A DNA stretch of 64,000 nucleotides. Source: Diplonema japonicum. Its lineage: Eukaryota > Protista > Euglenozoa: Diplonemea. A model generated the notes under the pieces. The model was not told the origin of the DNA. It worked only from the letters and a program-made list of their open reading frames with translations, and did no database searches. Of the stretch, positions 1 to 64,000 are shown one piece after another (within the stretch, counting starts at the first letter, position 1; the number at the start of each line of letters is the position of its first letter). The position numbers and the translations under genes were made by a program. The stretch is taken from contig OZ025650.1 in the NCBI GenBank assembly GCA_964019335.1, forward strand, positions 248,001-312,000, read 5' to 3'.

Positions 1-656
1 GTGCTATTGCTGTAGACGGAATGATACGGTTGTTCCAAGACTTGCACGACAGGCTGCGGTGTCCCGTGTGACCCATTGCTGTGATTCGAGGTGAATGACC
101 TCTGTGCATCGAAGGACGTGTCGCCGCGTGTAGGCGAGATGGCACGGTGGTTGCGGATGGGAGGGGACGTGACCTTCATACCCGGAAGGCCACCACCAGG
201 AGATGAGAGTGGAATGGCCGCAGGGGGCAGGGGTGTGCTACGTGCCTGCCTTGCTTTGGCCAGAGCCTCTGAAGCCCTGCGAAGTGCGGCGCTCGGAGAT
301 TTAATAGGCTGCTCAACACTGGAGGGCACCGACTTCTGTCGCTGTGTAGGTGCACTGCCATAGAGGCTTCCCGTTGCTGTTGTCTGGGCCGAATGGACAT
401 GTGTGCTGTTCTGTACAGTGCTCGTAGCATGCTGTTGATGCAATGGATGGTTTTGCTGTCGCTGCTCGTCCTGAGGCGGTGTCTGGATGACGTGAGGGTA
501 CCTCCTCATATGTTCTTCATTTCTTTTGGCACGCTGCTGTTGTAGTTGCTCTTGTTGCTGCCTTAGTTTCTCTGCCTGTTCTGAAAGTGTATCTAAGTTC
601 AGCCGTCTGAATACACTATTGGCAATATTCTCCAAGGAGTCTAACTGTGAGGCCAT
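1..656 (-). CDS. Hypothetical Gln/Ser/Pro-rich protein, 5' part (runs off left edge)
   Basis: Manual translation from ATG at 656 (MASQLDSLENIANSVFRRLNLDTLSEQAEKLRQQQEQLQQQ...) stays open to position 1. Absent from the ORF track because there is no stop in the window. Same strand as all neighbours. Confidence 0.7.
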   Translation of the reverse strand, partial: MASQLDSLENIANSVFRRLNLDTLSEQAEKLRQQQEQLQQQRAKRNEEHMRRYPHVIQTPPQDEQRQQNHPLHQQHATSTVQNSTHVHSAQTTATGSLYGSAPTQRQKSVPSSVEQPIKSPSAALRRASEALAKARQARSTPLPPAAIPLSSPGGGLPGMKVTSPPIRNHRAISPTRGDTSFDAQRSFTSNHSNGSHGTPQPVVQVLEQPYHSVYSNS

Positions 657-802
657 GACCCCATAGACCCTCCTGTAAGAGTGCGTGACAAGGTACAGTG
701 GCAATTTAAAAAAATAGTCAACAAGAAGGTGCCATTGAGCACCCTGAGCTAGGTACCGGGCGCGCCGTAAAAAAAAAAAGCAATGATCACTGATCGTCTC
801 TG

Positions 803-3800
803 TTAAGAGGAAGGCCACAGCGGGTGCACTTCGTGCTTGATGTTGGGTTCACACTTTCACACGTCTCGCAGACGATACCGTCCACTTTGTCCTTGATGGC
901 AGCAGCATCGGCGTAGAACTCCCCTGTGGGTCATTGTGAGTGGTTCACAGTAGCATACCTTTGCTGCGCTGGTCCCTGTCGATGACTGAATTCCTCTTGT
1001 TGAAGCGTGGCCTGTGGGAAATTGCGTCGAGACGCACCGTGACGTCTAGCTGGCGAAGAAACCTGTTCAACCCGCTTGACACAGGCTCTGGGCGGGAAGC
1101 ACTGCAAGCCACACCAGGCGTGCCTTCGAACACCACTACCCTATCCGCCATGAAGGATGTCATCATCAAGTCGTGCTCCACTACAACAACGATCTTCTTC
1201 ATGCGCACGGCAATTCTTCTTATGGCCTTCGCAGCCACCATTCTCTGCTCTGCGTCAAGAAACGCACTGGGCTCGTCAATCAGCAGCAGCGTAGCAGGAT
1301 TCCCCAGTGCCAAGGCAAGCGATACTCTCTGCATCTCCCCGCCTGACAGCTTGTCCGCGTCCAATATCATCAGGTCGTCGATCTTCAAGGGCAGCAGCAC
1401 CTCGTCACGCAAGATCGCACTCTTCCTCGCACTCTCAGGAAGCCCATCTTGAAGCACTTCCTTCACTGTTTTACCCGAAGGCATCCTAATAACCTGCGGC
1501 TTAAGGTGGCCGTGTTCTTTCAAAAACACATCGCCGCTGTCGGTATTTAAACTTCCAGACATGATCTCGAGTAAAGTGGTCTTTCCGCACCCGTTCTCGC
1601 CAAGCAAGGCAGTCACTTCGCAGGAGTTCAGTGTGCCATTTGTTACATCAAGCTTGAAGTCACCTCTGCACTTTGTCGATGAGGGGTAGGACCACTTGTC
1701 TTCGCCACCGAAGTCGTTCTCTTCGTGCATCTTGAAGACTAAGGGGTGTGAACGGAATCTCACGTTCTCCTGGTCGATGTACCCTTCAAGGAAGGCGTTG
1801 ATGCCGTCACGGACGTTCATTACTTTCGTCACGATACCGAAGGCACTAGGCTTTCCGTGGATCAGGGCGATGGTGTCCGCTAAGTAGTCACACACAGCAA
1901 GGTCGTGTTCCACGCACACGACGTACTTCATTCCTTGGAGCAAGTCCCTGATTACCTCGCACGCCCGCAGCCTCTGCTTCACATCAAGGTACGACGATGG
2001 CTCGTCGAACAGGTAGATTTCAGCTTCCTTAGCACACGCCGCCGCTATGGACACCCTTTGCAGCTCTCCGCCGCTGTTGTGTTTGCTTGAAAGTCTGCAA
2101 GTAGCACTACATACCTCAGCACCTTCACGGGGCGCTTCAAAAGATGCTGCAAACTGAGTTCTTTTACCAAGGTCTCTATCCTGTCGTCGTCCCCTGTGAA
2201 GGTCTCAAGGAATTGTTGCACTGTCTCTTCCACGTTGTCCTTCAATTTATCGATGTGTTGGACTTTGAATGAGCATCGTTGCTTCCCGGCTTCCAGTTTC
2301 ATGATTAGTGCCTGTAGCTCAGTTCCTTTGTACTTTGTTTTCAACGCTTGCCAAGACGGAACGTCCGTCCCGCTGTTGGGAACCAACTTCCCAGACAGGA
2401 TCTTCAAGGCAGTGCTCTTGCCCGATCCGTTCTCACCGATAATCCCCAGAAGCTTTTCCTGCTTCATCAACGGCAAATGGCACAGCGTGAACCCGTTCTT
2501 TCCGTATCTCATGACCACATGCTCTGTAAGCTCTTTTGGTATATTCACGATGATGATGGCATCGAAGGGGCACCCTTCGACGTGTTTTCCCTTCTGCCCA
2601 CGTTTCTTCATGCACATGTTGCATCCTGTGCACATGTCTTCATCGATCTTGCAAACCCCAGAATAGTTGATGGCCCCTACAGGACACACTTTGAAGCACT
2701 GTTTAGTGTTTAAAGAGACTAAAAAAAGGAATACCTCACGTGAGCATTTGTCGTTTCTGCACCTGTTTTCACGTACAACTGCAACTCTGTTTGTCGCCTT
2801 CGCCCCGACCGGGATATGGGATGGCCGTGCGACTACTTCCTGTTTGCCTCGTGTCCAAGTCTCAGGAAGGGTTTTGAACTCATCTTCGTCGATGCGGTGC
2901 GTGTTGATCTTTGACTCGCAGAGGGTCATCTTCTTTGTCCTCGTGAGCGCTTGTTTCAGCTCGTCCGCCGTGTCGAACTCCACAACAGCTTTTCCTGTTT
3001 TCCGGCCGTCCTTGATGAGCACTTGCACGTTGGAAGCGCCAAGCCTGTCGAACGCTAGACGCAGTGCGTGGTTGTTCACCTTGTCGCTCTTCTTGAGGTT
3101 CTCGACCATCATGATGTACCTCCCTGCCATGTTGTACACACGCATTTGCCTACCCGATGGACGGGGTCCGCTTCCTGCTGGTGGCGTCCAGACAACCGCA
3201 GGCTTCTGTTTCGGTTCACCTTTGGGCTTCCTCGGTCTGAAGGACTTGTCCCCATATTCCATTGGTTCATTCAACGTCATAACCTTTGCCTTCCTTGTCG
3301 TTCTTAGATCCCCGCACCCCTGACATTTCGTCCTGCTTGGGGGGTTCTCAAGTGTGCAGCGCTGGCACTTCCAAAGCTTTGGGGGTGCTGCCTTGCGCTT
3401 GCTATTACATGCCGAGCACTGATGCGTCCCTCCGACATTCTCCAGTGTGCAGTCGGAACAAGTCCATGACTTCTCCAGATGACAGTTGCTGCACTCCTGT
3501 GAGCTTAAATCGTTTTCAGTGTGGCATCTGGAACATTCCCAAGACTCGCATATAACAATCTCTGGCCTCATCCCGCACGAGGGGCAGCTGTCGGGCTTGG
3601 CTGGAAGGCCCACCGTACAGTGCGGGCAGAACCATTCGTCGACACTCTCGTCACGGACGGTATCACAGACAGCACACTTCATGACGGTGTCCATGTTGAT
3701 GTACGTGCAGCTGCTGCATGCCCAGCCATCGATCACAGGTTCCTCGTCTTCGTAGTCGGGTGTGGGCGAGGGTGCTGAAGGGGTATAGCTGGCTCGTGTT

Positions 3801-4513
3801 GATGTGGATTTTGGAGACGCATTTGTTTTCCGTTGTGGGCGACTGTTGTCGCAGGCAAGGCAAGTGTTGATGGAGTTGTCATTCAGTAGTGTGCACACAC
3901 CGCACTCCCAGCTGGTGCTGGGTGGTTCGTCGTTGGGGGGCGACACCCCCGACTCTGCCGCTGGCTTCGCTTCGCAGACTACGCAAGAGGTCAGGCTCAT
4001 ATCGTTGTCCAGGCTGCAGACTTTGCACGTCCAAACTGAGGGTGTGGGCTCGTCCTTATCTTGTGGTGCAGCAGGTGGCTTGGGTTCTCCGCAAACAACA
4101 CAGCTCTTGAAAGAGCATATATTATCAATGGTGCACTGAGGGCAGGTCCAGACAGCATTGCAAACCGTACTGCCGCATCCCGTGCAGCCCAAGAACTCGG
4201 TTGGCATCTCATCTTCAGACGGCTCCTTCTCCTCACAGGCGTCATCATCTTTATCGTTGTTGCTTTCTTTGTAGGTGCTGCTGTTGTTAGTATCCCAGCG
4301 CATCCAGCACGGACCGCAGTACCCGTCCACGATCTGTCGTTGATGAAAGCACTCCCCACATTCATGCACCCCCGTGAACCGCCCCTTATAAGTTTTGTAG
4401 AACTGTAAGCACACCACGCATAAGGTCACCTCGTCACGCTTGTAAATAGCAAGTATCTCCTCGCTCCCCGGGCGCTCTACCTTCGCCTCGCATATCCAGC
4501 AATATCGCACCAT
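803..4513 (-). CDS. ABCE1: Divergent ABCE1/RLI-family ATPase with N-terminal array of 8 RanBP2/NZF zinc fingers and an RRM; introns 924-958, 2074-2114, 2699-2734
   Basis: Splicing restores the FeS motif RCRNDKCSRE|CFKVCP...CTGCNMC...CPF and the signature L S|GGELQR. NBD1 GENGSGKS/YLFDE/VEH; NBD2 GENGCGKT/LSGGE/LLIDE/VEH; C-terminal HRPRFNK. Eight W-x-C-x2-C...C-x2-C fingers; RRM-like TGKAVVEF. Start taken as first in-frame ATG (MVRYCWIC). Confidence 0.9.
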
Positions 4514-4871
4514 GTCTCGGTGGCCCCCACCCCTCTCTTGACTCCTTTTCTTATTTTTTCTTTTGTTCTGCACCGAACAGCATGCACAAAATGAATGAAC
4601 GAACTGACCGATAATAAAGGGGTAAAAAAATCAATTGAAAATTCTTTCTGATCGAAGGGGCGTTGGAGGGAAAAAAAAGGGGGGGGTGGGAAGCGATATT
4701 TAAAGAGCAAGCCCAACTTCGGGAAAAAGGAGGGAAAAAAAAAGAAAAAAAAAGAAAAAGAAACACTGTTTCTTTCTCTCTCTCTCCAACCAAGCTGATT
4801 CTGATAACGTGGAAAGACCATGGGACGGCAAAAAAAGAGGGATCAAAGGGAATACATTTTTTTTAAAAGTG

Positions 4872-5968
4872 TCATTTCGTGAAATCAAGAAGAGTAAGCA
4901 TGTACGGTTCTCCAAAGTCGTAGTTAGTCTTATGCCTGAGCTTCATACCGGGAATAGAAGCAGGAAGGGGGTTAGACGGTTGGGAGAACTCGGTGGAAAC
5001 AGGGCTGGCAGGAATGGAGTGGTGGTCGGCAAATAGAGTGATAACGCATTTTTCAGGCTGGAAAACGTGGAGAACCCTCTGCACAAGCTCAGTGTAGTTT
5101 TTTCTGTGTAAAAAAAAAATTTTTTTTTTGGGTTTTCTTCAAAAACATACAATGGTAAATTGGTTTCGAAACTGACGTAGCTGCAGTGGTGCTCTGGGGT
5201 AATGTGTATCGTCCAGTAGTGATCACTGGTTCCTGTCAGTCCGTTCATGGAGTACCCGCATGGTTCGAAGATCTTCGCGTCTATAACGGAGCCAGGGATG
5301 ATGGTGTCGATTTCGCTGTCGGCGGTAACGCTTTCTGCGGTTTTCGTCCCGTCCTCGTTGAAGAAGTAGGCCATTCTCTCCTTGCTGAGCCCTGACATGA
5401 TAATCTCAAAGGTCTGGTCGGGGGGATTTTCCAACGCGTCCTCTGGCCGGGTGTAATCGGCGATGAAGAAGTTCCAATGTTCTTTGTTCAGCGGCCCAAG
5501 GACGTACCCCGAACCATTTTCGAAATACGTTTCAAGAAACGCGATTTCTTCATGGAAAGAACCGTGAGGCTTCGGTTGCCTCTCCGGCCACAGGAAATTT
5601 TTTCGGCTATACGACATGTACTCTGTCTCCAACCCTAGACACTCTGACAGCTCCGCATTCCATTCATTTTTTTCCTTCCCAACCAAGTCAAGAAGAGGCG
5701 GTATCATCTCCAACAAGGTTGTAATCCCACATGTCTTAATAACTAACCTCCGTCTGTACACGAACAGAGATGACTCTGACAGCACGTACATCTTGCACCC
5801 CTCCGACTGCTTTTTTCCAATTATCGTGCAGTGCGCCTTGTCCAACAACTTCTGCCACGTCTCATCGCTGATCATAAAAAGCCCCTCATCCACACCTACC
5901 TTGCGTCGGAAGTCGATTTCAAACTTCTTCTCAGGCCCTTCGAATCCCGGTCCGTCTATATCCGCCAT
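4872..5968 (-). CDS. AMD1: S-adenosylmethionine decarboxylase proenzyme; intron 5104-5150
   Basis: GFEGPEKK, YVLSESSLFV (autocleavage site), IKTCG, FEPCGYSMNG, TIHITPE, SYVSFETN. A 47-nt GT-AG intron restores ...NLPLKNYTELVQRVLHVFQP. Confidence 0.95.
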
Positions 5969-6204
5969 TTTATTTTGATGTTTCTTTAAAGCGTGTCTCC
6001 TTCCACCTTTTATTGTTTTTGATGTTTCTTTTTTTTTTTTTTTTTGTTGTTGTTTTTGTTTTCAAATCCCACAAAAAGAGGAAAAAAGAAACGGATAGCG
6101 AAAGCTGCTCCAAAAAGAAAAAAAAGGGGGGGGGGAACGTGACTTTATAAGATTCAGCAGCTTTCTTGGACATAAAACTCAAAAAGAGGATTCCCTACGT
6201 TTCT

Positions 6205-8646
6205 TCAATCCTCAACAAGTTTTGTATGCCTATAAATGTACCCCTGCTTCATCCTGGCAAGGAATGAACCCAAATCAGTGCTCATAGTGGGATCTAGGGG
6301 GGCACCTTCAGGGATGGAGAGACCCAAGGTGACCATACGCTCGATCTCTTTTTGAGGTTTTTGCACATCGATGGACTGAATGGCCTCAATGGCGTTGCCA
6401 ATGGTGATGGTTTCGGGGCCGTCGTCATGCTGGTCTGCTTTGAGGAAGATAGCATTGCTAGACTCCTGGTAGTAAGAGAGGCTCTCTTTAACCATTTGGT
6501 TGCGAACCATTTCAAGGAAGGCTCCTTGGTTGCCTTCCCGGTCCTCTGCGAATAAAGCCATTATGGCAACGTCTTCCCCTGGTACCTGTTTAGATAGGGC
6601 GTACTTCAATCGCACCATAGCTTTCTCGCTCTTTGACGGGAAGAACTTGTCGAGCATGGGCAGGATCTTGTTCTTCTTGACCTTCCCTACCCGTTTTCCC
6701 GTCGGTCCTGGGAGTTCCAAATCCTCTAACTTCCTCTGCAGCCTGTCCAACATCTTCATCTGCTCATAATACACAACCTCAGGTAAATGCCCCTCCAATA
6801 TAAGAAGGAACAATTCACAATCACCATCGTACGCATATTTCTTACAAGCGTACTTCACATTGTATCCTTTGTCCACAATACGCGCCTACAAAAGGGGGAT
6901 AAGGAGAGAGGGGGGAGGTAGATATACCTGCATCCCATGTTTGGCTTTTAAGTATGTGCACATGTATTCCTCCATTGATTCCTGTTGAGGGGGTGGTTTC
7001 TTTTTGTTTTTCGCCTCTTCCTCGAGCTTTGCCATCCGTTCCAGGTCTTTCTTCCTTGCTGCCCAGAAGTCCTGAATGAAATGTTCTACTTCTCTTTTAG
7101 GGAGATCGCGGTTTTTGACTTGGCCGAACCAGCTGGGAATGTTTTTTTTTTTTTTTTTTTAAACGTACCGCAAGTACTTCGGCACGTCCTTCCCTGTTCC
7201 CATTCCAACGAAGTATTCCACGTCAGCGGGTTTATCTTCGTCGGGGGCGTCGTTCTCGCCGAGGAATTTCATTTTTTCTTTCATGCCTGCGATTTCTTTC
7301 TCAAGAGTTGCAACCGCTTCTTTTTCCGTGGTGATCATCGCCACCAAGTTACGCCCGATAGTCCCACTGGACAGCCCGTCCTCTATAGGCATGTTAGCTC
7401 CTTGAACAATGGTCTCCCAGTCAGGTCGTGGGGTGTCCCTGCCTTTGCCGTCGCGAAGGCGGCGGCAGTCATCTTCAAGATGCTCTATCATTTGCGTCTG
7501 CTTCTTGCTCTGCTTCTCGAGGTACTCGATCTTTTTCCGATGAGATGCGGAAGACAGTTTCATCTGCATCACCTTTTCGGATTTCTCTTTGTGCACACGT
7601 TGCAATGCCTCATATTGCTTCAGAGGTACTGAGTCGGAGAAGTCTTCCTTGATTTGCTGCAGTTCGTCAGCTGTCTTTTGATATAATTTCATGAGATCCT
7701 GGACACCCATTGTGTCCCGCTTCAGCTTTTCAAACTGAATCATAGTTTCCTGATGTTGCTCTTCCGCGTCTCTGATCTGGTTGACCATTGTGAGGACCTT
7801 GTCGTGTTCTTCGTTCACTCTGTCGGAGTACATTTTTTCGATCAATTTCAAATCGTAGAATTTGGTTTTCGCCTCCAGAATTTCAGCGTCCTTATCAGCG
7901 ATGACACTGCGAAGCTCCTCCAAAGTGTGAATACCTTCGTTCAGGTCTTTCTTATGCTGTTCTTCCATGATGCTGATCCGTTCGTCGCAGGCCTGCTGCA
8001 TGACCTCCTCGTTGTGCTTCATCTCCGCCGTGCTGCGATGCAGTTTCTCGAACAAGTCCACCACCATTTCAATCCTTCTATACACAGCCTCTAGCACCGG
8101 ACCGTATATTTTTGAAGAGTAGATAAATTGACGGAACGCTGCAAGGAAGACCCTTGCCACTGTGGTGTTGACCTCCTCGGGTTCTTCTTGCCATATCCCT
8201 TCCTGCACTTGTACGGGTTCAGTGGAGTTCTCTTTTCCGCAGTGGAGAAGCGACAGTTCCGTGTCAAGAAAAGCCTCAATTTCCTTTAACAAATGTGGTT
8301 GGCTGCTAGCAAGCCTTGCTGTTTGTGAGAACCCGCTAGCAGGCCAAGTGTCATACGACCTATTGAAATCTCGATGTCTCCACCGTGGTGACGGGGTTAC
8401 CAGTTCCTTGTGTTTTTTCCTAGGTGGGGGGTACGGTATGGGCGGCGGGGGTGCAGGAGCAGGCGGAGGGGGTGACTTTACCAATTGCTGTTGCTGTTGA
8501 TGTTCCTTCCCTTCCCCCACCAACCCCGGCAACTCATTCTCGTGCTTCAGGACTGTAAATTTTTTCGGGTACACTATTTGCTTCAGCTCCCTCTGCGGCA
8601 AGTTCGCTCGACATGCGCTTCCGCTGCCTTCACCCCATTGCTCCAT
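6205..8646 (-). CDS. TSNAXIP1-like coiled-coil protein; introns 6886-6927, 7133-7168
   Basis: Long coiled coil, DTPRPDW, YFVGMGTGKDVPKYLR|WFGQVKNR, LFAEDREGNQGAFLE. Two GT-AG introns join the ORFs in frame. Confidence 0.7.
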
Positions 8647-9292
8647 ACCCCATGCCTTTTTGTTCTATTTTCTTGAAACAAACAGAAAGAGCACCGGTTG
8701 TGCTGAGTACTTCAAGCCACCAAAGGCCTCGGAGGATGGTGTGAGGATGCTAACAGATTACAGAGGTTAAAATCAAAATAAAATAAACCGAGGGGGTCGT
8801 GTTGGGGAAGAGGGATACTAATAGTGAAATATAAAAAAAGAAGAAAAAGAAAAAAGGAAACAGCGCAGCATGTTGTGAGATGGGTGGGTGGGGGCAGTTT
8901 CTTCTTTCTTCTTCATCTTCTTCTTAATGGTATTTATTTTTCTTGGGAGGGGAGGAGGGGGGATGTTACAAAACTTTCATATGGGAACTTACATAGGTAA
9001 GGGTGGGTGGGGGATGTTTTTCTTTCTCTTCTTTTTTTCTTCTCTTCTTTCTTTCTCTTCTCTTTCAGTTTCGTCTTCTTTACTAAAGGGAGCTTTTTAG
9101 AAGGGGGTAAACAAAACTATTCTGGCGTTTGTTTTGTGCGCACTAGGTTTTTATAGCCGCGACACGGTGTGGTAATACCGGGGAAAAAGGTGTATACAAT
9201 CAACAAACTGCGCCGCCGAATCGAATAGTCGCTGCTCACAAAGAAAGAAAGAAAAACCAAAATAAAAGACACAGAACCTATCATTTCTTCCT

Positions 9293-9391
9293 TCAAAGTG
9301 TCACAAGGTTGGACTGTTGGGGCGCCTGGCGCAATTTCTCCGTACCCGCTGGGTTGCTCTGGAGTTGCCCCATTTGGCATTTTGAAATCCT

Positions 9392-9425
<34 letters not shown>

Positions 9426-11651
9426 CTTTCTCCCTTCCCTCCATTCACATACTTTGCACACAGCCGGAGAGAAGCCATCCCAGTGGCCTCACCGGTCTGG
9501 ACAGGGAGCGAGAGAATGACGCCAAAAATGCCGCCCTCTGTTTTTTTTTTAAAATCTTTTTTTATATCCCTTTGTTACACACCAAAACAAGGTGACAGAA
9601 TGGCGTTCAGCTTCGATTTCGGAAGAGAGGTGCGTGGTGTGTCAGCAGCCAGGGAGTGCGCTGGGCTCTTGCTTCGCGTCGATCGTTTCGATTCATGGGA
9701 AGTGGAATGGTGTCTTTTTGGAGGCGTCTCTGCAAAGGTGACCCTGTGGGGAGAGACACCCGGGGACGGCGATGCCTGCCTTCCTAAAGGCATTAAGTTC
9801 TTTGGCAGGAACGGCAAAGTGTAATCCGACGCAAACTCAACCAGCACCCTGTCTGCGACATCACCCACCCCCTTGCCCATCACCACGCCGTGGGTTCCGT
9901 TTAGATGGATGAAATCCGCAGCATGCAAACCAGTTATTTCCACATCCTGGCCTATCGTGAACTCCGGCTGTCGGACGTTCCTCACTGGACTCGCACTGGG
10001 GCATCTCCTCTCATCCTCCGCTGAGATCTTATTGCTCCCCTGAAGCTTGTCGAGCATCAGGTTCAGATGCCCCAATGACTTCTTCACGTACTCCCGTTCT
10101 CTCGTCCTCTCTTCCATCGATGCCTGCACCGCAATGGCATTGTCCGTGTCGGTCCCTGCAGGCAGCTCCACGGGCAGCTCCGAGTCCGTCGCGAGGTCCA
10201 CCACCACCAACGAGCCTTTCGACACAAATGTGTTCCTGTGCTTCGAGCCAAAGATGTTAAACACGAACACCACATGCCCCCTGAGCTCCCCTTCTGGCGA
10301 CACGCAGCGGTTCCCAATAGCCACTTCCAGCAGTTTCAGCATTGTAGACGTGTCCTTCACAGACGGCATGGCACAGTCGGTGCACACAACGTGGCCTTTC
10401 TCCTTCTTTATCGAGTGCTTGATGGCGATTGAGCCCCCCATTTTCTGGTTCCTGATGTAGTCCCTGTCGGTGTTGAGCAGGTCACGTGTCGTGTCGGAAC
10501 GCAGCTCTATACACGAGAACTGCACCTTCCACTCCCATGCGTCGAGGGATGATGACCGCTCGGCTGCTGCGAAGACTTCCTTCGCCACGGCCTGTATGGT
10601 GGGGGAGGTTCTACTGGCTGCAACAAGTGAATCGCTGCCGACGCACAGCAGCCCAGTGTAGATGCCGCTGAAGGCGGCAGCCACGACGTCACCAACGCTG
10701 GACGCGATGTCAGAGGAAGAGGACCAAGGGGGAAGGACATTGTCAAAGCGGTATGCCTGCGACTTGCTGGGAAGGCGTATCTCAATTCGCTGCGAGGGCA
10801 TGTCAGGACTGACGTCAATGATGGAACAGCCCATGTGATGGGGAGCGCGGTCACGGCTGTCGCACTCAGGACGCAGCGAGCAGATGATGAACGGTGACCG
10901 CCGCAGCCAGATAAGCTCGGACTGAAGCCTCTTAAGCTCGTTTGCAGATGCCGTGCAGGACTCCATGGCCTGCTCCCGCCCCCTGTTCGACGCGTCTAGG
11001 ATTTTTATCTCGTCGTCGCGCAGCCCCCGCAGGGCCTCGATGCGGTCCCCACCCCTGTCGAGCCCTTCCGCCGCAAGGTAGTCGTCGATCTTCTCCAGTT
11101 CCTTTTTCAGTTCCGACACCTCTCTGTTATGCCTGCCTGCCGTCTCTTTTATACTTCGAGATGTTCCGAGCTTGTTCTTCAGCAGCTCCTTTAAATCAGA
11201 CTCTACTTTCTCTCGCATGTTCTTTTCGCTCAGCCACTCTTTTCGGATTATCCGGATCTCCTCCTCTTGGTTCCGAAGGCGGTTTTGGAGATCGGGGCTC
11301 TGCGTGGGAAAAGCATTTAAATCAAATGCCCAACACATGCATACCTCTTCAGAGAGCTTTTTACTCTTTACTTGTTTTAATTCCTTTTCAGTATCTTCCA
11401 GCCTGCAGTGAGTATATTTCTGACGAAGGGAGGGGAGGGGGGCTTTACCTTTTTTTCAATGTTTCGTAGTCGGCTTGTAGCTCTTCGTATTTGTCATCTA
11501 TCGTTTGCTCGTTATCCCTTCCATTGGGTTCCTTCCCAGTGGTTTTATGGTACAATGCATTATTCATGGTGTCCCCCTTCTGCAACTCTCGCTCGATGTT
11601 GTTCACCTTCTCCATCACTGTGCCACCCTCAAAGGGGGCCGCATCGGCCAT
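9293..11651 (-). CDS. Kinesin-like protein (N-terminal coiled coil, degenerate C-terminal motor); introns 9390-9452, 9538-9582, 11300-11344, 11403-11448
   Basis: YRFDNVL, FSCIEL..DTTRDLL, LVVVDLA, YVKKSLGHL, SKLNAILSPCF|EGG, SLRLCAK|ISKC. P-loop and switch motifs are degenerate. Confidence 0.75.
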
Positions 11652-11942
11652 TTTCTTTTTAAACACACTCCTCTTAGTTTAAAGTTTAACCCGTGGAAGA
11701 AACAGAACAACGGAAGGGTGGAATAGAACAAACAGTACAGAGAAAGGGGGGGGGGGGAGGAAAATACCAACCTTAATAAAGTTGGCTGGCTTTTCGTCAA
11801 CCGGCACATCAAAAAGAAAAAATATAGCAAATTCTTTTCATTCAAATAAATTTGCGAAAAAAAGATACAATGGGAGGGGAGGGGAGGGTAAAAGCCTCGC
11901 CGTTATATATACTTTGGCTGTTGTCAAACGGTGTTACAGTTA

Positions 11943-12341
11943 TCAGTAAAGATAGTAAGGTGTGGACGGCCCGGCGTTGTCAGAGTAGAAATGTGTGTAA
12001 AATTTGTCAGCGTTCGACGCTTTGATGACCGCTTCATGAGCCTTTGCTGTTGCTCTTTGCTTGCGGATTTCAGGTGTGATGCTCAATGGAGGCGAAGGGG
12101 ACTTCGTAGCTGCTTGGATAGCTGCAGATGCTGCCGTTGTTGCCGCGTGAGTCTTTATTTTGTAAGCATTGGCACGCGACGCTGCCACTCCTGCAGCAAC
12201 AATAGCCACATCTTCCTTAGCCACCGCGGCTGCAAGACTCAAAGAAGTGCTGCCCTCGTAGTGCACATCACAAGCGACCTTCCTAGGCGACAGCGGGACC
12301 ACCACCCTGCTTTCAAAGTCCGATTCATAAATAACCGGCAT
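11943..12341 (-). CDS. Hypothetical Ala-rich protein (132 aa)
   Basis: ATG-initiated ORF with coding-like composition between homopolymer-rich spacers, on the cluster strand. Confidence 0.6.
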   Translation of the reverse strand: MPVIYESDFESRVVVPLSPRKVACDVHYEGSTSLSLAAAVAKEDVAIVAAGVAASRANAYKIKTHAATTAASAAIQAATKSPSPPLSITPEIRKQRATAKAHEAVIKASNADKFYTHFYSDNAGPSTPYYLY

Positions 12342-12572
12342 TTTTTCCCCCTTTCTACTCCTTTACAAATTGCATCCTCCAGAACCAGTTTTCAATTGCA
12401 AAAAACTATAGAAAGGGGGGAGGAAAATAAAAAGAAGAACAAACAAATGAGAAGTGTAAACTCCTCCCTTTTTTACATAAGACTAGATCCAACGGATAGA
12501 TGAGAACTGAGGAGACTGCATAAGAAAAAGAGGAGGGGTGCCGAGAGGAGGGGCGTGCCGAGAAACACTTCT

Positions 12573-14793
12573 TCATGCTTCTGGCGGCCAATTGTTGACC
12601 AAGTTATGCCTTTTATGAAGGAGGTTCCCTTTCCGGGGTGTGAGGGGGATGCGAGATCGATGCGTGCTGCTGTATACGTAAGAGTGCCGCGGATTTGACC
12701 TTACACTGGGCGGACCCCTCCGTGCATCCACGTAGTGTGAGGCATGGATGATACGCGGTGGCTTTGTCCTTGGCATCGGGGACTGGCTCGCAATGCCACT
12801 GAACTTCATGATTGGATACCGAGTGCTCGGCTCCTGCATGGGTAACCTCATAGCACTGCATACCTCAAAGGAGCACTGCACCAAGGGCTCACCGTTGAAC
12901 TGCGTGCCTACATCTTTGGATCGCAAGTACTCGGGTTCAACGAAGTCAACCTGTGGTGGTGTTTTGAAGGAGTACATTTTACCTCTGTTGCAACGGACCG
13001 CTTCCCTACTCGTGGCGAGCTCACCGGGTTTACCAGTTTCACGTCACGCTTCTTCTCCACCCTGCCATACGTCCCGCCCGGTACCCACGCGAAGACAAGC
13101 GACGACACTGTCGTGTCCAGTGGTGATATGAAGCGCTTTGTCTTGTCGTATTCAAGAGGGTTCCCGAGATGCTTCTCTTGTGGGAAGTTGCGCGGCGAGT
13201 ACGAATATACCGACGGCCGTTGCTTCCCCGGTTGCCCCGAAGGCGAGTGGGGAGTGAAGGTGGGTGTCGGCATCCCATCATCGCTGCCAGCATCCAGGTG
13301 CAGCGACGGCGGGCGCCACTTGCTATCAGAGGACACGCTACTCCTGCGAAGACTCCGCGGACTTGCTTGCGGGCTCCTCCTGCTCGCAGAGTGCCTACTC
13401 GTGTTGCTTGCACTCCGCGTTTCCCACCCAGGATAAGGCCGCACTTCTTTTGGGCTTTCATATCGCCGCTCTGTAAATATCAAAGGCTGAAATGGCGACT
13501 CACGCAAGGAACCAACGCTTCCAGGGGTGCGTGGGCTGCTTCGCGGGGTTCGGCTCTGCAGGCCCTCGACGGTACCGTATGAGAAATCAGTGGAACGTCC
13601 CCAGGTTCGGGGTCTTGGTGAGCTACGTGTGCTGCATGAATCTTGCACGTACTCCATTCTCCCGGTGGAAGCCACCTCGGCATGCCACGCTGATGCTGTC
13701 GGTGTGTTCAAAGCTGCTCGCTTACGAAGTTCTGTTGACGACGGCATCGGGCGTTCGTTTAGTCTGGGGCTCATTGCAGGTGAGACACTCCGCTCGATAC
13801 TGTCCGGTCCAGGTCCAGGGCTACTCCGCCGATGCCTGGAAGCATGGCTGGATCGGAAGCTTCCAAGTTTAGGGCTGTCTTGCAGAGGGCTGCTCGACCT
13901 TCTGTCTTGTTGTAGATGAGACACTTGGAGGTCTAGAAGGGGCCCAGAGTCTTGAGGGTGCTCTGTTCGGGAACCAGCCGAGCTGCGGGGTGTTGAGGAC
14001 TGGCTGCTGACACGAAGCTGTAGTTCAAGGGGGCTCTGCATGAAGCTGCTGGGTGAATCGGACGCCCTGGGTGTGGGTGTGGGGCTCTGTTCGTCGTCAT
14101 CGCGGCCGCCTGCAAGGAAGTCGCGGAAGATCAAAGGGTGCTGGTAGACCTCCATGCGGCAACAGGGCGGGGACTCGACGCTCACACGTTTCACGGGAAG
14201 GGACGCCACAGAGGGAGTGGCAGGGTGGAGCCGTTCGGAAAAGGGTGACGTAATGGGCTCTTTAGAGGTGGCCTTTGTGCTGCAGGTCATCCGAATTACG
14301 GGACGATCGGTGTCGCTCATGTTTTTACATTTGCCGGGATCGTTGCCCCTTGCTACTTTTATTTTGAGCTTTTTCTGCTGGGAGCCCATCAGGTTATGCA
14401 AGCTAAGCCGCACAGCGAAAATCTCTACTGGCTCTGCCGCACCCAAGTCTCTGTATTCCATAAGAACTAATGTGAGGTATGTTGGCTTGGTGTGCTCCGT
14501 GGGTTTGAGCACCATCTTCTTCGACACGGCAAACCTCCACTGCAAGGTAATGTCCCCCATGTAACTCACCTTGGCCTTCCTACTGACTTGAAATACACCC
14601 TTCTGACCAGCCTTCATACCATAGAAGTATTCACCACGCCCACTTACTGACATGCCTGAGGAAAAGTAATTAATCCAGCTAAAGGCCTTCTTTTTTTCTT
14701 CTTCTTTTGCATACCTTCTATGCCATCGAGCGTAAAATCAAACTTGATCCTTTCTCGCTCTTCTTCACAAACCTCAGTTACTTGCTGTTCCAT
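12573..14793 (-). CDS. Hypothetical protein, possible N-terminal C2-like domain then long Ser/Pro/Arg-rich region; introns 12951-12982, 14656-14714
   Basis: Exon 1 MEQQVTEVCEEERERIKFDFTLDGIEG|MSV. A 32-nt intron joins ...SVATE|VDFVEPEY. The C2 call rests only on a beta-strand pattern and is weak. Confidence 0.65.
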
Positions 14794-15026
14794 TGATTTG
14801 AAAACTCGTTCTCCCACGAGAAGCTTTTGTGGTCTTTATAACCTATGAAAGGTGGGAAGACTTTGTTTTCTTTACTTTATATTCACTACTTAGAGCAGTC
14901 GATCGTTCATTGTTTTGTTTACAGTTTTTTTTTTTTTTTTTCTCTCTTTTTCTTTTTAAAAGTTCTGCGCATATCGTGTGAGCCGCCAAATACCAAACAA
15001 AAAAAAAAAAAAAAAGAAAGGCTGAA

Positions 15027-16808
15027 TCAATGTCTGCCTCTGGATATAGTACTGTAGCGCTCGATACGCTTTGTAGGGGTGCGGATGAATCTCGATTTCG
15101 AAAGTGGGGTTTCATGGAGTCCAGCAATCCTGGCCTCTTTCGTGTCAAGGGGGAGCTTGAGAAGCGCTGTCATGTGTGGAGAGAGAGGAGAAAAGATGGG
15201 TGTGGTAGCCAGTATCTTAAGGGGTCGTGCACGGAAGACAATTTTGTTTCTCGCAACGAGCTTGTCACGTTGTTCCCTGCTACCATAGGTGACATAAACA
15301 CGCGCAAGTGTGTCCGGACGGGTGTACAGCACAAGCAAGTTCTTAACTTCTCCCACTTGGCGGAGGAAAGCAAGCAGCATTGCTTCCGTAACACCACACA
15401 GTACCCCAAATACAACCGCGGTTCTATCCAATTTTTCCTCTATCGCCTCAGAGGGCGTCTCCTCAGGGGGCTCTGTGATCTTCTCCGCCTGCTCAACCAA
15501 CTGTTTAACAGTGTCCCCTTGGGTGTGTGGTTTCAAGTCGTTCCGAGCTTCTTTGTAATAAGCGTTTCTTTCGTTTATAAGAAGCTCCACTTCGCTGACC
15601 CTCTCCGACCCGCACAGGGTATATGCACTCTTTATGACTTTTAACGATCCAGAGGTTAAGCGAGGTCCCTTTTCAACCCAGGTCTTGATATGCGTGTTGA
15701 GGTGCAGTTCTTTTTGGTGTTTTCCGTATATTTCAGCCATTTTTCCCCAGATCCTTGTGTTGTCGATGTTCGGTGTGGCGAGGAATTCGTTGAAGATCTT
15801 CACAGAGGACTGCAGGTGGTCGTCAGAGAAGGGCGCGTGGTACAAGGCAGAGAGGACGGTTGCGTAAGTGAAGTGCGACGGTTTGACACCGTTGGAAAGC
15901 ATACGTGCCTTCGCCTCGAGTACCTTTTCGACCTCCTTTCGCTTTGCGTAGCACTTGATCAATATGGTGTATGATGCATCTGTTGGTGCAACAGACGAAC
16001 TTCCCAGCATTTCGTTCAGAATGGTCTCGCAAGCACTCATGTCACCTTTTTCCGCACACATATTAAGAACTGCATTGCAGGACAACACATCGATGGGTGC
16101 CCCTCTGTATGTGAGGAGGTTCAGAACATCCAAGGCACTTTGGTATGAGTCGCATCCGTTGAGGAGCATGTTGAAGTGCGCTGTCGTTGGTTTGGAAATC
16201 TTTTTGAAAGTTTCGATGGATTTCTGGGTGTTTCTAAGCGATGTGTATAGAGCCAAGGCTTCTTTGAGGATCAGCTTGCTCGGAGAGGGGTGTGTTGACA
16301 GGTATTGTGTGTAAAGTCGTTCGGCTGAGGATGGATCCTTCGCGTACCGGTGACAGCGAATCCTTGCTGCTATGATCTGCGGGGTCTCCTGAACATTGTC
16401 TTCCTTCATGAACTCCAGGATCTTTTCCAAATACCTCACGTTACCCGATGCTGCCAGTTCGAACACAATTGTTTCGTAGCTCCTCCATGATATTGTGCTG
16501 TTTTTGTCTTTCCGCCGTGCTTGCAGTTTGTTGATCATCGCTTGGACCCTCCCTCTGACTGCGTCGGTTGTTTCCCTCACCCGCCCAGTTTCCCCATCCC
16601 GCAGCTCCTTTGCCGTTGTACTGTCGTTCCATCCTTTGAGAGACCTTTGTCGCTTTTCGACTTCCTTGTTCATTTCATCCCTTCGCACGAATCTCAGTTC
16701 GTTTGCTCTCGTCGGATTCTTCTCCGCTACCTTCACCCTAAAAACGTGCCCTGGTTCCTTCACAAGTCGGGCGTCGGCTTGACTTGCTATCTTCAAGAGC
16801 CGTTTCAT
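15027..16808 (-). CDS. Pentatricopeptide-repeat protein with C-terminal RRM, probably mitochondrial
   Basis: ~35-aa repeats (HFNMLLNGC, SCNAVLNMCAEKGD, SYTILIKCYAKRKE, GVKPSHFTYATVL); RRM-like RTAVVFGV...FLRQVGEV...VYVTY; basic N-terminus. Confidence 0.85.
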   Translation of the reverse strand: MKRLLKIASQADARLVKEPGHVFRVKVAEKNPTRANELRFVRRDEMNKEVEKRQRSLKGWNDSTTAKELRDGETGRVRETTDAVRGRVQAMINKLQARRKDKNSTISWRSYETIVFELAASGNVRYLEKILEFMKEDNVQETPQIIAARIRCHRYAKDPSSAERLYTQYLSTHPSPSKLILKEALALYTSLRNTQKSIETFKKISKPTTAHFNMLLNGCDSYQSALDVLNLLTYRGAPIDVLSCNAVLNMCAEKGDMSACETILNEMLGSSSVAPTDASYTILIKCYAKRKEVEKVLEAKARMLSNGVKPSHFTYATVLSALYHAPFSDDHLQSSVKIFNEFLATPNIDNTRIWGKMAEIYGKHQKELHLNTHIKTWVEKGPRLTSGSLKVIKSAYTLCGSERVSEVELLINERNAYYKEARNDLKPHTQGDTVKQLVEQAEKITEPPEETPSEAIEEKLDRTAVVFGVLCGVTEAMLLAFLRQVGEVKNLLVLYTRPDTLARVYVTYGSREQRDKLVARNKIVFRARPLKILATTPIFSPLSPHMTALLKLPLDTKEARIAGLHETPLSKSRFIRTPTKRIERYSTISRGRH

Positions 16809-17261
16809 TTTGTCGCATTTTTTTTTTCTTTTCTTCGTTTCTTTGTACAGTCGTTGTGTTTGAACTTCAAAAAAAAGAAAAAGGAAACGTGGGTTAAGGA
16901 AGATTTTTTAAAAAGGAAAAAAGTGTCCCCCCCATGTTGTTACCAACTCAACGCCGTGTTTTTTTCCTTGGAGCCTTTCCCTGTTTGCTGGTGTTCGGTT
17001 CCCTCGATGGGTGTGTGCGCTCGTTTTCTTTTCCCGTTTCCGCCCCGTCCCCGTCTTGTTTTTTTCTTGTCCCCCGCCCCGTTCTCCCATAGCTCATGGG
17101 CTATGACTGAACTGGCATGGGCGGTCTCTGTGGGCTTCTCTCCATTCGTTCTCGCCTCGGTTGCATGGTTCTGCTTTTTTTTCCGTTTGCCTTCGTACGC
17201 AATGGCTGCCACTTCGGGGGGGATGTCACCTTTTTTTTGTTTTTGTTTTTGTTTTAAATAC

Positions 17262-17732
17262 CTAGCCGTCGTAGTCTCTCTTCTTTCTTCGCTGTTTCAG
17301 CACTCGCGATAACCCCCTCGCGGCCTTTAGTTTCTTCTGGTAACGTCCCTAAGTAGGTTAACATGGGTGGGGGTGTGGGGGTGTTATACCAAATTTCAAT
17401 AATCGCTGGTGTAATATATTGTTCAGCAAAAGGTTTTTGGTTGAAAGTCCTTCGCTCCCTTCGGCTGTCACGTGCCCGAAACGCTCCTCTCTCCGTCGTC
17501 GCTTTGCGGGGTCCCTCGCTGGCTCCTCCTCCTCCTCCGTTTGCTTTCTCTTCTGCACCTCCTGCTTTTTTCTTCGTAAAATATTGTCAATGCTCTCAGT
17601 GGGCATCCCACCGTCTTCGAACCTGACCTTCTTTGTAGACCCTTCTCCCTCGACGTTGCTCTTGGTCAGCCCAATCAAGTCCAACATGGTCACTGGTGCG
17701 CTCCTGCAGCCACTCACCCAGCCATCTTCCAT
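17262..17732 (-). CDS. Hypothetical basic/charged protein; intron 17349-17389
   Basis: A 41-nt GT-AG intron gives ...RLLKF G|TLPEETKGREGLSRVLKQRRKKRDYDG*; NLS-like AKRRRREERFG. Confidence 0.6.
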
Positions 17733-18258
17733 TTTTTTCCTTTAGGTGAAATATGTTTGTGAATGTTAAAGGGGGGAAATGAGGACAAATTTATGAGAAT
17801 AAGACCGCCCCAGTCACCAAATGTCAACACAAAGCCTACCTGCCGCCCCCCCTACCCCCAGACTTTCTCTGCGGTATATTGGTACTAATGTAGGGAGAAA
17901 GAAAAAGAAGAACTAGAAGAAGAAGAAAAAGAAATCACTATGATGGGGGAAAGTGTTAGCAACGACCCATCAAAAAAAAAAGAAGAAAAAAAAACTATAC
18001 TAGTACTGGAATTGTTCCATCTTCCTCTCCCTCCTCTTATCTCGTGATTTTTTCACGAGGGGGGAAAAAAAACTCAAAGCAAAAAAAAAAAAAGCGAGTG
18101 CTAAGAGGAGGAGAAAAAAAGTAGAAATAATACAGAAACGGGGGGAAAAGGGGGAGAAAAAGCTTTCATGACCTTACCACGTCAGCAATGTGACGCGGAG
18201 GTGAATACAAAAAAAGAAAAAAGAGGGAAAAAAAAAAAGAAAAAAAAAACATCCACAC

Positions 18259-18945
18259 TTACTCCTCTGGCGTTACCATAGAGTTCCGCTTTGGGGATTT
18301 CAAAGATGTTCTGTGAAACGCCAAGGGGTTCATCACTGTGGAGGTTGATCTGCTGGTTCTTTTCGCATCAGCAGGGGGGGGCGGCTGCCCTTTGGTTACT
18401 TCATGCTGCAGCTTTGCAATATCATCGAGATCTTTAATCTGTGCGTCCCAGACGTTGATGTGCGCAGTGCTGGGAGTGCAGAAACACCATGTAAGCCATC
18501 CTAAGCCGCCGACGACGACGACGATGCCTACAACAGCAGCGATTATAATTATAATTGTGGTTTGAGACAAAGGGTCAGCAGAAGGTGGCGATGGGGTTGG
18601 GGATGGTTCGGCAGTGGATGTGTTTTCTGTGCATTCTCCTGTTATTTTCAACGAATATCCGTTGCTCCCTTCCACACAGCCTCCGATGGGAAATGTGCCT
18701 TCGGTGAGGCATTCCCCTGTTGAGGTGCAGTTGCAAAACCCGTCTAGCCACACGGTGTCTCCACTGCATCGCCAGTATCGAAAGCCCCAGCCTTCGTTTC
18801 CTGTTGCCCCTCCATTCTCCATGCATTTCCCTTCAACACCCAGTCTACTGTAGTCTCTGGACCGTTCTTCACACCCCGCACCTTTGTAATTCGTAATCAA
18901 TATGTTTGTTGACAAAGTCAGTGCCGCCGCTATTATCGGCAACAT
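18259..18945 (-). CDS. Type I membrane protein with Cys-rich ectodomain
   Basis: Signal peptide (MLPIIAAALTLS), 7-Cys ectodomain, Pro/Ser/Thr stalk, hydrophobic TM (IIIIIAAVVGIVVVVGGLGWL), cytoplasmic tail. Confidence 0.75.
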   Translation of the reverse strand: MLPIIAAALTLSTNILITNYKGAGCEERSRDYSRLGVEGKCMENGGATGNEGWGFRYWRCSGDTVWLDGFCNCTSTGECLTEGTFPIGGCVEGSNGYSLKITGECTENTSTAEPSPTPSPPSADPLSQTTIIIIIAAVVGIVVVVGGLGWLTWCFCTPSTAHINVWDAQIKDLDDIAKLQHEVTKGQPPPPADAKRTSRSTSTVMNPLAFHRTSLKSPKRNSMVTPEE

Positions 18946-20009
18946 CTTTTTTGTGTATTTCTTTTTGAGGGGGCTCCCCCCCTTCTGAGTTGTTAGTTGG
19001 TATAGGAGAAAAAAAAGAGGATTTTTTTATTAAAAAAAAAGCTTCCCGGGCCACTGGTGCGGGGGGGGGAAGGGGGGGTTTCTCTCTTTTTTTTTCCCCC
19101 TCCTTTTTTGTGAAAGATCTCTTAAAGATCTTGCGTAAAAAATATTTTCCATACCCCCTCCCCCAGCTTAACCATATCACTCAGAAAGTTGCAATTTGTT
19201 AAACAATGGCGGGATGACCACAAAATATCCAGTTTTCAATCCGTGAATAAATTTACCCCCCCCAATATTCTTTTTGCATTCTGACTGGGAAGAATACTGG
19301 TACTGCCAAGCCAGTCGAAGTGGTTACAAAAATCCTTCACTACTGCCTCGGAAAGATTTCTTTTTCGACGATTGAAGAAAAAATACGGATTTATTTTGGT
19401 GATTTCCTTTAGACCCCCATGAACTTTCTGGGGTTACAGATATGGTGTCCCCCTTGTACCTCACCCGAGGGTGTTGTAAAACAATTTACTAGTATTTTGT
19501 TTTTTTTTTTTATAGAGAAGGGGAAGAAATAAAAAAAAAATAGGTGAATGAACCGAAACTGCGACATAAAAAAAAGGGGGGTTGAGAAAGAATGGGTAAT
19601 ATAGACATTTCTTATTCCCAAAGGAGCCCTTTTTATTTCCCCCCCCCTCCAAGGGCCCCTTTGGGAAAGATAAAAAGAGGAAATAGTTTCCCTTATCTCA
19701 GCTTCTTTTTGTTGGCTTGCTGTTGTTGTTTTTTGTTTTTTTTTTCCCTCCCTTTTTTTTTTTCTTCTCCCCTCGTTGTGTTTCCCCCCCCCCGTACAAC
19801 AGAAATAGGGGGTGTTTCTATATAGTTTTCGGTATTTTCTATTATTTTTAAATCAAGGGATAAATGAAGAAAAAAAAAAAAAAACAGCAACAAACCAAAG
19901 GAAGCGCGAGAATGGGGGAAAATAAAACATAAAACATTTTTGGATTTGTGGGTTGTTTGCTTCGCTAAAGTAAAAGGGAAGCCAGATTTGCAGACAAAAG
20001 AGAGGATGG

Positions 20010-20050
<41 letters not shown>

Positions 20051-20454
20051 AGGGAGCAAAAAATGGATATGCAAGAAGGGTTAAACAACATGATTAGAAA
20101 AACAAGGTTTTTTTTTTCTTTTCTCTCTATTTCCCTTGTCATCTCCCTTTTTTTTCTCGTTTTTTTTCCTCTCCCTTTTTTTTTCCCCTTCTCTCTTCCT
20201 CTCCCTATCATCCCCCATTATTTTTCGCATCTTTTTTTTTTTTTTGTTAAGAGCGTACAGGGCCAAGAAACTCCTTTTTTTTTTCATGGCACAATTCCCC
20301 ACCCCTCCCTTCTCCATACAGTAAATAAAGAATAATGAGGAAACAGACGGCAACAAGGGGGGGGGGGGGGGGGGGGGGAGGGTAAAAAAAAACCACACAC
20401 AAAGATGATTTTTTTCTTCTTCTTTTTTCTTTTTTCTTTTTCTTCTTTGCACTT

Positions 20455-23205
20455 TTACTGACCTGTCCAGTATGTCAATGCAGTAACGCACTGTTGACGC
20501 TGCTGCGGGGTGACGGATGAGGGGAAGAAATGAGCAATTACATTAGAAAGGTCTTCCTCATTGAGCTGGTCCAGCACATTGAGGCTCCCAAACTCATTCA
20601 CCATCCATACCGTGAAACGCGTCCAAGTACCTTCACCCTGCACACTGTCAAAGCACTTCTCCGCCAGCAGGTCTATTGGGTGCTTCTCTGGTGTTGTGTA
20701 ACACGACTGCATCCCGTCACCCTCCAGCGCCTGCGGAAGAGGCTTTGTAAGTGAAGACAGGTCTACAGAATGCTGCGGCATCGACGCCAACGGGTTGTTG
20801 TTGTTGTTGTTGTTAGTATGAACTGTGTTCCCCATTGTGCTGAGCAACGGCCCCACTCCAGAGTTCTTCAAAGAAACCCCTCCCTCCGAACCTTTCGGGG
20901 TGTCGTTGAAACCAACCTCAATCCCATCTGTATTCATCGCATCCTCTAATATAATCTCCTGCGGCTGATCCATGTCACCCATCTCACGGAAGGTAACCTC
21001 TTCCAGTTCCTGCTCTTGAGGTGGTTTCTTCTCTTCGTCAACCAGTTCTGTAAACGCTTTCTTCACCGCAACTTCAATTCTATCATCCTCCACACTGTCC
21101 TCTTTCTCTGTCATGAACACGTAGCGGTGTTTTGCCCCTGCCTCGTCGGATGCGAAGCCTGCGAAGTGGTTGACCCGCATCCTGTCGGTAAGGCATGGCA
21201 TGAGAAGCTTCAACCGTCGCTCGATGAGAAGCGTAGCACGTCCTTTGGAAAGACGCCACTCACGCTCGGAGACATCACGGACAGACGAGAAGGTGCAGGA
21301 GAAGATGGAAATAAGGAGGTTGAGAAGGATGACCAAGGCACAGATTGCAAACCATAAATTCAGGAAATAAGCCAGCCACGATGTGTTGGACTCTGCTGTT
21401 TTCGACCAACCTGGGAAGGTAGCTGTGTCGCCGAGGGCAGTCTTGACAAGCTTGTCCAACGAGTTTGAATAGGTGTTCGGCGCCTTTTCCAACACATGCA
21501 ACGCAGTGCCGAAGCCGACCAAGAATATCGAGAAGACCACCAAAAACGACGTGACGTCCGTGCGGACTGTTCGGAAGATGATGGTGGTGAGCATGCCCAG
21601 CTCGCGGGAGAAGGCCGTGAACTTCAGAGTCGAAATCCATATAAAAAGCAGCCCTATAGAGAGGAACCCTGTTATGGTACTGTCAGGGTTTTCATCGTTC
21701 TCAACCATCAACACCAAATGGATGATGGTCAGGACCTGCCCCACCCATGCAAAGAAGTCGTATTCCGACAATGGAACGTGCGTGTCGAGCCATGAAGTGA
21801 CGTTCGCTGTTGCCATCGCCATGAAGTTGTCTCTGTTTATCATTTTCTCCCACACCTCTGCCCCGTCCGGCTGTTTGGCCAGCCAAGGCGGCATCGTGCG
21901 AAGCTTCTTCGGCTTCGTTTTTTCAATGATCTTCATCTGCGATCGATATTCTGAGAACCCAGCGTAGCAGTCCACCAAAACCAGAATACACTGCAGCAAG
22001 CTGTCGGCGAATATAATCCATTCCAACAGCATTATCTGTGTGGTGTCGATGCTCGCACCTGTCTTCTTCGCCTCGTTGAGATCGTCTATCAGGTATCGGT
22101 ACTCAATAGCAAGGTACGAGATGACGAACAGCCTCCCAACGTGGAGGATAAATGCGGCGAGGAAAGCCTGCCGTCCGAACTGTTCCCACTTGGCGTCCAT
22201 GATACCCACGAGGTGGGGGTGTGTTGCGAGGGGGTAGATTCTTTTGCAGAGGACCATCGACAAGATAGAGATGTGTTGCGGGTTTGAAGGGTGCAAAGGG
22301 ATGCTGTCGAGCTGGTCCAATGGGACCGACGTACAGGAGACTCTCCCGAAGACCCATTCCACACGTGACATTCTGCTTAAAACGAAATCGAACATAGCAC
22401 CGTTATCAACGTGAGCAAGAACGGCAGCGAGGCCAAGGGGTGTGAGACCGGAAGCACCGAGTTCATTGAGAACCGTCATTCGATCAATGCTTAAGGTTGT
22501 TTCCAGTTTGACAAGAAGCCAGTCGAAGAGTGCAGTTCTTCTGTGAACGGCTGCTATGTGAAGTGCGGTGTTTCCGAATGAATCGCAATTTCGCAACAGT
22601 TTTGCGCCCCTTCCTCCTGCTACGAGAATCTCAGCGACCTCCAGCCCACCACATGCAACAGCGAAGGATAAAGGGTATTCCCCGAAGTAGCACGTTCCAG
22701 ATGGTTCGAAGAAGGTTCCGTACGCCCTGCTAGCAGGGTCAGCGTTTGCTTGAATGAGACGCTTGATAAGCTTTGTATCTCCAAATGCAACCGCAAGGTG
22801 GAGTGCGCTTTCACCATCGAAGAGCCCATAGGATCGGTGTAGTTCTTTGTAGTATACATTTATAACGTTCTTCTCGTGGTGGTTCAGGAGATATTCCACA
22901 ACAGCAGCTGCGCTTTTGTTCTGAAACACCCCACGATGGATGACCGCCCAGTGAAGCATGGCCGCGCCTGCGTTGTCCCTGCTGGGGTGCGTTGGGTCGA
23001 TCAATGAGGGTTTGCATTTTATTAGCTTTTTCAGTTTTTCTACAGCGGCGTCTTCGGAAGGCTCTCTGAAGATATCCATCACGCCCTCCTTCTCCCAGTG
23101 GATTACTTGTCTTCCCATTTGTGCAGCTACGAATTTGTTGCTATTTGCACTAGCTGAAAAGTTCCAGCACATGACGCTGGTGAATGTATCTGTTAGAAAG
23201 TCCAT
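20455..23205 (-). CDS. TRPV-like cation channel (ankyrin repeats + 6 TM)
   Basis: GESALHLAV, ADPASRAYGTFF, YFGEYPLSFAVA, DSFGNTALH, GLTPLGLAA, DAKWEQFG, six hydrophobic segments, LLNLLISIFSCTF and TRP-box-like EREWRL. Confidence 0.9.
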   Translation of the reverse strand: MDFLTDTFTSVMCWNFSASANSNKFVAAQMGRQVIHWEKEGVMDIFREPSEDAAVEKLKKLIKCKPSLIDPTHPSRDNAGAAMLHWAVIHRGVFQNKSAAAVVEYLLNHHEKNVINVYYKELHRSYGLFDGESALHLAVAFGDTKLIKRLIQANADPASRAYGTFFEPSGTCYFGEYPLSFAVACGGLEVAEILVAGGRGAKLLRNCDSFGNTALHIAAVHRRTALFDWLLVKLETTLSIDRMTVLNELGASGLTPLGLAAVLAHVDNGAMFDFVLSRMSRVEWVFGRVSCTSVPLDQLDSIPLHPSNPQHISILSMVLCKRIYPLATHPHLVGIMDAKWEQFGRQAFLAAFILHVGRLFVISYLAIEYRYLIDDLNEAKKTGASIDTTQIMLLEWIIFADSLLQCILVLVDCYAGFSEYRSQMKIIEKTKPKKLRTMPPWLAKQPDGAEVWEKMINRDNFMAMATANVTSWLDTHVPLSEYDFFAWVGQVLTIIHLVLMVENDENPDSTITGFLSIGLLFIWISTLKFTAFSRELGMLTTIIFRTVRTDVTSFLVVFSIFLVGFGTALHVLEKAPNTYSNSLDKLVKTALGDTATFPGWSKTAESNTSWLAYFLNLWFAICALVILLNLLISIFSCTFSSVRDVSEREWRLSKGRATLLIERRLKLLMPCLTDRMRVNHFAGFASDEAGAKHRYVFMTEKEDSVEDDRIEVAVKKAFTELVDEEKKPPQEQELEEVTFREMGDMDQPQEIILEDAMNTDGIEVGFNDTPKGSEGGVSLKNSGVGPLLSTMGNTVHTNNNNNNNPLASMPQHSVDLSSLTKPLPQALEGDGMQSCYTTPEKHPIDLLAEKCFDSVQGEGTWTRFTVWMVNEFGSLNVLDQLNEEDLSNVIAHFFPSSVTPQQRQQCVTALTYWTGQ

Positions 23206-24156
23206 TTTTTTTTTTTTTCCTCTCTCCCCCTTCCCCCTCTTCCGTCTCCCCGCCCCCGACTGTTGTTTGTTTTTGTGTGCTCATCTTTTTTTTAAAGAAA
23301 CTTGCAAAACAAGGGGGAAAATTTTTAATAAAAGTTTAAAAAAAAAAAAAGGGAAATAAATAGGGACATTAGCACTGCCCTGGCAACCTATCAATGGAAC
23401 AGACAGGGAGGGCGGGGGAATTGGAGGGAGGATCATGCATTCTTTTTTTTTTCTCTCTTCCTCTTCTCTCATTCAAACACGCTCTCCCTGCGCTCGGGTT
23501 TCCCCCTCCCCCTCGGTTCTTTTTCTTTCTCCTTTTCTTATTTCTTTCTTTTTACCCATAAAAAACACAGCTTCACCAATGGGGGAGGGGGGGGAAAAGA
23601 ATTTCGTTTATTTCCGGGTTTTTTTTTTGAAGGCGGTTAAGGTTCCCCCCAATAAAAAAAAAACGGAATGCTAGTAACGATCCACCAAAAAAAGCTTGCT
23701 GAGAAGGGAGGATATTAAAAGGAAAAAATATTTTTAAGTAAACTGGCGGCAAAAAGAAGAAGAAGAAGAGAATAAAAAGTAAGAGGAGACCGCTGGAGGA
23801 ATGTTTTAAAAAAAAAAGAAAACGAACGAGAAAGAAGTGCGACCGAGAGAAGAGAAGAAAAGAAAAGAGATGAAAAAAAACTAAGGAGAAAGGGAGAAAA
23901 AAAAAACATAGTCATATGAAACATCACAAGCTTACACACAAATTAAAAAAAATCTCACACACACAAAAAAAAATTTAAAGTGTTAACAATCCAACCCCCC
24001 CCCCCAGAACTTGCCAAAAAAAACGAGAAATAATCCTACCCCCCCCACCTAACCGGAGTTAAAAGAAAAAGAAAGAAAATAAAAAAAAACTTTATTTTTT
24101 TTTTGTGTGTTCGATTTTCCCAATTATTTATTTTTATTTTAATATTTGCTGGTGGT

Positions 24157-25328
24157 TCATTCTCTCCTGTGTGTGTATGGTGTGTGCTTTCTTTGTCATA
24201 CTTCAAGAACCCGCGGTGTCCAGGCGATTTCTCAGCGTACTTAGCACAAGTCGAATCATCATAATCCTGAGGGATGAGGTCAAGCCCCTTAAGGACCTGC
24301 TTTGTTGCCATGTCCACATTCAAGCAGTAGAAGTGAAGGTGCTTCACACCACCGGCCAGCAAAGCCTTACAGACACCCACCATGTGCTCAATGCCGAAAG
24401 CCTTGAATTCCTCCTCAGCCTTCTTCTTGTCCTCGTCGCTGAGGTCGGCAGCAGGCTTCTTAGCCTCAATCTGCGCAAGCAGCTCGGGCTTAACGTACGT
24501 CTTGCAGAAACCAGTCATCTTCTTGAACCCCGCGTACGCCTGGATGGGGAGCAGACCGGGGAGGATCGGGACAGTGATTCCAGCTTCCCTGCAGTCCTAC
24601 GAAGTGGTTTATAATATAATAAAAAAAGGAATACCTTAACCCACTGAATGAACAGCTCAGCATCGTAGAACATTTGCGAGATGATGAAGTCGGCACCAGC
24701 CTCGACCTTCTTCTTCAGGTAGTCCATCTCCGCCTTGTACACGGCAGGGTCAACCTTGCCAGTCTGTGAATGTGTTTAAAAAAGAAAGGAAGCACACCTT
24801 AAGGTACTCATCGTAGTCGGCAATCTTGTCAGGGTGGCACTCGGGGTATCCCGCCACTGAGATGCAGAAGTAGTCCCCGTAGTGCGCCCTGATGTACTTG
24901 ACAAGGTCGAGCGCGCAGCTGAACCCGGTATCGGTGGCCTTCCACTCCTTCTCGCCGACGGGCGGGTCGCCACGGAGGGCGATGATGTTACGGATGCCGT
25001 TCTCCTTGGCGGCCTTCAATGCCGCCTCCACCTTGCCCTCCTCCATGTTCGTGCACGTCAGATGCATGTTCGCGATGTAGTTGTGCTTGTTCTGCGCGGT
25101 TTTGCACAACTCCATGGTGAGCTCGCTGGTGCTGCCGCCCGCACCCCAAGTGTAGTCTACGAACTCCGGGTTCATACCCCTCATCCTCCCTAGCCTCGCG
25201 TCCAAGTTCGCCACACCCGCGTCGGTCTTGGGAGGGAAAAACTCAAACGACCATGTCACGCCCTGCTCGTTGTCAAGAGGGGTGTTCCTCGCGCTGTCCA
25301 ACTGGTCCCTAAGCTTGGGGGTCGTCAT
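24157..25328 (-). CDS. MTHFR: Methylenetetrahydrofolate reductase, catalytic domain only; introns 24167-24201, 24597-24634, 24764-24797
   Basis: SFEFFPPKT, TWGAGG, HLTCTN, IIALRGDPP, VAGYPE, LKKKVEAGADFIISQMFYD, LHFYCLN. Spliced C-terminus ends GFLKRE*. Confidence 0.95.
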
Positions 25329-25453
25329 TTTGTATAAGTTCTTTTTTTTTCTTTTTCAAGTTCGTTACTTATAGTGTTTGAGTAAGATTTACGAAAGCTG
25401 CATAAAATAAAATCTTGAAGACTAAGGCCCTTTAGCCTGACACCATGATACAG

Positions 25454-27814
25454 TCACCAGTATTCGAAAACAGCTGTAGCGTCACCAGGCATGGATTGGA
25501 TAAGCAACACCAACTTGACTGGGATAGGGGCGGTGAAAATGTTGGATCCCACTGTTACTCTCCAAAGATGGAGGGCTGTTGAGGAGAAAGCATAAGTGAG
25601 ATTGAAGGTGCGGTTTAGTTTGGAGTTCCCTTGGAGCTGATCGCCTACAACGTACAGGGAGCGAGTAGCTAGATGCTTTCGGATCTGTCTGGTGCAGTGA
25701 GTGTGCGGGGTGGCCGCCAATATGACTGCCCTTGCTTCAGGAATAGCTTGGATGACCCTGAATGACGTTTTCGCCTCCCTCTCCACACGTGTTGCCTGCC
25801 GTTTGCTTGATGCACCGTCCCTGATGGCCTCCTTCAATGGTTCGTTGCTTACCCACTCGTCCCCAGCCTTGAATACCTTCTCCTCTCCCTCCAGCCACCC
25901 TGCTACCACTAAATACACCTTCTCGGCATCCCTCATCTCCTTTTCCATGTCATGCACCTTTGCTCCTTCCTTGCAGTACACCACTACGCCAGAGGTGTCC
26001 TTCTCCACACTGTGCACGAAATGCACACGCCGCACATTCCTCTGCCGCGCCACTTCGCACGCAGCGCTTGGCCTGTCCGCCGCCCTTGTCGTTGACGTCA
26101 AGTGCGTGACCATCCTGCTCGGTTTGCAGTACACAACCACGTCCTCAGTCTCCGCAAGGAACACAACTCCGTCGACGGAGGGCGGTGCCATCTCCACCTT
26201 TGCAAGCCTCTCGCCCATAAGGGAGAGCCGGCCCTTCGAGGTGTGCCCTGGATACCCACTTACCGTCATGACATCCCCACAGTTCATCTTCTTCACAGCA
26301 GCTCTACTACGTGGGCCCCACTCACCAACAGGGAGGACAACTTGAACTCTGTTCCCTGTCTTGCTTTGTAGTCCTATGAATGCCACGTTCCCTTGGCTCC
26401 TCACCGCTGTGACGTTGCCCCTTATCGCCACCAGCTCGTCGTTGATACGTGTGTCCCTCCCAATGCGCTCTTGGTCACAGTAACCCAGCTTTGCCCATGC
26501 TGCACGCACTTCGTCAACTCCCATAATCTCTTCTTCAGGGATGTCTTCGAAGTCCTGTTCACCGTATTTCCGAACGAGAGGCTTCAGCCTCCCCAAGCTA
26601 TGCAGGCCTTGCAAAGCCACCAGCATGCGGGGCAGCTTAGCCGTGGGCGTCCCTCGCAAACTGGCAGTCAAGCTCGTGACTTGCACCTGATCCAGCTCCG
26701 GGCAAGGAAGATTGATGAGGACCTGCAGCGAAAGATCCCGAGGGTGGGGTGTCGTGCACGGCACTGCGGGGTCATCCGGGAAGCAGGGAGCTTCATCGTT
26801 GATGGTCAGCACTAGCACCTCGTTCAAACGTGACGTCTGTGCTGCAAACTCTTCCTTCCAGTCGGGACGAACATCATTTGCATGAGCAGCCACGAGTGCT
26901 GTGAACACGTTGGACTCGTTGGGGGCTTTGCCTTCCAGTTCATGGCGCGGCATGAGGTCGAGAAGCGCCCTCGTCAGGGTGAGTGCTGTGTTGTTCGGGA
27001 ACACAAATGTGAGTTTCGTGTCCTTCTCTCGATATGCACTTTTTGAGGCCCAGATTGTGGCCACTGCTGCTAACTGGCAGACCTTGCTCTCAACGCTCTC
27101 TGTGTCGAGACGCACCCAGTAGTGGACAGAGCCCCTGTTCGGGACACATCGTACCATGCTCTCTAGATCCAGAGTGGGCTTCAGGCGCATGACGTCGCTG
27201 CTAGCAGCTGTTGTGAGTGCCTGGTAGACGGCATTGGGGTGGGCCGGTGCAGGGAGCTGCAAGAAGGCGTTTACGGAATGGATGCAGGCACTGGAGTGGA
27301 GAGCTACCGGTCCGAGGGAGACCCTCGTCATGTCACCGCACATTGTAGAAAAGAACTCCGATACCTTCGCAACCTGCTTAAGGAAGTCTTCGTGGGCACC
27401 GAATAGCCAGATGGACCGCTCCCACCCCATGGCCCTTTTTACGTCACCGTTGTCCTGTGGGACGAGCATAGGGGCGTCTTCGTGAAGTACGACCAACACG
27501 TCTGTCTCGCGGCACGTGAACACCCGACACGACCCTTCAAGGCACTCCTCAAGGTTCGCGTAAGTAACGGTCCCTTTCTGCAGCTCAGCCAATTCGTTAA
27601 GAATGCTCATTTCAGAAGGCGCGCTCCCTAGTTTCTCAACAAACTCGTCCCCGATCTTCATGAAAGAGTACTCTTTATCGTCAGCAGAAAGCATGATCAA
27701 CCAGACTTCTGTCCTCTCGTTCCCCCATAGCGCAGCCTCGATGCATCTGCTGAGTTCATCCAAACGGTGATGGGCTCTTGCCACCAGGAGGTAAACAAGG
27801 TTTAAGTCATGCAT
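25454..27814 (-). CDS. Fusion: two TrmY-like SPOUT domains + tRNA-synthetase-type OB fold + RluA-family pseudouridine synthase-like domain
   Basis: RLDELSRCIEAAL, VVLHEDA, FGAHED, VSLGPVALHSSACI (TrmY-like); second degenerate copy; VAIRGNVTAVRSQGNVAFIGL (OB); YCKPSRMVTH, VHSVEKDTSGV, AKTSFRV, TRQIRKHLA, VVGDQLQG, LHLWRV (RluA-like). Confidence 0.75.
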   Translation of the reverse strand: MHDLNLVYLLVARAHHRLDELSRCIEAALWGNERTEVWLIMLSADDKEYSFMKIGDEFVEKLGSAPSEMSILNELAELQKGTVTYANLEECLEGSCRVFTCRETDVLVVLHEDAPMLVPQDNGDVKRAMGWERSIWLFGAHEDFLKQVAKVSEFFSTMCGDMTRVSLGPVALHSSACIHSVNAFLQLPAPAHPNAVYQALTTAASSDVMRLKPTLDLESMVRCVPNRGSVHYWVRLDTESVESKVCQLAAVATIWASKSAYREKDTKLTFVFPNNTALTLTRALLDLMPRHELEGKAPNESNVFTALVAAHANDVRPDWKEEFAAQTSRLNEVLVLTINDEAPCFPDDPAVPCTTPHPRDLSLQVLINLPCPELDQVQVTSLTASLRGTPTAKLPRMLVALQGLHSLGRLKPLVRKYGEQDFEDIPEEEIMGVDEVRAAWAKLGYCDQERIGRDTRINDELVAIRGNVTAVRSQGNVAFIGLQSKTGNRVQVVLPVGEWGPRSRAAVKKMNCGDVMTVSGYPGHTSKGRLSLMGERLAKVEMAPPSVDGVVFLAETEDVVVYCKPSRMVTHLTSTTRAADRPSAACEVARQRNVRRVHFVHSVEKDTSGVVVYCKEGAKVHDMEKEMRDAEKVYLVVAGWLEGEEKVFKAGDEWVSNEPLKEAIRDGASSKRQATRVEREAKTSFRVIQAIPEARAVILAATPHTHCTRQIRKHLATRSLYVVGDQLQGNSKLNRTFNLTYAFSSTALHLWRVTVGSNIFTAPIPVKLVLLIQSMPGDATAVFEYW

Positions 27815-27907
27815 GTGGCCTCTGTGTGAATTAAAGAGATGGCAAGGTTAAGCCATGAACCATTTAAACATAAAACACTTGACCAAGTGAGTAAGGGAGT
27901 AAGGTGT

Positions 27908-29862
27908 TTATTCGTCGGGGAGGGTGAGCCACGCTAGGCCAATCCAAAAGCCGACGAAAGCTAAGGCTTTGCTGCGGTGGAGCATCATGCGGAAGAAGCG
28001 TTCGAAAGCGGTCATTCGCTTAAATGCTACGACACGGTTGAGACCGTGGCACTGGGAATGGTCGTCCTGTCCGATCAGGTAGCGAGAGACACTGTCCACG
28101 TACACCTTCTTGAAGCCTTCGGAAAAGAAGGGTGGTGTGAACTGTTTGATGTTTCTACCCCACGTCACGCCCCACGTGTTCCAGGGCTGCCCACATGCAA
28201 TGGCATCAGGTGGGCCTATGAGTACGTACTCCAGCACACATTTGTTCTTCCTCCATTCCTTGGGCCAGTCCACCCCGTTGGGCATCATCTGGCAGATGAT
28301 GATCGCAGGATTGTACTTCTCCACAGCCTCCTTCTCCGAGATTGCCTCGTTCTCGAACGCCTGGAACTTCGCTCTCTCTGATCTGTTGAACTGCAGAAGG
28401 AAAGGGTTCATGATGGGTGTCACGTCTGTGGGGGCGGCCTTGATCCCTGCATTTTTGAAGGCCTCTGTTTGGTTGAGGAGCCAGGAGAGCCTGCCGGTAC
28501 CGGAACCAACTTCGAGGATGGGGACGTTGGTCGCTTTGTATGCTGCTGCACGGGAGACGAGGTAGTCGGCGAGAGACAAGATGTACTCCTCTGTGGGCAT
28601 GATGATGGTAGCAGTAGCTTTGCAGTGGAATTTTAAGGGATGGCACGACACGTGCGTGTCGAAGAAGTGAGGCGCGAAGGTCGGGTAGCTGATGTTGTAG
28701 TAGATGCCGTTGAAGTTCCTGTTGTAGTCGTCGACGCGGCGGGCGAGCTCGATGGCGTCGAGGGGCTTCATGGGCCGCCAATCAGCAGGCTCTGGTATGT
28801 CGAGCCGGAAGGCATCCACGACCTCTTGCCATGAGGGGAGGTACCGAGGCGACAGCATCTTCTCCGCCGCCATGGCATCGATTCTTCTTGTGTACACACA
28901 CACCTTGTACACCATCGCCAGCACATTGAACTGGTGCATGATCACTGCAGAGAAGTTCTTCGTCGTTGCCATCCACCTCTTCAGCTCTTCGTAGTCGGAG
29001 TACGTGTACCCAATGCTGAACATCTCTTCCAGATGGCTGTCCCACCAGTTGTACTCTGCATCCATGTTTGTCTTTTCCGGCTTCACCTCCGTGAACATGA
29101 TCTTGAACTTCGCAAGCTCATCCTCCCTCAGCACGAACTGTTCCTCTCGGTACACCACAGTGAAAGGGTTGAACTTATACCTGTGTGTGTGTTTGCATTT
29201 TGCCTCTCGCTTTAGATTACCCCCGTGGTGTGTTTCTTTGCCGGAATAGTGAAATGAAAGAGAAATTGAGGTATCTGGCACGCGATATGGCACTGAAACA
29301 TGCACGAACCTCAGCATGACCAGCAATGGAAATTTCGTGCTTTTTTCTTTTCTTCATAGGTTCAAAATGGAACACTTTTTCTTCTGGACACACGGGTTTA
29401 TATTCTGCTGCACTACAACGGGCGCTATTGACAGCGATGTCGCCATGCGCAGTCTCGTATTCGTCAAGGCGCCCGGTATTTGCGGCACTCGACAGGGTAC
29501 GTCCCATTTTGTTTGTTGAGTTTCCAGCGCTCTCCTTTTATAGACAATCTGGCACGCGATATGGCACTGAAACATGCACGGACCTCGGCATGACCAGCAA
29601 TGGAAATTTCGTGCTTTTTCCCACAGGATCAAAATAAATAGACCGCTCTTTTCTTTTGGAAAAATAATTGTCGCGATTTTAGTGGTGCCATGCAGTATGT
29701 GACAGTGGCCATCCTTGTGAAGCTTCGCCTCATCGGGTTTCCTCCCCCAAAAAAAAATGTTTATATATCTGGCACGCGATATGGCACTGAAACATGCACG
29801 GACCTCGGCATGACCAGCAATGGAAATTTCGTGCTTGGGGTAAAAATAAAAAGGACCGCCCT

Positions 29863-29910
<48 letters not shown>

Positions 29911-30321
29911 TAGTTTGTTCAAATCATACTTTGCCATGAAAGCCTTTCGTTTCTCTTTTGTGGTGTCGGCTCCTCGTGCGTCGTCGAAGTCGGCAATGAA
30001 CTCATCCCGCGAGACCCTGCACTTCTCGAGGAAGTTGTCGAGGTCGTCACAAAGCAGGGCGGAGATGAGAACAGGATCCAGCTGGTCGTAGGGAGAGAAG
30101 CTGTCTGCCAACAAGTGTTGCGTCTCCTTCTTGTTGATAAGCTGTCCCGCCGACGCCTTAAGCTCTTGAGGTTTTATAGGCCGCAAAGCACTCTGCTCTT
30201 TCATCATCACCTGTGTCTCGTCCCCTTGAGCATCCTTCCCCTGTGCCAGATCCCTTCCCAAAGGAGACTTCCATCCCCTCACAGCGGTCCTGCTGAACCA
30301 CCTTCTTGCTACTTTTTGCAT
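27908..30321 (-). CDS. Putative mitochondrial SAM-dependent methyltransferase-like protein; single 749-nt intron 29181-29929
   Basis: Presequence-like MQKVARRWFSRTAVRGW. Donor AA|GTATGA and acceptor CACAG|G restore FMAK|YKFNPF. Motif I ILEVGSGTGRL; C-terminal TM. Confidence 0.75.
29271..29342 (-). ncRNA. Putative single-hairpin AGA-box (H/ACA-like) guide RNA, family A copy 1
   Basis: Minus strand: GCACG-pocket-CATTG..CATGC loop GCATG..CAGTG-pocket-CGTGC-c-AGA+3 nt, with 14 nt from upper stem to AGA. One of three near-identical intronic copies. Confidence 0.65.
29401..29488 (-). ncRNA. Putative single-hairpin AGA-box guide RNA, family C
   Basis: Minus strand stems CGGGCGC/GCGCCCG and TTGAC/GTCAA, lower stem GCCGCA/TGCAGC (1 mismatch), then AGA+ata. 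Lies between family A copies. Confidence 0.5.
29545..29616 (-). ncRNA. Putative AGA-box guide RNA, family A copy 2
   Basis: Same fold as copy 1. The two substitutions versus copy 1 fall in the apical loop. Confidence 0.65.
29666..29729 (-). ncRNA. Putative single-hairpin ACA-box guide RNA, family B copy 1
   Basis: Minus strand GCGA...GGCCA..TGGC...TCGC-g-ACA+3 nt. Homologous to 37381-37446 in the dynamin intron. Confidence 0.5.
29765..29836 (-). ncRNA. Putative AGA-box guide RNA, family A copy 3
   Basis: Identical to copy 2 over ~70 nt; ends AGA-tat. Confidence 0.65.
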
Positions 30322-30763
30322 GCGTTGCAAATATATATATATATATTTTTTTTTTAATGGCCCTGTTGTAGGGAAAATTAAATTAAAAAAAAAAATGGAA
30401 CACCGACTTCACATCAAAAATGAAAGAAAAAGGAGAGAAAAAAAGGAAAAGGAACTATTTTCTTTTAAGGTATGCGTAGTTGCGCTCACCGGCCTCCTCG
30501 CGCTCAGTCCTCGTTCTGGGGGCTTTTGGCGGGTGCCGACAGCGGTTGTCAGACTGCGTGGCAGTCTCGTCGGGGTCGTCGACGGGAATCTCTCTCGAAA
30601 GAGAAAAAGAAAAAAAAAGAGAGGAATAAATAGAAACCAAAGACCCGGGTAAAAACCCAAAAAAAAAAAAAAAAAAAAAAGAGAAAAGTTGGTGTTACAT
30701 AACTTTTTTATAAAAAAAAGTTGCATTTCTTTGGGAAGGGGGGGGATGCGGGGGTGCGCTTTT

Positions 30764-31951
30764 TCACGATGCTTGTCTCCTCTCCTGGATGAGATGGAAA
30801 TTTCTCCAGTGGTTGTGGCATTCCTTGATGATGTTCTGCGCGTACTCCCGACCGAAGTATTCACCGTCCATCGCGAATTTGTTTTGCGGCTTCCCGTGAC
30901 AGATTTTGTAATCGCGAAGCCACGTTCTGATGCACTCCAGCGCACCAGGCATATAACGGGTAACATCAGGTATATCGTCCATGAAGAGCGCAAGGGGATC
31001 ACCAGTAGACACTGCGATCACCTTCCAATCCATTTCACCATCATCAATCATGCCAAGGACACCAAGAACTTTGATGGGTGTAACGCTTCCTGTCGCAAGC
31101 TGTTGGGAACCGATCTCAATGATGTCGATGGGATCGTTGTCACCCTTGTATTCTTTGATGCCGTCTTCCTCTTCAAACTGGAAGCTGTGTTCGGTAGACT
31201 CCCACGTCTGCGGCAGCGCACCATAGTTGAACAGCATATCACCGTGTTTGTAAAACCGCAAGGCACCATTGCTCACATCTTGCTTCACTGGGTTGTACGG
31301 CTCGATGGTAGCTATCTCAAACTTTGCACGTGTCCACTTTGGTATCTCGCAGATAAAATTGTACTTATTCAATGGGGCTCCTTGCGGTTGGGTTCGAATC
31401 ACGTCCTTGATGTATAATGGTATATCGTGCCAGGGGGAGATTTTGCGCTTTGTTCCGGTTTTCAAGCTTTTGAGATAGAACCACACACGGTACTCGGGGG
31501 TGAACTTTTCATTGTCCTCCTCGACAATGAGCTGCATTTGTTCAAACGGCTCGTTGAACCGTGCTGAAAACGTCTTGAAGTTCTCCTTTGTTTTCTCAAT
31601 AACGTGGACTTCGGTGTTCCACACCTTCCAAAACACCTCGAAGTCGGGCGGGCCGTTTTTGAAGAGTATCGTCGTGACATTGGCAAGCTCGTCTGCAGTG
31701 AGGACACCCTCGCCTGCCTTTTCAAACATCCTCTCGACGTCCTCCTTGTTCAGTGTACCCTTGTTGTTGCAATCGATGCTTTCGAACAGCCTTCGCATGA
31801 TTTTCTTCTCCGCCACTTGCGTGTCTTCATCTTTATCATACGCAAGGTGCAACAGATCATTCGACGCTGTCTCGGGTATGCAGCTGTCCCTGTGGTTCTC
31901 CAGCTTGAAGCTCATGCCTTTTGTCAGGCTCATACCGCTTCCGCGTTTCAT
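30764..31951 (-). CDS. EF-hand-containing soluble inorganic pyrophosphatase (VSP1/acidocalcisomal-like)
   Basis: EF-hand DCNNKGTLNKED; family I PPase motifs ISPWHDIPL, CEIPKWTRAKFE, NYGALPQTWE, GDNDPIDIIEIG, MIDDGEMDWKVI. The true start may lie in an upstream exon. Confidence 0.9.
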   Translation of the reverse strand: MKRGSGMSLTKGMSFKLENHRDSCIPETASNDLLHLAYDKDEDTQVAEKKIMRRLFESIDCNNKGTLNKEDVERMFEKAGEGVLTADELANVTTILFKNGPPDFEVFWKVWNTEVHVIEKTKENFKTFSARFNEPFEQMQLIVEEDNEKFTPEYRVWFYLKSLKTGTKRKISPWHDIPLYIKDVIRTQPQGAPLNKYNFICEIPKWTRAKFEIATIEPYNPVKQDVSNGALRFYKHGDMLFNYGALPQTWESTEHSFQFEEEDGIKEYKGDNDPIDIIEIGSQQLATGSVTPIKVLGVLGMIDDGEMDWKVIAVSTGDPLALFMDDIPDVTRYMPGALECIRTWLRDYKICHGKPQNKFAMDGEYFGREYAQNIIKECHNHWRNFHLIQERRQAS

Positions 31952-32326
31952 TTTCCCCCTCCTTTCGCCTGATATGGTGGGGAGGGGAGAAAAAAAGGAA
32001 AAAAAAAGAAAAACGTTCACCGTGTAACTTTAACCACCTTCCTTAACCTCCTTTTAACCTCCTGCCGCAAGGCTGTTTTGACCACGTCCCCCATCACGCT
32101 GTCTATTTGCCTGCCCAATTTACTGTTGGGATCGAGCGTTGTTTGAGAGAAGCTCTGAAGCGGGTGTGCCCCGCTAGTGTTGAACCGCATCAAGCTCGCA
32201 CCCCCCCCCCCCCCCCCTCCCGCTTTTTTTGTTTTTTTTGTAAGTTGAAGGGATAAAATAAGAATTATAACAAAATGTACAGCATCTATAATCAACAAAA
32301 GATGGGTGAATCCTTCATACATTTCA

Positions 32327-32833
32327 TCAGGGGTATCTGCATTGCAACCGTCCTTGTCTCGTGCGGGGGGGCGAGACGAGCCTAGCCTGCGGAGGCATTG
32401 TGGAGTAGGATGGTGTAGTGTAACGCCCGGTGATGTATGAGGTCATGAAGTTGGCTGACTCGGTTGTCTTGAGGTTTTCAAGCTGTTCGCTGTAATGTTC
32501 TTCACACATTCCTGACCATGCGCAGGTGGGGGAGGAACACGCGTAGTAAACCGGGGAGTCGTGGCTTCCATGGGCGCACCGTGGTTTCCATTTCTCGGTC
32601 CCCTCGCATATCCATGGCTTTCCTGTGTTCTGTTGTTCCACTGAGTGGCCGTGAGGGCATTTAACAGTAAGTACTCTTTCTTTTGCGGGTTCTTCCAGTT
32701 TTTCCACCAACCCTTTTCCAAACCATTTCTGACGTGCTTTCTCCTTCTCTTCATCATTCATTGTGAGCTTCACTGACATTTCCTTCAGCAACTCCGCTCT
32801 TAGTTCTTCTGCTCTCCGTTGCGAGCCCAGCAT
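32327..32833 (-). CDS. Hypothetical protein with Cys/His cluster
   Basis: 168-aa ATG ORF with CPHGH...WICEG...C...YACSSPTC...MCEEH, a putative zinc-binding cluster. Confidence 0.6.
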   Translation of the reverse strand: MLGSQRRAEELRAELLKEMSVKLTMNDEEKEKARQKWFGKGLVEKLEEPAKERVLTVKCPHGHSVEQQNTGKPWICEGTEKWKPRCAHGSHDSPVYYACSSPTCAWSGMCEEHYSEQLENLKTTESANFMTSYITGRYTTPSYSTMPPQARLVSPPRTRQGRLQCRYP

Positions 32834-33789
32834 TTTCCCTCTTTCCCCCCCCCCCCCCCCCCCCCTTGGGATACATTAGGGAAATAAGAATAAAATCTTG
32901 TTTAAAAAAAAAAAGAAGAAAAAAAAAAGGCATTAAAAAAACGAAGAGGAAAGGATCTGGGTTGTGAAAGGGTGGAAGGAGGGTAATGCTTCCTTTTATT
33001 CCCAGCGGGGCTGCAACTTTAATCGCAACCCCAATGGGGGAAAAAGAAAATGGGGGAGGGGGGGGATGGAGCAAAAAAAGGAAAGAAGAATACCTAAAAA
33101 GTTAGTTGCAACTTTACTGATTTTCTGGTTGCTGTTTCAGAAATGTTGGAGAGAGCAGAGAGAGCAGTGTGAGCAACCTAATCATGTGCAACTTCCCTAG
33201 GATCTTGTTGAATAGTAAAAAGGAGTTGAAAGAGCACTGGTCTCTTTTTAGTTTTCCCTTTTGACATCTGTTCGATTAAATGACGCACTTGGAAGGGTAC
33301 GGGACGGGGTTTTCTTTAAAAAGGAAAGAAAAGGGTAGGGACAACAGAGCTGAATTAAAAAAGAAAAAAAAAATACGAGTTAAGGGATTTGTCAGGGAAG
33401 AAAAAAAGGGGGGAATCCTTCGAATGCTACGGAAGTTCTTTCCGTTCTTTTTCTTTCTCCCCCCTTTTTGTTTTCTTCACGCTTCTTAGTGTCCTCATTC
33501 TGTTTTTCTCTTTCGTTTCGTCCCCCTAAGCATTTTTTTCTTCTTCTCCAGCTCTTTATCCTACCCCTGTTCAATATCATTAAAGGTACCTTAAAAAAAA
33601 CCACTTTCCCCGTGAAGAGAGTAAAGGAATGGTAAAGAATTCACCACCTTGCAAGAAAAAAATATGAGGAGCCAAAATGTTGGAATATGTTTGTGAATGT
33701 AGAAAGATGTTCAAAACGAATAAACGCTTTTTTTTGTTTTTCAACTTTTATTTTATTGTATTTTATTTTATTTTCCCCCGAAGTTCTAT

Positions 33790-36147
33790 TCAAAGATTGT
33801 CTACGCACTTGCAGATAGTAGGGGGACAGGGACCGCCACAACCAAACTTCTTGGCCTTGTTCGGGCACCACGGATCGGGGAGTTCGCCTACCTTGCTGAA
33901 GATCACAAAGGAGGATGCCTCTGTGGTGGTCTCAGGGAGGGTGAGTGTTGCACCAGCATCGACTTGAGCCCTGTACGACACCATCCTCTGCTCTGTTTCA
34001 CCGTATTTGGGAGCACATGACGCAGACTCGAACCCAGACAGAGGGAGCAATGCAGGGAAGCCGCCGTTCACGTTCTTCGAACAAGGGGGGCAGTGGTAGT
34101 GCGACACAATGAACTCGCAGACTTCAGTCCCACAGCACGTCAGCTCGATGACAGTGTCCTTCGGGACCGTCCCAGGGGTGTGGGCAGACATGTCCCTCAT
34201 GTTCTCGGGGATCTTCGTCAAAACAGCCCCGCCTCCGGTGTATGCAGCCGCACCGTTGAGGTCGGTCCCTGGGACAGTGGTGCCCCCGACAGACACCTTC
34301 ACGCCTGTTGCCTCGCAGCTGACGTCCGTGATTTCCTCGTTGGCAAGCACCTTCTCCACACCGTCACAGCCGTTCTTCTCCACGATCACACGCACCTTGC
34401 GAGGCACAGTGCCACCGCATGTCGCTGACACCGGCCCACAGAAGTCATGCTCCGCACACGCAAGGCTGCCTGCTGTCCGCGTCACCACCGTGTCAGGTGT
34501 CCCGTCGCCCCACATGAAGGTGTAGGTCAGCGACTCGCTGTTCTTCTCCGAAGCCACAAGCGTGCAGAAGGTCTCTGCTCCCGCTACCTTCGGGTACGGC
34601 GCGATACCAAGGTCTACAGAGGTCACCACGGGGTGCAGGTACACGGGCTCAGCAGCGTTCATCGCCTGCGGGGCAGACCCGTCACCGAAGTAGAAGAACC
34701 ACTTGTCAATGCCTTCGATGAAGTTGGTCTGGATCTTCATCTTCCAGTCCTTGTTGATGGGCAGTCCGCCCACAGCACCGCCATCGGTGTTCCTGTTGAA
34801 GGTCCACCTCCCGCCAAGATGGGGTCCTGTTCCTGTCAGCTCACCAAGGGTGGTGCTGGTGGTCCATTCCCACTCACCAGGGTGGTCATCCCTCTGCACG
34901 ATGGTGGTCCCGCTGGGGACACCTGTCACGAGACCGTCCACACGGGCAGAGCCCTGGCTCCCGAACCCTTCGTCAACACCGTGGAACCAGAAGAAGGAAA
35001 GCTCATCAGGGTGGTTCAGGTCCCTGTACAGGAACATCACAGAGGTCTCTGCTGCCTCGAACCCTGTGTGGCTGCTTGCCGAGTAGTAGTCGTAGAAGTC
35101 TGCCGCCGTCATGGCCCTCTCCACAGCAGGGACAGTCCTGCGGTTCTTCCCGTCCTCCTGCTCCACCACGAATTGCTTCACGTTCCCCACAAAGTTCAGG
35201 GGCGGGCACACAGCGACGTCTTCGTTGGCAAGCACCCTCTCCACACCGTCACAACCGTCCTTCTCCACCAAAACACGCACCTTGCGAGGCACGGTGCCCC
35301 CGCACGTCGCAGAGGCAGCCCCGCAGAACATGTGGTCAGCACAGGCCAGGCTCCCTGCAGGCTTCTTCACGATGGTGTCCGGAGTCTCGTCACCCCACAT
35401 GAAGGTGTAGGTCAGCATCTCCCCCTCGACGTCGGATTGGACAAGAGTGCAGAAGGTCTCCTCCCCTGCGGTCTGCGGGTAGGCGGCAACACCAAGGTCT
35501 ACAGAGGTCACCACGGGGTGCAGGTACACGGGCTCAGCAGCGTTCATCGCCTGCGGGGCAGACCCGTCACCGAAGTAGAAGAACCACTTGTCAATGCCTT
35601 CGATGAAGTTGGTCTGGATCTTCATCTCCCAGTTCTCATTTATGGGCAGCCCTGCAACAGCACCGCCATCGGTGTTTTTGTTGAAGGTCCACCTCCCGCC
35701 AAGATGAGGTCCTGTTCCTGTCAGCTCACCAAGGGTGGTGCTGGTGGTCCATTCCCACTCACCAGGGTGGTCATCCCTCTGCACGATGGTGGTCCCGCTG
35801 GGGACACCTGTCACGAGACCGTCCACACGGGCAGAGCCCTGGTTCCCGAACCCTTCGTCAACACCGTGGAACCAGAAGAAGGACAGGTGGGTGGGGTTCG
35901 TCAGGTCCCTGTACAGGAACATCACAGAGGTCTCTGCTGCCTCGAACCCTGTGTGGCTGCTGTACGAGTAGTAGTCGTAGAAGTCATCCGCCGTCATGGC
36001 CCTCTCCACAGCAGGGACAGTCCTGCGGTTCTTCCCGTCCTCCTGCTCCACCACGAACTGCTTCACGTTCCCCACGAACTTCAAAGGACAGGTACTCGCA
36101 CTGACCACCCCAAGGGAAAGCAACATGTACGCAAGTGCGCGTGACAT
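33790..36147 (-). CDS. Secreted protein with two tandem ~295-aa units (each ending in a PKD-like domain) and a Cys-rich C-terminal domain
   Basis: Signal peptide MSRALAYMLLSLGVVSA; duplicated unit; YTFMWGD(E/G)TPD PKD-like motif; C-terminal YHCPPCS..NGG. Confidence 0.85.
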   Translation of the reverse strand: MSRALAYMLLSLGVVSASTCPLKFVGNVKQFVVEQEDGKNRRTVPAVERAMTADDFYDYYSYSSHTGFEAAETSVMFLYRDLTNPTHLSFFWFHGVDEGFGNQGSARVDGLVTGVPSGTTIVQRDDHPGEWEWTTSTTLGELTGTGPHLGGRWTFNKNTDGGAVAGLPINENWEMKIQTNFIEGIDKWFFYFGDGSAPQAMNAAEPVYLHPVVTSVDLGVAAYPQTAGEETFCTLVQSDVEGEMLTYTFMWGDETPDTIVKKPAGSLACADHMFCGAASATCGGTVPRKVRVLVEKDGCDGVERVLANEDVAVCPPLNFVGNVKQFVVEQEDGKNRRTVPAVERAMTAADFYDYYSASSHTGFEAAETSVMFLYRDLNHPDELSFFWFHGVDEGFGSQGSARVDGLVTGVPSGTTIVQRDDHPGEWEWTTSTTLGELTGTGPHLGGRWTFNRNTDGGAVGGLPINKDWKMKIQTNFIEGIDKWFFYFGDGSAPQAMNAAEPVYLHPVVTSVDLGIAPYPKVAGAETFCTLVASEKNSESLTYTFMWGDGTPDTVVTRTAGSLACAEHDFCGPVSATCGGTVPRKVRVIVEKNGCDGVEKVLANEEITDVSCEATGVKVSVGGTTVPGTDLNGAAAYTGGGAVLTKIPENMRDMSAHTPGTVPKDTVIELTCCGTEVCEFIVSHYHCPPCSKNVNGGFPALLPLSGFESASCAPKYGETEQRMVSYRAQVDAGATLTLPETTTEASSFVIFSKVGELPDPWCPNKAKKFGCGGPCPPTICKCVDNL
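34337..36083. repeat. Intragenic direct tandem duplication, period 885 bp (34337-35198 and 35222-36083)
   Basis: Matching strings offset by 885 nt, e.g. cttcacgttccccac at 35176 and 36061, and tcgttggcaagcacc at 34337 and 35222. Confidence 0.95.
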
Positions 36148-36906
36148 TGTTTGTTGTATGAATCTGTTTTTTTTTTTGTTATATTTTTGTTTGTAAAGTA
36201 TTTTGTAACGTAGCGTAATGGTAAAACGAAAAGGTAAAAAAAAGGGAGGGGGTGGTAGAAAAAAATGTGAAGAAAGGAAAAAGAAACAAGGTAGAAAGGA
36301 AATATATGGAAGAAAAAAAAAATAAAAAGACCCCCCTCCGGGTTAGATGGCTAAATAAAAAAAAGGGAAGGGAGAACGGACAAAAAACAATAACACGCAG
36401 GCATAGTTTTTTATTTCCCTCTTTTTCTTTTTTTTTAAAAAAAGAGAACCATCATTTTCTCTTCCTCTAGGGACTTTGCAATAAAAAGAAAAAAAAAGAG
36501 AATCATCATTTTTTTGTTGCCACCCTTAGGCGTGCAAAAAAACCCCCCCCCTTTTTTTTTAAGCATGTGTCCTGTAGTGTTATGCCATTTGTTAAAAAAA
36601 GTCTTTTGTTGCCATTTTTTCTATCTAAATAAAAAATCTTTTTTTTTTTATACACCCACTTGGTTTATTTTCTTTTTTTCTCTCTCTCTCGAGCTACCTT
36701 GTCGGGGAACGAGAATGAACCAATACCGCTGGAAAGAAAAGAAAAGCTCCGCTAGATCAAAAATAAATAATGTCTATACGGATGGGGTAAGGGGTGGGGG
36801 AAGGGATTGAGGAAACAATTTGTGTGTGTTTTTTTTTTTGCCCCCCTTTTCTACTAGTTGAAAAGGATCGGTTTTAAAATACAACAGCCCCGTCCCTCCT
36901 CCTCCC

Positions 36907-39459
36907 TTATATCTTGAATTCACGAACCTTATTCAAGGTTTCCATTGCCTCCTTTAGGCACGCTGCCATTTCCTTAGCGGCCCGCCTCCTCCTGGCAACT
37001 TCTTCGCTCTCATCGAGAAGGGTTTCTAAAAGATCTTGCTTGTAGAAGGTCTCGACTAGTTTGGTGTTGATGGTGTCCTTGAGCTTGTTGACTAAGAAGT
37101 GGATAATGGATTTAGGCACGTGGTCTTGCATGTGGCGCCTTACAATGACGTAGTAGGTCGTTACCTTTTTTTTTTTTTTTTTTTTTTTTTTTGCTTTTTC
37201 CCATACCAACTCTTTCACGATCTCTGTCTCCCTCACCGACTTCTGATCGATTGGCGCTGAGAAATCAACCTGGTCATGGAAGTCTGAAACAACATTCCCC
37301 TGAAAAATAAGTTTTTTTATTTCTTTTTTTCTATGGGGGGGGAAACCAACGTTTTCAGTACAGTTGTACCCAAGGAAATAAGTTGTCTCGATTTTAGTGG
37401 TGCCATGCAGTATGTGACACAGCGGCCACCTTTGTGAAACTTCGCCCCGAAGCCTCCCAAGTCCCCTGTGGTCCCGTAGAAAGTAAAAGTGGAGAGGTAA
37501 AGAAAGCTTGGAAATTGAAATAGGGAGAGGGGCCACAGAAGCAATTAAACACCAACTGGAGAGTTGTGGGAGGCTTGCTTCACTGGCACGATGCCGCGGG
37601 GAGACTACTTGCCTGACCTGGTGAAGCCACCTCCTTGTTCGATGTAATGGGATAAGGACTCTCCGTTGAGGGTGATGCTAACTGGCGCCACGCGTTGGGG
37701 GGCTCTCCACCCCCGTCCAGGTTTCCCCACGTGTACGGCTTTAGAACAAAAAAAAAAGTTACTGAAAACGTTGTCCTCTCCCCCCCCCTTTTTTTTGAAA
37801 GGGCATACAGTAGAGATATGCTGGCGAGCTTCAGCACCTGAAGGAGACGTTTCGGCACCCCGTGCAGATTCTGCCCAGCCTGCCACAAGCTTGTCAATGG
37901 AACCACCGTCGTAAAACTCAGGGTGCTGTGTTGGGTTTAAAATAAAATGAAGTAAAACAACACACCCCGGTGTTGATGTGCGCTGACTCCATGTCGATGA
38001 GGTTCGACACGAACCGCGTGAGGGGGTCCTTGTAGTCGCTGAGGACGGTCTTCATGAACTCCACGACGCGGTCCTTGAGGTTCGGGTATCGCTCAAGCGT
38101 CACTGCTGCGTCATCAGCCAGCTTCAGCAGTTCGTCGTGCACGTAGTCGACACACTTGTGGGAAGGGGACTCTAGCTTCTTGATGCACTTCCTGACCAGA
38201 TTTTCGAATGCTTGCTCCGGGATGAACAGCTTGTTCCTGGTCCCCTGGCATGACGAGATGATGGTCGTGATCTGCGTGTCGTCAATGTCATCCAACGGGT
38301 TGAGCTTCTCCAAGTACGGCACGAAACCAGTCGAGCAGATGGCGTTGATACGCGCACCCCGTGCCTGGTCCACCTTCTCCTGCGGCACCGTTCCGTCCAA
38401 ATGCTGCACCACGACCTTTGCATACGCGTTCAGCAACGTCAACAACCTCGAGTCCGGGCTGATCTCGTTTTCACCACCCCCATGCTCCTTCAAGACCATC
38501 ATTGTGTGCTCAAGAAGTTTTTGTATGTTCTGCTTCAGCTGTGGAAGGCATGCACGTATGTGTATGAGGAGGTTGTGGGAGAGGTTACGAGTAAGGTAGT
38601 CCGTTCCGAGCTGCTTCGAGTAGGGAGAGTAGGCAGGGTGGTTCATGAAGAAATCGCTCTCCGCACGCAGAGCAGCCTGGATGTCTTTGCAGTTGTCGAT
38701 ATCTTGCTGAGATCTGTTCACAAGGCCGACGAAGCCCTTCTTCAGTTTGATGACATTGCCGGTGAGGACATCGACGCAGTTGGTGCCGTGGTCCATGAGG
38801 TCGAGCTTGGTGAGGACGCCGATGGTGCGGTCGCCATTGGGGTCGACTCTGCGGGCGAGCTGGAGGGCGTCGGAGTTGGCTATGTCGGTGTTGGCGGCGG
38901 TGACAGCGAGGATGATGGTGTTCTTCGGTTTGATCCACTCGAGGGCCATCGTCTCAATGTCCCGTCCGACAGTTTGTTGCTGGCCGTCGACTGCGATCTT
39001 GGTTAGCCCAGGCAAGTCAATCACAGTCAAGTCGAGGACGTGGTTCGAAGTCACATCCAGCCTGATGGGGTCAGAGCATACACCCTTGCTTGTCCCGCAC
39101 ATTTTGTCTGTCTCGTTCTCGATCTCTCGCTTCACCTCCCTGAAATCAGTGTAAATAATATCAGGTTTGTGGAGGAACTTCGCTGTTTCTGTCGGTTCCC
39201 CGTTTTCAAGCCGTTTCTTGTGCTCCTTGTGGCTGAGATGCGTCATTTGGAGCACCAGTGGCCGCCTCGTCACGATCCCACTCCCTCTCGGCAAGAAGTC
39301 CTTCCCCACAATATTTTCCAACACACTGCTTTTCCCGGTGCTCTGCGCACCTACCACCACAATCTGCGGCAGATCGATCTCGTGCACCATACTCACCTTA
39401 GAAAACACATCCTGCAGCTGGTTTATCACAGGCAGCAGCCTTTCCATACCTTCAGACAT
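36907..39459 (-). CDS. Dynamin-related protein (Drp1/Vps1 class); introns 37165-37206, 37300-37612 (GC-AG), 37739-37808, 37926-37965
   Basis: LPQIVVVGAQSTGKSSVLE, RGSGIVTRRPL, DLPG, TKLD; middle domain INTG|HPEF; GED ...IVRRHMQDHVPKSIIHFLVN. No PH or proline-rich domain. Confidence 0.93.
37381..37446 (-). ncRNA. Putative ACA-box guide RNA, family B copy 2, in the 313-nt dynamin intron
   Basis: Shares cgattttagtggtgccatgcagtatgtgaca with 29674-29704; stem GGTGGCC/GGCACC; ends gACA+act. Confidence 0.5.
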
Positions 39460-39711
39460 TTTTTATTCCCCTTTTTTTTTTTGCTCCTAAAATTTCTTTT
39501 ACCAAATCGGAACAACAACAATACAAAAAACGTGGTGTAATATGTACAACCGAATACATTGAAGGGGGAGGGGGATATATGAATAAATTGCTAGGCAGAC
39601 AGTAACAAAAAAAAACTCGATAAAAGTTCAGTGCCCACAAAAAAGGAAAAACAACAAGGCAGGGGGGAGGGATAGAAGGAGGGTTCTATAAAAAAGATAA
39701 AATAAACGCAC

Positions 39712-42700
39712 TTAGTCGAACTGCCGACTTTTTATTAACCGGCGTTGTTCTGGGTCACCGAATTTTGATACAAAGTCGGCAAAGGGCATCCACCCCGAGC
39801 CGATGAGGACCCTGGGTTCTTTTTTGACCTCACCCACGAGGCGAATGGTGATCTTGCGGGTGCCGAAGGCGTAGATATAACCGCCAGGGTACTTCGTGTC
39901 GGGGGTAATGCGGGCAAAGTTGGCAGGGAGACGAGCGTCGGAGAGGAATGGTTGCAGAAGGGAGCTGAGACGGTCTTTTCCGTTTTCAGCGGGTGGCTTT
40001 TTTGTCGTAGTCCTCCTGGGCAATGGCAATGGCAACGGTGCTGGGGCGTACTCCTCCCGTGCAGGCGACGGTGACAATGACGTGCCGTACAACGGCAGTG
40101 TGCTCGGACCGGGTACCGGCGATGCCTGCACTCTGTCATACGCAAAACCCGACGTCGGCAAGTCCGCCAGAGGCGAGGTGTCATACAAGTTGTGCTCAAG
40201 TAGCAATTCACTCAACGGGCTCTTGCTCCTCTCGTGGCTGGCTCTGTACGTTCCCCTAATCCTCCCAGGTGACTGCGACACACTAGGCCCCTCCAATACC
40301 CCTTTCCAGTGCGGCTTATGCACCGGCGACACTTCTTCGCACGGATCCACGTACATCTTGCCCTGCAGCTTATCCTCCACCCCGCTCAGATGCACCTCGC
40401 GCTGCCCTAAGGTCTGCTCCCTTAACATAAACTGGTTTGTAAAACCCTCGCGGTTCACTTCAAGCTGTTTTTGAAAGTTACGGTATGGTGTTTTTTTATA
40501 TTTTTTATTCTTTCTTAATTCTGAAAGGGGCATTCACATACATCAGTGATCTCTTGTTTCAGCTTCAGCTGCTGTGTTGACAGCTTGGCACGTTCGTGCA
40601 GAAGCTTCAGCTCCTGTTCTCGCACCTCGTCCTCTCTTCTCTGAAGCGAGGCTGCCGCCGTAGACTCCGTGGCATGAAGTGCCTCAGAGGACTTAATCCT
40701 GTCCTCAAGGACCTGCTGCAGCCTCTCAAGGGTTGTCGCACGGTTGTTGATGTCAGCTTCTCTTTCCTTGAGTGAGGCCTCCCGTCTGTTGCACTCCTGT
40801 TCCCGCTGGCGGACCATAGTCTTCATGTCTTCTTCGCGCTGTGCGAGTGACGCCTGGCGCTCTTCCATCAGATCCTCGAACGAACTCGCATTGGGATCCA
40901 CGGGGCCAGTGCGGCGAGCCCCTGACTTGCCAGATGCTACCCCAGCGAGGAACACAGAACGGTACTCCGCACGGCGCCTTCGCTCGGCTTCATCCAAGTC
41001 GTCAGAGTCCCGATACTGCTCAGGAGCCTCTGCACCCTCCACAGGACTTGCTGCCGATGCCGTGTTGATGAAGACGTCCATCCGTGTTGCGAGGTCGGAG
41101 AACTGGTGTTTCAGGGCGGTCACAGATGCCGTCAGTGGCGGCTCGGGACCAGGTTGGTTGGCGTCGGCGAGCATGACCTCCACGGACTGCAGCCTGTCTA
41201 AGATGTGCGTCATCGACTCACCGAGCAGGTTGATCTCTTCATTTGGAGCAACAGGGAGGTCCGCTAGCTTCACTGTTAAGTCTTCCACCTTATGCTGCAG
41301 CCCCGTCTGACCTGCCTTGATCTCATCTAAGGTTTCATCGCCAGGAAGGGGTCCTTGCTTAAGCAAACTCTCCAGGGCCATTAACCTGTCCTCCAGCCTC
41401 CTGCGCTGCTTGTGCTCGACGGTTTCGGTATCTTCATCAGATGAGTACACAGTACCAGGGCCACTTTCGCCGTCGCGAGGCTTCTGAATCGTGGTGTATA
41501 GTTCATCTTCGTTCGGTGCCTTGTTCAACTGCTCGGCAAGGGAGGTTGCCATCTGCTGCGGCGAGACACCCGCACTGCCCATGTCGACGACCCTTTCAAG
41601 CGCAACATGGTCGGGGAGGTACACGGCCACTTTCAGGAGGCAGCACACAGGGTGGTGGTCAGACACCGTGTGGTCGTATACCTTGTATTTCACAGGAGTC
41701 ACGATGTTGGATTTCGCGGGCAAGAAGTCGTCCGGCTTCGGTGACTTCAACGAGTACCACAGGACACGGTCTGTGTATGCAGGAACACGTCGCTTGCCAC
41801 CCTTCTTTGAGGTGTCGTAGATGTTCTCCCCTTTGACGTACTTGTAGGTGGGAAGAAAGGTGATGGGCGCCTCTTCAAAGTCAGCGAAGGCCTTCCCCGC
41901 AGACCGCTCGCGTTGGAGCTGGTCACTTGCGAGAATGGAGCTCACCTTCTTGTGCGCAATAGCCTGCATGACCTCTTCGTAGCTGCTGTCCACACGGTAG
42001 TTTAGGTCACCGAACCAGAAAAGGTAGTCACGCGTCCCAAGGATGCTGTTCGCCACAGTCGCTTGCTGCCCTGACTTAGGGGAGCCGAACAACCCTGTCT
42101 CGAGGCTTGCGTTGCCACCCCGCATGTTTGCCTCTCCAGAAGTGCCAAAGGCTACGAGATCAACACAGGGGTCGCTCGTGGTGCTGGTGAAGGAGTGGTC
42201 GTGCTGCGTGAGAGAGTTCAGGACCGAATGGAAGTTCTCGTTTCGTTTTTCGCAGTTTTCCTGATGTGGCACAAAGTGACTGTTGATGAACATGAACCGC
42301 TTGCAGCCAGCCATGAAGGACACTGCGAGAGCGCCTTTGTTGCCGGTGAAGCCACCGGTCCCGAGCTTGACTTCTTTGACGCTGAGATGCTCGATCTTGG
42401 GGAAGAGGTCGAGCTTGACGTAGATGGCGAGGGTGATGCCGACAAGGGACTGCGCAGCGAGCTTTTTGAAGTTGTAGGGGATGACGTGGCGGGAGAGACA
42501 GTCGAGCCACGGGTCGGCCTTGCCAGTGGATGAGGTGGCGATGGCCATGGCACGCATGTCGACCTCTTGCAGTCCAACAGCTATGATGTCGGCACCTCGC
42601 TTGGCTTGCAGCCATTTTTCTAAGTTCGCAACGCGCTGAGCGTGCGCCTCAGCAACGTTCCACGTGCAGACGGCTACTGACAGGTCTTTACGGCGGAGGT

Positions 42701-42950
42701 ATAGATTCTTCGGGATCTGCATGAGGTGTCGCTGCAGCAGCCGCGACCTGTCTTTGTCCTTCGTGGCGGTCTCGAGACGGTGGCGTGCCTCCTCCGCTTT
42801 CGTTTCATCGATGCCCTCGGGGCTGGGGCTGCTGGTCCTGCTCCCTGCGTCAGAAGGCGACGCCGGTGCAAAGGTCACTGTCTTCGGAGTCATCGCCGGT
42901 GAAGAAGTGGACGAGTTCGAGCTGGCACGCTTCTTCCCGAAGAACGGCAT
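39712..42950 (-). CDS. Inositol polyphosphate 5-phosphatase + coiled coil + C-terminal GAS2/GAR-like domain; intron 40465-40541
   Basis: CTWNV, AVGLQE, GNKGA, FINSH, FWFGDLNYR, PTYKY, PAYTDRVLW, SDHHPV. A 77-nt intron joins QEITD|LEVNRE. C-terminal YAFGTRKI...VLIGSGWMPFADFV. Confidence 0.85.
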
Positions 42951-43260
42951 GTCCTGCTAGGGATGAGGACCGCCCTCTATTTCTTTCTTCTCCTTTGGTG
43001 CATTGGTGTATTTCATAGGAGCTACTTACTTGAGAGAAAACATGAAAAGAAAAACTAGAAATCCAGGAAAAAATGATTCACAAAGATGGATGGAAAAAAT
43101 AAAGGGGGGGTCGTAACAAAGAATTGGTGGTGCCTGGCGAACCGCTCTGCAGCACACAGAAGAAGAGGTGGGAAGGAGAAGTCGTACCTTATTTTTTTTT
43201 TTTTTTTTTTTTTCAAATGGAGGAACTCATTAGAGTCTTACCTCTGTAATTTTCTTTTTT

Positions 43261-43512
43261 CTATTTCTCGCTCTTGGTTGCCTTGGCGACGTTCTCATCT
43301 TTGGCGGTGTCTTTGGCCTCAGACTTCTCGCCCTTTCCTCCAAAGATTCTGTCGAAACTGCTTCCATAGTTCTTGTTGTAGCCCCAGCCATCCTGTTTTT
43401 TTTTTTTTTTTTTGTTATCCTTTTTTTTCCCCCATACCTCATTAGGCTTAAAAGCAATGTCGACGCCCCCAGAGCACCATCTCCTCATGCCAGCAAGGCT
43501 GCTCCTCATCAT
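43261..43512 (-). CDS. Small putative mitochondrial protein (68 aa after splicing); intron 43393-43437
   Basis: Presequence-like MMRSSLAGMRRWCS. Removing a 45-nt A-rich GT-AG intron gives FKPNE|DGWGYNKNYGSSFDRIFG. Confidence 0.65.
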   Translation of the reverse strand: MMRSSLAGMRRWCSGGVDIAFKPNEVWGKKKDNKKKKKKQDGWGYNKNYGSSFDRIFGGKGEKSEAKDTAKDENVAKATKSEK

Positions 43513-43623
43513 ATTATGATTATTGTGATTCTTCCTTTAGTGTAAGGCTACAAAGCAAAAGAAGAAGAGGAGAAGAAAATAACGGGAAAAAAGGAAAAGG
43601 AAACCCCTTTGCGGGAAAGGTAC

Positions 43624-43667
<44 letters not shown>

Positions 43668-44212
43668 GTATTCCATAAAAAATACACAAACAACAAGACA
43701 TTAGAAAAAAGGAAAAGAAAAAACCAACATGGCAACATGTACCCCAATAAAGAACAAGAAGAAATTCGATAAAGTTTCAGCGTGCAGGGGGTGCTCACTG
43801 TTTAAAAGAAGAAAAAAGGGGGAGGGGGGAAGTTTCCTTTCAATTTTGCGAAAAACAATTTGGATAGAAAAAAAAAAAGGGAAGGGAGGGGAAAGCGGGT
43901 CTGCAGTTTTATTGCCCCCCTTTCTTCGGGTAAGTAGTAAAAACAGAACAACAAAGAGCGGGGAGCAACAAAGCAAAGGGAGAGTCGTTTGGGTGTTCTC
44001 CCCCTTTTTCCTTTCTAATCATAAAGAAAAAAAATTCTTTTTTTTTTTTTTTCATATTCTTCAAAAAGTAGGTTTGGTGCGTAAAAACGTAACAAAGGTT
44101 GAACAAAGGTTTCTTCACCCCCTTATGACGGCTGCGTTTTGAAAAAAAGCCTGTCTCAGAGGTACATAATTTCTTTTTAATATTAGTTTTTTTCCCCACA
44201 CTTTTCTTTCAT

Positions 44213-45013
44213 CTACACATGACGCATGCCCATTATAGGCCCGTGGCCCTCCTTGGTCATCACCATGAAGAAGCGAGGTATGCTGAAGAGGCACTCATTT
44301 GTGTTTGGGATGACCGGGTAGGCCTCTTTGACCTTTGCAGTGAACAAATCAGCAAGTTCGGGTTCACTGGACTTTCCAAGGACAGAGAGATAAGCATTCC
44401 ATATGGTACCACCTGTACCTGAGGTCTTAAGGAGATTAATGACATCTTCAGGAGGGAGGTAGTGGTGATGGGTGGAGGACCATGTTTCAAACATGGCTGA
44501 GCCTTGACTGAGAAGCTGATAGTATCGAGAAGGGCTGTGCACCTCCATTTTGTACGGCATTTCTGTGCAGCCCAACTGTTTGACACAATCTTTCAAAATT
44601 CGGACAAAAAGCTCGTCCTCGATGCAAGGCATCTGCACGGCCAGAATGCCTCCCTTTGGGAGCATGTCGACCATCTTCTCCATAAGCTCACTGTGGCCTT
44701 CGATAAGGTGGAGCACACTGTTCGCATAGATGACATCAGGTCTCTCTGTTGGCTTCCAGTCTTCAATCGAAGAGTGGGCGAACGCCACGTTGGAGTCGAT
44801 GCAGTTCGACATTGTTTCCCTCAGCACATTCTTATCCTTGTCCAAACAGACAATCTTCGCTGTCGGCCAATGTTGCCTCAAATGTGTGATGGCGTGCCCA
44901 TCCCCGCAACCCACGTCCACTACCACCGGATCTTTCACCGTTTTATGGATTTTGCTCAGCAGCTCCTTCGCGGGCCGCATTCTCAACATCTCCCGTACAT
45001 ACCTCGTAGACAT
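44213..45013 (-). CDS. Trans-aconitate 2-methyltransferase (Tam)-like class I methyltransferase
   Basis: RMRPAKELL, VVDVGCGDG, IEDWKP, DVIYANSVLH, GGILAVQMP, KEAYP...LFSIPRFFMV follow the Tam family layout. Confidence 0.8.
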   Translation of the reverse strand: MSTRYVREMLRMRPAKELLSKIHKTVKDPVVVDVGCGDGHAITHLRQHWPTAKIVCLDKDKNVLRETMSNCIDSNVAFAHSSIEDWKPTERPDVIYANSVLHLIEGHSELMEKMVDMLPKGGILAVQMPCIEDELFVRILKDCVKQLGCTEMPYKMEVHSPSRYYQLLSQGSAMFETWSSTHHHYLPPEDVINLLKTSGTGGTIWNAYLSVLGKSSEPELADLFTAKVKEAYPVIPNTNECLFSIPRFFMVMTKEGHGPIMGMRHV

Positions 45014-45116
45014 GTTTCCCCAATTAAGTTGCCTTTGTAACAGATACAATATTTCGTTTCGTGGGTGTTTCAAAAAATAAAACAAAAACAAAAGAAGAGA
45101 GAGAATTTAGTTATTT

Positions 45117-48100
45117 TTAAAGCCCTCTATCCCACATTCTTGCGGGGGGTTCTCTGATGTCGTGAGGTATGCTGATCAGACCGGAAGGTCCTTCCACCTC
45201 AGCTATCCATCCCGGGTCGGTTTTAAAAGGCAGCGCTGTGGGTTGTGGCTGTCGAGGGGGTGGCGGCTGTGGTTTCTTCGGCTTGAAACGCCGTTTCTTT
45301 TGTTTGTTGGGGGAAGTCGCTCGTTGTTGCAATTTGCAGATAACGTGGCGGTGTGCGTGTGATGGGGGGCGGGAAACTGGCTGCGACCATCCCACCCGAC
45401 GGTCGACGCTATCCTCTTCCCCTACTCTGCGATGCTCGTGCACGGTCTCGTCTGCCAGTGCCTTCCACAACGGTGCGGCAGGTCGATATGAACAAGTATC
45501 AGTCTTTCTTGCGAATCCGAAACCCTGGCTTTTCGAAGTGTTCTTGAACACTTTTTTTTTCGCGGCAGAATCTTCACGCTTTTGGCGGAGTTTAAATCCT
45601 TCCCACTGTATGTCGTGCAACCACTCAAACACCAATCCGGAATCAATTTTGTTCAGATAGATTCGAAACATAGCCCAGCAGAACACCATGCGTGGCGGCA
45701 CGTATTTCTTTTTCTTCGCTGGCTCCGTCCATGTGAATTCTTGCGACGCTTTCCGACAGGGGAGGTACCCCCTCAAAGAAGAATGTCCAAGGAAGGGCGG
45801 TATCGACACCTCGTGACAATCCTTTGAAGGCGCCACAAGCAGCTGCAAATCGAAGTCATATCCTTCGCTTGAAGTTAAGTTGCCTCTGTTGTGCAAAGAA
45901 AGCACCCCAGCTGGCTGGATGAGGTTAGACCTCCACAAGGTGATGACGTGGTTACTACAAGACACAACATAGTCATTGTGGGGTATAACGGTAAGAAAAC
46001 TAATCAGGCCATTACACACTTGCGATGAAGCAAACAAGGAAAACTCTGCACCCCCTAACGGGCTTGCCTGGAGCTTGAAGGCGGTGATGGAACCCTTCTG
46101 GCACCCGGTGTAGATGATAGACAAGCTCTCATTATAGGTAACAGACGTGATTCTTGCCTGCAAGTATGCCTGAGTGGGACGTATGATGAGGTGACGGTGG
46201 CACCTGTTTGAGACCGCCCAAAAAGAGATGCATTCTTGTGAACAGCACACTGCCATGATAGGGGAGTTCTTCAAGGGGTAAGCACAGGTGATGAAGGTAG
46301 AACATTCGCCATCTACGCAGTTCACCTCGGTGATCATCTGTGAGACGTAACAGTACGTTGTGAAGCCATCCACTAGCACTGCTGAGACTGTGCTACCGAG
46401 TGCACCGTCTACCCAACCATTCACGCGGCATTTGCCTCCTCCCCGGTCCCGGATGGCATTTTGACGCCTTAGCAAGACGATCGCATTGCTCGAGTAATGC
46501 AGCACTGAGCAGAACCCTTCAGCATCACCCGTCACAATCCATGACTGCTGTGTATTGAATGTGATGTATATCGCCGGGGATGGTAGGGTGCAGCACTGCA
46601 TCATGCATCCCCACAGGACGTGTACTACCCGTAGCAGTCCCTTCGTCGTTGCCACGACATACCACCTCTTCATCGGGTTCACGTACACTGCTGTGATCTC
46701 CCCGAACTGCCCGTGGCAATGCGTTGCAATGAGCACGCCGCTCGTTGCGTGCCACACCCTCACGTTCCGGATCGACCATGATACGAGCACTCCCAACAAT
46801 GGGTGGAATTGTACACCCTTTGCGCCCTCCTGATGTGCCGTATCCTTCAGTGCCCTCGTCAACGGCTCAAACACTGATGGCATTGGCCCCAACCCCAGAA
46901 GTGTCCCGTCGGGCAGTTGCTGCAACCTAGTCAGTATGCCAGGCGCTTGTATCGTCTGTACGCACTCGTACCGCAGCGCGTCCCACACCTTGACAAGACC
47001 CCTCCCGTCTGCGGTGACCACATGATCGCCAGAATCAAGAACTGCCACCAGCGGACCACAATGAGGGCTTCTAGTGTCCCACAGCGTAAAAGGAGGGCAA
47101 ACTGCCACTGGGGACCATGCCTTCACTGTCCCGTTCACGCTAGCTGTTAGCACTATCTTCTGCCCATTGCACCACGTCAGGCCTGTGATAATCTCGCCTA
47201 CTTCGATAACCGTGCGCAGGGTGCCCTTGGTCACGTTGTACAATCGCACGACCCCATCGGCAGACCCGCTCAGAAGATGCGTCGAAGCGTCGCTTGTCTG
47301 CTTTGAATTCTCACATCTCTTGAGCCCACGCACGAAGACCATGTCAATGACCTTGTCATCATGCGCGTCGATGATGTGCCCCATAGCCGTCCCGCCAGGG
47401 CCCGCCTTTGCGAATGTTGATAGTTTCGGTGTATCAAATCCCTTGCTTAAGTCCCACAAGTAGATCTTCCCTGTGCGGTCAGCAGATGCAAGTAGATCGC
47501 CGGTGGCGTCGGTGCAAAGCTTGGAGTGTGCAGTGGTAGTTTGGATAAGGCCCTTGACGGTGTAGGTAAAAGGGGAGAGGACGCGGGGAGTGCTGTATTG
47601 CTGTTTGCCGACACCGGAGGAGAGGATGCGACGGCGCTCAAGGATGGCTGGGTGGACATAAGGACGGCGGCTGTCTTCTGTGGTGGGCGGGTTAGCGTCG
47701 TCGAAAACCACTAGTAGATTGAACCGGCTCGCGTCGTAAAAGGAGATCTTCAAGTCATGAGTGGAGATGGCGAGCAGCTTGTGCTTTTGAATGTAAAGAC
47801 AGGCCGCAACACACGTGTCAGGGACAGTAGCTTCCACCTCCCACGTGACAGGAGAGAGGACGGCAGTTGCCGTTTCGATCGAGGAGCTTGCCTTAACCGG
47901 CGCAGCAAGCCCCAACCCAGGACAGTACACCGCCTTCCCAAGATCAATGCCTTCAGGAGGCTCCTTAGGAGCAACAGTCAGTCTTTTACCTATATCACGT
48001 TCAGGGTCGTTCTGCAGGGTCATGTATGTCAAGCTGGCTGTGACCTCTGCCCACGTAGCCTCCCCCTTGTGCTCCACGTCAGACATGTCGAAGCAGAAGG

Positions 48101-48221
48101 CCATCTGCTCCCGCAGCCTTGCATCCAGCCCTGCAGTGGCTTCATAGAAGCGGTCTTTCTTCAGCACATTCCCTTCGAACACGTTTGCTATCTTCTCGAA
48201 GCTTTCTTCCAATTCTTCCAT
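45117..48221 (-). CDS. WD40-repeat protein with N-terminal EF-hand-like motif (WDR49/CFAP337-like)
   Basis: FDMSDVEHKGEATWAE, then WD repeats (GKIYLWD, GVVRLYN, GTVKAWS, GLVKVWD, NVRVWH). Start set at MEELEESF. Confidence 0.75.
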   Translation of the reverse strand: MEELEESFEKIANVFEGNVLKKDRFYEATAGLDARLREQMAFCFDMSDVEHKGEATWAEVTASLTYMTLQNDPERDIGKRLTVAPKEPPEGIDLGKAVYCPGLGLAAPVKASSSIETATAVLSPVTWEVEATVPDTCVAACLYIQKHKLLAISTHDLKISFYDASRFNLLVVFDDANPPTTEDSRRPYVHPAILERRRILSSGVGKQQYSTPRVLSPFTYTVKGLIQTTTAHSKLCTDATGDLLASADRTGKIYLWDLSKGFDTPKLSTFAKAGPGGTAMGHIIDAHDDKVIDMVFVRGLKRCENSKQTSDASTHLLSGSADGVVRLYNVTKGTLRTVIEVGEIITGLTWCNGQKIVLTASVNGTVKAWSPVAVCPPFTLWDTRSPHCGPLVAVLDSGDHVVTADGRGLVKVWDALRYECVQTIQAPGILTRLQQLPDGTLLGLGPMPSVFEPLTRALKDTAHQEGAKGVQFHPLLGVLVSWSIRNVRVWHATSGVLIATHCHGQFGEITAVYVNPMKRWYVVATTKGLLRVVHVLWGCMMQCCTLPSPAIYITFNTQQSWIVTGDAEGFCSVLHYSSNAIVLLRRQNAIRDRGGGKCRVNGWVDGALGSTVSAVLVDGFTTYCYVSQMITEVNCVDGECSTFITCAYPLKNSPIMAVCCSQECISFWAVSNRCHRHLIIRPTQAYLQARITSVTYNESLSIIYTGCQKGSITAFKLQASPLGGAEFSLFASSQVCNGLISFLTVIPHNDYVVSCSNHVITLWRSNLIQPAGVLSLHNRGNLTSSEGYDFDLQLLVAPSKDCHEVSIPPFLGHSSLRGYLPCRKASQEFTWTEPAKKKKYVPPRMVFCWAMFRIYLNKIDSGLVFEWLHDIQWEGFKLRQKREDSAAKKKVFKNTSKSQGFGFARKTDTCSYRPAAPLWKALADETVHEHRRVGEEDSVDRRVGWSQPVSRPPSHAHRHVICKLQQRATSPNKQKKRRFKPKKPQPPPPRQPQPTALPFKTDPGWIAEVEGPSGLISIPHDIREPPARMWDRGL

Positions 48222-49535
48222 GCTGTTTGGTCCATTTTCTTGTTTTTGCTCTTCCCTCTGGGCTATTGGTCGAAAGAGTGAACAAAAAACAAGGCGGCCA
48301 GCTACCCCCAATTTAAAAAAAAAAAAAAATAGATAAAACGAGTGCAAACAGTAAAGATAAAATGCAATAGAAACTTGGGGGAGGGGACAAAAAATATTTA
48401 AAAAAAAAAAGGAACAAAAAAAAAAAAAAAAGAGACCACCGTGTTGTAAATAAGTTTTTTTTTTACAACAAAATAAAAGACCCTTTTTTTTTAGCAAAAT
48501 CTGAAAATCTTTTCTTTGGACGTTAATTCTTTTTTTTTTTTTTAAATTATGATGATAGGTGTGATCTCAGCGGCGGCCCACTTACAGTTAAACAGCAACA
48601 AAAAAAAAAAAACAGCAGTACAGCAGTAGGGGGAGAAGAAAGTGTCGGTGTCGGCTCCAAAATGTACCATAAAGTACATGGGGGGGGGGGGGGGGGGTGC
48701 TTGTAGCCAGGCGACACGCTTAGTGAGCTTCTAACTACGATCTACGATACCCCCGTCCTCTGTGCTGGCCGCTTGGTAGCTGGCCGAGGTTGCCATGAAG
48801 GGGAAAAAAAAAAAATTCAACAAGGAAAAACTCAAGGTTCGCCATATGGCTGGCACAAACCTGGAGAAGTTTATAACCCGAAAAATAAGTTGTCGAGGTA
48901 AGTCGTCCCGTAAGAAGAAAACCAGCGGCATGCAACCATAGGAAGTATACAGTTGCTAGATACAGTCGTTCTGTTCACGTGAGATGCCTTAGCAGGTACT
49001 ACATTTGCAGTTGTTGTTTTGTGTTGGAAACGAAGAATCACGGTTTAAAGTCAACTTCTAATTTTCCATTTAAAAAAAAAATCGACTGACGAACAGAGCA
49101 TTTGGTTAAACCAATACAAAGGTCATAGTATTGTATTTTTTTTTGTTTTTGCTTTTATTTATTGTATTTTCTTTTGCTTCCCCCCCCCCTTTTTTTCTTT
49201 TCTTTTCCCCGTTCCCCTTTTTTGTCTCAGTCACTGCTCGTAAGAGGAAGAAAAGAGGAAGGAGGGGGGAAAAGGGAAAGAACCTAGCGTGATAGAAAAA
49301 AAGAGAGAGAAAAAAAAAAAAAAAAAAAAAAAAGCATGTTTAAGGGTAAATCCCACTTGAGGACCACCCTAAAAAAAGAAAAAGAAACCCTGTCAACTAC
49401 CAGTTAATTATGAAGAAATCGATTTTTTTTTTTTTTTTTAAAGTAGGACAAGTATTTGTTCCCACTTCAAAATAAAAAAATAAAAAAACCTCCCTTAGAG
49501 AAGATTGCCACTGCAGAAACAAACCTTTCTCGAGC

Positions 49536-49575
<40 letters not shown>

Positions 49576-51344
49576 ACATTTAAGGGTACCTGCGGTATGT
49601 GGCAGGACGCCTGAAGAAAAAAGAAGAGAAAAAAAAAAACTTTAAAAGAAAAGGGGAAGAAAGGGAATGGAAGAGGGGGAAAAACCCCTCCCTCCACCCT
49701 CTCTTCCTTACTTATACATTTTTCATTCATATCCACTATGCCCATCCATCGATACTTTTAATAGTTTCGCACAAAGGTAAGGAAAGAAAAAGAACAAATA
49801 GAAGAAATAGGGAGGAAAATAAAATATTAAACGACCAACTAGATCTTTGTAAGAGTCCAAACGGTTCCATGTGCTGCACCAAGGCAGGAATGACTTTTTT
49901 TCTTTCTTTTTTTTTTTCTTCCTATTTGTCTCCGACACCCTCAGAAAGAACAGAGGAATATACTTGAAAACCCGAACAAGAAAAGGAGAAAGAAAAAAAA
50001 AATTGGCTGCTGCGCGGTATCTTGAATATTAAGAGAAACTCTATCGATTCTTTCTTTTTTTTTTTTCTTTTTCGGTGTGCTGGTTGCCCACCGAGGAATC
50101 GAGAGGGGGGGGGGGGGGGGGTTCAAGCTACAGATGTGAATTGATTTCTTTTTTATCAAAAGGAAAAAAAATCCAAACTTTTAAACCGAAAAAAAAAGGA
50201 ATGATTGGTTAACGGGGAGAGGCATCAATCCTTTAATACCCGTGCATTTCTTCTTTCTCTCATTATAACAAAAGGCGCTTCCCCCCCCCCCCCCCCACTT
50301 CGCCACGTATTTTTTCACCCCGTAGGGGATGTAGCAAAATTCACCACTACAATATGGTTGCCCCCCCCCCCCCCCCCCCTCTTTTCTTTCTCTTTCTTTG
50401 GTTTGTTTGGTTTGCTTTGTGTGTCAAGAGGGGAAGGGGAGAGAAAAATAAAACAAATAATATAGGTATATTCAAGCGACCCAGACTAAATTTCTCGAGG
50501 GCATTTCAGGCCCATGGAAAATGGCAATGGCAAAAAAAAAAATTTTTTTTTTTGAAAAAAAAATACCACTTGAGGCCAAGAGATACCTTCTTCTATTTTT
50601 TTTTCTCTTTTTTTTGCCAATTTTTTGACCACAAGGAAAGAGGGATACCGAGGAAAGAGAATAAGAAGGGAGGGAAAAAAAAAAAGCTAATAGAGACTTA
50701 ACCCATAGAAAAAAAGAAGAAACTGACCAGGGGAAGGGAGGAGGGAGAAAAAATAATGAAAGCCATGACGCACCTCCTTGGAACGCATAGGTCAATGCAG
50801 ACCAGAGGACTTTCTAATTCGGCGCTAAAAATATTTAGCAGTAAGTGCATCCCTCCACAGTAATCTAGATTTCACGGAAGGGCACGCACGTCCTGATGTC
50901 CTGCACACAAGACATCCCGCTGACAGGACCTATTATAGATTTTATAATTCACTGCAATCGCCAAAAAAAGAAGAATCCCAGCAAACGGCGTTGGGGGGAA
51001 AAGGGAAATCACTATGATGGGAGGTATTAAAGCAATGCCTCACCAAACAATAGAAGAAACAAAAAAAAAAAATAAAAAGAGATGAAATAAAGGAGGTTCC
51101 TGTTTTGGAACGTCCCCCTTGTCTCTACGGGGGCGTTTTTTTTTTTTGTCCCTCCCACCCCACCCTCCTTGTTTGCAAGATTCTTCTTCTTCCTTTTTCT
51201 TGAAAGAAAAAATTCAAGTAGCGCTTGGCTTAGCTCGACGCGTCGCTGTGTAGGGGGGAGGGGGGGGGGGGGGGGGGGGGAGTTGTTTTGCAAAATAATT
51301 TTATTTCTTTTTTTTTTTCTCTTCTTTCTTCTTTCATATAACGT

Positions 51345-51776
51345 TCAGCCTTGAGATGAATCTGAAGAATAGCCTACGGAACATGAAGGAGAGTGTGCTG
51401 CGGGTAGCACTGGAAGATGGAGCACAGAAGACTGGTCAGGAGACAGTCCAGTACGAGGAACATGCTGCCTGCAGTGCGAGACTCTTGGTAGAACCGAGCT
51501 CCATTCCATGGGACGAGGTGCTGGGGGTTTCGGGGAGGCAGGTTGCTGCTGTCGCTTCTTCTTCTTCTGCCCCTTTGGTTTCTCTTCTTCCCTCTGTTCG
51601 CTTACTTTCCTTCGCGCGGGTAAGCCGAGCTCAGGCGGCCCCTTGAAACACTTATGCAGCTGTGGGAACGTAGGGCGTTCTACCGTCCCATCACTTTCAC
51701 TCCCACTACTTTCCCGCCTGTCATAGCCTGCCGTGGCCTGTCGTAGCCTTTTTTTTGACGAAGTTCTTTGGACCAT
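51345..51776 (-). CDS. Hypothetical low-complexity protein (143 aa)
   Basis: ATG ORF with coding-like GC content, on the cluster strand; no domain recognised. Confidence 0.5.
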   Translation of the reverse strand: MVQRTSSKKRLRQATAGYDRRESSGSESDGTVERPTFPQLHKCFKGPPELGLPARRKVSEQREEEKPKGQKKKKRQQQPASPKPPAPRPMEWSSVLPRVSHCRQHVPRTGLSPDQSSVLHLPVLPAAHSPSCSVGYSSDSSQG

Positions 51777-52290
51777 TTTTTTGTTTCCCCCTCCTTTTTA
51801 CCCTTCTTTTTCTATACAAAAATGACAAAACCACGAGAGGGGTCTCCTCCCTATAGTATGGCATGACCTATAGAACAAGCGTGCAAACTGACTTGCCACG
51901 CTGCACACTTAACGCCAAATAGTGTTGCAACCAAGTCCCATTTTCCCCCTTTTCCCCGCCACTCCAAAGAGTGCGCACATAAAAAAAAAAAAGAAAATAA
52001 TAAAAACCTTAACGTTGTAAAAGAAAAGAGAGAAACAAGAAAGAAAAAAACTCACCATGAGGGTGAGAAAGTGTCCAGCAACGACCCACCAAAAAAAAAA
52101 AGTGTAAAAAAAAAAAAAAAAAAAAAGAAGAAAAACCACTAAGAAAAATAAAAACTGACAAAAGCGTGTAACAATACTCATCTCGAGTGTAATCAAGCCT
52201 CCGTGGAGAAGAGGGAGTGAGGGGGGGGGGGGGGGGGGATTAACTGGAATAATAATAATAAATACTCTCCTTTCTTCGTAACTTTCCTTT

Positions 52291-53100
52291 TCAATCTCTT
52301 GAAACGTAGGACGTCATGCGCACTCCACAGCAGGCATCGATACCCGCAATGCTTGAGAAGACGTGTGCGACACTTTGGTACCAAGTAGTGGAAAGCGACC
52401 GGGAAGGTTCTTCAGGGAGCGTATCGGGGGATTTACTGCTTCCAGGTTTCTGTTTTTTGTTTTTGGTTCGAGGGTTGCTGCCCCACGAAGAGGGTTTGCT
52501 GAAGTCGATGGCCTTCGATTTTTTTTTCCGGTTGGTTTCAAGCGCCTTCTGACGGGCCTTTTCGCCTTCTTGCTCCCGCTCGATTTTGTCCCAAGCTTCG
52601 CGCTGCTTCTTCATGCTTCCAGCGATTTCATGACTCTTTTCATGTTTTACATGTTTCACTGTTTGCCTCGCCAGGAGTATTGCAGGCTTTTCACAGCACA
52701 GTTGCACACTGCCGTCCTCAGTTACATCCCAAAAGAAACCTTCTATGCATTTTCGCTGCCGTGTGACGAAGATAGACTCAATAACGAATTTACGAAGAAA
52801 TCTTCCACGACCATTCGACTCCCGCAAAGCTCTGTCCCCCTCATCTGCTGATGAAGACTCTTCGCTACTCCCTACTGGTGTTGTGTCCATCGTTGTGTCA
52901 CCACCTTCAGTGCACACAGACACATCCGGCAGCCAAACCTCAATGGTGTCGTTGTCAGCATATGTTACCCCTTCTTGTGCTACTAATGAATACTCATGAG
53001 TGATATCCCGCCACAAGCCTTCTTTTTTTATCCTTCTCGCTGTCTTAGGAAACTCCACCTCCATGCCCAGCCTTCGGAAGGTTTTCTTCACCTCGCACAT
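52291..53100 (-). CDS. Hypothetical protein (~269 aa)
   Basis: ATG at 53100 (MCEVKKTF) downstream of pyrimidine tracts; no domain recognised. Confidence 0.6.
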   Translation of the reverse strand: MCEVKKTFRRLGMEVEFPKTARRIKKEGLWRDITHEYSLVAQEGVTYADNDTIEVWLPDVSVCTEGGDTTMDTTPVGSSEESSSADEGDRALRESNGRGRFLRKFVIESIFVTRQRKCIEGFFWDVTEDGSVQLCCEKPAILLARQTVKHVKHEKSHEIAGSMKKQREAWDKIEREQEGEKARQKALETNRKKKSKAIDFSKPSSWGSNPRTKNKKQKPGSSKSPDTLPEEPSRSLSTTWYQSVAHVFSSIAGIDACCGVRMTSYVSRD

Positions 53101-53284
53101 CGTAGGGGGGTGCAATGAGAAAAACCTGAGATGGGGTTTGGACAAACAACAATGTGGGGGGGGGGGGGGGGGGAGGGGGGGGTAAACGTAAATAAAAAAG
53201 AAGGAAAGCTCTTCATTTTGTTTTATTTCTTTCAATTTTTTTTTTCTAAGCGAATAGACTATAATAACTAGAAAAACAAGAAGG

Positions 53285-53320
<36 letters not shown>

Positions 53321-53322
53321 AT

Positions 53323-55265
53323 CTATCTAAAACCCCTCTTAGTCCTGTTCTCCATTGTCGCAGGTGCGATCTGCATGAGCTCGTCACGAAGGGAAGGCGC
53401 ACCTTGCCCAACGTCTCTATCGGTGTATGTAGGGGAGGCGGTGTGATAGGGATAGCCTCCGGAGGGTGCAGTGAGAGGAGATGGAGAGGCATCCACAGGG
53501 ATGTTGAAAGTGACCCGTGAAGGATCACTAACAGGGGCTGTGAGGCTGGACCTGCTGGGCAGAGACGAGAGGCCTGTAACAGGCCGCATCTTGACCCCCA
53601 CGGGCGGGGATGGAACAGAGACACTGGGCTGGGCCACAGGCCGACCGGGACTCACGCCTTCGTCAAGAAAATCGCCTAACAACGCTTGGATCTTTCTGTC
53701 AGCCCGTCCGGTGTCCACCTTCGGAGGGGAAGGACTCCTCTGACGCAAGTACTCATTCGCATCAATCGGCCCAGCACTGTACCCACTCGACCCGGGCACT
53801 GCCGTTCCTGTTGATTGTTGAGTAATAAAGGCGCTCCCTTACCCGCAAACCCATACCTCGCAGAGACTCTGGATGCTCGTCATCAATTACAGGGTCGTAG
53901 GCAAGGATCGAAGCATCGCCATACTTCTGCGCCATAAGGCTGAGGAGCTCCCTCTCCTTCCCATCGTACTCATCCACTAGAGTTTCCACAAGACCAACCT
54001 TGGCCGGGTTGTGGCGTTGGTAGTACCTGTTTATTATTGTTTGGTTTCTCCTCCTTTCTATACCTCATCACGATCTCCCTCAACCTTTCCTTCTTGGGGT
54101 TCCCCGCAGGGGGGGGCAGCGCCGTGTAAGTGTTATGTCTATCAGGCGGGATGGGTACTGTGTCGACACCTGCTGCAGGGTTGAAGGCAGAGACTTTTTT
54201 GTTGATATTGTTGTTCCAGTACTTCGACTCGACCTTGTTAGAGATTGCCTTCTCAACAAGGCCTGTCAGTTGGCCGTTGCTCGTCAGGCAGTTTTCGAAA
54301 TCAGACCCGAGCTGGTTGATCTCTGCTTTCGTCTGCCGGATTTCGCCTTCCATCCACTTTGTCCACGATGCTTGCTGCTCGGCGAGTTGGGTAAGTTCTT
54401 CACCGTCATCTCGCGTTCGGGAAAGGCTCGCATTGATGGAGGCCAGCGCGGCTTTCAAATCGTTTGCTTCGTTTTCGAGAATTTTCTTCTCCCCTTCAAG
54501 AACGGACCTCTGTGCTTCCAAAGCGTTGTCCAGCTCCCTTTCCATGTCGGTTGTGAGCATTTTTTTCTTCATCAAATCATCAGGGATGTTCATTGCAAAG
54601 GGCTTCCCGCACGACGGGCACATCGTGGCACTCGACAGCGGTCTGTTCCGAATACCCGGTGTGGGCTTGACTGGCCTTGCCTTCCATGACAACGCAGATA
54701 TTTTTAAATGCTGCAAAGGAAGCTGCCCTGAGACCTGAACCTCATTGTACCGTGGGATGTCCGCTGTAGTCGTCCCCACACCTGTTTCAACCCCTGCGGT
54801 GGGGTGCGATGTGATCCCTGGAGGGGGCTCGTCCGGGAGAGGCCCAAGGGGGTCATCTTCCAATGTTTTGAGCCCGCTGAAATATTTCTCGTCCTGCAGC
54901 GTCATTTTCCTTAGAAACAAGTGGCGGTTGTTGAAGAAAATCGGTTCCTCCGCGATGCTCCCCCACGGGATCGGGTTGGACCCCGCGACCTCCTTGTAAT
55001 CCAGATCCTGCTCCGCAGGCTTCTCTGCAGCTAGCAGCACATATGAAGTCTTAAACTCTTCAGGTGTGATACCCGGGTCTTTGAACTTCCTCGTCTCCAA
55101 CGCCTTCAACAGCTCGGGAATCGATGCCTCCAGCTCCACATCATTCGTTATTGCCCATACTATGTTATCATTGCCCTCCGTCACCGGTGGCTCCGTGTGG
55201 ATGTCGATATGCATGGTGGACCTTGTCCTCTGGCCCTGGATATATTGTTCGTGAACAACTGGCAA
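53323..55265 (-). CDS. Hypothetical coiled-coil protein with a YxxxNPxK...KYG helical motif; introns 53808-53856, 54027-54063
   Basis: Splicing gives REIVMR|YYQRHNPAKVGLVETLVDEYDGKERELLSLMAQKYG and SLRG|TAVPGSSG, joining three ORFs in frame. Confidence 0.7.
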
Positions 55266-55335
55266 TGTGGGATAAGGGGTATGATATCAAAGAATGGAAA
55301 CGGAAGGATGAAAAAAATGATATGGTTGAATGTTA

Positions 55336-57357
55336 TCACAATCCTCGGGACTTTTTGTACTCGATGAAGGGCTGGAGGTTAGAGGTGACCATCTCGAGGC
55401 GGGGCGCCACGTTGTCGTTGACCGGGGCGTTGGTGCTGCGGAGGATGCTGAGTTTGTTGTCCAAAAAGGTTGTGAAAGTCTCAATGTTGCGCGTCATATT
55501 CAGCTTTTTCATGACGTCGTCCCACTGGTCGTCGCTGAAAATGTCGATGATGGCGATCATGGCCTCGACGTTGACCTCGAGGGACGCCTCCCTCAGGCAG
55601 TCCATCGAAAGCTGCCCACACAGTGAAACGATTTCTGCGTTCGGTCCCTTGTCATCTTCCAGTTTCTGTGCAGCCTCTGATATAAACCGTAACACGCTGA
55701 GCACTAAGCCTTCCGACTGCTCGACCTTTCTGTTGAGCCTCCTCTGACCCACGAACTGAACCAGCGACGAGATGAAGCTGACATCGATTTGGCATGACGT
55801 GTCCTTGCGAAGGACCGTCCACAGACACTGGCAGAGGTTTTCCAGACGGGCAAGCATCTTCTGCTCAAGCCGTGCTTCACCCTTTCCTGTTATCCTTGTC
55901 AAGATCGCTGCATCGCGTGCGAAGACGGACTGGAGAGACTTCCACAGGGCATCTGGGCTTCCGATCATGCTGAGCGGCATTACCATCACCAAGTTCATGA
56001 GCAGCACGATCACCGCTGACTCTACGTCGCTGAACTCGTCCTGCAAGTCGTCCACTGCCGTGCGGGTCGGGTCCCGCAATGCGATCTCGCACTCCTCTGA
56101 AGGGCACGGTGCCAGGAACTCCGCTGCCTTCGCGCCAATAACCTCGCCGAACTTCATCCCTATCAGTGCACTCCCGACCTGCGTGCTTCGGAAGATCTCC
56201 TGAATAAATGATTTTTTAAAAACGAAGCCCCTGTGCACACCTCGTCGTCTTCCTGGTCGTTAGCCGCCTCGCTGCTGCACACGACGTTCACGCACAATTC
56301 CAGCGATGTCTTCACACACCTGATTTGTGTCAGGAGTTTAGCACTCTCTTCGTCCTGCAAAGGAAAATGACTTCAACACGTAAACACACCTTAAGCTTTT
56401 GTTGCTCCTTGCTACTCAAGGGAAGGATCTTCTCATAAGCCGCTTGAGGGGACAAAGATGAAATGCAGTTTGTGACGATTTCGAGGAGCTGTGATTTATG
56501 AGTGAAAAACGCTGGCATACCCTCGGGAGGGAGGTGGGGTTGAGCTGCCACATGACGCCTGCCAGGGTGACCTGAGTGAGGACCTGGTTGGGGGTCATGG
56601 GCTTGGCGTTGAGGGTTTGTTGGAGGAGCGTGTGGTGGTCGGGGGATATTTTAGAGGTAATAGTCTGGAGGGCGGCAGAGTTGTCCTCGCAGAGGACGAG
56701 GAGAAGCTCCGACGATGCGGTGGAGAGTGTGTGCGTGTTGGACTCGACCTGCGAGATCTGGGTGCACTGGATGAGCGACGCGAGGAGCTCTGTATCATGA
56801 CTGAAGTTGTTGACGACGTTCTCGGAGAAGTAGCACACTGCACTGAGGAGGTGGATGAAGGCAATCATGGTGTCACTCACCATGTCCAAGGTGTCCGCGT
56901 CGTCATCGGTGGGAGGACCTTCCACCTTCTTCTCCCCTTTCTCTTCTTGCGTTGCGGTCGCCGCCATCATGGTCTGCAGCTTCCCAAGAATAGTATTGTA
57001 AAATCCTTTGAGCTGGTCAGCACTGCAAACTGTCAGACACTTGTCCGTGGCCTCTGTTTCTCCCGATAACACAAGGTTCTCTAATGCCCGCACAGAAGCA
57101 AGCCTCACAGACGGGGACTCATCTCCAAACAACCCAACAAGCGTTTCACACGTCCTGCACGCCAGCAACGGTGCCACAGCCTCGCTCTCCAAGGCAAGTG
57201 CGGCCACGTCGTTGCACCCTTGCCACCTCTCTGTTTTTTCTTTATGACTCAATTTCTTCACCGCCGGTACGGTCCTCACCTTGGCCGGCTGCTGCTCTTG
57301 CTTTGGTGCACCGCCTTCTCCTTGCTGCTTCTTCAGAGATTTCTTTAACTTCGGCAT
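55336..57357 (-). CDS. HEAT/ARM-repeat protein, HEATR3/Syo1-like; introns 56200-56240, 56355-56389, 56489-56520
   Basis: Basic N-terminus MPKLKK, ER..GC..VA, VRLASVRALENL, LLVLCEDN, acidic linker, C-terminal IIDIFSDD...NLQPFIEYK. Confidence 0.7.
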
Positions 57358-57484
57358 TGTTTTGTAATGTCCCTGGCTTCCATCATATACACAGTAAGAC
57401 AAAGTCCAAAGAGGGGGGGGAAACATGTCATACACAAGTGAAAAAAGAATTGAAAAAAACGAAATCAGAAGACCTCGATGGTAA

Positions 57485-58594
57485 TCACAGTATCCAGTCA
57501 TCAGCGATGGAGGAGAGGGGCTTGATAGAGTTAATGAAGTTGACCTCCTCTGGAGATCCCGACCAGTGTCCTAAGGTGACGTTGGTGAGGAAGTTGTGGG
57601 TTTTGCGGGAGAGGGTCGTGGCAGCGATGATCGGGGCAGAGATGGGTTCCTCTTCGCCTTGGCGGCGGACGACGAGGGTCGTCTGGTCACCAGGACGGAT
57701 CTTTGTAATTGCTGTGAAAAATTCTGTTTTCGCATAGACAGGAATACTGTTAATGCTGAGGACATCATCGCTTTTGCGAACCCCCCACACTGCAGCAGGG
57801 CTGTTTTCTTTAACAGTCACAACGCGCAAGACGGGCGTCCCATGGCGTTCGAAATTCGCAATGGCCATTCCAAAGCTGGGCTTCAAATCTTGTAGAATTT
57901 GTTTTGCTTTAAAGCAAGCCTTGACAACCGGGTCATTGGGGACTAGCCCTATTTCAAACCCAGGGGAACCAGGGGTTTCTTTGTCGGCTTCTGCATCAGC
58001 AAGGGATTCCAGATGCTGCTTCAGCTCCAACGCCACATCAATCGAGACAATCTTCCCGTCGATAAACGTCCCTTCGAACCGCTTCCCATCAGAGCAAGTG
58101 TAGACCCCTTCGCCGTGCGGACGGTCGGCCTCCCAACCTCCTTCATATGAAGCGTTGTTCGCGAAGTACTTGAAACACCCTTTTCCTTGCTTTAGGTCCT
58201 TGAGCCATGACCCAACATAGGTGTCGCCATTTTTATACTGAATCGCACCGCTTCCCGATTTTTGATTCTCCCTAAACTCACCTGTGTATACCACTCCGCT
58301 GTCAGGTCCTTCATATTGCAGAACCCCGTTGCCCGTCTTCTTCCCATCCCTCCACTGCCCTGTGTAAACATCTCCATTCGCCGACCTGAACACGCCGTGC
58401 CCATGCCGCCGCTGGTCCTTGAAGTCACCGCTGTATGCCCCTCCTGCTGCATAAGTATAGGTTCCCTTCCCTTCGATCTTTCCGTCCACCCACGTTCCTT
58501 TGTAGCAGTCGCCATTTGCATAGACTTGCGTGCCTTCACCGTGTTGCTTGCCCTTACGCGTCTCGCCCCAATACCCCACTTTTGGTTCTGTCAT
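57485..58594 (-). CDS. MORN-repeat protein with PDZ-like domain
   Basis: About 8 YxGxW/F...GxG MORN repeats, then FGMAI...VVTVKENSPAAVWGVRKSDDVLSIN. Confidence 0.85.
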   Translation of the reverse strand: MTEPKVGYWGETRKGKQHGEGTQVYANGDCYKGTWVDGKIEGKGTYTYAAGGAYSGDFKDQRRHGHGVFRSANGDVYTGQWRDGKKTGNGVLQYEGPDSGVVYTGEFRENQKSGSGAIQYKNGDTYVGSWLKDLKQGKGCFKYFANNASYEGGWEADRPHGEGVYTCSDGKRFEGTFIDGKIVSIDVALELKQHLESLADAEADKETPGSPGFEIGLVPNDPVVKACFKAKQILQDLKPSFGMAIANFERHGTPVLRVVTVKENSPAAVWGVRKSDDVLSINSIPVYAKTEFFTAITKIRPGDQTTLVVRRQGEEEPISAPIIAATTLSRKTHNFLTNVTLGHWSGSPEEVNFINSIKPLSSIADDWIL

Positions 58595-58746
58595 GTTTGT
58601 TGGTGGGTTCCTCGGTGGTGTTTGAACGAAGGAGAAAAAGTTACGGAAATAAATCAGGACGGGTCCTGAGGCCTGGAGCCATGAAAGGAAGAAAGTGTAA
58701 AATGTAAACAGGTGGGCATGAAGCCTTTTCAAAGAGGAGGGAGGTT

Positions 58747-61104
58747 TCAAACAGTTTTAAGAAATTGCTTGTAATGGCCTAAAGCCCAGAATGGAATAAC
58801 AAGAGGATAGAAAGGATAGTGGATGCCGCAGGTTCCGTTGAAGACGCCCGTGATGGGCTCCTGCTGCCAATGCCCATGACGCTGGGTTTTAATGAGGAAA
58901 GCTGCTGCCTTGTGGATAGCGGAGAGGTGGCACGGTGGGGATGTGGGGGTCGCAGCTGCTACAAGGGTCATCAATGCCAGGCCTGTCTGCGTGGGCTGAG
59001 ACCCACACGCCGCCTCGATGTACTGTCTAGTAGCACACGCATGGACGTGCTCGGACCACCCACCGTCGCTCCTCTGCTTCGAGACAAGGAACTCCACCGC
59101 CTTGGTGATTTCCTTGCATTGCTTGCTCATACCCCCTGCAAGCAACCCCTCAACCCCGAACATTGTGCCATAAGTGAAGCACACACCCCACGACCCGTAC
59201 CAGCTCCCGTCTGCCCTCTGGTTGCCCAGAATTGCTTCTTTCCCTTTCGCCAGTGCTGTGTTAATTTCAGCACCGCGGTAGTTTTCTGTGTCATGCTTTT
59301 TAAAAGCCAGCAGCGTCTGCATGCAAGCCGACGTGCATTCCGTGTACGTGTACTCAACCATGATGCGGGTGAAGATCTCTGCGGGGTTGAGCAGTTCCAT
59401 CCAAGTGGGTGCGCGGCGGAACTCATAAGATGAGAACGCACCGTCCGAAGGGTTGCGGAGCGAGAGGATTTGGTCAATGCCTGCTCTGATGCGTTCCCGA
59501 GGGAGGCTGTTGAAGAGGATTGCGCAGCGAAGGCCTTCAGACGTGCAATCCGAGACCTGCCATCCCTGTTCGCCTGTGGAGAAGTTCCATGCCCCATAGG
59601 GATCATCCCTGTTATAGTTGCTGTATGCAGGTGGCGACACCATCACCTGTGCCCCGTCAATGTAACGCAAGCCCTTTGTGACGACGCTGCTGTATTCCTC
59701 CTCCATACCAGCAGCCTTGTATGCCTGCAGTGCGAAACTTGTGTCCCACAGCTGTGACCCATTGTACCCATTCATTTTGAGGCCGTTCCTCCCCAGCCAC
59801 AAGTAGTCCTGCACACGATCTTCGCTCAGCTTGAGATGTTCTGAGTGCCCCTCCGCAGCGTAAATCGCAACAAGATTCAGGACCTTGTTTACAGGACCGA
59901 GACAGATGAAATTCGTGGTGACGTCGTCGTACTTGATGTGGTCGATGCTCAACTTAAGCGCACGGCTGCGGAGGCCCTTTAAGTGCACCTTTTCATAAAG
60001 CCTCAAGACGGAAAAGGCAATCTTAGCAAGCCAATGCGTAGAGTAGTGCACGTCAGTTACGGCAACGCAGTCTGAGGCGGACACCCAGTTGATGCTCTCG
60101 AAATCCTCAACAAACACCTCAGTTCGCAGCGCCTTCAGCAGGGGGTCGAGGGGGGTCTGGAACTTCGAACCGTACAAGTACCCTAAGGGGAGGTACACCA
60201 TGCGGGTGTGGCACCACATGTTTCCGGGGTAGAAGGGGAAGTACTTGGGAAGCAACCACATCTCGGGAGTTACAGGCCGAACGCCCTCCCACGAGTAGAG
60301 ATTTGCAATGCACAACCAAGCCTTGCCCCACGTGGGGATACCGATGGCACCTCCATTGGCCTTGATAAAGTCTCTGGCTTGGCGAAGCCTGTCGTCAGAG
60401 GCAGCCACGCCCAGCATGCGCATTGCGACGTAGTTCATGACAGATCCAAACAATGTGGAGAGCCCTTCTTCGAAGAGGCCCCAACCGCCGTCTGTATTCT
60501 GCACGTTGCGTATGTACCTGATGAGTTCAATACGGTGGGGTGCAGGGAACATCTTCTCTAAATCGCCTTTGTAGAGAACGTACTTCGTGACCACCAAACC
60601 TGGGAGGAGGAACAGCGGCCCGCCATAGTCATTCGACCAGTGTCCGTCCGTCGACTGCATGTTCTGCAAGTAGTCTCCTGAGCGCTTCAGGCAGTCGCTC
60701 AGGTCACAAGGTCCATCCCCTGAAAGGTCATCTGGCTGGGTGTGCGTTTTTTCTATGAAGTCCTGCGGCCTGCCCTCTGTGCCGACTGTATGCCAAATTT
60801 GTCTCCCTTTGTGGCAGTCGAGGCGCCATGCTGCAGTAGCATCAGTGGGGCCTTCCACTGGACGCATCGTGAGATTGACCGCCCCATCAGTTTTCCTCTC
60901 CTCATCTTTCCAGGCTTTATTTTCCTTTCTCCCCGCAATGTTGTATAGCAGCCCCGAGACAGGCTTCAGCAGAAATGATGTCAAGACCAACACACCTCTC
61001 ATAACGGGACCCGGACCTGTTTCTATGGTCTCCTTTTCACGCTCGGCCAGCCATGCAGCGATGTACTGTTGCTCGGCTTGCGTGGGCACCGCAAGGCTCG
61101 TCAT
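58747..61104 (-). CDS. LSS: Oxidosqualene cyclase, predicted lanosterol synthase
   Basis: DYGGPLFLLPG, QNTDGGWG and other QW motifs, MWCHTR, GPVNK, MNGYNGSQLWD, catalytic VSDCTSE, GSWYGSWGVCFTY. Confidence 0.93.
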   Translation of the reverse strand: MTSLAVPTQAEQQYIAAWLAEREKETIETGPGPVMRGVLVLTSFLLKPVSGLLYNIAGRKENKAWKDEERKTDGAVNLTMRPVEGPTDATAAWRLDCHKGRQIWHTVGTEGRPQDFIEKTHTQPDDLSGDGPCDLSDCLKRSGDYLQNMQSTDGHWSNDYGGPLFLLPGLVVTKYVLYKGDLEKMFPAPHRIELIRYIRNVQNTDGGWGLFEEGLSTLFGSVMNYVAMRMLGVAASDDRLRQARDFIKANGGAIGIPTWGKAWLCIANLYSWEGVRPVTPEMWLLPKYFPFYPGNMWCHTRMVYLPLGYLYGSKFQTPLDPLLKALRTEVFVEDFESINWVSASDCVAVTDVHYSTHWLAKIAFSVLRLYEKVHLKGLRSRALKLSIDHIKYDDVTTNFICLGPVNKVLNLVAIYAAEGHSEHLKLSEDRVQDYLWLGRNGLKMNGYNGSQLWDTSFALQAYKAAGMEEEYSSVVTKGLRYIDGAQVMVSPPAYSNYNRDDPYGAWNFSTGEQGWQVSDCTSEGLRCAILFNSLPRERIRAGIDQILSLRNPSDGAFSSYEFRRAPTWMELLNPAEIFTRIMVEYTYTECTSACMQTLLAFKKHDTENYRGAEINTALAKGKEAILGNQRADGSWYGSWGVCFTYGTMFGVEGLLAGGMSKQCKEITKAVEFLVSKQRSDGGWSEHVHACATRQYIEAACGSQPTQTGLALMTLVAAATPTSPPCHLSAIHKAAAFLIKTQRHGHWQQEPITGVFNGTCGIHYPFYPLVIPFWALGHYKQFLKTV

Positions 61105-61244
61105 TGTTTCCTATGTAAGTAAGGACTCCAAAGAAGGAATGCTAAAGCAGAAGGGAAAGGGGTTAAAATTTAAGTCGTCCCCTGGAAAGAGGAACATAAG
61201 AATCATCTACAGGATCTATAAACTAAAACATGGAAGGAGGACCC

Positions 61245-62888
61245 CTATCCGGCAGCCTTGGCCTCTTTCAGCTGGCAATTCAAATCCGAAATGGTAGCAA
61301 GGGCGAGTTTGTACTCCCTCGTGAGGGACAGGAGGGCGTTGCGGTCCTCCTCGATGAGGATGTTGGCATTGATGAGCTTCTCGGCGAGGATTTGCTTCTC
61401 CTGTTTGAGAAGGAGAATGAGCTCGGAGGGGGTTGTGCTGGGGGTTTCTTTGAAATATGTCTCAGAGGAATTCAGCACGGGGCTGAAGTTGGTAAGAACG
61501 GTATGCAGAGGGATACGTTTTGAGACAGGCTGGGCTTGGATCGTAGGGAGCTTTGAGGGACGGGGCTCAAAGATGTCTGGGAAGTTGATCTTATCAGCAA
61601 CTGCGTCAGACCACCTTTTCTTGAAGAGCTTCCAGTTCCCTGTCTCGCCGGGTTCAAACAAGTCGAAGTCAATTTCTGTGAGCAACTCAAAGAGAGCTCT
61701 GAACCGTACGTATCCGCCACGGTCCTCAGCTATCGTGGGCTGCTCCTCCAGCACATCCTCGCAGACAGCAAGGAGGTCACTGCACCGATCCATCGCTACG
61801 TCGAACTTCACAAAAATATGCCTAACATCACGAGGCCACCTTGACGCGAGGGACACCCACTCCGACACTTCTGTGTAAAGCCGCATCCATTCCGATATTA
61901 GTTCCATCACCTTTTGCAGTCTGGTTTTCCCTTGCAGCACACACCCAGGGGGCTCCGGTGCTGTTGCCATGGACGATACCCCAGGAGATGGTGTCGGGTC
62001 CAGGACCGAACTGTCTTCAGGTATGAAGATAGATGGAACATCGATGTACTCTGTTAGTTTTGTTACAATCTCCGAAGTGGCTTTTATGTACAACCTCTCA
62101 AGGTCGGCTTCTGTCAAACCTTGCTTGGAGCACTCTGCGATGAGGAACAGCCTCAGATGGAAGGGCAGCGCTGCGTCCCACATAGTGTCGATGCCGGTGC
62201 GCTTCGGGAGTGTGTTGACTAGGATGTTCAAAGGTTTGCTAACAGAGGACATGTCTCTCCCTCGGCGGACGGCTTCGTTGTAAGCAGACACAAGATGTGC
62301 CTCCAAGGTGGCCCACCGGTTCTTGGAACCTGCTGCGGTGGATGATAAAATGATATCTTTAACAGCATCGCGATTCAGGGCTGTGTAGCTATCAGAAAGG
62401 TTAGATATCCTATCTGTCCAGAATGTGAGTTCGTTTAATAAGTTATCGGTAACACTACGACGGGATTCATTGGCGAGGGTTAGGCCCAGCGCGAGGGACC
62501 ATTCATCAAGGACACGGCAAGGGCTATGCTCGGGGGCTTCAGGAATTGGGTATGGGTCGGATGCAATAGGTTTGTCAAGTACTTCCGTTCGCATTACAAC
62601 GACTTCAGTTTTGAACATTCGGTCGAATCCGGTCCCTGTTTCCTCTGGTAGTGCGTTGTGGTGGAACAGCATGTAGCTGTCCTCGTTCCCTCGCCACTCA
62701 CCTGTTACACGATGGACGCTGCCTTCGCTTTTCCCGTAGACCCCCACCATTTTTTTACGTTGCATTTCGTCCCAAAATCTTTCTTCGTCGTGTCCTTCTT
62801 TTTCGAAATATTCGTTTAAAGCTTTATCACTGACATGCAGACCTACAGAGAGCCTGACCTTCAACCATTGCACGATCTCGGATGGCAT
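61245..62888 (-). CDS. Protein resembling the dynein heavy chain N-terminal (tail) region, no motor domain
   Basis: VLDEWS, NELTFWTDRISNL, AYNEA, IFVKFD...RCSDL resemble the DHC_N1 pattern; ends in a short coiled coil at 547 aa. Confidence 0.55.
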   Translation of the reverse strand: MPSEIVQWLKVRLSVGLHVSDKALNEYFEKEGHDEERFWDEMQRKKMVGVYGKSEGSVHRVTGEWRGNEDSYMLFHHNALPEETGTGFDRMFKTEVVVMRTEVLDKPIASDPYPIPEAPEHSPCRVLDEWSLALGLTLANESRRSVTDNLLNELTFWTDRISNLSDSYTALNRDAVKDIILSSTAAGSKNRWATLEAHLVSAYNEAVRRGRDMSSVSKPLNILVNTLPKRTGIDTMWDAALPFHLRLFLIAECSKQGLTEADLERLYIKATSEIVTKLTEYIDVPSIFIPEDSSVLDPTPSPGVSSMATAPEPPGCVLQGKTRLQKVMELISEWMRLYTEVSEWVSLASRWPRDVRHIFVKFDVAMDRCSDLLAVCEDVLEEQPTIAEDRGGYVRFRALFELLTEIDFDLFEPGETGNWKLFKKRWSDAVADKINFPDIFEPRPSKLPTIQAQPVSKRIPLHTVLTNFSPVLNSSETYFKETPSTTPSELILLLKQEKQILAEKLINANILIEEDRNALLSLTREYKLALATISDLNCQLKEAKAAG

Positions 62889-62939
62889 TTCCTTACCCCC
62901 CTCCCTCCCTTTTTTCTTTTCCCCCTTCTTATTCCTTTA

Positions 62940-64000
62940 AGAGTTGATTTAAATTTGATAAATTTCGGTGTGCGGGAAGGTGCTCACCGTTCAGGGAGAA
63001 ATTCACACTAATCGGTCACCGTTCTGCGGTTGCTGTCTGGTGCCTGCTGTGGCTGTTTGTCGCGATGAGATGGACGGCATCTGGGCGAGAAACATTGCTT
63101 GGAGTCGTGCTAGGTAGGGGGCGGTTTGGCTCGAGGAGAAGAGTGGTCTCCTGTCGTAGCCGTGTGTCGCCGGGCCCCCAAGATGTCGAAGGGTGTGTAC
63201 CCTTGTCTTTGCGTTGGCGGGGAAAGCATTCTTCCCACTCTTTGCTGTGCATTTCTGAATACGTCCTAAGATGTATCGCATCCTTCCAGCCTTCTCTGTG
63301 AGCCAGTCCTGGTCGTCGAGGGGTCCAGCCAAGGACTGCCGGGTGGCCTGCTCATAGTCTACTGCGAGCTCCATCGTCGTGACGGACGTCAACTTCCTGC
63401 CTGCGTACCATCTTAGGCTTTTCAGCCACCTGAGGACGCTCTTTATGTAGAACATTAGGACCTTTCCCGACGCTCCGTTCGATTTCAACAGCTCCACTGT
63501 GGGCACAGTGTGCTGCTTCCCCGTTGTGATCTCATCCCACGGGTTGGTGGTGAGGATTCTGGTGCTCCGTTCAGCCGCTCTGGCGTCTCGTCTTGTCACG
63601 ACATCCAACAGGTATCGTTGCACGACTGCCGCCTGTTGCTTCGCAGCCCCCGTTGCGCCCCTTGGAATGATCCCGTGGAGGGCGGTCACTGCAGGTAGGT
63701 CACTTCGTGTCATCCCGCTATATCTTTCGTTTGTCAGGGCAGCTCTCGCTGGTGCACATTCCCATAGGGCCTGCTCCGTGACTTCTGTCGTTGTCTGGCA
63801 TCGATGGTCGCAGACGTCGCACGCAAGAGACGAGCTTTCCACACCCTCACGTTCATCCAATTGCTTCCCCCACACTCGAGGGTGTACCGTGAACACTGCA
63901 CCGCTGATGATCCGCCGCAGTCTGTACGATATCAGCGGTATGCCTGTCCGCTCGCAAAACTCGATTGTTTTGTTGGTCGCTCTCTTGAGTACCTCGACCA
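62940..64000 (-). mobile_element. 3' end of a putative non-LTR retrotransposon (ORF open from right edge to stop at 63003)
   Basis: Frame is open to the window edge. LRRIISGAVFT...CDVC...EVTEQALWEC resembles the zinc-knuckle region downstream of RT in LINE ORFs. RT itself is not in the window; left boundary approximate. Confidence 0.55.

Follow-up and report, generated by a model that had tools for sequence, protein, structure and literature searches.

An expressed diplonemid ABCE1 paralogue carrying RanBP2/NZF-type zinc fingers and an RRM-fold domain, a tentative candidate for ubiquitin-guided ribosome splitting

Few proteins of eukaryotes and archaea are as conserved as ABCE1. The iron–sulfur (FeS) domain of the ABCE1/RLI family has the form CX4CX3CX3CP ... 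CX2CX2CX3CP, with eight cysteines and two [4Fe-4S] clusters; it contacts eRF1/Pelota and drives splitting, and yeast Rli1 has been linked to the biogenesis of ribosomes and to nuclear export. The RQT/ASC-1 complex contains a reader-plus-motor pair, Cue3/ASCC2 and Slh1/ASCC3. Fingers of the RanBP2 and Nup153 kind sit in nucleoporins and bind Ran-GDP, and an N-F/W..R pattern is typical of the RNA-binding ZRANB2/FUS-type fingers. Diplonemids are abundant among marine heterotrophs and regulate gene expression mostly post-transcriptionally. The NZF finger is defined by a Trp, an Asn, four Cys, a T-(F/Y) pair and a hydrophobic residue in the second CxxC, and tandem NZF arrays that give avidity occur in TRABID and CAPN15 (PMC11372445). 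Plant Hbs1, a GTPase of the Pelota–Hbs1–ABCE1 pathway, carries an Npl4-type finger, and the N-termini of yeast and animal Hbs1 are UBA-like (PMC9870110).

The window analyzed here is a stretch of 64,000 nucleotides from the marine protist Diplonema japonicum (Euglenozoa; contig OZ025650.1, positions 248,001 to 312,000), in which an earlier note had read a finger–RRM–ABCE1 fusion from the sequence at 803–4513. The diplonemid gene at this locus is almost certainly a real, expressed and lineage-specific ABCE1 paralogue. It lies on the minus strand at 787–4544 and comprises four exons separated by three tiny GT–AG introns (36, 41 and 35 nt); the proposal of one reading frame thus fails at the 41-nt intron (2074–2114), which shifts the frame, and the end placed at 803 moves to a stop codon at 787–789 in the last exon. 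The spliced product has 1,204 aa, with no stop across the 1,204 codons when the exon coordinates are strung together (exons were searched separately and joined only by coordinates, for codon numbering, length, stops and variant classes). Its domain order is a Cys8 module, eight RanBP2/NZF fingers, a non-canonical RRM, the FeS domain, NBD1, NBD2 and a C-terminal finger. The Cys-rich N-terminus and the RRM lie, as previously described, in the open reading frame at 2045..4573 of the minus strand, together with the eight fingers, the FeS domain and the first part of NBD1. The transcript features are as follows.

~4600–4790, upstream of the spliced-leader acceptor: polypyrimidine tracts
4545..4546, minus strand: spliced-leader (SL) AG acceptor; transcript contig X8 fits to 4545
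4514..4544, minus strand: 5′ UTR of 31–32 nt, from contig X8
4511–4513, minus strand: start codon
2699–2734, minus strand: intron 1, 36 nt, GT..AG, in frame and stop-free; spliced out in contigs X8 and X1
2074–2114, minus strand: intron 2, 41 nt, GT..AG, frame-shifting; spliced out in contigs X8 and X2
924–958, minus strand: intron 3, 35 nt, GT..AG; spliced out in contigs X8, X1 and X2
787..923 (coding part 790–923), minus strand: last exon, with the ABCE1 GEFYADAA tail, a ninth finger and the stop
787–789, minus strand: stop codon TGA

The gene is spliced, SL-capped and expressed. The RNA-derived contig X8 runs unbroken from the SL tail at 4545 through the fingers, RRM, FeS domain and NBDs to the stop, with all three introns gone, and identical splice joints occur in two further runs from close relatives. 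Beyond 4545 the contig has 22 loose letters whose reverse complement is GCTACAGTTTCTGTACTTTATT, a sequence present in 217 copies in the genome and in none in the control; as the last letter of the SL is G, the junction may instead lie at 4545/4544. One mRNA therefore carries the fusion, and its dominant form shows no SL site in the stretch that links the fingers to the FeS domain, a site which the earlier note had named as evidence against its reading; the contigs leave room for a minor isoform. Variants in close relatives comprise 25 synonymous and 15 non-synonymous changes.

Each intron interrupts or borders a diagnostic segment. Intron 1 sits within the first FeS motif, and the 12 residues that it could encode are missing from all orthologues; intron 2 interrupts the signature motif of NBD1, whose Ser comes from the divided codon AG|C. 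Reading through intron 3 produces a false end (...SKGMLL*); after splicing, the C-terminus agrees with that of the Rhynchopus humris transcript protein (...RGEFYADAAEI...). Introns of 35–41 nt in the D. japonicum genome, one of them in frame and stop-free, can mislead annotation based on open reading frames. A candidate fourth intron (30 nt, RGQKGKHVEG, in the second FeS motif) was rejected, as this insert is kept in the RNA contig and in orthologue proteins, one of them transcript-derived. Contig X8 also extends 4.5 kb beyond the 3′ end of the gene, so such contigs can fuse neighbours.

The zinc fingers fall into an N-terminal array and a single C-terminal finger.

3302..4150, minus strand: array of eight RanBP2/NZF-type fingers, found by regular expression and by Pfam PF00641 (Zn_ribbon_RanBP, 8e-17)
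4079–4150, minus strand: F1, T-I after Cys2, Val in the second CxxC
3962–4033, minus strand: F2, S-L after Cys2, Val in the second CxxC
3839–3910, minus strand: F3, T-L after Cys2, Ala in the second CxxC
3653–3724, minus strand: F4, WACSSCTYINMDTVMKCAVC, T-Y after Cys2, Val in the second CxxC
3563–3634, minus strand: F5, T-V after Cys2, Ser in the second CxxC, Leu replacing the structural Asn
3470–3541, minus strand: F6, H-T after Cys2, no T-hydrophobic pair
3395–3466, minus strand: F7, T-L after Cys2, Ala in the second CxxC
3302–3373, minus strand: F8, T-L after Cys2, Gly in the second CxxC
808–876, minus strand: F9, the C-terminal finger, IVCETCESVNPTSSTKCTRC, without the Trp, E-S after Cys2, no T-hydrophobic pair

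All eight fingers first described are present in the array, and the residues after Cys2 (TI, SL, TL, TY, TV, HT, TL, TL) include the six Thr-plus-hydrophobic pairs as listed at that time; the ninth finger, in the last exon, had been overlooked. F1–F8 follow the pattern W-x-C-x2-C-x10-C-x2-C and are joined by low-complexity linkers, and seven of them combine the four Cys with the Trp before Cys1 and the Asn between Cys2 and Cys3 (Leu in F5). The ubiquitin-type NZF signature formerly assigned to the array stands in part: F4 alone of the nine fingers satisfies the strict T-(F/Y) definition, five others (F1, F3, F5, F7 and F8) have T-L/I/V, and the array is closest to RanBP2/Nup153. Searched alone, F4 matches the NZFs of TRABID (NZF1, the best match), HOIP, HOIL-1L, TAB2/3, RYBP and Npl4, whereas the whole array best matches the finger arrays of RanBP2/Nup358 (E 3.9e-14) and Nup153 (E 1.5e-8). 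At position 13, seven of the eight array fingers have Thr or Ser, and RanBP2/Nup153 fingers have Leu. The AF2 model of orthologue P0001, with pLDDT 78–92 in the fingers and below 50 in the linkers, predicts folded beads on disordered linkers, as an avidity tether would look. Ubiquitin reading by the fingers is a plausible hypothesis. Elsewhere in the genome, RanBP2 fingers are fused to many unrelated proteins, at ~30 loci.

Two further domains flank the eight-finger array.

4289..4513, minus strand: N-terminal Cys8 module, with the start codon
2894..3118, minus strand: RRM-fold domain, non-canonical (Pfam RRM_1, 24.2 bits against a cut-off of 20.7)

The Cys8 module consists of four CxxC pairs (C5/C8, C32/C35, C52/C55 and C66/C69) followed by W70; its cysteines are invariant or nearly so across orthologues, and its AF2 model has pLDDT 83. 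It had no match in Pfam at E values up to 10 and nothing significant in the PDB by Foldseek (E>0.8); a wide VIA-align search reached a best Z of 3.5 (ePHD fingers), under the tool's stated noise level, and the ESM Atlas returned generic zinc ribbons only. The RRM score was obtained with the domain scanned by itself (gathering score 20.7). Its motifs, located by sequence, are MMVENL (RNP2) and TGKAVVEF (RNP1). In the RNP consensus, the residues that stack on RNA bases are aromatics, at position 2 of RNP2 and positions 3 and 5 of RNP1; here these positions are Met, Lys and Val, and they are likewise non-aromatic in all orthologues, so RNA binding by this RRM is not a given. Helix 1, KSDKVNNHALRLAFDR, is the best-conserved part of the domain, ahead of the beta-sheet surface. 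In the P0001 AF2 model, the RRM segment has pLDDT ~87–95 and mixed strand and helix elements. The RRM directly precedes the FeS domain, with which the ABCE core begins.

2549..2791, minus strand: ABCE1-type FeS domain, from alignments with canonical ABCE1 and orthologues
1773..2534, minus strand: NBD1 with helix-loop-helix insert
2411–2437, minus strand: NBD1 Walker A, GENGSGKST
interrupted by intron 2, minus strand: NBD1 signature, SGGELQR
2001–2003, minus strand: NBD1 Walker B Glu (IYLFDEP)
1905–1907, minus strand: NBD1 H-loop His (CVEHDL)
959..1772, minus strand: hinge 1, NBD2 and hinge 2
1575–1601, minus strand: NBD2 Walker A, GENGCGKTT
within 959..1772, minus strand: NBD2 signature, LSGGEMQR
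1272–1274, minus strand: NBD2 Walker B Glu (LLLIDEP)
1173–1175, minus strand: NBD2 H-loop His (VVEHDL)
within 959..1772, minus strand: hinge 2 motif, RPRFNK

The description of a complete FeS–NBD1–NBD2 unit is borne out: Walker A and B, signature, Q-loop and H-loop are present in both NBDs, with both Walker B glutamates and both H-loops intact as claimed, and all eight FeS cysteines are in place. Pfam ABC_tran matches both halves of the core, exon 3 is colinear with yeast Rli1 residues 221–593 (E 2.7e-110), and the FeS domain plus NBD1 is colinear with solved Rli1/ABCE1 structures (E ~1e-38). Once spliced, the FeS domain reads C-x4-C-x3-C-x3-CP ... C-x2-C-x2-C-x13-CP; taking out the 36-nt intron restores a canonical first motif, and the domain departs from canonical ABCE1 by 10 residues inserted ahead of the final Cys-Pro and by a shorter hairpin. 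The Fer4_RLI profile exceeds its cut-off in orthologue P0004 and also in P0006. Conservation across the ABCE1 of eukaryotes and archaea reaches 90% or more in 178 columns, of which 131 are kept in all four finger-bearing paralogues and 47 are changed, for example Tyr155 of the helix-loop-helix (yeast numbering). Identity to any canonical ABCE1 is only 47–50% over the exon-3 region (part of NBD1, the hinges and NBD2).

The suggestion that this is a divergent second ABCE1 is supported by a separate canonical copy on contig 13 of the same genome, whose largest exon shares 87% identity with the ABCE1 of Diplonema papillatum. A first tree, built on exon 3 only (63 rows), placed the paralogues among unnamed sequences and was uninformative on origin. 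A second tree separates the paralogues, as a clade with SH-aLRT 99, from the canonical ABCE1 of eukaryotes and of archaea, in a three-way split with long branches, the paralogue stem being one of them. Finger-bearing orthologues were found in three other diplonemid sources, including one R. humris transcript whose protein has the same full architecture, at 62–71% identity over the exon-3 region. They bear 6–11 fingers, each with at least one finger that combines T-F or T-Y with V or M in the second CxxC; strict T-F/T-Y fingers number one or two per orthologue, P0001 having one T-M finger in addition. P0004 and P0005 retain the C-terminal finger; in two of the four finger-bearing public protein models, P0001 and P0002, the last intron is read through and the last exon missed. 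The transcript-derived protein of Artemidia motanka is a fused RRM–ABCE without any finger. The family's core function thus does not require the fingers, and the RRM–FeS junction is the oldest shared feature.

As to novelty, the earlier statement that the architecture was not known elsewhere has to be narrowed, because it is conserved in other diplonemids, and otherwise stands: the finger–RRM–ABCE1 architecture was found only in diplonemids and in no paper that we found. Among 1.84 billion protein representatives there was nothing comparable outside diplonemids; ABCE1 in these searches nearly always stood alone, at about 600 aa, and, near the top of the ranked matches, the only other long forms contain inteins. 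Literature searches on ABCE1 or ABCE with diplonemids or with RanBP2-type zinc fingers yielded no description of it, and those on ABCE1 with NZF yielded Hbs1 work only.

The best explanation overall, which we favor tentatively and at somewhat short of even odds, is an ABCE1 paralogue tethered by its fingers to ubiquitin-marked ribosomes. The twin-NBD/FeS module would still occupy the small subunit's factor-binding site, and ATP-driven closure would move the FeS domain as in ABCE1. The flexible finger array would act as a multivalent tether, with F4 and the T-aliphatic fingers reading the ubiquitin Ile44 patch on marked ribosomes or ribosome-bound proteins; the ATPase could thereby be concentrated on certain ribosomes, either 80S that are stalled, collided or damaged, or 40S carrying ubiquitin. 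Together with the RRM, the altered FeS domain may replace or modify the usual dependence on eRF1/Pelota.

That the protein is a ubiquitin-guided ribosome splitter is a more doubtful claim, which we judge somewhat unlikely. Equally guarded is our view of a diplonemid-evolved single polypeptide that would both read ribosomal ubiquitin through the NZF array and dissociate or remodel ribosomes through the FeS/twin-NBD module, independently of eRF1/Pelota by way of the RRM and the remodelled FeS domain. In favor of the tethering explanation, the catalytic motifs and all eight FeS cysteines are retained, F4 alone resembles ubiquitin-binding NZFs and fits their published definition (PMC11372445), and plant Hbs1, in the same rescue pathway, offers a precedent by analogy with its Npl4-type finger (PMC9870110). 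Against it, a single finger of nine has the strict T-(F/Y) pair, F5 has lost its Asn, and F6 and F9 have no T-hydrophobic pair; the likeness of the array to RanBP2/Nup153 and an RRM without the RNP aromatics also point away from it, as does the FeS domain, the most altered part of a core with 47 changed universal positions. Two loci of the genome encode helicases with paired Sec63 domains, and one of these could be an Slh1/ASCC3-type helicase or Brr2. No vacant role is therefore apparent for a new ubiquitin-guided splitter. Given these two loci, the proposal that the paralogue stands in for a missing RQT helicase was likewise unsupported.

Other readings share much of this evidence. The fingers may read a ligand other than ubiquitin, such as Ran-GDP, a nucleoporin-like partner, another protein or structured RNA, in a protein that serves ribosome biogenesis or export, or 40S maturation or initiation. 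The whole-array match to nucleoporins fits this account, as do the aliphatic residue at position 14 in five of the six T-x fingers, again like nucleoporin fingers, the many unrelated RanBP2-finger fusions in this genome and the ties of Rli1 to biogenesis and export. We nevertheless consider it unlikely, since position 13 is mostly Thr or Ser where RanBP2/Nup153 fingers have Leu and single-finger searches group F4 with ubiquitin-binding NZFs; a structured-RNA ligand is further disfavored by fingers that do not show the N-F/W..R pattern. Just as improbable, in our estimate, is a neofunctionalized ATPase that does not split ribosomes, its ABCE core acting on other RNPs or on mRNA as a clamp or switch that depends on ATP (for example as a translational regulator), with the RRM and Cys8 module as main specificity determinants and the fingers as accessories. 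The retention of the catalytic motifs, the RPRFNK hinge and most of the small-subunit-contacting helix-loop-helix speaks against such a departure, and we know of no ABCE-family member that acts away from the ribosome; the long stem branch of the clade, the remodelled FeS domain with 47 of 178 universal positions changed, an RRM–FeS junction shared even by the fingerless Artemidia protein and RRM conservation that peaks at helix 1 rather than the beta-sheet are what it would explain.

A gene-model artefact, in which adjacent finger–RRM and ABCE genes are read as one or a decaying duplicate is taken for a gene, is already largely refuted and very improbable. Euglenozoan genes are densely packed and transcribed polycistronically, and contig X8, with its overrun, shows that contigs can fuse neighbours; however, an 842-codon open frame spans the fingers through to NBD1, the SL tail lies upstream of the first ATG with no break within the gene, and the fused form recurs in the transcript-derived Rhynchopus and Artemidia orthologues. 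Decay is opposed by the stop-free spliced codons and the excess of synonymous changes.

This conserved, expressed paralogue, with its fingers of ubiquitin-reader type, matters as a concrete and testable candidate for a direct coupling of ubiquitin marks to ribosome dissociation. Even without ubiquitin reading, the gene shows that an ABCE engine fitted with new targeting modules can be put to other use, and the paralogues supply natural FeS-domain variants for mechanistic work.

With canonical ABCE1, Rli1 and archaeal ABCE1, the paralogue shares the eight-Cys FeS domain, head-to-tail NBDs, the helix-loop-helix and the RPR(I/F)NK hinge; it differs in ~570 extra N-terminal residues and a C-terminal finger, and, since it coexists with a canonical gene and belongs to a separate clade, it is not the organism's ABCE1 orthologue. 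Its fingers share the scaffold W-x-C-x2-C-x3-N-x6-C-x2-C with the ubiquitin-binding NZFs of Npl4, TAB2/3, TRABID, HOIP, HOIL-1L and RYBP, but most have T-L/I/V or S-L in place of T-F/Y, and two have no such pair; to our knowledge, no NZF protein contains an ABC ATPase. The RanBP2/Nup358 and Nup153 arrays, the best whole-array match, are likewise tandem fingers of one type on flexible linkers, although they have L-V at the ligand-binding positions, where position 13 of the paralogue is mostly Thr or Ser. The logic proposed for the Hbs1 N-termini and for RQT/ASC-1 is the same, a ubiquitin reader bringing a ribosome-dissociating NTPase to marked ribosomes; there, the two functions reside in different proteins or it is the GTPase, not ABCE1, that bears the reader, whereas the paralogue would combine both in one polypeptide. 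If this is true, it would be a one-protein counterpart of the ribosome quality control pairs (Hbs1–Pelota–ABCE1 and Cue3/Rqt4–Slh1).

As the earlier note had proposed, the gene at 787–4544 (minus strand) is a second, divergent ABCE1 with a fused zinc-finger array and RRM. The gene is expressed and conserved among diplonemids, and a canonical ABCE1 lies elsewhere in the genome. The fusion gene is not the single reading frame that was described, however. ORF listing of the minus strand finds one frame of 842 codons (2045..4573) and another of 369 codons (945..2054), differing in phase, and three-frame translation together with the DNA attributes this phase break to introns. The gene has four exons separated by three introns.

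Introns of the studied gene
2699–2734, minus strand: intron 1, 36 nt, in frame and stop-free, inside the first FeS (iron–sulphur) motif, between CSRE and CFKVCP
2074–2114, minus strand: intron 2, 41 nt, GTATG...ACAG, interrupting the signature motif of the first nucleotide-binding domain (NBD1); the split codon AG/C gives the Ser of SGGELQR
924–958, minus strand: intron 3, 35 nt, close to the gene end; the unspliced reading gives a false C-terminus, ...SKGMLL and stop

Removal of intron 3 yields a C-terminus ending ...DRDQRSKGEFYADAAAIKDKVDGIVCETCESVNPTSSTKCTRCGLPLNRDDQ, with the stop codon at 787–789, and the last exon encodes a ninth zinc finger. The eight N-terminal fingers counted in the earlier note are present; this C-terminal one had been missed. 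The spliced coding sequence comprises 1204 codons without a stop (exon coordinates were joined solely for codon numbering, and searches and folds took exons separately). The introns share the consensus GTAT(G/T)...ACAG, and intron 1, if left in, adds 12 spurious residues within the FeS motif.

Contigs of four public sequencing runs were placed on 700–4700, among them X8, which bears the same organism label as the runs that contain the window's DNA. A single X8 contig spans 4545–2735, 2698–2115, 2073–958 and 922–700; all three introns are absent, and the gaps have CT..AC ends on the plus strand, that is, GT..AG on the gene's strand. Contigs from X1 and X2 (relatives, 95–99% alike) have identical joints, and those from X6 are unspliced and near-identical, so that X6 is probably the source DNA. 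The earlier observation is confirmed, on a corrected gene model of four exons, nine fingers and a stop at 787.

Past 4545 the X8 contig carries 22 unaligned letters whose reverse complement, GCTACAGTTTCTGTACTTTATT, has 217 copies in the 62.5-Mb genome and none in the reversed control; it matches the 3′ part of the euglenozoan, diplonemid-type spliced leader (SL). The SL-like tail and its genomic copies therefore indicate that the mRNA is trans-spliced at the AG at 4546–4545, which lies downstream of long pyrimidine tracts and ahead of the first ATG at 4513. An SL addition site separating the fingers from the FeS domain, which the earlier note had said would refute its reading, is lacking in the dominant form represented by the contigs, which a rare isoform could escape. 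Because the X8 contig (8308 nt) extends 4.5 kb beyond the 3′ end of the gene and so includes downstream sequence, its continuity alone is weak evidence for the fusion; the open frame and orthologous transcripts carry that argument instead. The overrun past the stop (window 1–700 and beyond, downstream on the minus strand) points either to a polycistronic precursor or to an assembly that has merged the downstream gene with this one. The genomic copies of the 22-mer are dispersed across most contigs, often near contig ends (many within a few kb), with one regular tandem array at 10.66-kb spacing (contig C24: 7179, 17838, 28497 and 39080); this layout is unusual for SL RNA genes and possibly reflects SL-bearing retro-copies instead. 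The upstream neighbour (4943–5968, minus strand) is a gene for an S-adenosylmethionine decarboxylase proenzyme, recognizable by the self-cleavage motif YVLSESSLFV, and the 3′ end of its ORF apparently enters an intron.

A six-frame genome search identified a second locus on contig 13 (C13:302850-306596, minus strand). It encodes a canonical ABCE1 with a Lys-rich C-terminal extension and has ordinary introns; its largest exon shares 87% identity with ABCE1 of Diplonema papillatum. Several of its introns are larger than those of the studied gene, and long poly-purine and poly-pyrimidine tracts flank it. Among 5.8 billion proteins searched with word seeds and 1.84 billion representatives scanned in full with HMMER, only a handful have the finger–RRM–ABCE architecture.

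Relatives of the studied protein
P0001, 1131 aa: finger-bearing orthologue
P0002, 1207 aa: finger-bearing orthologue, whose cluster includes P0004
P0004, 1237 aa: EukProt Rhynchopus humris transcript protein, with the spliced C-terminus and C-terminal finger of the studied gene
P0005, 1315 aa: 11 fingers and a C-terminal finger
P0006, 1416 aa: Artemidia motanka transcript protein, with RRM, FeS and NBDs behind a different, finger-less N-terminus

Every relative with an organism name is a diplonemid; together with the SL and the canonical ABCE1, this points to a diplonemid as the window's organism. In the public models of P0001 and P0002 the last intron is retained and the final exon lost. The other long ABCE1 forms among the top-ranking matches scanned are intein-containing; in the archaeal-type representatives P0029 and P0123 (874 and 938 aa), an intein or homing-endonuclease insertion lies between FeS and NBD1. 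A tree of the full ABCE module splits three ways, with SH-aLRT 99 for the paralogues, 97 for canonical eukaryotes and 99 for archaea; long branches meet in it, so that it gives no date for the ABCE1 duplication. The RRM–FeS junction common to them is independent support that Artemidia belongs with the finger-bearing paralogues. Variants in close relatives (25 synonymous, 15 non-synonymous) are consistent with purifying selection. The architecture, which the earlier note did not know from elsewhere, is thus conserved in other diplonemids, and no description of a finger–RRM–ABCE1 fusion was found in the literature that could be searched.

The ABCE module is complete, as had been claimed: each of the two sites has an intact Walker A, Q-loop, signature, Walker B Glu and H-loop His, and the module keeps all eight cysteines of the FeS domain as well as the hinge RPRFNK. 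Exon 3 is colinear with yeast Rli1 residues 221–593 (E 2.7e-110), and FeS plus NBD1 matches archaeal and eukaryotic ABCE1 structures at ~1e-38. Among 60 canonical eukaryotic and archaeal ABCE1 sequences, 178 columns are at least 90% conserved, 131 of which are unchanged in each of the four paralogues with fingers. The changes peculiar to the paralogues are concentrated in the FeS domain, which, unlike that of canonical ABCE1, has a 10-residue insert ahead of the last Cys-Pro (common to P0001 and Rhynchopus P0002/P0004, shorter in P0005) and a shortened hairpin. Further departures from canonical ABCE1 are Tyr155 to Leu in the helix–loop–helix, GGEMQR in NBD2, and SAFLD.

Pfam recognizes Zn_ribbon_RanBP (8e-17), ABC_tran in both halves and RRM_1, the last scoring 24.2 bits when scanned alone and 20.1 bits inside the long exon (cut-off 20.7). 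The three aromatic residues with which RRMs stack on RNA are missing from this one (RNP2 MMVENL, RNP1 TGKAVVEF), and helix 1 (KSDKVNNHALRLAFDR) is its most conserved part, a combination commoner in protein-binding RRMs. Four conserved CxxC pairs lie within the first 75 residues of the protein; this Cys8 module has a confident AF2 fold (pLDDT 83) and no credible relative in Pfam, Foldseek, VIA-align (best Z 3.5) or ESM Atlas. In the AF2 model of P0001, fingers (pLDDT 78–92), RRM (about 90) and ABCE core (>90) are joined by disordered linkers, a predicted beads-on-a-string layout with the geometry of a flexible tether.

Eight fingers (F1–F8) fit the pattern W-x-C-x2-C-x3-N-x6-C-x2-C, with TI, SL, TL, TY, TV, HT, TL and TL, respectively, following Cys2; the six Thr-plus-hydrophobic fingers reported earlier are the identical set. 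The C-terminal finger has no Trp. Ubiquitin-binding NZFs are defined by four Cys, Trp, Asn, Thr-(Phe/Tyr) and a hydrophobic residue inside the second CxxC (PMC11372445). Finger 4 (WACSSCTYINMDTVMKCAVC) satisfies this complete definition and alone matches TRABID NZF1, HOIP, HOIL-1L, TAB2/3, RYBP/YAF2 and Npl4; in the remaining fingers Thr/Ser is followed by an aliphatic residue, or such a pair is absent. At least one strict finger is kept in every finger-bearing orthologue.

Strict NZF fingers in orthologues
P0001: CTFAN..CAMC, CTFEN..CRVC
P0004: CTYVN..CGVC, CTFAN..CEMC
P0005: CTFLN..CAVC

As a whole, however, the array is best matched by those of RanBP2 and Nup153, which bind Ran and have Leu-Val at the Thr-(Phe/Tyr) positions. 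On these grounds ubiquitin reading is plausible for part of the array; the remaining fingers would perhaps add avidity, an effect reported for TRABID and CAPN15 (PMC11372445).

About 30 loci of the genome encode RanBP2 fingers, and the lineage seems to gain such fingers readily. Paired Sec63 domains mark two helicase loci (C59:247332-251089 and C105:61237-64872), which bear on the presence of a conventional ubiquitin-dependent ribosome-splitting helicase in this organism. They could be Brr2 and an Slh1/ASCC3-like helicase; with one possibly of Slh1/ASCC3 type, the paralogue does not obviously fill a gap. Ubiquitin-guided ribosome splitting, the function proposed in the earlier note, is a reasonable hypothesis, possible rather than probable. 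A ubiquitin reader in the Pelota–Hbs1–ABCE1 pathway has precedent in Hbs1: the plant protein has an Npl4-type finger, other Hbs1 N-termini resemble UBA domains, and ribosome ubiquitination is tied to Hbs1-dependent rescue (Monem et al. 2023, PMC9870110). That precedent, however, concerns Hbs1 and not ABCE1 itself.

Follow-up and report, generated by a model that had tools for sequence, protein, structure and literature searches.

A candidate single-chain pseudouridine N1-methyltransferase that joins two TrmY copies, an OB fold and a probably inactive RluA domain in Diplonema japonicum

TrmY is the archaeal methyltransferase that forms m1-pseudouridine at position 54 of tRNA (COG1901, PF04013; MJ1640 and AF1056). 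Its substrate recognition has been described as incompletely characterized. To our knowledge, the related rRNA methyltransferase Nep1/EMG1 is universal in eukaryotes. The modification itself is documented in archaeal tRNA and in rRNA, where Nep1 makes it (excerpt of PMC7694415). In the structure of Nep1 bound to RNA, the monomer that provides SAM contributes Arg88, Gln94 and Ser233, and the other monomer contributes Asp101 and a helix carrying Arg129, Arg132 and Arg136 (excerpt of PMC3064781). Mj1640 TrmY is described as a promiscuous enzyme that methylates pseudouridine both in vitro and in human cells (excerpt of PMC13171889), and tandem SPOUT fusions are described in the form of TrmD-COG4752 of Deltaproteobacteria (excerpt of PMC1829167).

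In this study, a window of 64,000 nucleotides from the diplonemid Diplonema japonicum (contig OZ025650.1) was analyzed, in which one reading frame joins four domains, listed below from the N-terminus of the protein.

25454..27814, minus strand: TrmY(D1)-TrmY(D2)-OB-RluA-like fusion, a single reading frame of 786 amino acids without an internal stop
27245..27814, minus strand: D1, TrmY-type SPOUT domain, predicted SAM-binding and catalytic half (PF04013)
27746..27766, minus strand: R17-x-D19-E20-x-x-R23 loop of D1 (GRLD..RC in TrmY)
27281..27487, minus strand: predicted SAM-binding knot motifs of D1, aligned to the TrmY knot motifs
27476-27487, minus strand: LHED, knot motif of D1
27383-27400, minus strand: GAHEDF, knot motif of D1
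27281-27319, minus strand: SLGPVALHSSACI, knot motif of D1
27152..27244, minus strand: D1-D2 linker, of low model confidence (pLDDT < 50 at residues 189-210)
26579..27151, minus strand: D2, second and degenerate copy of TrmY, predicted half for RNA recognition, with no SAM site
26180..26542, minus strand: anticodon-binding OB fold of the LysRS/AspRS type
25457..26173, minus strand: RluA-family pseudouridine synthase fold (PF00849), predicted to be a catalytically dead RNA-binding module
26003..26014, minus strand: HSVE where HRLD is expected

The gene is transcribed in related strains. Contigs of run X1, from one such strain, span 25443-27388 as four segments, and no joint falls within the reading frame, positions 27389-27814 lying outside their cover; X1 is recognized as RNA by the neighbouring MTHFR gene, which has an intron spliced out and a spliced-leader end in this run. 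Among the differences listed between X1 and the reading frame, 16 are synonymous and five non-synonymous (expected synonymous fraction 24%, p 8e-7), an excess that indicates purifying selection. The open frame and this synonymous bias rule out a pseudogene. A structure model predicted from eight sequences reached pLDDT 82 and pTM 0.77, as would fit a compact unit of several domains; prediction from a single sequence reached only pLDDT 35. Rfam and ARAGORN scans of the window gave no matches. The earlier note on this DNA remarked that the gene adjoins the host gene of putative pseudouridylation guides and allowed that this might be coincidence; the adjacency to this snoRNA-like host gene stands, a link beyond it is unsupported, and the position is probably incidental.

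The same note had read the protein as a TrmY-like SPOUT domain with an intact-looking knot, a degenerate second copy, an anticodon-binding-type OB fold and an RluA-like domain with HSVE for HRLD, and all four assignments are borne out. For D1, Pfam reports TrmY (PF04013) at residues 16-183 with E 4.7e-6 and 26.9 bits, which passes the cut-off of 25.5, and the profile search against 51 archaeal TrmY sequences likewise returned TrmY (hhalign 98.8%, E 6.5e-17). Model residues 2-193 superpose on AF1056 (2qmm) with Z 14.4 (rmsd 3.0, 164 aligned), on MJ1640 (3ai9) with Z 13.7 (rmsd 3.3, 169 aligned) and on EMG1 with Z 11.6; no Pfam EMG1 match to the reading frame was found at E<=1. An ESM Atlas search with D1 gave TrmY clusters (0.88-0.90). 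Among the SPOUT families seen, TrmY is the nearest to D1. The SAM-side motifs, SLGPVALHSSACI among them at the position read earlier, are all invariant in the 13 rows of the family alignment at a mean identity of ~35%: this holds for R17, D19, E20 and R23 of the loop and for L110, E112, G139, H141, E142, D143, L167, G168, P169, L172 and S175 of the knot. With 17 invariant positions in 183, D1 has the most of any domain (D2, 10 in 181). The Arg of the TrmY PDER motif is found in D1 in 0 of the 13 rows, and SHxxR is not conserved. The R17/D19 loop of D1 would be the equivalent of Arg88/Asp90 in Nep1, by a reading that matched the residues without a computed alignment.

The TrmY assignment of D2 is the weakest part of the domain architecture. 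Pfam gave no match to D2, and an ESM Atlas search with it gave no usable match. Comparison by hhalign placed D2 with TrmY at P 2.5e-4 to 5e-4 and a score of 32.6, where block-shuffled controls scored 13.9 +/- 2.0; its score with D1 was 27.5 (controls 13.4 +/- 2.1), and in neither comparison did any of the 40 shuffles score as high. This control rules out an unrelated domain. In the model the order of strands and helices equals that of D1 apart from two helices in the knot half. The RxD and the knot motifs are missing from D2. S257, Y261, T266, R282 and P298 are invariant, and row P0014 retains a canonical SHG. The PDER Arg is found in none of the 13 rows (Lys in four) and the SHxxR Arg is not conserved across the family, so that S, D, P and E are all that is left of these motifs, and K258, Y261, R282 and R396 are new invariant or near-invariant residues. 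These losses and gains point to an altered RNA-reading surface.

Thus D1 retains the SAM-side set of motifs and lacks the RNA-side set, and D2 shows the reverse, the mapping of TrmY residues to Nep1 being a reading and not a computed alignment. Since the two sets match the two-protomer site of Nep1, D1 and D2 would likely form one composite active site, and this complementarity lends independent support to the single-chain pseudo-dimer proposed in the earlier note. When D1 and D2 were modelled as separate chains together with SAM, alignments not being used, the score was 0.14 against a mark of 0.34, which speaks neither for nor against their pairing. A similar division was found in many Asgard archaea, in which two separate TrmY genes share out the motif sets as D1 and D2 do; in two of the genomes the pair of genes lies side by side. 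Type A retains RxD in 30 of 31 sequences and the knot motifs in 30-31 of 31, with the PDER Arg in 0 of 31; type B has RxD in 0 of 25 and the knot motifs in 1-4 of 25, and retains SxxxR in 25 of 25 and the PDER Arg in 24 of 25. Single-copy archaeal TrmY retains both sets in 46-51 of 51 (RxD 51/51, PDER Arg 46/51). This split indicates that the two sets are separable half-sites. D1 and D2 both score higher against unsplit TrmY than against either type; the best tree gives no support for common descent with the Asgard pair, including an origin of D1 from type A, and p-AU 0.24 does not reject it.

The OB fold matches LysRS with Z 13-14, and PF01336 was matched at residues 462-536 with E 1.7e-4, under the cut-off. 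Alignment to bacterial LysRS places the Arg/Phe/Gln triad at R472, F479 and Q491, and in the closest full-length rows (P0001-P0008) these are retained in seven, eight and eight of eight, respectively. In human LysRS the corresponding residues R136, F144 and Q155 read U35 and U36 (excerpt of PMC11643047), and retention of the triad points to tRNA as the target. The LysRS Glu is replaced by Arg (R529) in 8/8 of the same rows, which suggests that a different third anticodon base may be read.

For the RluA-like domain, Pfam reports PF00849 at residues 558-716 (E 1e-15), and the model superposes best on RluC (Z 22.1, rmsd 3.1, 210 aligned) and also on RluA (Z 20.3). In the alignment to RluC and RluD, HSVEKDTSG falls on their HRLD motif. 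Among the 11 members that have this domain, the catalytic position holds Glu in eight, Gly in two, Lys in one and Asp in none, and the base-flipping Arg is found in 0 of 11, so that the loss of both is a family trait. This strengthens the earlier view that the synthase domain is probably inactive. A sequencing error or private mutation is ruled out for HSVE, which is identical in the DNA runs X3 and X6 and common to the family; no change in it is listed for the related strains X1 and X2. Tyr634 is kept in seven of the 11 (Phe or Trp in four) and the salt-bridge residue R712 in nearly all, and the frequent Glu together with R712 suggests that the pocket is not drifting freely.

Twelve clusters, from diplonemids, the dinoflagellate Effrenium and further records, make up the small family of this protein. 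Word-limited searches, in which a profile search missed even known members, gave 11 and 25 pattern matches for related prokaryotic and metagenomic loci, none confirmed by tblastn, and no relatives of 30-202 amino acids among 784 candidates. The GenBank label of the D. papillatum homologue (KAJ9457786.1), 'tRNA pseudouridine synthase C', likely names the wrong activity. A literature search for m1-pseudouridine in the tRNA of the fusion-bearing organisms found nothing. In an excerpt of PMC10161547, the orthogroup OG0008180 carries the KEGG label trmY in Euglena, three diplonemids and Emiliania and is absent from D. papillatum; this orthogroup could serve position 54.

We give an even chance to the fusion being a SAM-dependent N1-pseudouridine methyltransferase for tRNA, a candidate activity read from its motifs and predicted folds. 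In such an enzyme, SAM would sit in D1, which would also provide the catalytic Arg and Asp; D2 would take the place of the other protomer of the ancestral homodimer and form the RNA-facing wall of the cleft. A tRNA anticodon having U35 would be held by the OB fold and a stem-loop clamped by the dead RluA fold, and the substrate pseudouridine would be produced earlier by a separate enzyme. Between them, these modules would limit the otherwise promiscuous chemistry of TrmY to certain tRNAs; such added specificity modules make sense given the promiscuity of Mj1640. Here we infer the D1-D2 packing, SAM binding, the chemistry and the tRNA substrate. The ancestral position 54 is the single most likely target, and an anticodon-arm pseudouridine is about as plausible. 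Counted against position 54 are the missing PDER Arg of D2 and the second TrmY-like orthogroup in diplonemids. Counted against the tRNA reading as a whole are the altered RNA-reading surface of D2, the NCBIfam result for D1 (TrmY NF002560 at residues 16-185, E 1.6e-4, 21.2 bits, far below the equivalog cut-off of 183 bits), the triad, which is less clear in the dinoflagellate-side rows P0012, P0014 and P0016, the RluA pocket, whose Glu and R712 suggest that it is not drifting freely, and the negative literature search for the modification.

Three other readings were weighed. It is possible, if on the unlikely side, that the fusion is an active one-site SPOUT methyltransferase with another target, such as a pseudouridine of rRNA, snRNA or spliced-leader RNA (possibly H/ACA-guided) or another base, in which case the OB and RluA folds would read a hairpin loop rich in U. 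The rewired RNA-side motifs of D2 would fit such a target, as would the fact that RluA-family domains work on rRNA too, RluC being the best structural match; in addition, the sister family Nep1 acts on rRNA (excerpt of PMC3064781) and diplonemids are listed with a second TrmY-like orthogroup (excerpt of PMC10161547). However, the OB fold specifically matches the anticodon domains of class IIb synthetases with the triad retained, and D1 is closer to TrmY (Z 13-14) than to Nep1/EMG1 (Z 10-12), both of which favour tRNA pseudouridine.

Improbable is a role resembling that of mt-LAF3 or RPUSD3, as an assembly factor or RNA chaperone that is non-catalytic or whose activity is dispensable, and in which SAM binding would be structural. 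Half of its four domains are pseudo-enzymes already, euglenozoan scaffolds include dead or dispensable RluA-family proteins (excerpt of 10.1101/2023.02.23.529727), and the essential role of Nep1 survives mutation of its SAM site (excerpt of PMC3064781); yet D1 is the domain richest in invariant positions, the catalytic-loop Arg and Asp among them, and the mitoproteome supplement entries listed do not include the D. papillatum protein. Fusing a synthase to a methyltransferase would be logical, and a bifunctional enzyme might be imagined in which the RluA domain uses Glu for Asp to make pseudouridine and the TrmY pair then methylates it (U to pseudouridine to m1-pseudouridine within a single polypeptide), as the frequent Glu, Tyr634 and R712 might suggest. 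Such an enzyme is nevertheless very improbable, with Gly or Lys at the catalytic position in 3/11, Phe or Trp for Tyr in four and the flipping Arg missing throughout. In TruA, Asp-to-Glu mutants are reportedly inactive. Furthermore, both the Asp and the Arg of HRLD are said to be required (excerpt of 10.1101/2023.02.23.529727).

If the fusion is a dedicated writer of the modification, abundant marine protists, including the genetically tractable D. papillatum, would hold a natural eukaryotic pathway for m1-pseudouridine in tRNA or small RNA. A more far-reaching version, which we regard as doubtful, is that of a eukaryotic tRNA m1-pseudouridine writer that picks tRNAs by anticodon through a captured synthetase domain, with the dead synthase as clamp or pseudouridine reader and D1/D2 as the fused form, inherited or reinvented, of a heterodimeric TrmY-A/TrmY-B enzyme that would be common among Asgard archaea and has yet to be described. 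The partitions in D1/D2 and in the Asgard pair sort TrmY residues into SAM side and RNA side, and an enzyme that methylates N1 of pseudouridine from one site in a single chain, its RNA-binding modules being exchangeable, might be of interest for Mj1640-based pseudouridine mapping.

Compared with known systems, the fusion shares with TrmY the fold of D1, the RxD..RC loop and all three knot motifs, as well as the S..D and PxE remnants in D2. However, TrmY is a homodimer of ~200-amino-acid chains with two equivalent sites, whereas the fusion holds two diverged copies within a single polypeptide, for which one site is predicted, and has no PDER Arg in either copy, two extra RNA-binding domains and a eukaryotic host. 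With Nep1/EMG1 it would share the chemistry class and a composite site, but Nep1/EMG1 is a homodimer acting on 18S rRNA. TrmD-COG4752 likewise carries two SPOUT domains per polypeptide, but it joins two different families, whereas the fusion duplicates one family into complementary half-sites. The Asgard pair partitions the SAM-side and RNA-side motifs in the same manner, but as separate genes without OB or RluA domains and with the PDER Arg retained in type B. The OB fold with its triad resembles the LysRS anticodon domain of class IIb aminoacyl-tRNA synthetases, from which it differs in the Arg that replaces the Glu of G-E-L-S and in having no synthetase domain attached. Finally, the RluA-like domain shares its fold (Z 19-22) and the flanking KP, xxDxSG, QIRxH, GD and LH motifs with RluA, RluC, RluD and TruC and with the dead RPUSD3 and mt-LAF3, but it has lost the Asp and the flipping Arg family-wide and is fused to a predicted methyltransferase.

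The fusion protein is the product of a single open reading frame, and the four-domain make-up that the earlier note had proposed for it, namely a TrmY-like domain (D1), a degenerate second copy (D2), an OB fold and an RluA-like domain, proved to be correct.

27814-25454, minus strand: fusion open reading frame, 786 aa
26003-26014, minus strand: HSVE, within HSVEKDTSG, aligned to the HRLD motif of RluC and RluD

In Pfam and NCBIfam searches, residues 16-185 matched a SPOUT domain of TrmY type, residues about 456-538 an OB fold of LysRS/AspRS type, and residues about 552-754 a domain of the RluA family. An AlphaFold2 model (alignment of eight sequences; pLDDT 82, pTM 0.77) matched RluC (Z 22.1, rmsd 3.1, 210 aligned) and LysRS anticodon domains (Z 13-14). 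For residues 2-193 of the model, matches to structures of TrmY (2qmm, Z 14.4, rmsd 3.0, 164 aligned; 3ai9, Z 13.7; 2qwv, Z 13.1) rank above those to EMG1 (Z 11.6) and Nep1 (Z 10.3). D2 (residues 222-412) had no match in the domain libraries searched; in register, its profile scored 32.6 against TrmY (40 block-shuffled controls: 13.9 ± 2.0, maximum 19.0) and 27.5 against D1 (controls: 13.4 ± 2.1), and one homologue retains the canonical SHG at the D2 position. Profile comparisons agree with the TrmY assignment of both N-terminal domains. Judged by its sequence, the protein is a variant of the TrmY/SPOUT pseudouridine N1-methyltransferases, lying outside TrmY in the strict sense by its RNA-side motif and equivalog score.

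The gene is real and expressed. The window sequence is identical in DNA runs X3 and X6, and may derive from X3. Run X1, which like X2 comes from a related strain, is RNA, because it carries a spliced intron and a spliced-leader end, which we take to be of euglenozoan type, both on the neighbouring MTHFR gene. Four pieces of X1 contig, with identities of 95-99%, together span 25443-27388 of the fusion gene, and the differences listed comprise 16 synonymous and five non-synonymous changes (24% synonymous expected, p = 8e-7). The spliced-leader acceptor of the MTHFR gene, at 25368, is only 86 nt past the fusion-gene stop codon.

20455-23205, minus strand: TRP-like cation channel with ankyrin repeats
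24177-25328, minus strand: MTHFR catalytic-domain gene; X1 and X2 both confirm its 34-nt GT-AG intron (24764-24797)
29273-29342, 29547-29616 and 29767-29836, minus strand: three near-identical hairpins ending in AGA, each approximately 70 nt, inside intron 29177-29925
30764-31951, minus strand: inorganic pyrophosphatase with an EF-hand region at the N-terminus

The hairpins, located in a spliced intron of the gene upstream of the fusion (X1 record), look like candidate single-hairpin H/ACA guides; their folding is not remarkable (z = -1.07) and no Rfam match was found. Nothing links them to the fusion gene, since a full coding exon stands between. Short elements at 29659-29704 and about 30440-30590 were matched by many unrelated transcript contigs, with a summed depth of 262 in one X1 bin, and are dispersed repeats in introns or UTRs.

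A first search for relatives returned eight proteins; a later, exhaustive one that used residues 1-443 found 12 (E <= 0.001), with no trypanosomatid appearing among them. Members occur in Diplonema papillatum, Lacrimia, Rhynchopus humris, Sulcionema, Namystynia, a record prefixed Hpha and the dinoflagellate Effrenium voratum; alignment rows P0004, P0005, P0012 and P0014 likewise belong. Given this membership, the window most probably comes from a diplonemid. The family alignment has 13 rows in 12 clusters (P0013 and P0016 share one), and 11 of the rows extend to the RluA domain. There, the catalytic position is Glu in 8/11, Gly in 2/11, Lys in 1/11 and never Asp; no row has the flipping Arg, and 7/11 have the active-site Tyr. 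Both the Asp and the Arg of HRLD are described as essential, and dead or dispensable RluA domains have precedents in RPUSD3 and mt-LAF3 (10.1101/2023.02.23.529727); the portions consulted of PMC3973310 contain nothing on an Asp-to-Glu change at the catalytic position. The protein therefore falls outside the active RluA enzymes, which bears out the suspicion that its synthase domain is probably inactive. A mitochondrial D. papillatum protein of the RluA family, DIPPA_03194 (PMC12699882 supplement), shares both the Glu at the position of the catalytic Asp and its sequence context, and is possibly a relative or source of this domain.

In the Nep1-RNA structure the target base is held between two monomers, of which the SAM-providing one contributes Arg88, Gln94 and Ser233 and the other Asp101 and the Arg129/132/136 helix; one sentence assigns Asp90, though a neighbour of Arg88, to monomer A (PMC3064781). 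Mapped by eye onto TrmY, the SAM-side set corresponds to GRLD..RC and the knot, and the other set to SHxxR and PDER. In D1, all 13 rows have the knot residues together with R17, D19 and R23, and none has the PDER Arg. D2 has neither RxD nor knot motifs in the alignment, and retains S257, D265 (12/13), P298 and E300 (10/13) alongside newly conserved K258, Y261, R282 and R396. Because a D1 homodimer would be without an RNA side, pairing of D1 with D2 in one chain is the economical reading, and the complementary motifs fit the single-chain pseudo-dimer that had been suggested.

A comparable division was found in archaea. The TrmY family PF04013 is present in 90/121 genomes of the Promethearchaeota (Asgard; the phylum of genome G001), 58 of which have two or more matches as counted from the table; in 76/101 Thermoplasmatota genomes, mostly as a single match; and in 48/61 of the phylum of genome G014, always as one. 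The Asgard set comprised 59 proteins (30 best matches, 20 second matches and proteins from an earlier search); three with all motifs were put aside after viewing, leaving 31 of type A and 25 of type B. Type A keeps RxD in 30 and the knot motifs in 30-31, with the PDER Arg in none; type B keeps RxD in none, the knot motifs in 1-4, SxxxR in 25 and the PDER Arg in 24; each motif is kept in 46-51 of 51 other archaeal TrmY proteins. By these motifs, Asgard TrmY is split into complementary paralogues, A with catalytic loop and SAM knot and B with SxxxR and PDER, predicting an obligate heterodimer. The types are adjacent in two genomes, and further Asgard loci are L127-L165 and L213-L230.

L211, G056:C17:111500-113200: side-by-side A/B pair
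L212, G075:C162:17600-19300: side-by-side A/B pair

D1 and D2 both score higher against unsplit TrmY than against either type. In a quick tree (74-row subsample, D2 and P0016 excluded), D1 forms a single long-stemmed clade, with halobacterial TrmY and some from Thermoplasmatota nearby (SH-aLRT 89); a clade of D1 with type A is not rejected (p-AU 0.237). A Vibrionaceae source was rejected, as all five TrmY proteins from that group deviate in nearly all motifs. These Vibrio/Photobacterium proteins labelled TrmY (L231-L235) lack RxD, RC, SxxxR and PDER in 5/5, conserve other residues and may differ in activity from their label. Some Thermoplasmatota matches lie in long open frames of 420-1189 aa (L169, L189, G163:C20:35108-35698), possibly other TrmY fusions.

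A one-site writer of m1-pseudouridine in tRNA is the most likely function, at about even odds. Human LysRS reads U35 and U36 through R136, F144, Q155 and E195 (PMC11643047). In alignments to bacterial LysRS, R472, F479 and Q491 of the fusion protein occupy the triad positions and R529 replaces the Glu; among the eight full-length rows nearest to it, 7, 8, 8 and 8 respectively retain these residues, and in the three distant rows their conservation is less clear. This favours tRNAs with U35 as putative substrates, perhaps, speculatively, with a third anticodon base other than U. Mj1640 makes few structural demands on the pseudouridine it methylates (PMC13171889), so that selectivity could come from the accessory domains. 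Two points speak against position 54 as the target: D2 has no PDER Arg, and the supplement to the D. papillatum genome paper (PMC10161547) lists a separate orthogroup, OG0008180, to which KEGG gives the label trmY; its members are from Euglena, Emiliania and three diplonemids, and D. papillatum has lost it. Another RNA or another base is a serious if less probable target, roughly one chance in four. A pure scaffold, to which the dead RluA domain would be suited and the SAM-side motifs of D1 would not, is unlikely, and a bifunctional enzyme, for which the frequent Glu at the RluA catalytic position speaks and the missing flipping Arg does not, is very improbable.

Literature searches (open papers, at the level of listings) returned no account of the fusion or of split Asgard TrmY, and no report of m1-pseudouridine in tRNA of these protists. 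Reviews describe TrmY as archaeal in the sections consulted (PMC9508554, PMC7912444, PMC7694415 section 7.3), and, through OG0008180, TrmY-like genes in eukaryotes are already on record as an automatic label. OG0011039, labelled 'tRNA pseudouridine synthase C', with four diplonemids and a single member from each of Leishmania and Leptomonas (PMC10161547 supplement), is probably the fusion family. The architecture is real, conserved and apparently undescribed, and is assembled from known parts; tandem SPOUT fusions joining different families are known (PMC1829167). Its D1 is like Asgard type A in that only the Glu of PDER is kept (13/13 D1 rows; 30/31 type A proteins).
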